A stretch of DNA of 32,000 nt, taken from the NCBI GenBank assembly GCA_019056805.1, contig DXJG01000007.1, positions 30,001 through 62,000 of the forward strand. The letters are read 5' to 3'. The stretch comes from Candidatus Baldrarchaeota archaeon (GTDB taxonomy: Archaea; Asgardarchaeota; Baldrarchaeia; Baldrarchaeales; DXJG01). The translations under genes and the position numbers were made by a program. The notes under the pieces are model-generated. The model made no database searches. It was not told the origin of the DNA and saw only the letters and a program-made list of their open reading frames with translations. Below, piece after piece: positions 1 to 32,000 of the stretch. How positions within the stretch are numbered: the stretch's first letter is position 1; each line of letters begins with the position of its first letter.

Positions 1-1
1 T

Positions 2-487
2 GCCTATGTTCATCCTGATGCCGTAATTATTGGGGATGTAGAAATTGGAGAGAGGGTTTTTATAGCGCCCGGTGCTGTACTGCGTGGAGATAATAACAAA
101 ATTATAATTGGAGACTACTCAAATGTCCAGGATAATGCTGTGATCCACACTGAGCCAGAATTTGAAACTATAATTGGAAGATATGTGAATATTGGACATG
201 GAGCAATGATACATGCTCATATAATCGAGGATTATGCAGCAATAGGAATGAATGCAGTATTAGACTATAGGAGTATAATTAGGAGAGGAGCAATTGTAGG
301 AAACGGCGCCGTTGTACCGGGATTTAAAGAGGTTCCAGAGAATACCATAGTGGTTGGAATACCAGCAAAGCCGTTGAGAAAAGTAGAGGGAAAAGATGAT
401 CCAGCTAGAAAAAGAATAGACGGTTTTCTAAGTCGATATAGAAAATTTACAACGCTTTATCGTGAAGAACTTCAAAGAATAGAATAG
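2..487 (+). CDS. gamma-class carbonic anhydrase-like hexapeptide-repeat protein (YrdA/CaiE/PaaY family), 5'-truncated by the window edge
   Basis: The frame is open from position 2 (AYVHPDAVIIGDVEIGERVFIAPGAVLRGDNNKIIIGDYSNVQDNAVIHT...), well upstream of the track start at 140. It has left-handed beta-helix hexapeptide repeats, LRGD and QDN motifs, and three candidate metal His (VIH, IGH, MIH). Confidence 0.9.
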   Translation, partial: AYVHPDAVIIGDVEIGERVFIAPGAVLRGDNNKIIIGDYSNVQDNAVIHTEPEFETIIGRYVNIGHGAMIHAHIIEDYAAIGMNAVLDYRSIIRRGAIVGNGAVVPGFKEVPENTIVVGIPAKPLRKVEGKDDPARKRIDGFLSRYRKFTTLYREELQRIE

Positions 488-572
488 TCTCATGTAAATA
501 TCCTTGATTTATCATTCCATTAGTTCTTCAATTTTCATTTATTTGTTAGTTAGGATGTTTTGAGTTATTTGA

Positions 573-2882
<2,310 letters not shown>

Positions 2883-2945
2883 CAATAATTTTCTTCACAT
2901 CATGGATTTTAATGATTAAAATCTTTATGCAAGTAGCAATGAAGT

Positions 2946-3644
2946 TTATTTTGTGGTGTCTAGTTTTTTGGAGAGTTCTTCTATGGTTATTGGAAGTGCG
3001 TATTCAAATGTACATGCTTTTGCTGAATTAATCTGGCATTCCACTTCTTCTGATTTAACTACAGGTACTCCTAGGTATTCGAGTGACCCTAATATGAAAC
3101 CGTTTACAAATTCACATACTTTTTTATTTTCTGGTTTTCCATCGCAAGGACAATTCGCAACTGAAATAGTTATTTTTCGATCTGTTGGTTTAAATTTTTC
3201 CACTCTATAACTTAATCTTGGCAACATAGTGGGAACAAATATACCTAGTACATATTCGAATTCAATAGGTTTACTTTCTCCTTTAAGTTGCATATCTTGA
3301 TATTTAGAGCATAGTTTTCCCAGTTTATATCCGATTTCAAAAGGTGAGGGCAAGTGTTTTTTCTCAAGAAACTCATCTAATACTTTGATGAGGCTTTGTA
3401 TAAGGAATCTTGCTATGTCGGTTTTTCTATATTTGAAGGTTGTACGAAGAAGCCAGAAAGTATATTTTCCTATATTTCTACTAACAACAAGTCCGGCTTT
3501 TTCCAGTTCTGGCATATATTTTGCGATCGTATTACGATGTCTCTTTGTAACTTCGGATATTTCCTCGATTGTCATGCCCCACACGGTTCCTTCTAAGGCA
3601 TTTAAGATCTCTTCAACTATTTTTTTATTTAGTTTCTTGATCAA
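2946..3644 (-). CDS. winged-HTH + V4R domain transcriptional regulator
   Basis: N-terminal wHTH (MTIEEISEVTKRHRNTIAKYMPELEKAGLVVSRNIG). C-terminal V4R pattern VCEFVNGFILG...EEVECQINSAKACTFEY. TTG start with GGTGA 9 nt upstream. Confidence 0.8.
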   Translation of the reverse strand: MIKKLNKKIVEEILNALEGTVWGMTIEEISEVTKRHRNTIAKYMPELEKAGLVVSRNIGKYTFWLLRTTFKYRKTDIARFLIQSLIKVLDEFLEKKHLPSPFEIGYKLGKLCSKYQDMQLKGESKPIEFEYVLGIFVPTMLPRLSYRVEKFKPTDRKITISVANCPCDGKPENKKVCEFVNGFILGSLEYLGVPVVKSEEVECQINSAKACTFEYALPITIEELSKKLDTTK

Positions 3645-3727
3645 CTCTGGTACTCACCTTTGGCACTGCTTTGACTGATACTCTCCTACTCTTTCATCTA
3701 AGTTAATAATCATTACCATATATAAAA

Positions 3728-3745
3728 ATGTGCATTAATGCACAT
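3728..3745. promoter_or_regulatory. perfect 18-bp palindrome ATGTGCATTAATGCACAT, copy 1 (candidate operator)
   Basis: Read directly from the sequence. It lies in the divergent intergenic region between the HTH-V4R gene and the ABC operon and abuts a minus-strand TATA-like TTTTTATATA. Confidence 0.75.
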
Positions 3746-3751
3746 AAAGTT

Positions 3752-3775
3752 TATATGTGCATTAATGCACATATA
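3752..3775. promoter_or_regulatory. perfect 24-bp palindrome TATATGTGCATTAATGCACATATA, copy 2 of the same 18-bp core (candidate operator)
   Basis: The identical 18-bp core at 3755-3772 is 27 bp from copy 1 start-to-start. It overlaps a plus-strand TATA-like TTTATAT at 3750-3756. Confidence 0.75.
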
Positions 3776-3877
3776 CATGTAGTTACCTATACACTAATCA
3801 AGATCCTAGTACTACGGGTGGAAACCGTGGGACAAAAGAACCCCTCAGACAGTAATAAGCAAGGAAAACCGGTTCAT

Positions 3878-4999
3878 ATGATCTCCATTGCTGGCGAAAT
3901 CTTCGAAACAAAAGTATTAGCAGTAATTCTACCAATGTTTGCAATAATGGAGAGTTTGAGTTTTCTAGGAAACTTTTACACAGTTACATCTATCTTTCAG
4001 ACACCTCTCAACTACGTTACAAGCATTATCGTAATTTTCTTCAGTCTTCTAGGCACATATGGAACAGTCAAGAAAAATAGGTTTTTGCTTCATCTATCAT
4101 TACTAGCACCCATCACGATTATAATTTCTACAATTCAATTTCTAATTATTTCTAAAACTTCCCTGCAAACTATTTACCTGATATCTGGAATTTCTGTTTT
4201 AGGAATAAGCTTACTTTGCCTTTACACTTCTTATAGAACCTTATCCTATTTACAAACTTTACAATCTTCCATCTCAGAAACACGAGAGAGGATAAAAAGT
4301 GAGTATACGGTGGAACTTATTGATGTGGTAAAAATATACAAGATAGGGCCAATTGAGGTTCCAGCATTAAACGGTGTGAATCTTAAAATTAAGAAAAGAG
4401 AGTTTGTAGCAATAATGGGTCCTTCAGGTTCGGGTAAATCAACTCTTCTACATATAATTGGTGCATTAGATCGACCTACTTCAGGCAAAGTTATCATTGA
4501 TGGAGTAGATATTTCCACCCTCAGCAATGATGAACTTGCAAAACTGCGTAATAAAAAAATTGGCTTTGTTTTTCAAGCATACAACCTAATTAACAGATCT
4601 ACAGTGCTTAGAAACGTTGAGTTACCTGCACTTATAGGAGGAACGTCTAAAAAAGAGCGTATAAAGAAGGCTATTAAACTACTTGAGACCTTAGGGCTGA
4701 GTGATACTATTTATAGGAAACCTAAGACATTAAGTGGCGGTCAACAACAGCGTGTGGCTATTGCTAGAGCAGTAATCAATGATCCAGAAATCATTTTGGC
4801 TGATGAACCTACTGGAAACCTTGACTCTAAATCAGGTAGAGAAGTTATGATGTATTTAAGAAAAATGAATAGAGAATTAGGAACAACCATAATTGTTGTT
4901 ACCCATGATAGAGAAATTGCTGAGATGACTGATAGAATAATTCACATTCGAGATGGAAAAATCATTGGAGAAGAGGTTTTAAGGAGGAAAGAAACATGA
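3878..4999 (+). CDS. LolD/MacB-type ABC ATPase with an N-terminal ~4-TM extension
   Basis: Walker A GPSGSGKS, Q-loop FVFQAYNL, signature LSGGQQQR, Walker B/D-loop ILADEPTGNLD and H-loop VTHD. Four hydrophobic stretches precede the NBD. The start was moved from 3728, which runs through the palindromes, to ATG 3878; GTG 3818 is an alternative. Confidence 0.85.
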   Translation: MISIAGEIFETKVLAVILPMFAIMESLSFLGNFYTVTSIFQTPLNYVTSIIVIFFSLLGTYGTVKKNRFLLHLSLLAPITIIISTIQFLIISKTSLQTIYLISGISVLGISLLCLYTSYRTLSYLQTLQSSISETRERIKSEYTVELIDVVKIYKIGPIEVPALNGVNLKIKKREFVAIMGPSGSGKSTLLHIIGALDRPTSGKVIIDGVDISTLSNDELAKLRNKKIGFVFQAYNLINRSTVLRNVELPALIGGTSKKERIKKAIKLLETLGLSDTIYRKPKTLSGGQQQRVAIARAVINDPEIILADEPTGNLDSKSGREVMMYLRKMNRELGTTIIVVTHDREIAEMTDRIIHIRDGKIIGEEVLRRKET

Positions 5000-6630
5000 A
5001 GAAACCATATACATTTTTAATTATTGCGATTTTGATGATATTTATCGTAAACATAAGCTTTATGAATGTAGTCTATGCTCAAACTTCCGTGGATTTTGAA
5101 ATACTTAGAGTTGTTTGGGGAACTCCCCAAGATAATCCTATAATTGTTAATCCGGGAGACACAAATGTACCTCTCACAATATATGTGAAAAACAATTCTA
5201 GTGAAAGCCTTGTAGGTGTTAGAGGAGAATTAAATCTTACAGAACCGTTTAGGCATACTGAAAACAATAATTATTCTGCTATCTCTATCGGGACACCCAT
5301 TGAAAGTAGCAATGTTCTTTCGCCAACAGGAGAAGTTTTACCATGGGGCACCTTTACCCTAACATACCATTTAAACATAAATAACACCGCTAAGAAAGGC
5401 ACATACACGTGTACATTAACCATATACTACACAGTAAACTCCAGTACCCTCGGTTATGTCCCAGGCGTACCTAGAACCTATTCCGTAACAATTATTATAT
5501 ATAATCGAGCACCATCTATTGAATCTTATCGACCAGCCGATCTAAATGTCGCTGTTTATGTAAATGATAGTGTAGAGTTTTTTGTTAAATGCAGCGATCC
5601 AGATAACGATACTTTGAGCTATGAGTGGACTTTTGATGGCGAAGTTGTTGCAACTACAAATAATTATACCTATATAGCTACGGAAGATGATATTGGAACT
5701 CATAATTTAGAGTTTGCAGTTGACGATGGCGAACTTAGAACAACTATGACATGGACCATCACTGTTACAAAAACAATCATAACATATGTTAATGTAAGTA
5801 GTAATTATCTTTTTGGCGGCTTTGAAACAGAAGTAAACATAACAATCAGAAATAATGCATGGGACGGAACTGTCCAGATTTCCTTTGGTATTCAATCACC
5901 TCTAGTTATTCATGGAAACAGTTCTTGGACATTTAAGTCAGTGTTTCCAAATCAAGAACTTACCGTACCCGTAGTTATTTATGTTCCTAAAGCTGCTATA
6001 GGTAACACGTTCACAGGAACCTTAACAATAAGTTACGACGATGAATATGGAAATAGCTATACAGAAAACCATAACATTGGTTTTGTGGTCAGAGGCCAGG
6101 TGTCTTTGGTTGCTTATGATTATGCAATTATACCCAATCCGGTTTCGCCAGGTGAAAAGGTTTCAATCAGTGCAACTTTATTGAATAAAGGTACAGTGAC
6201 GGCAATGTTTGTTAATGTATCGATTCAACCAAATGAGGTTTTACTTTTATCTCAAGAAAGTAGTAGCTATATTGGGGAAGTTGAAGAAAACTCTCCAGTT
6301 CCCTTTACAGTTTCGGCCTATGTTAAGTCAGATGTCCAAAATGGAACGTACCCAGTAATAATTACTATTACTTATACAGACGATTTATTCGAAGAACATT
6401 TGTTTAACATTACAGTGGAAATAACAGTACAAAAGTCGTCTGGAGACGAAACAGCGTCTGAAGAAAAAGTTGGTTTCCTTGAATTACTTTATCGCGGTGG
6501 TTTGACCATCTTAATAAGTGTAGTAACGTTAATCGCAATTGTAGTGCTTTACCTTAAAAGATCCGCAAAACCTCTGCCTACTTCTTTCATGTTTGTAAAC
6601 TATCCGCTTGGTGGTAACATTGAATATTGA
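4996..6630 (+). CDS. secreted/membrane-anchored COG1361-like (S-layer-domain) Ig-repeat protein associated with the ABC transporter
   Basis: N-terminal signal peptide, repeated beta-rich Ig-like units (VNPGDTNVPLTIYVKN, VSPGEKVSISATLLNKG), a NRAP...SDPDNDTLSYEW Ig domain and a C-terminal TM followed by KR. ATGA overlap with the ATPase stop. Confidence 0.75.
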   Translation: MKKPYTFLIIAILMIFIVNISFMNVVYAQTSVDFEILRVVWGTPQDNPIIVNPGDTNVPLTIYVKNNSSESLVGVRGELNLTEPFRHTENNNYSAISIGTPIESSNVLSPTGEVLPWGTFTLTYHLNINNTAKKGTYTCTLTIYYTVNSSTLGYVPGVPRTYSVTIIIYNRAPSIESYRPADLNVAVYVNDSVEFFVKCSDPDNDTLSYEWTFDGEVVATTNNYTYIATEDDIGTHNLEFAVDDGELRTTMTWTITVTKTIITYVNVSSNYLFGGFETEVNITIRNNAWDGTVQISFGIQSPLVIHGNSSWTFKSVFPNQELTVPVVIYVPKAAIGNTFTGTLTISYDDEYGNSYTENHNIGFVVRGQVSLVAYDYAIIPNPVSPGEKVSISATLLNKGTVTAMFVNVSIQPNEVLLLSQESSSYIGEVEENSPVPFTVSAYVKSDVQNGTYPVIITITYTDDLFEEHLFNITVEITVQKSSGDETASEEKVGFLELLYRGGLTILISVVTLIAIVVLYLKRSAKPLPTSFMFVNYPLGGNIEY

Positions 6631-7819
6631 AAAGTATCTTTCTCTTCTACCCCTTTCCTTTGAAGCACTAAAGGAACGAAAGTTACGTTCTACTTTAACA
6701 ATTCTCATGGTACTTGTTGGTAGCGGTCTTCTTGTTGCAGTTAATGGGATTAGTACAGGAACTTTAACTTATATTGACCAACAATTTTCGAATTTAGGTG
6801 CAAACTTGATAATTATGACTCCTAGAGGCACAGATTTTGAAATTGATGATAATATAGTTAAGGAAGTTTCTCGTATTGAAGGTGTAACTGAGACTATTCC
6901 CTTTATACAATCGGTAGTTCGTATAGAGTCTAGGAGAGAAAGCCAATCAGTAGTTGCAGTAGGGGTAGATCACTCTAAGCTCCACTTAATATTTCCAACC
7001 CTTAAATTAGAAGAAGGAAACCTTGTGTCTTACACAGACAGTGTAGGAATTGTTCTGGGCAATTTGGTTGCTTATGGTTCAGGCGGAGAACCTTTCGCAA
7101 CAGTTGGGCAAACAGTGAAACTAAGGTATAGTACTACGATTGAAGGAGAACAAGTCGTATTTGAGAAAAATTTCATAGTTCGTGGAGTATTGGAATATAT
7201 AGGTAGTGGTTTAATACCTGTAGATCAAATGGTTTTCATCTCGCTCCCTGCAGCTAATTCGTTTTTTGAACGACACAACAAATATGATGGAATATATATA
7301 ATAACGGCTGATCCTTCTTTGAACGATGAAATTATGGATCAGCTACAAGATATGTATAATGTAAATGTTCTTTCGCCACAAACTATTATTGAAGTAATTA
7401 ATCGAGTTAGTAATGCAATATCATTCTTTGTAGGTAACATAGCTACGGTATCACTTCTTGTAGCTTCTATCGGAATTATTACAACTCTTTGGACCTCTGT
7501 ACTCGAGAGAATAAGGGAAATAGGTGTACTAAAATCCATAGGATTTCAAGAAAATGACATACTTGTTCTTTTCTTAAATGAAGCCGCTATTATAGGTATG
7601 ATTGGAGGGACTTTAGGTTTAATTTTTGGAGTTATACTTGCTCGTATTCTCATGATAATCATATCACCAGAATTTGCAACCGTTATACAACCTATTTTCA
7701 CCGTGGAAAGCTTGGTTTCTACATGGCTTCTCAGTTTAGGTTTAAGCATAGTCGCTGGACTTTATCCAGCTTGGAGAGCGTCAAAACTCGACCCAGTGGC
7801 AGCACTAAGACATGAATAA
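6608..7819 (+). CDS. MacB/FtsX-family ABC transporter permease
   Basis: RKLRSTLTILMVLVG N-terminus, large extracellular loop, SVLERIREIGVLKSIG motif and C-terminal GLYPAWRASKLDPVAALRHE. The true start may be TTG 6620. Confidence 0.92.
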   Translation: MVVTLNIEKYLSLLPLSFEALKERKLRSTLTILMVLVGSGLLVAVNGISTGTLTYIDQQFSNLGANLIIMTPRGTDFEIDDNIVKEVSRIEGVTETIPFIQSVVRIESRRESQSVVAVGVDHSKLHLIFPTLKLEEGNLVSYTDSVGIVLGNLVAYGSGGEPFATVGQTVKLRYSTTIEGEQVVFEKNFIVRGVLEYIGSGLIPVDQMVFISLPAANSFFERHNKYDGIYIITADPSLNDEIMDQLQDMYNVNVLSPQTIIEVINRVSNAISFFVGNIATVSLLVASIGIITTLWTSVLERIREIGVLKSIGFQENDILVLFLNEAAIIGMIGGTLGLIFGVILARILMIIISPEFATVIQPIFTVESLVSTWLLSLGLSIVAGLYPAWRASKLDPVAALRHE

Positions 7820-7953
7820 ATCGGAATCAAAGAACATGAAGTTACTTACAATCTTTTAGCTGTTTTAAATAAGTTAATACGTTAACCCTTGAAATAGAAA
7901 CCTTATATAAGATTTAGCTTTACATATAGTTTAGACTTGATAAGAGATAGGAC

Positions 7954-9396
7954 TTGAGTGAAATGAGAGGGGAAGAGAAAACAAAAAACTTGGATAAGAT
8001 ATTTAATCCAAAATCCGTCGCTATAATAGGAGTCTCGAATGATCCTAGGAAACTAGGTTATCAATGTCTTAAAGCATTGTTAATGGACGGATATCAAGGG
8101 AAAATTTATCCTGTACATCCTCAACTAAAAGAATTAATGGGAATAAAAGTGTATAACAGTTTGGATGAGATAGATGACCATATAGATTTAGCTATTATAG
8201 CAATATCTGCCCCAAAGGTTCCAGATGTTTTAAAAGAATGCGCTAAAAAGAATATAAAAGGTGTAATTATTATTTCTTCTGGTTTTAAAGAACTTGGTAA
8301 GCAAGGGGAAATCCTTGAAGAGCAGTTAAAGAAAATTGCTGAAGAACATAGTATTTGTATAGTGGGGCCAAATTGTCTTGGAGCAACAAATACAAAGATA
8401 AATTTGAACGCTACCTTTTTCCCAAGCTTTGTAAAAGTTAAATCAGGAAGCGTTTCTTTGATTAGTCAAAGTGGGGGAATTACTGGAAATCTTCTTTATC
8501 ATGCAGTTGACATAGGAACCGGGATTGCAAAATTTGTAAGTGTAGGAAACAGATGTAACTTGGATTTTGCGGATTATATTGAATATTTTTACAGAGATCC
8601 TGAAACGAAGGTAATTGGAATATTTTTAGAAGGTACAGAAGATGCGAGGAGAATGTATGAGGTCGCGAAACAAGTCACCAAAATGAAACCTATACTTGTG
8701 TATAAGGCTGGTAAAACGAAAACGGGAAGGAAAGGTGTTAAAAGTCATACGGGGTCTCTAGCTGGAAGATCTGAATTGTATAGTGCAGTTTTTAGACAAG
8801 CAGGTATCATAGAAGTTCAAAGTATAAAGGAACTGGTAGAGGCTGCAAAAGCATTGTCTGTGGTAAAATATCCACCGAAGGGAAATCGTGTAGCAATAAT
8901 AACTCATACAGCTGGACCTAGTATAGTTGCAACTGATATACTGGAGGCAAGAGGCTGCAAACTAGCGGAATTATCAAAAGAAACTATAAAAAATATACAA
9001 GGTCTTTTACCGTTTTCGATACCGATAACAAACCCTTTGGATATGCTTGGATTTGGATACGCAATACCTGAACTGTATGGTGAAACTGTAAAGAGGATAT
9101 TGGCGGATAATAATGTTGATTTTCTCTTAGCAATATACTCACCTTCTTTTCAATCTGAAATAAGAGTACCTGCGAAAGAATTGATTGAAGCAGTTGAAGA
9201 GTACAGAAAGCCGGTAGTGGCGGTTTTAAATGCACCAATATCCAAAAAACCTAAGGAAGCAGAGAACTTGGAAAAAGCAGGGATACCGGTGTTTTTTGAT
9301 CCTGAAAGTGGTGCAAAAGCTTCGGCAATCCTCATATACTATTACACAAAAATAAAACCTAAAATTTTAGATTCAGACATATTAAATTCTGAATAA
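7954..9396 (+). CDS. acdA: acetate/acyl-CoA ligase (ADP-forming) alpha subunit
   Basis: FNPKSVAIIGVS CoA-binding N-terminus, VGPNCLG, SQSGG, SHTGSLAG phospho-His motif and NPLDM. The length fits an unfused alpha subunit. Confidence 0.88.
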   Translation: MSEMRGEEKTKNLDKIFNPKSVAIIGVSNDPRKLGYQCLKALLMDGYQGKIYPVHPQLKELMGIKVYNSLDEIDDHIDLAIIAISAPKVPDVLKECAKKNIKGVIIISSGFKELGKQGEILEEQLKKIAEEHSICIVGPNCLGATNTKINLNATFFPSFVKVKSGSVSLISQSGGITGNLLYHAVDIGTGIAKFVSVGNRCNLDFADYIEYFYRDPETKVIGIFLEGTEDARRMYEVAKQVTKMKPILVYKAGKTKTGRKGVKSHTGSLAGRSELYSAVFRQAGIIEVQSIKELVEAAKALSVVKYPPKGNRVAIITHTAGPSIVATDILEARGCKLAELSKETIKNIQGLLPFSIPITNPLDMLGFGYAIPELYGETVKRILADNNVDFLLAIYSPSFQSEIRVPAKELIEAVEEYRKPVVAVLNAPISKKPKEAENLEKAGIPVFFDPESGAKASAILIYYYTKIKPKILDSDILNSE

Positions 9397-9576
9397 TCTA
9401 ACAAAAATGTCATAAAGTATCATATAATCTTTATTTTTCATTAAATGGTTTTAAGGTCTTCAAATGATGCTGGTAAACGCTAATTGTTCTATTTTTGTTT
9501 AACGTAAAATATTATAATGGTAAACTGCAAATTTGAACTTATAATATATATTACAACATTGTATGCGGGTGTTCTG

Positions 9577-12500
9577 ATGAAAAGGACCATCTGCATATTA
9601 ATAATTTTAGTGATGACATTAGCAGCCATTATGGATATAGTTGCCATGCCAGAGATAGATAGCGGGTCCCAGATTATAACTGCAGATAGGAAAGTATCAT
9701 CTAACCTTGAAGATGACGTTATAATGTTAAGTAAGAACCAACCGCTTGAAAACCTCACAGCAGAACGTTTTTCAATTATCAGTTCGTTTCATCGTGCACT
9801 TGGTAACTTTACTGGAGATGATATGCCAGAAGTTGCCTCAATAGCATATATAGACGGTAGAATACATTTCTATGATCTAGTTAATCGACAAACGTATGCA
9901 ATTAACAATGACACAGCTGGACCACAAGCTTGGAATGGTCTAATAATTGCTCGAGGAAATTTTGACCCAGACCCATGGGACGAGGTCATTACTATTAACA
10001 AGACTGGTATCATAACAATTATAGATGGCAATGCTACAACTATCAAACGCATCGATCTGAACATTACAGAAGATATTAGTAATGTCATGTTTTTCGAAGT
10101 AGTTGATTTAGATCTTAATGGATACTCTGATACAGTAATGCTACTTAGAACAAACACATCGAAGGAAATTTTTACTATAGTAAATGGGACTCCTAGCGCT
10201 ACCGAGGTGGTTCCTACAAATTTAACCTTGTCTCTTGCATTGGATGTAACTATAGGCAACTTTGCAGCCAATGATGGATTAGAACTTGCAATTGTATATT
10301 CTGACTATACAGTAACCGTATATAATTATACATTTCAGCGTCTTGTGAATAGTACTATTCCTAATGTTTGTAGGATAGCAACTATAAGCAACGCATCTTG
10401 GCACTATGATGCCCTTATTGCACTACTTTTAACCACACCAAAAAATGTAACTATTTACAATGCAACCACGCTAACGCCGCTTGGCTACTCGACGTTAGTC
10501 GACTTTTATTTGAATGTAAAACCAAAGGCAGCTGACCTTGATGACGACAAAACAAATGAAGTTATAATTCCTACAGCAGATGGATTTGCAATTTTTGACC
10601 TAAACACAAATAATATTACAAAAACAGCTATTCTATTTACAAATAGCCCAACATATCTTATTACATCGAAAATCACTAGAGACCAGACCTATGACTTTGT
10701 AATTGGCAACAATGAAGTTCTATTCATGTTTAAGGGTGTCAAGGGTAGTGTTGCAAAGCCGAGAATTCTGCGAAAAATTTCTGAGCCTTCCTATATTCAG
10801 ACATGTGAAGTATGGCAATACGACACTGGCTTACCGGATCTTTTCGTTCTAACCGATCTAACTGATTTTTCTCTTTATGTTTATAGGTCAGATTCTAGTG
10901 CGCCACGTCTTAGTGATTTGAAAGTCTATCCTACTAGACCAACAGTTGATGATAGCTATGTTTCTATTTCAGCAAAAATCATCGACGAAGGTGTTTTTGA
11001 TAATCCTGTTTTAGTCTATAACATTACTACGGTCAGTGGTACACTTTTAGAGCAAGGAGAAGTTTTAATGGTATCAGAATCATATATGAGTGATACCTAT
11101 CTTGTTTATCTTTCGGATTTAAAAGCTGGGACATATACTTTCAAAATTATTGTAACTGACAGCTACGATAATAGAGCGATTTACGATAACAACGGTTCCC
11201 TATATACATTCAATGTTTACAGTAAACTTCTGTTTCGAACAACGCTTCAAACGGTTACCTTGACCGCCCCTACTATAACTAGTGATCATCCAATGGATTT
11301 AGGTAAGCTGGATGGAGATCAATATGATGATGTAGTAATTGGAGTTTCAGATCATGCAGAGATCATATGGGGTAACCATAGCGTTACAATACTTGATACA
11401 TGGGCTGATGTAGACAATGTGGAAGTATATGTTGCGAATCTGCTAGCTGGTTCAAACGACGATATATTAGTTTACTATTATAATGTTACAAGCTCTCAGT
11501 ATCAAATTAATATTTATGACGGTTTTTCACTAGAGGTATCAAAAAGATATACGTTCACCTCGGAAGTTCAGAATTTTGCATTTGGCGATGTTGACGGTGA
11601 TGGATATGAGGATTTAGTGTTTAGTTTAGATGTAAATACTACACACGACAAACTCATCGTAATGAATACGGTAACCAGTGTAACTTTGCTAGAAAAAGAA
11701 ATTATAAACACCCTTTACGTTGGAGTGTTCAATCTTACAGAAGACCAATACATGGATGTTATTGCGGTATCATTTGACTCCTCAACTAAGATACTTAATT
11801 TAACTGCTTATGCTGGTGAACAAAATTTAAACATGATATACTTTTTCAACCAGTCTTTCCCAAGCGACGAAGATGTATATGAAGTGGTGGTTTTTGTCGA
11901 TAACTTCATAACAACTGAATATTTGCAGGTTGCACTTGCCACAGGTTTATCGGGACATGACAAAATATTTTTATTGAACGCTAGTAACGGCTACTATTTA
12001 AAAGAGCGCGAAATACCATATATAACAGGACTGACTCCTGTTGATTACGGATTCGATGGGATCAAAGAGATATCCCTTATTTTATACGATAATTCACTGA
12101 TTATAGTTAGTTTGGCTAACGAATCCTTCAGTTTTAAGAAAGATTCGTTACTCCCAGAAACGCCTATTTCAACATTTTGGGATCATTTCGATGAGGATAA
12201 TTATAAGGACTTGATATATGTTCTATCTGATGAGATCGCTGTATATTCAATTGCTGAGGATCGTTTCGAAGTTGTACAGTATCCGTTCAGAATGATACAT
12301 TCGGCGAGTATTGGTAAATTCTTTGAACTTCCAAGCAAAGACATCTGTTTCCTTACGTATGACTTGATTTTTGAAAAATACATAAACATAAATATGTTCT
12401 ATAGACCAAACATTACTTTGTCCCTTAGCAACAATATTGTAGCTCAAGGCGAATCCACCGAGGTAATCGTAGAGATTAGAAACGTGTTTGGAGATCCTGT

Positions 12501-14433
12501 CACTGAAAGCGATATACTGGGAATTCTTGAGTTGGATGGAAGTGTTTTGCAAACAAGTAGCTTTACTTCACATGGAAATGGTATATACAGCCTTACTGTT
12601 AGTGCAACGAACATGCCTTTAGGATACTACAATCTCTCTGTGATTATAGATGATCCCTATTATGGTACTTTCACGTTCAGTGAAAATCTTACGGTTACGG
12701 GTCAAATAGATGGCGTACTTATAAGCCCAGATAAAGTTCCACAAGGCGGATTTGCACTACTAAATGTAACTCTATCAGATCAATATGGGTATCCTGTAAC
12801 AAACGCGATCGTCAACATTACTTTCAATGGGCAGGTTTACACACCCGATAAAATCATTAGAAACATGTATCTCTTCAAGATATCAACAGAGAATTTGTCT
12901 GTTGGACTATATACCATTATGGTTACGGCGGATCATGAATTAACGCCGCCGATACAAATAAATTCTACTATTAGTTTAACGGGGATTCCCCATGTTTCAG
13001 TTAGGGGAAACGGAATTACAGAGCCTCCTGTAATTCAAGGGACAGCATTCGATGTAGCTTTGGATTTGTATGATGAATACAATTATACAATTGATGGTGC
13101 AACTATAATTGCATATTTCTTTGGAAAGCCGTACACATTTACGGACTTAGGAAATGGAACTTATATTGCTAATGTACCCACGGAAAATGTACCAGGAGGT
13201 ATACACTCTCTCTTAATAGAAGTGAATCATGATTACCTTGAAAGACAAGTGTTTAGGGTAAATGTAACTGTTATAGGTAACATAAACCTAGAGGTGACTA
13301 TTTCCCCGGATTACATTGAACAAGAGTCTACGATGGAAGTTAGAATAGTGGCTGTTGATGACTTTGGGTATCCGATAATAGGTGCAAATGTTAGAATTCT
13401 ATTTGCAAATGAAACTTACACTGCTGAGAACATAAGGGACAATATATATGTCGCAACAATAAATGTAGGAAAAATATACCATGGTGAATACCCACTTACA
13501 ATAGAGGTTAACGGACAATTCTACACGACAAAGATTGCAGTGGAGACAGTATATGTTTATCCGAAGATACCAAAACTTGATTTATCACCACAAACATTAA
13601 TGACATTACTGGGAATTTCAATGGGTGTTTCGTTCGTAGGTTTATCATTATACTATGGCATTTCATCAAAATTGACTAGGAGTCTTTCAGTAGATGAAAG
13701 ACAAAGACTACTTATGAGTTTCAAACCCTTAGACCTTACCTACTTTGCACTTGCCCTACTTCTGTTCGGTACGCTTGGAACTGCAGGCTATCTTTACATA
13801 AAAGAATTCTACGAGTTAGCTGTGGCAGTTCTAGGGCTGGCATTAATGGAATTGTTATTAGTATATGGTATATGGCTTTACAGAGACGCTGCATATACAC
13901 TAGTTACTGAGAAAATGTCTATTAAACGGGCTGTTGCAAGTTTATGGCACATAGTTTTAGCACCAATGATAGTACTAGGGATATTTGAATGGGGAGCGAA
14001 CATCGAATGGTTTGCATACTATCTTCTTGGAGAAACAATAAACCTTGGTGTAATAGAGTTACCGTCACTGTACGTCAGTCTATTAGGTACTTACATTACT
14101 TCAATAATAGTTTTAGTTGCAAACATTTACCTTAATTCGAGAAGACTGAAGAACAGATTCCGTGAAATGAGAGTGGGTGGAACACCGGAAAAGGTAATAA
14201 ACGAAGAGAAGATTATACAGCTTGGTAAAATGTCTAGTTCGATTAGAATTAAGTTCTTCGGTTTCCTTGTAATTCTCGGTGCAAGCTTAGTTTCAACGAC
14301 ACCGCTGCTACAGTACTATCAGTTAGGCGTTGTTGTAGTTCTTCCACTGATTTTCATAGTAGTAATTCCATATATAGTTTCTAAGATTCTAGGTGCACTA
14401 GGATTTACAAAGAGAACTATAGAAAGAGGATAG
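9577..14433 (+). CDS. large surface protein: signal peptide, two clusters of FG-GAP/VCBS-like repeats, Ig-like repeats and a C-terminal multi-pass (~7 TM) domain
   Basis: The signal peptide MKRTICILIILVMTLAA starts at ATG 9577 (track start 9517). Repeats include GNFTGDDMPEV, VDLDLNGYSDTV, ADLDDDKTNEVI, GKLDGDQYDDVVIG, GDVDGDGYEDLVF and DHFDEDNYKDLI. Ig-like units are of the 'D.YG.PV..A.V' type. The C-terminal ~280 aa are hydrophobic. Confidence 0.75.
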   Translation: MKRTICILIILVMTLAAIMDIVAMPEIDSGSQIITADRKVSSNLEDDVIMLSKNQPLENLTAERFSIISSFHRALGNFTGDDMPEVASIAYIDGRIHFYDLVNRQTYAINNDTAGPQAWNGLIIARGNFDPDPWDEVITINKTGIITIIDGNATTIKRIDLNITEDISNVMFFEVVDLDLNGYSDTVMLLRTNTSKEIFTIVNGTPSATEVVPTNLTLSLALDVTIGNFAANDGLELAIVYSDYTVTVYNYTFQRLVNSTIPNVCRIATISNASWHYDALIALLLTTPKNVTIYNATTLTPLGYSTLVDFYLNVKPKAADLDDDKTNEVIIPTADGFAIFDLNTNNITKTAILFTNSPTYLITSKITRDQTYDFVIGNNEVLFMFKGVKGSVAKPRILRKISEPSYIQTCEVWQYDTGLPDLFVLTDLTDFSLYVYRSDSSAPRLSDLKVYPTRPTVDDSYVSISAKIIDEGVFDNPVLVYNITTVSGTLLEQGEVLMVSESYMSDTYLVYLSDLKAGTYTFKIIVTDSYDNRAIYDNNGSLYTFNVYSKLLFRTTLQTVTLTAPTITSDHPMDLGKLDGDQYDDVVIGVSDHAEIIWGNHSVTILDTWADVDNVEVYVANLLAGSNDDILVYYYNVTSSQYQINIYDGFSLEVSKRYTFTSEVQNFAFGDVDGDGYEDLVFSLDVNTTHDKLIVMNTVTSVTLLEKEIINTLYVGVFNLTEDQYMDVIAVSFDSSTKILNLTAYAGEQNLNMIYFFNQSFPSDEDVYEVVVFVDNFITTEYLQVALATGLSGHDKIFLLNASNGYYLKEREIPYITGLTPVDYGFDGIKEISLILYDNSLIIVSLANESFSFKKDSLLPETPISTFWDHFDEDNYKDLIYVLSDEIAVYSIAEDRFEVVQYPFRMIHSASIGKFFELPSKDICFLTYDLIFEKYININMFYRPNITLSLSNNIVAQGESTEVIVEIRNVFGDPVTESDILGILELDGSVLQTSSFTSHGNGIYSLTVSATNMPLGYYNLSVIIDDPYYGTFTFSENLTVTGQIDGVLISPDKVPQGGFALLNVTLSDQYGYPVTNAIVNITFNGQVYTPDKIIRNMYLFKISTENLSVGLYTIMVTADHELTPPIQINSTISLTGIPHVSVRGNGITEPPVIQGTAFDVALDLYDEYNYTIDGATIIAYFFGKPYTFTDLGNGTYIANVPTENVPGGIHSLLIEVNHDYLERQVFRVNVTVIGNINLEVTISPDYIEQESTMEVRIVAVDDFGYPIIGANVRILFANETYTAENIRDNIYVATINVGKIYHGEYPLTIEVNGQFYTTKIAVETVYVYPKIPKLDLSPQTLMTLLGISMGVSFVGLSLYYGISSKLTRSLSVDERQRLLMSFKPLDLTYFALALLLFGTLGTAGYLYIKEFYELAVAVLGLALMELLLVYGIWLYRDAAYTLVTEKMSIKRAVASLWHIVLAPMIVLGIFEWGANIEWFAYYLLGETINLGVIELPSLYVSLLGTYITSIIVLVANIYLNSRRLKNRFREMRVGGTPEKVINEEKIIQLGKMSSSIRIKFFGFLVILGASLVSTTPLLQYYQLGVVVVLPLIFIVVIPYIVSKILGALGFTKRTIERG

Positions 14434-14454
14434 AGACTCCTCAAACCTAACTTT

Positions 14455-15147
14455 TTATTTTTGTTTTAGTGTTTTTACTGCTAGTTCTGGGTTGTTTGTT
14501 ACAATACAATCGACTTTCATATTTGCAAATTTAATCATATCACTTGGATTATCGACCGTCCAAACTGCGATTTTTAAACCATTTTCATGCACTTTATCTA
14601 CAATTTCAGGTGTTACAAGGGTATATTTTGGAACCACAAAATCTATTCTTAAAGTAGTCGCTATCTTCAGCATATTTCCTCTAAATTTTCCACCAAAAAT
14701 TGCTCCTACCAAAATTCTTGAATTTAACTTCTTAACTTTCTTTACAATTTCAAAGTTAAAGGATGTTATAATTGAATCATTAATTATTTTCTTTTCCTCT
14801 AGCGCTTCAATCACTTTATTTTCAAAACCTTCTTCTTTAATTTCAACTATAATTTTCCCTTTCATTTCTTTAACTACTTCCAAGGCTTCTTCTAGAGTAG
14901 ATATTCTTTCCCCCTTCCCAAAATCCAGTTTCTTAAGTTGATTAAGTGTCATTTCACGTACATACCCGTGACCATTAGAAGTTCTGTCAACAGTTTCATC
15001 GTGAATGACCACTGGCACGTTGTCTTCTGTTAATCTTACATCTATCTCTACAGCGTCTGCTCCAACCTTGAAAGCTCTAATAATGCCTCTAAGCGTATTT
15101 TCAGGTTCATGTACAGGATCACCTCTATGACCCACAATAAAAACCAT
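14455..15147 (-). CDS. glycerophosphodiester phosphodiesterase (UgpQ/GlpQ family)
   Basis: IVGHRG, PENTL, VEIDV, VIHDETVDRT, EIKE, WTVD and IVTNNP motifs. The start is placed at MVFIVGHRG. Confidence 0.92.
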   Translation of the reverse strand: MVFIVGHRGDPVHEPENTLRGIIRAFKVGADAVEIDVRLTEDNVPVVIHDETVDRTSNGHGYVREMTLNQLKKLDFGKGERISTLEEALEVVKEMKGKIIVEIKEEGFENKVIEALEEKKIINDSIITSFNFEIVKKVKKLNSRILVGAIFGGKFRGNMLKIATTLRIDFVVPKYTLVTPEIVDKVHENGLKIAVWTVDNPSDMIKFANMKVDCIVTNNPELAVKTLKQK

Positions 15148-15191
15148 TGTGAAAACCTCAGTTTTATTATATTTCAACGAGAAATATTAAA

Positions 15192-15650
15192 CTATTCTAG
15201 TAGTTTTCTGATAGGGTCTTTTGGATCGAATTTTGTGGTTTCGTAGACCATTAGGGTTTCTGTTTTCTTAACTGCAGGTAAGCTTTGAATTCTTCTTAAT
15301 ACGCCTCTTAGCTCATCTATGTTTCTTACTACAACTTCCACTATTATATCAAATCTCCCTAAAAGATAGTGAATTTGAGATATTTCTTTGAAAGTTTTAA
15401 TTATTTTATCGGTTTCCTTTCTAAACTCTGTTTGCGGCTCTGCAATGATAAGAATGTATGCCTTTATCTTAAGACCTATAACGTTAGGATCTATGTCAAT
15501 TGTGAATTTAATACCCTTTTTTCTTAACTCTTTAATCCTAGCATAGATACTTTGCCTTGTCATTCCACATTTCTTAGCTAATTCGGTGATTGGTTGTCTG
15601 CCATCTTTTAACAATTCCCTTAGTAGCAATTTATCTTTCTCATCAAACAT
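15192..15650 (-). CDS. Lrp/AsnC family transcriptional regulator
   Basis: DEKDKLLLRELLKDGRQPITELAKKCGMTRQSIYARIKEL HTH, and a C-terminal RAM/ACT-like domain with LLGRFDIIVEV. Confidence 0.92.
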   Translation of the reverse strand: MFDEKDKLLLRELLKDGRQPITELAKKCGMTRQSIYARIKELRKKGIKFTIDIDPNVIGLKIKAYILIIAEPQTEFRKETDKIIKTFKEISQIHYLLGRFDIIVEVVVRNIDELRGVLRRIQSLPAVKKTETLMVYETTKFDPKDPIRKLLE

Positions 15651-16045
15651 GTTAAAACATTGACACACAACTTATATTTTAAGTTTACCATATTGCAATA
15701 TAGAACGTATTTTTTTGGACAAAATGTCTAATTTTTGGGGACAATTCTTTTATTATTGTTTTGCCAAGAATAAGAGGGTTTTCCATGATGGGAGATGGAT
15801 TGGGCACCTATATTACAAAACAAAAATCAGAAATAAAGAATAATTCATTTAAAATTGGGAAAACCAAGATCACTTCAGACCCTTTCTTTTTAAAGAATAA
15901 AGGCGGGGAAAAAACGAAAGGAGATAGAGTATCTATAATTGCTGAAATAAGCTGGGTAAAACAGGAAAGCAAAGTTCTCATTTGGAGATTTCACAAAGAG
16001 AATTCTAATTTTGTAGTTTAAAAATTTTAAAGAAATTTTAACTGG

Positions 16046-17944
16046 GTGCTTCAGATGATAGATTTAAAAGAGAGATTTGTGAGAAATAGTTTCAAAAAAC
16101 TCATGAAAATAAACAATCCATATCTTCATTCCTTTGTAGAAAAATATGTAAGACTTTGTAACCCTGATAGAATCTTTGTAAATTCAGGTACTTCCGAAGA
16201 TTTGAAATACATCAGAGAGGCAGCGATTAAATATGGAGAGGAAATAAAACTCAAGGTAGAAGGACATACAGTTCATTTTGATGGTTATTACGACCAAGCA
16301 AGAGATAGAGAAAATACCAAAATTCTTCTACAAAAAGGGGCTAATTATGGTAAACATATCAACTGGATAGATAAGGAAAAAGGACTTAAAGAGATTCATG
16401 AAATTTTAAAAGATATTATGAAGGGAAAAGAACTTTTTATATGTTTTTACACTTTAGGTCCTGTAAATTCAGAATTTACAATTCCATGCGTGCAGTTAAC
16501 TGATTCAGCTTATGTTGCTCATTCAGAAAACATTCTTTTTAGGCAAGGCTACGAAGAATTTTTAAGAAGAGGCCCTGATCCTTCCTTTTTCAAGTTTGTT
16601 CATAGCGCTGGAAAACTTGACGAAAGGAAAAACTCTAAAAACATAGATAAAAGAAGAATTTACATTGATCTTGAAAATGAAGTGGTTTACAGTGTAAATA
16701 CCCAGTATGGAGGAAACACTATAGGTCCGAAGAAGCTTGCACTTAGACTTGCAATAAATAGGGCTTCAAAAGAAGGTTGGCTTGCAGAACATATGTTTAT
16801 AGTTGGAATAAGTGGTCCTGGTGGAAGAGTCACCTACTTTGCTGGTGCTTTTCCATCTCTCTGCGGGAAAACGTCCACAGTTATGATTCCTGGTGAGAAA
16901 TTGATAGGTGATGATATAGCATTTTTGAGAAAAAGAAATGGGAAAGTTTATGCTGTAAACGCTGAAAAAGGTATTTTCGGAATCATATCGGGCATAAATT
17001 CCAAGGATGATCCCGTAATTTTCAAGGCACTTCATTCTCCTGGGGAAATTATATTTTCCAATGTTCTTGTAACTGAAAATGGAGAGGTTTACTGGGATGG
17101 TAAAGACGCTCCAATGCCAGAAAGAGGGATAAACCATTCAGGAGAATGGTACAAGGGCAAAAAAGACGCTGAAGGAAAAATAATTCCTCCCGCCCATCCT
17201 AATGCAAGGTTTACATTGAGCCTTGATCTGCTTGAGAATTTCGATCCTAGGTTAAATGATCCTATAGGAGTTGAAATACGGGGAATTATCTATGGAGGAA
17301 GAGATTCGGACACTTGTGTTCCCGTAGAACAGTCTTTTAACTGGGTTCATGGAGTAATTACAAAAGGTGCTTCTCTTGAATCAGAGACAACCGCCGCAAC
17401 CCTTGGAAAAGTGGGAGAAAGAAAACTTAATCCGATGGCAAACCTTGATTTTCTTCCCATAAGTATAGGTAGATATGTGGAGATGTACTTAGAATTTGGT
17501 AAAGATCTTGAAAATCTGCCTCTAATTTTTTCAGTAAATTACTTTCTCAAAGACAAAGATGGCAAGTTTCTTACTGAGAAAACTGATAAGAGAGTTTGGC
17601 TTAAGTGGATGGAATTGAGAGTCCATAATGAAGTAGATGCAATAAAAACCCCCACTGGATATATTCCCACATACGAAGATTTAAAAAGACTTTTTAAAGA
17701 AGTTTTAAACAAGGATTATAGGGAAGAAGATTATATAAAACAATTCACATTAAGGATTCCTGAAAATCTTGCAAAAATAGATAGAATACTTAAGATATAT
17801 GGAAATATACCTGGGACTCCTGATATAATCTTTCATGTTCTTGAAAAGCAGAAAGAAAGACTTTTAAAGACAAAAGAGAGATTAGGAGAATATGTCTCAC
17901 CTTTCGACTTTCCTCTAACTACAAGATGTCATGTATCTTGTTAA
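16046..17944 (+). CDS. pckG: phosphoenolpyruvate carboxykinase (GTP)
   Basis: YGGNTIGPKKLALR, WLAEHM, GAFPSLCGKT kinase-1a, IGDDIA, AHPNARF and YGGRDS motifs. Confidence 0.95.
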   Translation: MLQMIDLKERFVRNSFKKLMKINNPYLHSFVEKYVRLCNPDRIFVNSGTSEDLKYIREAAIKYGEEIKLKVEGHTVHFDGYYDQARDRENTKILLQKGANYGKHINWIDKEKGLKEIHEILKDIMKGKELFICFYTLGPVNSEFTIPCVQLTDSAYVAHSENILFRQGYEEFLRRGPDPSFFKFVHSAGKLDERKNSKNIDKRRIYIDLENEVVYSVNTQYGGNTIGPKKLALRLAINRASKEGWLAEHMFIVGISGPGGRVTYFAGAFPSLCGKTSTVMIPGEKLIGDDIAFLRKRNGKVYAVNAEKGIFGIISGINSKDDPVIFKALHSPGEIIFSNVLVTENGEVYWDGKDAPMPERGINHSGEWYKGKKDAEGKIIPPAHPNARFTLSLDLLENFDPRLNDPIGVEIRGIIYGGRDSDTCVPVEQSFNWVHGVITKGASLESETTAATLGKVGERKLNPMANLDFLPISIGRYVEMYLEFGKDLENLPLIFSVNYFLKDKDGKFLTEKTDKRVWLKWMELRVHNEVDAIKTPTGYIPTYEDLKRLFKEVLNKDYREEDYIKQFTLRIPENLAKIDRILKIYGNIPGTPDIIFHVLEKQKERLLKTKERLGEYVSPFDFPLTTRCHVSC

Positions 17945-18101
17945 ATACGGTGTTAAAACAACAGGGCAAATTCGTAGAATAGTATTAATAGCACTTAAAC
18001 AAGTTTAATAACCCGCTTTTTGAGACGTTTCAAAATATGATATGAAAACTAAAAAACCACAACTTTAAGTAAAATTAAAGCTAAATTCAAGGGGAACAAT
18101 T

Positions 18102-18413
18102 TTGAAAAGACAAAAAAGTTCTAAGGAACTTTATAAGCTTGCTATACGGCTTAGAATTCCCAGAGATATCCTTTACAAGGAGACTAAAAGTTTTTTTAAA
18201 GAAAAGGAATATCATTTGGAAAGAGAAAGGTTTCCTACATTTATGCTTTTTAAGGGGGAAGAAGGTATTTGGCAAGTGCGGTTCAGAAAGGAAAGAGAGG
18301 AAACACGAGTGGAGCTTTCGTTTATACCTCAAGTTCCTCGATTAAGAAAGAAGCAACAAGAAAAAATACGTGGGGAACTCGCAGAATATATTACACATAT
18401 CGAAAGTTTATGA
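18102..18413 (+). CDS. hypothetical protein (103 aa, basic)
   Basis: The open frame fills an otherwise empty gap, has a TTG start with GGGGA upstream, and has plausible alternating helix/strand composition. No family was recognised. Confidence 0.5.
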   Translation: MKRQKSSKELYKLAIRLRIPRDILYKETKSFFKEKEYHLERERFPTFMLFKGEEGIWQVRFRKEREETRVELSFIPQVPRLRKKQQEKIRGELAEYITHIESL

Positions 18414-18545
18414 TACCAAATCTATAAACATTTACAATCATTACCAAGATGAGCCTAGATTAGCTGCTCAAATTTTATCGTGTTGACGGAAAAATAAAAA
18501 AATATATGTCCATAAATTGTTTTATCATCATCGGGAGGATCTCAT

Positions 18546-19328
18546 TTGACCGATATCGCAATTTTGACAAAAGATCTAACGAAAATTTTTGGCCATATAA
18601 CTGCCGTGAAAAATTTGAATCTAGAAGTTAAAAAGGGAGAAACTTTTGGTCTTTTAGGTCCTAATGGAGCTGGAAAAACCACAACTGTTAGAATGCTTAA
18701 TGCAATAATAAAACCTACTTCTGGAACAGCCATTGTTGCTGGTTACGATATTCTTAAGCAACCAGATATGGTAAAAAGGAATACAGGGCTTTTACCTGAG
18801 ACTCCTGGTATATATGAGAAGCTTACGGCTAGAGAATTTTTAATTTTTATTGGAAAACTTTATGATGTAGAAAGAGATATTTTGGAGGATCGTGTTGGTG
18901 ATCTACTTAAAATATTTGAATTAGAGAATAGAGCTGACGATTTATTGGAAAGTTATAGTCGTGGTATGAAACAAAAGGTTTTAATTGCAGCTGCGCTTGT
19001 GCATGATCCTTCTATAATATTTTTAGATGAACCGACTGCAACTTTAGATCCCGCTAGTGCTAGAATGGTTAAAGATATGATTAAATTGCTTTCTGAAAAG
19101 GCTGATAAAACGATTTTTCTCTGTACACATATTTTGCCCGTTGCCACAGAGCTTTGTGACAGGGTTGGCATAATTGATAGAGGAGTTTTGCTAGATGTTG
19201 GTACACCCAAGGAGTTAATGGATAAAACAGGTACTGAAAGCTTGGAAGACGCTTTTATAAAACTAACTGGGCGTGAAAGGAAAGAAGCTGCAGAACTTTT
19301 AGAGTGGAGAGAACCATTACATCAGTGA
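18546..19328 (+). CDS. ABC-2-type exporter ATP-binding protein
   Basis: GPNGAGKTT, YSRGMKQK signature, IFLDEPTATLD and CTH. Confidence 0.93.
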   Translation: MTDIAILTKDLTKIFGHITAVKNLNLEVKKGETFGLLGPNGAGKTTTVRMLNAIIKPTSGTAIVAGYDILKQPDMVKRNTGLLPETPGIYEKLTAREFLIFIGKLYDVERDILEDRVGDLLKIFELENRADDLLESYSRGMKQKVLIAAALVHDPSIIFLDEPTATLDPASARMVKDMIKLLSEKADKTIFLCTHILPVATELCDRVGIIDRGVLLDVGTPKELMDKTGTESLEDAFIKLTGRERKEAAELLEWREPLHQ

Positions 19329-19337
19329 GGGATTTTT

Positions 19338-20939
19338 ATGGCTGATTGGAGAGTAATTGCTGAAAATGAGTTAAGATTAATGACGAGTCGTTTTCATAAT
19401 AAAAGAAAACTTCTGATTGCTGTAGTACTTGTACCTACTGCAATATACTTTTACATTATTAATCATTTCCTAGCTCCCTTCTTTTCTTCTCCAGAAGTAA
19501 AAACAATGCTTGAAACATTTCCATCGATACTAGTATGGGTTCTTCATTTTTTATTGTTTTATGCTTTTGTTATGGCGGCTTTTACGCCTCTCTCCGGCAC
19601 TTTACGTGAAGCTACAGCTGAACCTATCGAAGTACTTTTATCAACACCAATAAAGCCTCAACATGTCTTAGTAGGGAGATTTATTGCTAGATCACTTATT
19701 TACATCATGGGAGCAATAATTTTGTTTGCGCCTCTAGATGTTCTGTTTTACATTGTTTATGAGTCTTCTATTTTAGCTCTTATAGTTGTAAATTGTCTTA
19801 TTGCTGTTATGGTAGCTGTTGCTGTATGGATTAGCATATTATCAATTTCAATTATTATGTCTAAATTTGGAAAAACTGAAAGAGGTCGAGATATAGCGAA
19901 AGCTCTTAATTTAATTCTTGCTTTGTTACTCTTCATTTTTCTCTACGGAAGTGGATGGTTTAGTGGCTCTATTTCCCCGGAACAAGCTTCAAGACTCACC
20001 AGAGTTTTGGAATATTTGCCTAGTGGATGGGTTGCAAACATAATATCTGAAATAGTTATAGGAGTTTCGCCAGAGATACCACTATATGTAAATATTGGGG
20101 CATTATCGATCTTTTGTGCCAGTGTATTTTTTATTGGTTACCATGCTGCTGGTCGTTTCTATAGCTTAGAGCCTGTTGAAACTGTAAAAGTCACTGTTAT
20201 AAAGGAAAACTTTGGATATTCTTTTATTAGAAAAATTATTCCTGGTAAACTTGGTGAGTTGACAGTTCTTCACTTTAAGGAATTTGCAAGATATATGGAG
20301 TCTTTGTCAAGGTTTGTTTATGGTTTAGCTATTTCGGTTTTTATACTTTATATGATGGCGATTTCTATGTCAAAAACTTCCCAGGGAATGGATATACTTG
20401 TCTATTCTTTTGTGACCGTTTACTGTGTTCCGTTTATAACCTTGCTTGTGGCAGGAGATATCACTATTAGAGGTAAAGAGAAGCTTTGGATTTTCCGTCA
20501 CGCACCGAGAGGAATATTACTTTTCGTATTAGGAAAGTATATTCAATCGATAATTGTGCAACTTCCAATTGTTATCGCTGTGCCATTAACATTTCATTTT
20601 CTTAATCCTAATCTTCCTATGAAATCTTTGATTGAATTAGCATTAATAGCTTTTACTTTGCTTTTTGGCTGTACAGCGGAGATTATTGGGATTTTCTGTT
20701 TAAATCCTGCCTTTAAAGAAAAGAGTGCAAAATATACAATAAATACGCTGATTTATGTGGCTTTAACCATGTTTGTACCCATGTTCATATTTTTCGGAAT
20801 TGTTGCATCTGGGTCGCCACCGGAACAAGGCTTAGAAAATCTATTAACAATTATTAGATGGGCGCCAGTCGGATTATCGCTACTCTTAGGGTTTACTTTA
20901 ATGTTTCTGGGCATCAAAAATCTCTCACGAATGGAATAG
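19338..20939 (+). CDS. multi-pass membrane protein, probable ABC-2-type permease (two fused half-repeats)
   Basis: About 12 hydrophobic segments. It contains an IEVLLSTPIKPQHVLVGRF EAA-like motif and a second LWIFRHAP...FVLGKY half. It begins 9 nt after the ATPase stop. Confidence 0.78.
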   Translation: MADWRVIAENELRLMTSRFHNKRKLLIAVVLVPTAIYFYIINHFLAPFFSSPEVKTMLETFPSILVWVLHFLLFYAFVMAAFTPLSGTLREATAEPIEVLLSTPIKPQHVLVGRFIARSLIYIMGAIILFAPLDVLFYIVYESSILALIVVNCLIAVMVAVAVWISILSISIIMSKFGKTERGRDIAKALNLILALLLFIFLYGSGWFSGSISPEQASRLTRVLEYLPSGWVANIISEIVIGVSPEIPLYVNIGALSIFCASVFFIGYHAAGRFYSLEPVETVKVTVIKENFGYSFIRKIIPGKLGELTVLHFKEFARYMESLSRFVYGLAISVFILYMMAISMSKTSQGMDILVYSFVTVYCVPFITLLVAGDITIRGKEKLWIFRHAPRGILLFVLGKYIQSIIVQLPIVIAVPLTFHFLNPNLPMKSLIELALIAFTLLFGCTAEIIGIFCLNPAFKEKSAKYTINTLIYVALTMFVPMFIFFGIVASGSPPEQGLENLLTIIRWAPVGLSLLLGFTLMFLGIKNLSRME

Positions 20940-20953
20940 TAAAATTTTATGTT

Positions 20954-23926
20954 CTAGGCTTCCGAGGTATTTTCTGAAATTTTTGATACTTCAGTTTCAT
21001 GTTTGGAATGTTGCGGGTATATTATGAGTAGTTCTTTATTTTCCTTTAACTTTAGCACCGTTTTGTATAATTTTATTCTCTCTGATTTTGGTAATTTTTC
21101 AAGTTCTTTTGCTAATTTTGGCATGTAAAAGAATTGGTCTTGATTTGAAATTTTTTGAATGATTTCCTTTAAGGAGCTAGGTATTTTTCTACTGTCTTCT
21201 ATCTTGTACATTGCCAAATTTTCTTTTCCAAAGATCTCATATATGATCTCCTCTGTGCCATTAAAAACTCCTAAGTCTCCTCTCCAATTATTAAAAACAT
21301 CTTTGAATTTTTCTTCGAATTTTTGTGTAATTTCTCTAATTATTTCTTTATTTTTAAGTTTCTCAGTTGAAATAGCAATTGTATATGTGTGCTCTCCAGA
21401 GGAACATGTTAAAAATCTTGGCTCTGGATCTCCATATGATATCTCATCAAGATATCCTACTTTACCGTTACTAAGTTCTGTGTAAAATGTTTGAACAGCT
21501 TGTATGAACCCAGCTATTAATTCAGGACTTCTTTCCTCGCCACCAAAAATTTTAACGTCTCTTACTGGAAGCCCGCTCCTTTTCTCAACTAATAATATCT
21601 CTTCTATCGATGAAATGGAAGATAAGTGTTCTATTTCATTAATCAATTTTGCGATTGATTTTTTTCTGTGCACAAAGTAGACAGATGAAGAAAAGAAGAA
21701 AAGAAATAAGAAAATAAGTTCTTTGAAATATTGTTTAACATTTTCTTTCACTTTTTCCAGTATAGGAGCTAAGGATAAGTATGGTGTTATTTCTATGGTT
21801 TTTTCCTCCGATTGTGAAGGTAAATATTCTCTACTTCCATTAAAGTACACTATTATTGTTAGGTTTCCAGCTGTTTGCATTTTAAAATTGTAAAAAGCTT
21901 TGCCCTCGTTATTAGTTACAAGCGTTTCATTCCACTCTCTAGTTGTACCGTTTAAGGAAGTGAATTTTAACATTAAAATTAATTCTTTACCTGGGACCCC
22001 TGTTCCGTTAATATCTGTTAGTGTTATTTCAATTCCTATGTTCTTCCCGACAGAGGCTTTTGAAGGAGCTTCAAGAATTATCCTTGTTGGAATAGGATAA
22101 ATAAGATTTAGGGTTATATTTACATGAGTTTCTTCATAATATTCTTTTATTACGTATATTGAAACGTTATACATTCCTTCTGTTAATCCATTTGTACCAA
22201 CTATGCCCTCGTAACAGTTTGTTATGTTATTATAAGTGAATTGAATTGTTCCTTTTATCCATTTTCCGTAAATATTTGCATCTGTTATATTCTCTCCGGT
22301 TATGCCATCGACACATCTAACTTTAATGGTTATATTTTCTCCTAAAAGATAATATTCGCTTAGATTTTCAACTATAATCTTTATGGTGTAGAAAACGGAA
22401 AATGTACTTATTCTATACCCTATTTCCGTTCCATTGTAGAATAGTATTGCTACTTTGTATTCTCCTTTTTCCACGTTTTGAGGTATCCATGTGAAATTAC
22501 TGCCTTCACTTATGTTCTTCGTTTCTTCATGAATTTTCACGTCAGTTACGTTGTATATTGCCATGGTTAAGTTTCCATTTGAAACTGTTACTGTTGATTT
22601 CCACTGTACAGAAAATTCTATTTTGTGGTTTATCGTAACATTTGCTGGGTGGTCTAAACTTTTTATATAGTTTATTCCTTGAAAAATTAGAAACCATGGA
22701 TCACTCATATTTACTGTTATTAAGTTTTCCTGTCTATCTATTACGTTATTTGTATTGTTTTGCAATGTCCAGTCTGATGGAACATGGAATTTCGTGCTAC
22801 AATTCAAATAGCCGCTGGGAAAAGTGTAAGTTGAGTTAACATACCATGTAACATTATCATAGTTTGTGTTAATGAAACAAGATGTGTGTAACAATTCTTC
22901 TTTTAAATGAGTAGTTTCACATGTGATATTAAATTTAAGTAACCAACTTGCCGTAACATTTAAAATTACGGGATCTTCAGTGATAAGATTCGTAAAAGTC
23001 CATGTTCCATTTTCATTAACTGATATATTATTTACTTTTAATTCATAGTCTTGAAAACTAGTTAATAACGGGGAAAGATGGACATATTGCAAAAAATAGT
23101 CTACATCTTCAGGTATGAAACTATTAGAATCAGAGTCGTAGTAGTATGCATATCCTTCATCAACTCCGTCGGTTGAAGCTGCTGGTGTAGAATCATTATA
23201 TGCCAGCCAACATACGTCTTCACTTGCCGTTAAGGCTCGAGCATATAGGTGCAAGAAGAACGTGTTATCGTAGGTTTTTGATGTGTCAAGTAAAAGGGGT
23301 GGATCGATTGTTATGTTTAATTGTAAGTATTGTGTTCCACTAATACTCATAATTGTGGTGTTGCTGATGAGCGTGGTATCTGGGTACGGTAGAATCTGCT
23401 CTTGAATTATTGTTCCTGTCGCATTCATTATAGCCCAGTCAATTGTTATTCCAGATATCACAGAGATGTTTAACTTTACTTCTAAACTCGTAAGATAACA
23501 TATGCGAGGAACTCGAAAAGACATTACTCTTGGATAATCTCCAATAGAAATATTTCCCAAGGGAAGAGGGTCTTCAGGGTGTTGCATTTCTATTTCTTTT
23601 GTTAGATTTTGCGGCTCTATATTTGTGAAGTTTAAAGCTATCTTTTCTGTGTTAAACCCGTGGGTTACAATATTTAGCGGGCTATAAAATGCGTCATTTT
23701 TTGCATCGAGAGACCTAACATGTGTTGTTTCATTATTTATCCAGTTTTTGATTTGTATTGCTGTTAGGTTTGAATGAATAATTCTATCACTAGACAAGGT
23801 AAAATTTGAAGTACATTGGGAAGGAAATGTTGAATTGGCTAAAACCTGTGGAGGGCTCATTATTGCGAAAAATATTAAAATTACTACAAGAAGTGTTAAA
23901 GTCTTCAGTTTTTCCACCAGAGTCAC
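20954..23926 (-). CDS. single-pass surface protein with a beta-rich/Ig-like ectodomain and a cytoplasmic longin-like domain
   Basis: N-terminal signal, sequon-rich ectodomain and TM LIFLFLFFFSSSVYFV followed by HRKK. The cytoplasmic ILLVEKRSGLPV...ELIAGFIQAVQTF...EISYG...WRGDLGVF pattern is typical of Asgard longin-like domains. Confidence 0.72.
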   Translation of the reverse strand: MTLVEKLKTLTLLVVILIFFAIMSPPQVLANSTFPSQCTSNFTLSSDRIIHSNLTAIQIKNWINNETTHVRSLDAKNDAFYSPLNIVTHGFNTEKIALNFTNIEPQNLTKEIEMQHPEDPLPLGNISIGDYPRVMSFRVPRICYLTSLEVKLNISVISGITIDWAIMNATGTIIQEQILPYPDTTLISNTTIMSISGTQYLQLNITIDPPLLLDTSKTYDNTFFLHLYARALTASEDVCWLAYNDSTPAASTDGVDEGYAYYYDSDSNSFIPEDVDYFLQYVHLSPLLTSFQDYELKVNNISVNENGTWTFTNLITEDPVILNVTASWLLKFNITCETTHLKEELLHTSCFINTNYDNVTWYVNSTYTFPSGYLNCSTKFHVPSDWTLQNNTNNVIDRQENLITVNMSDPWFLIFQGINYIKSLDHPANVTINHKIEFSVQWKSTVTVSNGNLTMAIYNVTDVKIHEETKNISEGSNFTWIPQNVEKGEYKVAILFYNGTEIGYRISTFSVFYTIKIIVENLSEYYLLGENITIKVRCVDGITGENITDANIYGKWIKGTIQFTYNNITNCYEGIVGTNGLTEGMYNVSIYVIKEYYEETHVNITLNLIYPIPTRIILEAPSKASVGKNIGIEITLTDINGTGVPGKELILMLKFTSLNGTTREWNETLVTNNEGKAFYNFKMQTAGNLTIIVYFNGSREYLPSQSEEKTIEITPYLSLAPILEKVKENVKQYFKELIFLFLFFFSSSVYFVHRKKSIAKLINEIEHLSSISSIEEILLVEKRSGLPVRDVKIFGGEERSPELIAGFIQAVQTFYTELSNGKVGYLDEISYGDPEPRFLTCSSGEHTYTIAISTEKLKNKEIIREITQKFEEKFKDVFNNWRGDLGVFNGTEEIIYEIFGKENLAMYKIEDSRKIPSSLKEIIQKISNQDQFFYMPKLAKELEKLPKSERIKLYKTVLKLKENKELLIIYPQHSKHETEVSKISENTSEA

Positions 23927-24078
23927 CGTAAGATATACTACTTTTCACTTTCATCAATTACTACTATTATTATAACAATATTATATAAAATCATTTTAGC
24001 CATTGTTGTAAAGTTAAAATTGATATAGAAAACCAGATTCAAATATTAGTGAATTCTTGAAAAGCGGGATGAACCCTG

Positions 24079-24615
24079 ATGAAGAAGGAAAATTTCACAA
24101 GTGTTGTTAAGAAAGTTCTTGAAAAGGAAGGAAAGTATATTAGTGGTAAAAGGAATGCAGCGGTTTTGGTCCCTTTAAGTATAGATAAGGCGCTTTATAT
24201 TACATTTATAAAAAGGTCTAAAAATCTACAATTTCACAGAGGGGAAGTAGCGTTTCCTGGTGGTCTAAGAAAAAATAATGAAAGTCCTTTGGAGACAGCT
24301 TTTAGAGAAGCATGGGAAGAATTGAGAATACGGAAAGAAAATGTAGAAGTTCTTGGTTTTCTTCCTCCAACAGAAACTAGAACAACTAATATTTACATTG
24401 TACCTGTTGTTGGATTAATACCGTTAAACTATCCATTCAAACTAAATAAAAAAGAAATAGAAAAAGTAATGCAAATTCCTATCAAAGAACTATATAAAAA
24501 CGTGTACGAAGATTTTTATGGAAAATATTATTTACATGATGGCTATAAAATCTGGGGAGCAACTGCAAGAATCTTGACAACCCTCTTAAACAAGCTAAAA
24601 ACAATAATCAAATGA
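24079..24615 (+). CDS. Nudix hydrolase, CoA pyrophosphatase (NudL/NUDT7-like)
   Basis: AAVLVPL, KRS...HRGEVAFPGG, Nudix box GLRKNNESPLETAFREAWEEL and IWGATARIL. Confidence 0.9.
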   Translation: MKKENFTSVVKKVLEKEGKYISGKRNAAVLVPLSIDKALYITFIKRSKNLQFHRGEVAFPGGLRKNNESPLETAFREAWEELRIRKENVEVLGFLPPTETRTTNIYIVPVVGLIPLNYPFKLNKKEIEKVMQIPIKELYKNVYEDFYGKYYLHDGYKIWGATARILTTLLNKLKTIIK

Positions 24616-24792
24616 TATCCCTATTTTCCATCAAAATATACTGAATTTAGTTTTTCCTTAAAAATTGTGATCCGTTTATTGGACAATTTCGATTAATACA
24701 AACATAGTTACCTCAATTATTAAGTTTTAATTTCGAAGTTATTGATTAATCTTAATAAGGTTACAGTGTGTTATTATTTCTTGGTGTTTTTG

Positions 24793-25314
24793 ATGGAGAT
24801 CAAAATTGGTGAATTGTTTAAGGAAGCTATGGAACACCCTTCGAAAGAATCCATTATTATGATGTCTGAAGGACTTGAAAAATTTGTTTTAATGGTTATT
24901 AACGCTCTTGGAATTTTAGAAGAAAGAATTATCAACTTAGAAAATGAACTAAAATCTCTAAAGGAGACCATAGAATCAAAATTAAAGATAGAAAAAATGG
25001 AAATCCCACCAGCAAAACCTGTTCAAATTCCTGAATCAAAACTTCCTCCCTCACTTCCACCAGTTCCCTCCAAACCTACAGAAGAAATAGTTAAACCACC
25101 TACAAAGCCTCCTAAGGAGATAAGTGCTCCTAAGACTGTCGGGCCTGAAGAAAAAGATATTGAAGCCTTTAGAAAAGGATTGTTAAAACCTACACCGAAA
25201 ATTGAGGAAAAGGAGAAAAAACCTGTCTCTCTCAGAGATGCTCTTATGCAAGAATTAAAAAACTATTTTAATACTGCTATGAAAAAGGTTCGTAAAGAGG
25301 AAGTAGAGGAATGA
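24793..25314 (+). CDS. coiled-coil, proline-rich protein with WH2/beta-thymosin-like motif(s)
   Basis: Heptad ILEERIINLENELKSLKETIE, Pro-rich PPAKP...LPPSLPPVPSKP...KPPTKPPK, DIEAFRKGLLKPT and SLRDALMQELK. ATG 24793 has GGTG upstream (track start 24742). Confidence 0.6.
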   Translation: MEIKIGELFKEAMEHPSKESIIMMSEGLEKFVLMVINALGILEERIINLENELKSLKETIESKLKIEKMEIPPAKPVQIPESKLPPSLPPVPSKPTEEIVKPPTKPPKEISAPKTVGPEEKDIEAFRKGLLKPTPKIEEKEKKPVSLRDALMQELKNYFNTAMKKVRKEEVEE

Positions 25315-25319
25315 AAATT

Positions 25320-26237
25320 CTAGGATAATATTTTTAGTACTTTTTCTTTTATTTCTTGAAGTGATGATAGAAGTTTTCCTAGTTTAAAGTCTCTTTCTTT
25401 TAGTATTGAAAACATAGCTATTTCATCGCTTATGTTGTAAACTGCGATGTATTCTCTTTTTATATGCCACAGTGCTAAGTCTGCTGTATCAAAGGTTATG
25501 TATCCGCTTTTACGTAGTTGCGAGAACATTGTTCTCACCGTCTCGATAGGTTTTATTAGAGATTTTGCAGATACATATTTTAGTTTCTTCGGGTTAATGA
25601 GTTCTTTGCTTATTGCTGAAGCTATTTCTAAACCGTCTCCCTTGTTTAGAATGAAAGATGCTAAGGCTTTTTGTTTTTTATTGAATTTTGCTAAGATTTT
25701 ATGGATTTTCTCAGCCACTTCTTTTGCTTCTTTGGAAAGAACGCTATCTAAGAGTTTACAAACAACCGTTCTAGCTGTTCCCTCTGGTATAGATGTGGCC
25801 TCAACAACCACATTATGATTTCCAAATATTTTTCGTATTTCCTTTATGGAAATCTTTTTTATATCATATTTGCTGGCTAAAACGAATATTCTTGCATTCG
25901 GAGAATATTTTTTAAGATATTCTAGGGCTTTAAGATATTCTTGTTTTGCTTCATCGATTGTTTCTTTGTTAGAGGAGTCTACTACGAAGAAGAATGCACC
26001 TACGTTTGAAAATATTTTTCCTGACCATTGATCTGTGAAATATTTGTATATGAATTGTTTTTGTCCTCCTACATCAAAAGTTGTAACTTCTAATAAGCCT
26101 CTATACTTGTATGTTTTTGTACTTACAAATTCTGTTGGTTCTAAGTTCTTTACATCGTCCCAGTCTTTCCCTTCAAAAACATGTTTAACCAAAGATGTTT
26201 TTCCAGCTGCTCTTAACCCCATTATTAAAACTTTCAT
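25320..26237 (-). CDS. Rag/Gtr1-like small GTPase with C-terminal roadblock-like domain
   Basis: G1 GLRAAGKTS, G2 LEPT, G3 DVGGQ, G4 SKYD and G5 ATSI. Rag-like signatures are KVLIMG, YFTDQWSGKIFSNV and KYSPNARIFVL, plus a ~130-aa C-terminal alpha/beta domain. ATG 26237 is preferred; TTG 26246 is an alternative. Confidence 0.85.
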   Translation of the reverse strand: MKVLIMGLRAAGKTSLVKHVFEGKDWDDVKNLEPTEFVSTKTYKYRGLLEVTTFDVGGQKQFIYKYFTDQWSGKIFSNVGAFFFVVDSSNKETIDEAKQEYLKALEYLKKYSPNARIFVLASKYDIKKISIKEIRKIFGNHNVVVEATSIPEGTARTVVCKLLDSVLSKEAKEVAEKIHKILAKFNKKQKALASFILNKGDGLEIASAISKELINPKKLKYVSAKSLIKPIETVRTMFSQLRKSGYITFDTADLALWHIKREYIAVYNISDEIAMFSILKERDFKLGKLLSSLQEIKEKVLKILS

Positions 26238-26367
26238 TTTAAACAACCTTTAATGCTATTTCAAAACTTGAATTTAATTTATTTACTTCTAAATAGAGTA
26301 TATACTTTTCTATTAGAAACATATTATTACAATTAAAAATGTAGACTTCATTTGCAGAATTTCAACT

Positions 26368-27732
26368 TTAAGACGCAATAACGTAGGTAATTGAGATTAA
26401 ACAAAAGTTGATTAAAATATATAGAAGCAAGATTATTATTCCTCGTTTATTCACTAATTTTCCTTTAGAAGACCCTAAATATATTAGGATTCCAGAAATA
26501 AAGCTTAGAGTTGCATAGTGAATTTCTGAGGGATCAGGAAATTTTGGATAGAAAAGTTCTGGAATAAGTAGGGTTGGTAAATTCACTACTTTAAGCAATA
26601 GAAGTAGAAGTTCGATGAAAATCAAGATGAGACATGTTTTTGACAATTTTTCTCTAACCGTTATTAGCGAACATATGAGAAGTGAAGAAATTAGCATTAA
26701 TGTTAATGTGAAGAGATTATAGCCTACATAAATTAGATAGGTGATTATACAGAGAGATATTATAATTATGAGGTCTCTATATGGAAAACTTATTCTTTGA
26801 GTGATTCTTTTGGCTTTTCTACTGCCTAAAGTTCCCATGGAAATAAGAAATCCGGATAGTAAGGCTAAAAATATGTATATATAGAAACTTGAGGTTATAG
26901 TCGCAGGAAAAGGCTGCAGACCTTTAATGACTGTTAAATTAAATAATTTTGTAGCTATTGCTTGAGAAGAGGTTAAAGCAAGTTCAACTATAACTAATAC
27001 ATATACTAAATATAGTGGCCAGTCTTTTCTAGCGTATAAGTTGAAAAGAAGTGCTCCCCAAGTTGCATAAAATATTATGGTTGTAATTTCATACATAGCA
27101 AATGAAAATGTAAGTAACACCATACCTAGGATGAATATAAGTCCCCTTATTGGTAAAGGTGACTCAGAGATCTCTGAAATTTTCCTATCTACCTTTTCGA
27201 CTAAGGCTGGCCTTTTTAATGGTTGAAATAATTTAACGTGTTTCTTATCTTCTACTTTTGGGGACAATGGTTTTTTGAGAGATTTCAATTGTTTATAGAA
27301 GGATTTTAATATTTTTTGATAATTGCTCCAGTTTTCTTGCATTTTTGATATAACATTTGATAACTTTTCTTTTACATCCTCTGAATCTTCAATTTCATCT
27401 GCAATTATGGCCAAAGCGTATATTTCCTTACCTCCTCTAGCTTCTTCAGACTCTATATAAAATCTTTTAGCTAAACATTTGGTACCTGAAATCGAGAACA
27501 AAGTGTATTCTAGTTCCTCCCCCATTCCAATCGCGTTTTTTGCTATTTTCTCTAAAATTTCGGGTTTTCGTGCAAAAAGTCTACCAGGATATTTATTTAC
27601 TGGTATGAAACCTTTAACTTCATCAAACTTACATAGAACTAAACCCTTTAGGTTAACTTTTCTATCTTTTACAGATTCTTCCACCTTAAAATTACTTTCA
27701 CTGGACTTTTGATTCTCTTTATTATTTGTCAA
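26368..27732 (-). CDS. N-terminal longin/uDENN-like (FLCN/SMCR8-like) domain fused to a ~9-TM membrane domain
   Basis: LVLCKFDEVKGF...YP first strand and FYIESEEARGGKEIYALAII motif. The C-terminal ~260 aa are highly hydrophobic with an internal 4-TM repeat. Confidence 0.7.
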   Translation of the reverse strand: MTNNKENQKSSESNFKVEESVKDRKVNLKGLVLCKFDEVKGFIPVNKYPGRLFARKPEILEKIAKNAIGMGEELEYTLFSISGTKCLAKRFYIESEEARGGKEIYALAIIADEIEDSEDVKEKLSNVISKMQENWSNYQKILKSFYKQLKSLKKPLSPKVEDKKHVKLFQPLKRPALVEKVDRKISEISESPLPIRGLIFILGMVLLTFSFAMYEITTIIFYATWGALLFNLYARKDWPLYLVYVLVIVELALTSSQAIATKLFNLTVIKGLQPFPATITSSFYIYIFLALLSGFLISMGTLGSRKAKRITQRISFPYRDLIIIISLCIITYLIYVGYNLFTLTLMLISSLLICSLITVREKLSKTCLILIFIELLLLLLKVVNLPTLLIPELFYPKFPDPSEIHYATLSFISGILIYLGSSKGKLVNKRGIIILLLYILINFCLISITYVIAS

Positions 27733-27931
27733 CTTACATAATTACCTCCAACAAACGTTCAAAGCCTAAAATAGTGAAGCGGTATTTAACAGCCCTTAAT
27801 TTAGTTAATTAAAACTTATCTATTATGAAACTTAAAAACGCTTCTAAGAATTTCTGTGTGCGTATATCTAAAATTAAAGGTAAAATGGTTTCAACAGAGG
27901 AAAACGAACTAAAAGTTCAAAATAACACTTG

Positions 27932-28064
27932 TCATGCTATTGTAAGTGTATAAATTCCAAGAATAATAACTGCAATGCCTAGTAAACGTAACTTATCAAG
28001 TTTTTCTTTAAGAACTGTAGTTCCAAGAATTGTTGAGAATAGCGGGGAACTAGAGGCTATTATA
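27932..28064 (-). repeat. diverged direct repeat; partner at 31868-32000 (EamA paralog 3' ends)
   Basis: Ungapped manual alignment gives 102/133 nt identical, in the same orientation. Confidence 0.85.
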
Positions 28065-28822
28065 GTAGTTTTAGCCACACCTATCAGATTTATTGCAAAA
28101 AGGAAGAGTAGTGATCCAAGTCCTATCGCAAAAATACCCCCGATCGAGAGAACGAGTAGGGTCTTTTTATCCATGCTTTTGAGCTCCTTTTTCCGTCTCT
28201 CTTTAGATAATATTAGTAGCCATACGATTATGTTAAGAATTAATAGCCTTACAAGATTTAAGAAGACGGGAGATACACTTAGGAGAACAATTTTAAGAAT
28301 TGTCATACTTATACCCCAAGAAAGGGAAGCCATTATTGCAGCAATTAAACCTCTAACCATGTGTTTACTCTGACTGTTTTCAGCTTTGAGAAACAATAAA
28401 AATACCCCTAGTACAACAAGTATAGCGCTTATGAAGGTCCATATGTTGATAGTTTCTTGTAAGAAGAAGTATGCGAAAATTGCGACAAAAAGGGAATATG
28501 TATAAGAAACTGGATGTCCTATTGCTACACCAGCATCTCTAATAGCCACAAGAAATAAGGAATCGCCAAGAAGAATGCCGAAAGAAACATCTACTACTAT
28601 AAGTAAGAAAAGCCATACGGATAAATTATGAATTTGATATATTTCGCCCATAATTGCTACTGCGGCAAGCATAAAAATTAGGCTTGGAATTGTTCTAATG
28701 CCATTTGCAACTATTACATCTGAGTTTTCTGTTTTTAACCCAACTTTATAAAGTACTGTTGCTAAAGACCACGAGATCGCTGTTAATAAACTTAACACAA
28801 TCCCAACTTCTACTGTATGCAA
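27932..28822 (-). CDS. EamA/DMT family transporter
   Basis: Ten hydrophobic segments in two repeats, with AISWSLATVLYK, FAYFFLQETI, ASLSWGISMTILK and SPLFSTILGTTVLKEKL motifs. Confidence 0.92.
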   Translation of the reverse strand: MHTVEVGIVLSLLTAISWSLATVLYKVGLKTENSDVIVANGIRTIPSLIFMLAAVAIMGEIYQIHNLSVWLFLLIVVDVSFGILLGDSLFLVAIRDAGVAIGHPVSYTYSLFVAIFAYFFLQETINIWTFISAILVVLGVFLLFLKAENSQSKHMVRGLIAAIMASLSWGISMTILKIVLLSVSPVFLNLVRLLILNIIVWLLILSKERRKKELKSMDKKTLLVLSIGGIFAIGLGSLLFLFAINLIGVAKTTIIASSSPLFSTILGTTVLKEKLDKLRLLGIAVIILGIYTLTIA

Positions 28823-29320
28823 AATTGTGTCCCCATCACTGTTTTTACTGGTTAAACATTTTAGTGATAAAATAGTAGTTTGATATAAATTTTCGCATCG
28901 AAAAATGACGTAAATGGAACAAATTTTAATCGGATTTTCCCGTTGACCTGTTCAGACCTGTTATTTGTCGATAGTTTTATGTTTACATTTAAAGCCACCT
29001 TTGACTGTTAGACCACACTATTCACTCTAATTACATGCTTTGATTTTTGTAAATAAAGGATTTTTACAAGCAATAACATGAAAATACAGCATTCAAAATA
29101 TTATTGGATGAAATTATAGGAAAACATTTTGAAAAAGGATACATAATCTTTTCATTTGTTAAAGAATTAAAAGGAAAAAACGAGTTATTAAAATAAAATA
29201 TTTTTAATTCGGTTTTAGTTTCTTAGCCAAAAATTGTTGACCAGAAAAACCATTAATTGAGTAAAATTAATTAAATATGGTTACACTAAAGTTAAATTAC
29301 AAATTGTATCGGGGATAGTT

Positions 29321-29965
29321 GTGCTACCATTAGAATACATTGTTAAGGTTGTAATTATTACCTCCTCTGGTGCTTTATCTCCTGGTCCCCTTACAGCTTC
29401 AACCATCGCTGCTGGATCTAGTGAAGGTTGGAAAAATGGATTTAAAATTAGTGTGGGACATATGATCGTAGAAATGCCTCTAGTGTTTTTAATAGCTTTT
29501 GGCATCGCAACCCTGCTTGCAACACCTGTTATTGAAAGAGTGATAAGTTTTGCCGGGGGCAGTCTTCTAATATTACTAGGTGCTTTTATGCTGAAAGACG
29601 TATTTAAAAAAGATTTTGGCGACGAAAATGTTTCTAGTAATGCTGTGCGTTCTCCCCTTATGATTGGAATTTTACTTTCTCTTTTTAATCCATATTTTTT
29701 AGTTTGGTGGATACTTGTAGGTGGAGCTCTCGTCATTGAAGCTATACTTCTTGCAGGTCTTATAGGTGTTGGTTTAATGTTTATTGCGCATATTTGGATG
29801 GACTATGCTTGGTTAATGCTATTATCTGAACTTTCTAAGAAGGGAAAACAGATTCTTAAAACAAAGGGATATAAGATATTATTAGCTGGTATTTCGCTTG
29901 CTTTGATATTTTTTGGAATAGATTTTATCTCTTTATCAATATTTGGTTCAGGCATCCTTCTATAG
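29321..29965 (+). CDS. LysE/RhtB family translocator
   Basis: SGALSPGPLTASTI, GFKISVGHMIVE, GILLSLFNPYFLVWW and HIWMDYAW motifs. Confidence 0.9.
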   Translation: MLPLEYIVKVVIITSSGALSPGPLTASTIAAGSSEGWKNGFKISVGHMIVEMPLVFLIAFGIATLLATPVIERVISFAGGSLLILLGAFMLKDVFKKDFGDENVSSNAVRSPLMIGILLSLFNPYFLVWWILVGGALVIEAILLAGLIGVGLMFIAHIWMDYAWLMLLSELSKKGKQILKTKGYKILLAGISLALIFFGIDFISLSIFGSGILL

Positions 29966-30051
29966 AAACTTTTACAACTCATTAAATTAGTAAAATACAT
30001 ATGAGAACTAAATTCTCTCCACTTATAGAATAGAGAGGATGTTGAAGTGCA

Positions 30052-30972
30052 ATGTCCAAAATTGAATTTGATCCTCGTTTTTGGCATAATATTCAAGGTC
30101 CCTTCGAAATGGATGTTTCAAGAAGATTTGAATACGATGAGGATTCTTTAGAATTGATTAGACGATGGTTGAGACTTCATGATTCCCAAGTTGAGGTAAT
30201 AGTGGAAGTTGGTTCTGGAAGTGGATATTTTACCGAGAAACTTGTTGAAATGACTCATGGACAAGCAAAAATAGTTTGTGTTGAGCCAGATGATGTACTA
30301 AGACGATATGCTGAAACTAAACTAGCTGGAAAAGCTGAATTTTTAAGTGGTTATGTTGAAGATCTTCCTTTGCCAAGTGATTACGCTGATTTAACAGTTT
30401 GCCACATCCTTCTACATAACCTTCCTGATATTTACAAAGCAGTAAGAGAAATGGTACGCGTAACGAGAAAAGGTGGCATAGTTGCAGCAATAGAACCTGC
30501 TATAGGAAGTTTCCATTATTATCCTGACGAAACGCTTAACAAACTTATTGAAAAAGTTCAAAAAGCTTTTGGCAAGAGTGTTTGGGAATTAAGAACTAAA
30601 TTAATGAAATATCCAAGGGAGAAGCCTTGGATATACAAACCAGCTTATTATGTCAAGGTTTTTCACGAATGCGGGCTTACGGAGATAGAAATTCATGGAA
30701 TCTTGTCTGTGTTCCTTTTAAGCGATCCACGTAGGTCTAGAAATCAGATAATAGAATGGCTCAAAGATAGATTAAAAGTATTAAAGGAAACCGAAAAACA
30801 GGATTATGTTATTTTAAAGCGTGGTGGATTGAGTAAACAAGAGATAACCAGGTATCGTCAAAAATATAGACAGTACTTAGAAAAATTGATAAAGAAACCT
30901 GAACTCATCTCTGAAACTCATGAAATGGAAATAACTTCGAGAATATTAATTTTAGGCCTAAAAAGAGAGTGA
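30052..30972 (+). CDS. class I SAM-dependent methyltransferase
   Basis: VEVGSGSGYF motif I, VCVEPD, GYVEDLPLPSDYADLTVCHILLHNL and EMVRVTRKGG. Confidence 0.88.
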   Translation: MSKIEFDPRFWHNIQGPFEMDVSRRFEYDEDSLELIRRWLRLHDSQVEVIVEVGSGSGYFTEKLVEMTHGQAKIVCVEPDDVLRRYAETKLAGKAEFLSGYVEDLPLPSDYADLTVCHILLHNLPDIYKAVREMVRVTRKGGIVAAIEPAIGSFHYYPDETLNKLIEKVQKAFGKSVWELRTKLMKYPREKPWIYKPAYYVKVFHECGLTEIEIHGILSVFLLSDPRRSRNQIIEWLKDRLKVLKETEKQDYVILKRGGLSKQEITRYRQKYRQYLEKLIKKPELISETHEMEITSRILILGLKRE

Positions 30973-31118
30973 AATCTGTTATTTAAGATGAATAATGTTA
31001 TGTCATTTATGATGTATATTGTAGTAGTATTTGTAGCAACATTTATATTGTAATGATATTATAATATGTTTGTAAAAAGCTTTTTTATAGATTCGGCAAA
31101 ACAACTGGGGTTCTTGGA

Positions 31119-31835
31119 TTGGGTAGGAAAGCTCTCGCAGTATACATTGGAGCATGTATGTCTCGTAACTCTATGCCTAGAATGCGGGGATATATTTTCC
31201 CTGATGGAAAATATGTATTTATACCTCAGGTAAGTAGTAATCAACATGCTCCAGGTCCAACCTATAGAGATCTAGGCCTTGACGAGTATGTACACCCCAG
31301 TTATTATGGATTAAAGGTACATTACGACCCTGAATTTGAAACTTTCACATATGGTGAATACGTAGGGAAAGCAGATCCATGTACTAAGAATTTGTTGCAG
31401 TTAAAACCTGGCGATTATTTGTTTTTTGTTACGTCTCTCCAGTTTAGCCCTGGTTCCTATAGACGCGAGTGGTGGGTTAAGCTAGAATGGGCTTATTACA
31501 TCATTGGTTATTTTGAAATAGAAGAGATATTTAATCACAAGGACCTTAACGTGGCTGCTGTTCAACATAAGTTGCGTAATAATGCTCATATTATTGCAGG
31601 AGACACAAGGCCTGACCTTGTAATATGGAAAGGTAGTGAACGCTCCGCAAAATTAGAATACGCTGTTCCAATAAGTGATAAAAATATTCCAACCTCTCTA
31701 GCTTGTGAAATTTTCAAAGTAGATTTAAGGAAGAGAATAAGGCCTAGATGGTGGCAAACCTATTTAATAAATGAAAATAGACTTGAGAAACTATGGAGAC
31801 TCATTAAATCAATCAATATTATTCACATTTTCTGA
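31119..31835 (+). CDS. Nmad3-like (nucleotide modification associated domain 3) protein
   Basis: RGYIFPDGKYVFIP, PTYRDL, VHYDPEFETFTYGE, LKPGDYLFF, YYIIGYF and NNAH motifs match the recalled Nmad3 pattern. Confidence 0.62.
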   Translation: MGRKALAVYIGACMSRNSMPRMRGYIFPDGKYVFIPQVSSNQHAPGPTYRDLGLDEYVHPSYYGLKVHYDPEFETFTYGEYVGKADPCTKNLLQLKPGDYLFFVTSLQFSPGSYRREWWVKLEWAYYIIGYFEIEEIFNHKDLNVAAVQHKLRNNAHIIAGDTRPDLVIWKGSERSAKLEYAVPISDKNIPTSLACEIFKVDLRKRIRPRWWQTYLINENRLEKLWRLIKSINIIHIF

Positions 31836-31867
31836 TTTTACTATTTTTGTTGTAAAATGTTAATTTA

Positions 31868-32000
31868 TCATGTTATTGCGAGTATATAGATTCCAAGGAT
31901 AATAGTTGCTATACCTATTGTACGTGGTTTATCGAGTTTTTCTTTAAGTATTGCAACTCCGAAAATTGTTGAAAAGAGTGGAGAACTTGAGGTTATTATT
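31868..32000 (-). CDS. second EamA/DMT transporter, C-terminal 43 codons only (5' part outside the window; absent from the ORF track)
   Basis: Manual minus-strand translation gives IITSSSPLFSTIFGVAILKEKLDKPRTIGIATIILGIYILAIT*. This is 31/43 aa identical to the C-terminus of the 27932-28822 protein. Confidence 0.88.
   Translation of the reverse strand, partial: IITSSSPLFSTIFGVAILKEKLDKPRTIGIATIILGIYILAIT

Follow-up and report, generated by a model that had tools for sequence, protein, structure and literature searches.

A membrane-fused archaeal longin with an invariant FLCN-type arginine is encoded next to a Rag-like GTPase

The window analysed here is a stretch of 32,000 nucleotides from a Baldrarchaeota genome, in which a gene for a longin-membrane fusion protein, P0001, lies next to the gene for a Rag-like GTPase, P0002 (Table 1). 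The 2 genes are 121-130 bp apart, with P0002 downstream, and each is present in one copy in the genome. P0001 is initiated at a TTG codon, and a GGAGGT sequence is located 11 nt 5' of the start. From the N-terminus, the protein consists of a polar tail, the longin domain, a basic linker, and a polytopic membrane domain, and its close homologues are 444-458 aa long with 66-80% identity. The membrane domain contains a 4-helix unit twice. Its second half matched the short forms with z ~15, and the two halves matched each other with z 4.6. Within the membrane-fused longin subfamily, the membrane domain ranges from 4 to 8 helices. No Pfam family matched the membrane domain of P0001, and a feature search of the ESM Atlas gave no usable match. 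The fusion of an Arg-bearing longin subfamily to a membrane domain of 4-8 helices appears to be new. Across the genome, which is 91% complete, exactly one longin of the P0001 type is present; a second one was looked for and was not found.

Table 1. Features of the P0001-P0002 locus, with coordinates in the window.
Feature	Coordinates	Strand	Basis
P0001, whole gene, 454 aa	26368..27732	-	ORF translation
P0001 longin domain, aa 28-157	27262..27651	-	HMM envelope, AF2 model, fold matches
R99, candidate arginine finger, followed by invariant G100; β4-β5 loop	27436..27438	-	
F36-D37...G41, counterpart of the 'GP motif' at the β1-β2 turn	27610..27627	-	
P0001 membrane domain, aa 191-454, ~7-8 hydrophobic helices	26371..27162	-	Kyte-Doolittle windows
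P0002, RagA/Gtr1-like GTPase	25320..26246	-	Pfam, PDB sequence, AF2, Foldseek
Coiled-coil Pro/Lys/Glu-rich gene, convergent, ~173 aa from an internal ATG	24742..25314	+	

P0002, which probably begins with the ATG at 26237, is a two-domain Rag-like GTPase. It contains a G domain (aa 1-171) and a roadblock-type C-terminal domain (aa 172-307), the latter with the order α-β-β-α-β-β-β-α in the AF2 model. The protein matched Pfam Gtr1_RagA with an E-value of 3.7e-27 (95.7 bits), and its sequence matches in the PDB were Gtr1 and RagA. Foldseek aligned it over its full length with RagA (E 1e-22, TM ~0.7) and also with Gtr1, over ~310 columns. P0002 resembles RagA/Gtr1 more than RagC/Gtr2. Its orthologues share an invariant Gln in the DxGGQ motif (Gln62) and an invariant switch-I Thr. 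The P-loop residue R12 was considered as a required intrinsic arginine finger and rejected; it is Arg in only 25 of 31 orthologues, so P0002 has no invariant intrinsic Arg. P0002 is also the only strong Gtr1_RagA match in the genome. Rags are heterodimers in which a RagA/B is paired with a RagC/D. With a single strong Gtr1_RagA gene in the genome, no such second paralogue was found here, and P0002 would act as a homodimer. The convergent coiled-coil gene matched no Pfam family and adjoins the GTPase gene in close relatives too, indicating a conserved arrangement. This 190-aa ORF was considered as the second longin of the module and was rejected, as its product is a Pro-rich coiled coil.

A preliminary description of the window, made from the sequence alone, had proposed that P0001 carries a longin-like domain retaining the arginine-finger motif of FLCN and SMCR8. 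The AF2 model of the domain (pLDDT 84.7) has the longin topology, β-β-α-β-β-β-α-α, with the elements in the correct order, and the fold matches agree with it. In VIA comparisons, the model scored Z 14.0 against a Lokiarchaeota longin (8yqg), 13.0 against NPRL2, and 12.8 against FLCN, the range for NPRL2 and FLCN being 12.6-13.0. The fold alignment with FLCN has an rmsd of 2.6 Å over 128 residues at 16% identity. The longins of the Rab-GEFs DENND1A/B scored 11.7-12.3, and those of SNAREs and adaptors ~8-10. NPRL2 was the best Foldseek match both in the PDB (E 6e-6) and among the AFDB clusters (E 1e-7, 21% identity), where 'Folliculin/SMCR8 longin domain-containing protein', DENND11, and AVL9/DENND6 were matched as well. 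Structure searches in three libraries agree on NPRL2 and FLCN, and the domain is homologous to longins of the FLCN/NPRL2 type.

At the sequence level, P0001 matched the Pfam Folliculin family (PF11704) with 13.9-15.5 bits, under the curated cut-off of 23.3 bits. The same sub-threshold match was obtained for 15 of the 20 family members, any other family appearing in 2 of them at most; the weak Pfam matches in the longin family included DENND11 and Afi1. When aligned by hhalign with 15 Asgard longins, most of which exceed the Pfam Folliculin cut-off, the family gave a probability of 97.5% (E 5e-12), and the FDExxG and ARGG motifs were in register. A merged profile of the P0001 family and the Pfam-Folliculin-positive Asgard longins retrieved human FLCN first from 177,635 PDB sequences (E 0.011). 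Neither phmmer with the longin domain nor the family-only profile retrieved an FLCN, SMCR8, or NPRL2 chain from the PDB sequences. The top direct matches, eL38 and a tRNA synthetase, had E-values of 0.08 or worse and were dismissed as noise. FLCN surfaced in the PDB search solely once the Pfam-positive Asgard longins had joined the profile, and the sequence link between FLCN and P0001 is marginal, with an E-value of 0.011, and in part transitive. The resemblance of P0001 to FLCN exceeds chance, because the sub-threshold Folliculin match recurs across the family and FLCN came first in the profile search. P0001 is not an FLCN orthologue, since it has neither a DENN domain nor a partner longin and carries G-F/Y in place of GP.

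In the eukaryotic GAP longins, the catalytic arginine is R164 in FLCN, R78 in NPRL2, and R147 in SMCR8. The two P0001 segments on which the preliminary description relied, LVLCKFDEVKGF (aa 31-42) and FYIESEEARGGKEIYALAII (aa 91-110), are present in the ORF translation, and counting along the translation places the R99 codon as it had stated. Both FLCN strings that it quoted occur, letter for letter, in solved chains of FLCN. FFIKDSLARGFQRWYSII is present in 6ulg_L, where counting from residue 146/148 gives 164 for the Arg, and VALCHFCELHGP equals FLCN residues 5-16 in chain 6nzd_H, with a tag offset of 43 residues. As it had claimed, both motifs are in register with FLCN-type longins in the profile alignments. 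In the merged-profile PDB search (E 0.011), the arginine is kept in register with the catalytic residue, R99-G100 being aligned to FLCN R164-G165 and the flanking ARG to A163-R164-G165. In the AF2 model, R99 (model residue 78) is located in the β4-β5 loop, formed by model residues 74-80. The fold and sequence alignments place it in the loop that carries FLCN R164; a location in another loop had been named beforehand as a refuting outcome. The NPRL2 alignment pairs model residues 5-134 with chain residues 5-143, and these ranges are compatible with R99 lying at or near NPRL2 R78.

Variation of the arginine among Asgard homologues had been set beforehand as a test of the claim, and no variation was observed. 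R99 is the same residue across 20 homologues (28-76% identity) and across 33 sequences with identity down to 16%, the larger alignment combining the family with the 15 Pfam-Folliculin-positive Asgard longins. The sole invariant positions are F36, D37, G41, F91, R99, and G100. In the alignment with the Pfam-Folliculin-positive Asgard longins, F36-D37...G41 falls opposite their FDExxGP motif. Compared with the 'GP' motif (PMC12290439), the Gly is invariant and in register and the Pro is replaced; all members of the membrane-fused subfamily have F or Y directly after G41, with a Pro at +3. G-F/Y is a variant of the 'GP' motif. The best VIA match, the dimeric longin of a Lokiarchaeota Roadblock-Longin protein (8YQG), differs from P0001 in that the alignment as printed shows no Arg at its β4-β5 position. 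The Arg is therefore not shared by longins in general.

Asgard longins of the FLCN/SMCR8 type with this arginine, 15 in number, were first noted in a survey of 2025 (PMC12290439). Our results support the FLCN-type arginine-finger interpretation of P0001, which is not new. The preliminary description had also suggested that such a domain bears on the origin of FLCN-type GAPs; this relevance is supported, but the evolutionary point had been published for those other Asgard longins. The same study posed the question of which archaeal GTPase the Asgard Arg-finger longins target. An earlier structural study found that Asgard GTPase genes generally lie outside the operons of longin genes (PMC10933270), and regulators therefore could not be matched to GTPases by genome layout.

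We found a full-length orthologous Rag-like GTPase with a roadblock domain within 4 kb at 11 of the 12 membrane-fused longin loci, which span about 6-8 lineages. The linked genes share a strand, with one or the other first and 43-130 bp between them, are divergent at 1.4-2 kb, or have 1-3 genes between them. Genomes with a linked pair contain 2-4 such GTPases each in 3.7-5.8 Mb, so linkage by chance would be expected in ~1% per genome. At the exceptional locus (L007), the nearby GTPase is instead a different, longin-fused one. In near relatives, the longin and Rag-like genes seem to be jointly present or jointly missing. Viewed from the GTPase side, the linkage does not always hold: of another 4 loci with Rag-like orthologues, 2 lacked such a longin within 5 kb. 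The membrane-fused subfamily is rare (8 of 400 genomes), and its linkage to Rag-like genes appears to be new. The Arg-bearing longin is also fused to DUF87/HerA-like P-loop ATPases (P0018, P0021-23, and P0025, with a Pfam DUF87 match on locus L012) and has soluble forms that lack a neighbouring Rag gene; the Arg thus need not be specific for Rags.

P0001 was compared with the longins of known regulators. FLCN, the GAP for RagC/D (6NZD, 6ULG, 8DHB), shares with it the longin fold, the β4-β5 Arg-Gly, the Gly of the GP motif, and an association with a Rag-type GTPase, which for P0001 is known from the gene neighbourhood. Unlike FLCN, P0001 has no zinc-binding insert, DENN domain, or FNIP-like partner, and it has a polytopic membrane C-terminus, G-F for GP, and a neighbour closer to RagA/Gtr1. 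NPRL2/Npr2 of GATOR1/SEACIT, the GAP for RagA/Gtr1 (7T3B, 9O5A, 8ADL), is the best Foldseek match, and P0001 with its RagA-like neighbour parallels the pairing of NPRL2 with RagA. The two differ in that P0001 is membrane-fused and has no NPRL3 or DEPDC5 partners, and no sequence match between them was detectable. The soluble Asgard 'Folliculin/SMCR8 longin domain-containing' proteins (Traffic 2025, PMC12290439) are homologous to P0001 and belong to the same phylum, in which 32 of the 201 genomes searched have PF11704-positive ORFs. These proteins have 0 TM segments and a true GP, whereas the P0001 subfamily is membrane-fused, rare, and Rag-linked and carries G-F/Y; no Rag-like gene was found within the 1.5 kb flanks of the soluble longins. 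In the monomeric DENN GAPs Avl9, DENND6, and DENND11, the arginine finger is likewise located between β4 and β5 of the longin (preprint 10.64898/2026.01.05.697756). By analogy, P0001 could possibly act as a monomer or homomer like Avl9, although it has no cDENN or dDENN and the substrates of those proteins are Arf-family GTPases.

With slightly more belief than doubt, we favour the interpretation that P0001 is a membrane-tethered arginine-finger GAP for the neighbouring Rag-like GTPase. The C-terminal domain of ~7-8 helices would keep the longin on the cytoplasmic side of the membrane, possibly with a sensing role of its own. The longin, probably dimeric, would bind P0002 by docking on its G domain, and R99 would enter the nucleotide pocket from the β4-β5 loop. 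Together with Gln62 of P0002, R99 would complete the active site, and the Rag-like GTPase would be switched to its GDP form. Against GAP activity, the eukaryotic longin GAPs are heterodimers of two different longin-DENN proteins, whereas P0001 lacks a DENN domain, and no second longin of its type was found in the genome as a counterpart of FNIP, C9orf72, or NPRL3. A complex prediction with the longin domain, residues 1-180 of P0002, GTP, and Mg scored 0.08 (mark 0.32) and weighs on neither side. A broader proposal, which we put forward tentatively and with more doubt, is that the locus encodes a complete minimal archaeal Rag switch, in which a duplicated 4-helix sensor is fused to an FLCN/NPRL2-like GAP acting on a homodimeric RagA-like GTPase, in an ancestor-like form of the Rag-GATOR1/folliculin system by which lysosomes respond to nutrients. 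In such a switch, one polypeptide of pre-eukaryotic age would serve as membrane scaffold, sensor, and GAP, and the duplicated 4-helix unit could sense a solute or the state of the membrane.

The main rival to GAP activity is that the longin serves as a membrane anchor or platform, or as an exchange factor, for the Rag-like GTPase, as in Ragulator/EGO, Mon1-Ccz1, TRAPP, and DENN longins. Arg-Gly and FD..G would then form a binding surface and no catalytic finger. Platforms and GEFs make up the majority of longin and roadblock proteins (Tran et al. 2024, PMC10933270), and the longins of the Rab-GEFs DENND1A/B also reached high Z scores (11.7-12.3). Rags carry no lipid anchor themselves, and eukaryotic Rags need a membrane-bound roadblock/longin scaffold. 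Platforms of the Ragulator/EGO type bind the C-terminal domains of the Rags and tether them to a membrane; for P0001, the TM fusion makes membrane tethering plausible. The membrane fusion and the Rag linkage suit an anchor and a GAP equally. However, the invariant residues coincide exactly with the motif set described for GAP longins (PMC12290439), the Arg finger and the GP-motif Gly, and they are missing from 8yqg, a solved Asgard longin that is not a GAP. Known or predicted GAP longins, moreover, dominate the closest folds and names. We thus regard a purely anchoring or exchange role as unlikely, if still a serious contender.

The longin might instead regulate its own membrane domain or another NTPase, as a general Arg-finger regulator for which the Rag-like neighbour is no substrate. 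SNARE-type longins are intramolecular regulators, and Arg-bearing longins are found both on DUF87/HerA-like ATPases and at loci with no nearby GTPase. Yet the Rag linkage persists at 11 of 12 membrane-fused loci despite rearrangements, where ~1% would be expected, and the source genome has a one-to-one longin/Rag pair, which makes this alternative improbable in our view. Convergence or chance as the source of the FLCN resemblance, with the domain being an unrelated longin, is already disfavoured. The direct FLCN scores are weak (Pfam, 15 bits; PDB profile, E 0.011), and no FLCN chain was retrieved by the family-only profile. Nevertheless, the Folliculin match recurs in 15 of the 20 members, the profile-profile probability of 97.5% refers to Asgard longins that mostly pass the cut-off, both motifs are in register, and three structure libraries point to NPRL2 and FLCN. 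A fortuitous resemblance is, to our minds, very hard to credit.

The longin GAPs folliculin, GATOR1, and C9orf72-SMCR8 are involved in disease, and there is debate about their origin. To the question of the GTPase targeted by Asgard Arg-finger longins, the membrane-fused subfamily offers a concrete answer open to biochemical testing: in a small genome, one Arg-finger longin with a membrane anchor is paired, by conserved synteny, with one RagA-like GTPase. As the catalytic Arg is kept and the gene adjoins the only Rag-like GTPase, the P0001-P0002 pair is a testable candidate for an archaeal forerunner of the Rag-GTPase switch controlled by folliculin and NPRL2. If the GAP activity is true, the pairing of a Rag with a longin GAP, already attached to the membrane, would predate eukaryogenesis.

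The translated ORF of P0001, a longin protein fused to a membrane domain, carries LVLCKFDEVKGF at residues 31-42 and FYIESEEARGGKEIYALAII at residues 91-110, with R99 where the preliminary description had placed it. The FLCN strings given there are also real: in HMMER output, chain 6ulg_L reads 'FFIKDSLARGFQRWYSII', its Arg being residue 164, and the FLCN N-terminus reads 'MNAIVALCHFCELHGP'. Translation starts at TTG, with GGAGGT 11 nt upstream; between the two, an ATG directly before TAA forms a one-codon ORF (27732-27748, minus strand). The N-terminal 27 polar residues are retained in close homologues only, and distant homologues begin at the first β-strand. The first ~165 residues of P0001 are soluble and the remainder is hydrophobic, containing ~7 windows with a mean Kyte-Doolittle hydropathy ≥1.6.

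All Pfam matches of P0001 are sub-threshold, the best two being Folliculin (E 0.02-0.05) and DENND11. Residues 1-165 were scanned by HMMER against 1.84 billion representatives, yielding 20 relatives. In the 20-domain alignment (28-76% identity), only F36, D37, G41, F91, R99, and G100 are invariant. Individually, 15 of the 20 relatives match Pfam Folliculin (sub-threshold, best E 2.3e-4), and any other Pfam family is matched by at most 2. The membrane-fused family is rare: a search of 400 genomes of the phylum found it in 8 (E ≤ 1e-8).

The AlphaFold2 model built from the 20-domain alignment is confident (pLDDT 84.7). Its elements follow the order β-β-α-β-β-β-α-α, which identifies the modelled N-terminal domain as a longin, with G41 at the start of β2 and R99 in the β4-β5 loop. 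Foldseek against PDB ranked NPRL2/Npr2 chains of GATOR1/SEAC at the top (E 6e-6), with DENND10 and FLCN next. VIA-align gave Z scores of 14.0 to 8yqg (a Lokiarchaeota longin), 13.0 to NPRL2, 12.8 to FLCN (rmsd 2.6 Å over 128 residues, 16% identity), 12.3 to DENND1A, and ~8-10 to SNARE and adaptor longins. The AFDB cluster search matched NPRL2-like, 'Folliculin/SMCR8 longin domain-containing protein', DENND11, and AVL9/DENND6 entries. For the predicted structure, searches in the three libraries thus agree.

The P0001-family profile alone did not find FLCN among PDB sequences, and bridging sequences were therefore sought. The Pfam Folliculin model has matches in 66 of 201 phylum genomes searched (E ≤ 0.01), passing the curated cut-off in 32; these Asgard matches always span profile positions ~44-108, the stretch also matched by P0001. 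The family HMM recovers the Pfam-Folliculin-positive ORFs over the whole domain at E 8e-10 to 3.5e-4. The bridging longins are soluble proteins whose FDExxGP and ARGG motifs align in register with FDExxG[FY] and ARGG of the P0001 family, and hhalign of the two alignments gave a probability of 97.5% (E 5e-12). Against PDB, the bridging profile hit human FLCN (E 0.094) and aligned its own Arg to R164. It also aligned 8yqg, whose lack of an Arg at the equivalent place means that longins do not carry this residue in general. Human FLCN ranked first among 177,635 PDB sequences (E 0.011) in a search with a merged profile of 33 sequences headed by P0001, and the P0001 ARG fell on A163-R164-G165; in a weak second piece, the G of FLCN 'HGP' falls on G41. 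D37, G41, F91, R99, and G100 are invariant in all 33 sequences. Since R99 is invariant in both the 20 and the 33 aligned sequences, and since model and alignment put it in the same loop as R164, the two objections open to the preliminary description, a variable Arg or an Arg in another loop, are answered. One complete Asgard genome has three tandem Pfam-Folliculin-positive soluble longin genes (G038:C1:639125-642370, locus L022; open frames of 396, 382, and 173 aa), whose products may be heteromeric partners.

Short family members of ~310-330 aa have a single 4-5-helix unit, to which the second half of the P0001 membrane domain (residues 309-454) shows clear homology (z ~15 versus shuffles). 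The first half is likewise a copy, though a weaker one (z 4.6 between halves), and the membrane domain is therefore a conserved partner of the longin that is duplicated in long forms. An LSFxSGILIxxG-like motif is repeated near the last helix. The domain matched no Pfam families or Atlas clusters.

Downstream on the same strand, at a distance of 121 bp (or 130 bp when counted from the probable ATG at 26237), lies the gene of P0002, a Rag-like GTPase (Pfam Gtr1_RagA, E 3.7e-27) that, among PDB sequences, matches Gtr1 and RagA best, above Arf. Its AlphaFold2 model (pLDDT 84.4) shows a G domain followed by an α-β-β-α-β-β-β-α roadblock domain and aligns full-length to RagA (E 1e-22, TM ~0.7) and Gtr1; RagC/Gtr2 and the Lokiarchaeota Rag-like proteins of solved structure rank lower. 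Invariant across 31 orthologues are the P-loop, the switch-I Thr, DxGGQ (Q62), and KxD, but not P-loop Arg12, with R in 25 of the 31 and N or K in the remaining ones. In P0002 itself, G4 is SKYD and the P-loop is GLRAAGKT, its Arg12 corresponding to an Asp in Arf and to G12 in Ras. This conservation pattern is, as judged from sequence, that of a GTPase needing an arginine supplied in trans. The source genome (1.92 Mb, 91% complete) contains exactly one longin of the P0001 type and one strong Gtr1_RagA gene; eight other small GTPases score only 20-28 bits. A coiled-coil, Pro/Lys/Glu-rich ORF (24742-25314, plus strand; ~173 aa from an internal ATG), for which no family was found, converges on the P0002 gene, and genes of 173-174 aa occupy the equivalent position in L001, L002-4, and L034. 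A 990-aa ORF with Ig-like domains (Big_3_5, Big_1) lies at 20954-23926 (minus strand). In another locus, a 631-aa CBS-domain protein (L035:7037-8932), two genes downstream of a Rag-like GTPase, has an N-terminus (FLCFFDEARGH...) partly matching the longin profile (E 5e-6).

Features of the longin-GTPase locus and arrangement of homologous loci (L numbers)
Feature	Position or loci	Strand	Basis or remark
P0001 ORF, 454 aa	26368..27732	-	translation
R99 codon	27436-27438	-	P0001 translation
P0001 membrane domain	26371-27162	-	internal duplication of 4-helix unit
P0002 RagA/Gtr1-like GTPase, 308 aa	25320-26246	-	Pfam Gtr1_RagA
Longin and GTPase genes 43-130 bp apart	window, L001, L002-4, L009, L036, L042	same	either gene order
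Longin and GTPase genes 0.9 kb apart	L006		one gene between
Longin and GTPase genes 1.4-2 kb apart	L008, L041	divergent	
Longin and GTPase genes 2.3-3.8 kb apart	L038, L039, L040		
PAC2 gene	L007:1764-2513, L009:6017-6799, L036:7029-7805		

The linkage was surveyed at every membrane-fused member whose locus could be fetched. At all linked loci the GTPase neighbour is a full-length P0002 orthologue (390-480 bits against the orthologue HMM). The sole exception, L007 (an 8-kb contig), has a different GTPase nearby that itself bears an N-terminal longin of the P0001 family; this 359-aa Arf/Ras/Roc-type protein (L007:3306-4385; longin E 1e-5, KRRGG loop) is encoded two genes from the membrane-fused longin. 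Genomes with the membrane form have just 2-4 such GTPases in 3.7-5.8 Mb, so proximity within 4 kb would arise by chance in ~1% per genome. No Rag-like neighbour was found beside non-membrane forms (DUF87/HerA-like ATPase fusions, P0029, L043, L046, and soluble Pfam-positive longins). Seen from the GTPase, the linkage is incomplete: among 4 further orthologue loci, a longin is adjacent in 1 and none lies within 5 kb at 2. In the same-genus genome G018, the GTPase occupies the first bases of its contig, and an upstream longin gene would thus be off the assembly. Genomes G029 and G039 of the same genus, and G007 of the same taxonomic order, lack both genes. Three loci have a gene for PAC2 (proteasome assembly chaperone 2) directly downstream of, and on the strand opposite to, a short membrane-fused longin gene.

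The best-supported reading, which we hold to be somewhat probable, is that P0001, tethered to the membrane, acts as an arginine-finger GAP on the neighbouring RagA-like GTPase. The longin domain would face the cytoplasm, probably as a dimer, and bind P0002; R99 would act as the arginine finger by which P0001 catalyses the GAP reaction, and P0001 may have a sensing role. Membrane fusion and synteny would fit equally well if the longin anchored the Rag-like protein to the membrane, served it as a platform, or promoted its nucleotide exchange, but this main rival leaves unexplained that the invariant residues are those marking GAP-type longins, and we consider it rather unlikely. The Arg of family longins may also serve NTPase activation more generally, because Arg-bearing longins are elsewhere fused to P-loop ATPases. 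Such longins occur within 880-1130-aa proteins (P0018, P0021-P0023, P0025; L012:5001-8396) that also hold a DUF87/HerA-like P-loop ATPase and long coiled coils, with no GTPase nearby; here the longin may act on the ATPase.

Judged by profiles and model, P0001 is homologous to the FLCN/NPRL2/SMCR8 longin class and may work in its manner, although it is an orthologue of none of the three. It has neither a DENN domain nor a second longin subunit, its GP motif is without the Pro, and on its own it stays below the Pfam Folliculin cut-off. The FLCN/SMCR8-type arginine finger proposed in the preliminary description is supported, yet it was anticipated: Asgard longins retaining the GP motif and Arg finger were published in 2025 (PMC12290439), and that paper asked whether they partner with ArfR or with Rag/Gtr GTPases. 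A literature search, with the sequence supplement of PMC12290439 outside it, found no paper describing the membrane-fused form or the conserved Rag linkage. Matching regulators to Asgard GTPases is hard because these generally do not share operons with longins (Tran et al. 2024, PMC10933270). The apparently new content is a membrane-anchored, Rag-linked longin subfamily, which provides a one-to-one candidate GAP-GTPase pair.

Follow-up and report, generated by a model that had tools for sequence, protein, structure and literature searches.

How do the FLCN/NPRL2-type longins and Rag-like GTPases of Asgard archaea, both of which are already known, meet membranes? In eukaryotes, NPRL2 (of GATOR1) and FLCN are the catalytic subunits of the Rag GAPs. 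Eukaryotic proteins of this type are soluble and are brought to membranes by partner proteins, and the known Rag-GAP longins work as pairs (FLCN-FNIP, NPRL2-NPRL3 and C9orf72-SMCR8). Asgard small GTPases are without the eukaryotic lipid anchors, and Asgard proteins tested in human cells did not reach membranes (PMC10933270). The question is raised in a particular form by a gene in the window analysed here, a stretch of 32,000 nucleotides from a Candidatus Baldrarchaeota archaeon whose genome assembly comprises 1.9 Mb and is 91% complete. The product of this gene joins a longin domain, through a Lys-rich linker, to a membrane domain that makes up its C-terminal 263 residues (aa 192-454, encoded at 26368-27159). 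Orthologues of the longin-TM protein share 66-80% identity, with one more at 28% whose architecture is identical; one close homologue comes from a Baldrarchaeia MAG. The features of the locus are collected in Table 1.

Table 1. Features of the longin-TM gene and of its neighbours. Positions are those of the window; the longin-TM gene starts with TTG, as listed, and its stop codon is 26368-26370. Identity is the mean pairwise identity among seven orthologues (66-80% identity).
Feature	Residues	Positions	Strand	Identity	Basis
Longin-TM gene (longin, linker, nine-TM domain)	454 aa	26368..27732	(-)		ORF list, translation
Longin domain, NPRL2/FLCN type	27-150	27283..27654	(-)	82%	
R99 codon, longin ARGG motif	99	27436-27438	(-)		
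Lys-rich linker, longin to TM1	151-191	27160..27282	(-)	58% (82% in flanking domains)	low pLDDT, low identity
Repeat unit 1, TM1-TM4	192-303	26824..27159	(-)	70%	hhalign, AlphaFold2
E250 codon of unit 1, mid-membrane	250	26983-26985	(-)		
Basic loop between units, predicted cytoplasmic, 5 K+R	304-316	26785..26823	(-)	27% (lowest of the protein)	
Repeat unit 2, TM5-TM8	317-421	26470..26784	(-)	82%	AlphaFold2, unit tree
E374 codon of unit 2	374	26611-26613	(-)		
Basic loop and helix 9, C-terminus predicted outside	422-454	26371..26469	(-)	61%	
Gtr1/RagA-like GTPase with C-terminal domain, presumed partner		25320..26246	(-)		Pfam PF04670, E 3.7e-27
Gene tail-to-tail with the Rag-like gene, third member of the cassette	190 aa	24742..25314	(+)		position kept

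An internal repeat in the membrane domain

The membrane domain consists of a duplicated four-helix unit followed by a ninth helix. The initial annotation had described two membrane halves that repeat each other, each with a Glu within the membrane, plus one extra helix, and this anatomy was borne out by a significant repeat and by nine helices in an AlphaFold2 model. The strings that had been quoted for the repeat are all present in the translation (PLPIRGLIFI at 192-201 with SFPYRDLIII at 315-324, VLVIVELAL at 245-253 with ILIFIELLL at 369-377, and the pair QPFP...LALLSGFLISMG and PKFP...LSFISGILIYLG), and both Glu residues, E250 and E374, lie mid-helix. When aa 186-310 were compared with aa 311-454 by the Smith-Waterman method, the score was 72, as against 38 +/- 6.5 for shuffled sequences (z 5.2). 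This score was reached by two of 2000 whole shuffles and by one of 2000 local-window shuffles, while the reversed sequence gave 38 in the same comparison. With hhalign, a profile of unit 1 matched a profile of unit 2 and its single-unit relatives (see below) with a probability of 97.3% and an E-value of 2.1e-11 over 118 columns. Similarly, when the genome was searched by HMMER with a model of unit 2 and its single-unit relatives, unit 1 was recovered (E 1.2e-5).

That the repeat is an artefact of hydrophobic helix stretches aligning through shared composition is extremely improbable: the units are only about 19% identical and membrane helices do resemble each other in composition, but composition-preserving shuffles fall well short of the observed score on average (z 5.2), reversed and 22 column-shuffled profiles reached at most 16.4 in hhalign compared with 68.8 for the real pair, unrelated membrane profiles scored no higher than 20 (archaeal Yip1 20.0 and 17.7, neighbouring EamA 15.2), and unit 1 separately matches single-unit proteins of other lineages (hhalign against these relatives alone, E 1.4e-8). 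At the DNA level, no direct repeats were found in 26368-27159, which argues that the duplication is old.

Helices and topology

AlphaFold2 was run on the full-length protein with an alignment of 16 rows (mean pLDDT 64.9). The helices of unit 1 were modelled at aa 193-213, 216-235, 238-264 and 281-301, those of unit 2 at aa 318-335, 340-358, 361-383 and 401-421, and the ninth helix at aa 429-453. Confidence was lower in unit 1 (pLDDT 52-67) than in unit 2 (68-87) or in the longin (about 80); a model of the membrane part only had a mean of 42. Hydropathy supports most of the nine helices. TM2 and TM8 are less hydrophobic, and their homologous helices, TM6 and TM4, both score as membrane helices. 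Since there are four helices, i.e. an even number, in each unit, the two units share their orientation, and the repeats are parallel, not inverted.

With the N-terminus placed inside, the loops of the cytoplasmic side contain 17 Lys and Arg residues and the outside loops contain four, and the protein has no signal peptide. From this charge distribution, the longin is predicted to be cytoplasmic, rather than outside the cell, and the C-terminus to be outside. The outside loops are short (2, 16, 4 and 17 residues) and there is no ectodomain. The linker between longin and TM1 was modelled as disordered, with pLDDT below 50 over aa 153-193; it is of low complexity, and its length varies among relatives. 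Given this disorder in the model, its low identity and its variable length, the linker looks more like a tether than like a rigid signal relay.

Single-unit relatives and the origin of the duplication

When 1.84 billion representatives were searched exhaustively with HMMER, 17 relatives emerged. One of them (P0011, 454 aa, 28% identity) has the double-unit architecture of the window's protein. In three others (P0012, P0013 and P0015, 311-327 aa), which come from MAGs of Helarchaeota, Lokiarchaeota and Promethearchaeota, a single four-helix unit and then one more helix follow the same longin. Five further single-unit genes were detected in Asgard species genomes, so that the single-unit proteins overall span 307-345 aa, each with a longin and 4+1 helices. 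As unit 1 alone matches the single-unit proteins, it can be inferred that the 4+4+1 arrangement derives from 4+1. Unit 2 together with helix 9 matches the same relatives at E 2.5e-15 over 132 columns, and because this match spans the extra helix, helix 9 corresponds to the old fifth helix, helices 1-4 alone having been copied.

In a tree of the units, a branch with support 76/84 separates the unit-1 copies of both double-unit lineages from the unit-2 copies, which group with the single-unit forms; support is moderate and branches are long. A single duplication before these two lineages diverged, with faster evolution of unit 1, is graded as likely, rather than as certain, because of that moderate support and those long branches. 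It is also likely, judging from the sequences, that unit 2 with helix 9 is the ancestral-like part and that unit 1 is the more diverged one.

Of 400 Asgard species genomes, six gave matches to the membrane module with strong E-values and, within the limits of the search, the module was seen fused to this longin only. A dedicated search for a stand-alone module gave three short matches, all of them apparent fragments of longin fusions, on contigs of 1-2.4 kb. A word-index search with alignment A2 gave no additional module-bearing proteins. In the same-genus genomes G006-G008 the longin-TM gene was not found; for G007, the gene upstream of the Rag-like gene may be unassembled, since the Rag-like gene starts at the contig end.

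Comparison of the membrane domain with known families

Pfam contains no family for the window's unit (relatives give scattered matches with E 0.012 or weaker), and NCBIfam gave no credible match, one single-unit relative scoring 15.5 bits against MPN565, whose cut-off is 130. A profile search of PDB sequences with the membrane domain returned no match, and a feature search of the ESM Atlas returned no usable one. When the full-length model was compared with the Atlas and, by Foldseek, with the PDB, longin matches were listed and none was credible for the membrane part; those which reached it (CorA, Eag1) had probabilities of at most 0.16 and an rmsd of about 28 A. The Atlas model of the single-unit protein P0013 likewise matches longins alone.

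The Yip1 family, whose members are Rab-interacting in eukaryotes, shares the outline of the single-unit form, namely a cytosolic N-terminal region followed by five helices with short loops. Identity with Yip1 (PF04893) was rejected, as hhalign against archaeal Yip1 gave probabilities of 1.8% and 0.6%. The host genome carries separate Yip1 genes. The neighbouring EamA, which served as a control, was likewise negative (score above). The membrane module is undescribed, is seen only in Asgard genomes and is duplicated in this lineage.

The longin domain

In structure searches with the full-length model, the longin fold was closest to NPRL2 and FLCN, in agreement with the proposed kinship to the longins of Rag GAPs. 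The top structural match was 8yqg, a solved Lokiarchaeota longin domain that is a dimer. In sequence, the link to FLCN/NPRL2 is weak: the Pfam model PF11704 (Folliculin) gave 13.9 bits (E 0.049), which is below its gathering score of 23.3, and a profile search of PDB sequences found neither FLCN nor NPRL2. R99 in the ARGG turn is invariant in 16 homologues. G41 is also invariant and P44 nearly so, with two residues between them (G-F/Y-I/V-P). A GP motif before the second strand has been published for such longins (PMC12290439); the strict motif is absent from this longin and appears as G41-x-x-P44. No second copy of this longin subtype was found in the host genome, and the cytoplasmic tail of a nearby 990-aa protein (20954-23926) had no significant BLASTP similarity to it.

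Asgard longins of FLCN/SMCR8 type and NPRL2-like longins, as well as fusions of NPRL2-like longins to signalling domains, are described in the available text of two earlier studies (PMC12290439; bioRxiv 10.1101/2020.10.19.343400). A membrane-spanning form does not appear in that text of either study, the word 'transmembrane' being absent from that of PMC12290439. What is new at the present locus is an Asgard longin of FLCN/NPRL2 type that is predicted to be an integral membrane protein. The same longin subtype is also found fused to a HerA-type ATPase and to ubiquitin-like domains; it is a shuffled module.

Linkage to a Rag-like GTPase gene

The Rag-like gene lies 121 bp downstream of the longin-TM gene on the same strand. 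On orthologous contigs, the longin-TM gene, the Rag-like gene and the convergent small gene follow one another in the same order, with differing flanks; a gene of 173-218 aa occupies the same tail-to-tail position in L009-L012. The locus of the 28%-identical orthologue also has all three genes, in a rearranged order.

A profile of the C-terminal domain of the GTPase gave strong matches in eight of the 400 Asgard species genomes, namely the six with the membrane module, G007 (where the gene starts at a contig end) and G125. In all six module-bearing genomes, a Rag-like copy is located within 6 kb of the longin-TM gene, either adjoining it (G000 and G126) or 2.4-5.5 kb off (G122, G123, G124 and G127). 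Because these six genomes span four families, the linkage does not only reflect shared ancestry. In three genomes of group f15, the nearby Rag-like copy is the second-best and not the best match to the window's GTPase, which speaks against the partnership proposed below. A complex prediction for the longin and the Rag-like GTPase scored 0.22 against a mark of 0.32 and was counted for neither side. A scan for bacterial-type promoters and terminators remained at chance level.

Proposed role of the membrane domain

The explanation that we favour, with moderate confidence, is that the longin-TM protein is a dedicated membrane platform which holds an NPRL2/FLCN-type longin beside a Rag-like GTPase, and whose module arose by tandem duplication. 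According to this model, an older module of five helices would have become the nine-helix domain when its first four helices were duplicated in tandem, the five-helix form persisting on the same longin in Loki-, Hel- and Promethearchaeota. Flexibly tethered by the module to the inner face of the cell membrane, the longin would act on, or scaffold, the Rag-like GTPase encoded next to it. The membrane platform would thereby stand in for the eukaryotic lipid anchors and recruiting transporters. The role as a tether is supported by the linker, which is disordered in the model, poorly conserved and variable in length. We infer a passive or scaffolding role for the membrane domain, and likewise the binding of the longin to the Rag-like GTPase and any GAP activity.

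The conservation pattern speaks against a simple platform. In conservation, unit 2 equals the longin domain, both in identity (Table 1) and in its share of invariant columns (61% in each), which is more constraint than an anchor needs. Its invariant positions span the full depth of the helices (14 of 19 in TM6 and 15 of 23 in TM7) and include polar residues; among the helices, conservation is lowest in helix 9, where 8 of 25 positions are invariant. Moreover, the mid-membrane E250 of TM3 is invariant in both double-unit lineages, which are mutually just 28% identical, and single- and double-unit forms alike retain the motif P-x-F-P-(D/E) in an outside loop. In all forms, each unit has an Arg where it starts on the cytoplasmic side (R196 and R319, RN in the single-unit proteins), and its fourth helix (TM4 and TM8) contains an S-G small-residue motif and has a Gly at its cytoplasmic end. 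In favour of the platform, the invariant residues shared by single- and double-unit forms, R319 and G420, are found at predicted cytoplasmic helix ends. The strong conservation of unit 2, together with the buried Glu, shows that the domain does more than anchor the protein in the lipid. Possible partners for specific contacts are the GTPase, the domain itself or another membrane protein.

Much of this pattern would also suit a transceptor or sensor, in which the membrane domain binds or carries a solute, ion, proton or lipid via the buried Glu and gates the Rag-like GTPase through the longin, so that one polypeptide would combine the tasks of SLC38A9 or PQLC2 with those of FLCN or C9orf72-SMCR8. 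We regard such a function as unlikely. The constraint on unit 2 and on the outer-loop motif fits it, as do the invariant polar residues deep in the helices (E250, E374, N231, S349/S350 and N442), among which E250 is kept across the two double-unit lineages and aligns with E374. However, single-unit relatives have hydrophobic residues at both Glu positions, and E374 is kept in the close family only, not in the 28%-identical orthologue. Genes for LysE and EamA amino-acid exporters recur near the cassette in close relatives, but their positions are shuffled, and next to the single-unit forms they do not occur. The domain shows no sequence kinship to any transporter or receptor family, it has no ectodomain, and the flexible, variable and low-complexity linker does not resemble a rigid coupling element.

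The initial annotation had gone further and suggested that a transporter-like or sensor-like TM domain could couple a membrane or solute signal directly to GAP activity. The transporter-like or sensor-like reading found no positive support: there is no family match, the Glu are missing from single-unit forms, the units are parallel, the outside loops are short, and the linker is tether-like. A single-chain transceptor of this kind, with the nine-helix domain sensing a membrane or solute signal via its buried Glu and switching the longin on the Rag-like GTPase, appears to us less probable still. If true, it would be a one-polypeptide forerunner of the lysosomal amino-acid transporter, longin GAP and Rag GTPase.

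Finally, the duplication might have internalised a dimer. Membrane homodimers of single-unit proteins would pair two longins, as in the eukaryotic longin GAPs, and fusion of their interface into one chain would leave one longin per membrane pseudo-dimer. This scenario, to which we give little credence, draws on the common orientation of the two units, each with an even number of helices, on the dimeric state of the top structural match 8yqg, and on the S-G motif, which is retained in all three kinds of units. Nevertheless, four of five helices were duplicated, and hence there was no whole-gene fusion. Moreover, a double-unit protein would have just one longin, unlike the paired longins of the known Rag GAPs.

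For the favoured membrane platform, the longin-TM protein and the Rag-like GTPase constitute a cloneable pair that bears on whether regulation of Rag GTPases at membranes predates eukaryotes. Comparing the single-unit with the double-unit forms is a natural way to gauge the contribution of the membrane domain. Taken by itself, the duplication is of modest structural interest; it matters because it defines the module and its ancestral form.

Comparison with known systems

The window's protein resembles NPRL2 and FLCN in its longin fold, in the Arg of the invariant ARGG turn and in the linkage to a gene for a Gtr1/RagA-like GTPase. It differs from them in that a nine-TM domain replaces the DENN domain or the NPRL2-specific C-terminal domain. 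SLC38A9 and PQLC2 transport amino acids at the lysosome and recruit or regulate the Rag/FLCN and C9orf72-SMCR8-WDR41 machinery. The likeness to them concerns the role only, i.e. a polytopic membrane protein beside a longin GAP and a Rag-type GTPase, although PQLC2 is also built from an internal repeat. No sequence similarity to either was detected, and in the window's protein the membrane part and the longin are in one polypeptide. The repeats are also laid out differently: the present one is 4+4+1 and parallel, PQ-loop proteins are 3+1+3, and SLC38A9 has 11 TM helices. With respect to its proposed job, fixing Rag-regulating roadblock/longin machinery to a membrane, the module is comparable to LAMTOR1 and Ego1 of the Ragulator and EGO complexes. 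LAMTOR1 and Ego1 are lipid-anchored and extended proteins without membrane helices or a longin, whereas the anchor of the window's protein would be an integral bundle of nine helices.

Gene neighbourhood

The cassette comprises the longin-TM gene, a Rag-like GTPase gene of a rare subfamily and a small gene, which encodes 173-218 aa across the loci and matched no Pfam family. In the window and in the related loci L009-L012, the small gene always lies tail-to-tail with the Rag-like gene (table below). This arrangement was retained even at the locus of the 28%-identical orthologue, where gene order is otherwise rearranged. Close relatives repeatedly have EamA, LysE and NUDIX genes in the vicinity of the cassette (window 27932-28822 and 29321-29965; L010-L012), in shuffled order and on differing sides; none of them was found beside single-unit forms.

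Among the Asgard genomes with a single-unit form, G127 (C3:347993-354353) encodes the rare Rag-like subfamily twice, and these paralogues lie 3.0 and 5.5 kb away from its longin-TM gene. One conserved gene adjoins the single-unit longin-TM gene in four genomes from two families, and its product starts with the motif ...GMPGI.(L/M)VG(K/R)(L/M)A....

Genes accompanying the Rag-like GTPase and longin-TM genes
Gene	Location	Strand	Position
Small convergent gene	window 24742-25314	+	tail-to-tail with Rag-like gene
Small convergent gene	L009:1110-1766		tail-to-tail with Rag-like gene
Small convergent gene	L010:7417-7938		tail-to-tail with Rag-like gene
Small convergent gene	L011:7393-7914		tail-to-tail with Rag-like gene
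Small convergent gene	L012:6735-7256		tail-to-tail with Rag-like gene
GMPGI-motif gene	L002:2070-2855		beside single-unit longin-TM gene
GMPGI-motif gene	L003:654-1415		beside single-unit longin-TM gene
GMPGI-motif gene	L004:2717-3406		beside single-unit longin-TM gene
GMPGI-motif gene	L005:2728-3414		beside single-unit longin-TM gene

Domain fusions and membrane loops

The same longin subtype was also present in fusion proteins of about 1100 aa with HerA/DUF87-type P-loop ATPase domains, and in a 226-aa protein with a ubiquitin-like domain (relatives P0022, P0023, P0019 and P0017).

The loop that connects TM3 to TM4, predicted to face outside, contains an N-x-S/T sequon (F-N-L of an F-N-L-T stretch, aa 264-266, window 26935-26943). 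Six of the eight close orthologues have this sequon, consistent with an extracellular position.

Finally, we compared the alignment of single-unit forms with aa 422-431 of the window protein (26440-26469). In single-unit forms, the cytoplasmic loop joining the fourth and fifth helices is acidic and invariant (G-L-D-R/N-G-x-x-x-D-K/R-x-S), whereas the corresponding loop of the double-unit family is basic (S-K-G-K-x-V-N-K-R-G). Loop charge is inverted between the two forms at what is probably a docking surface.
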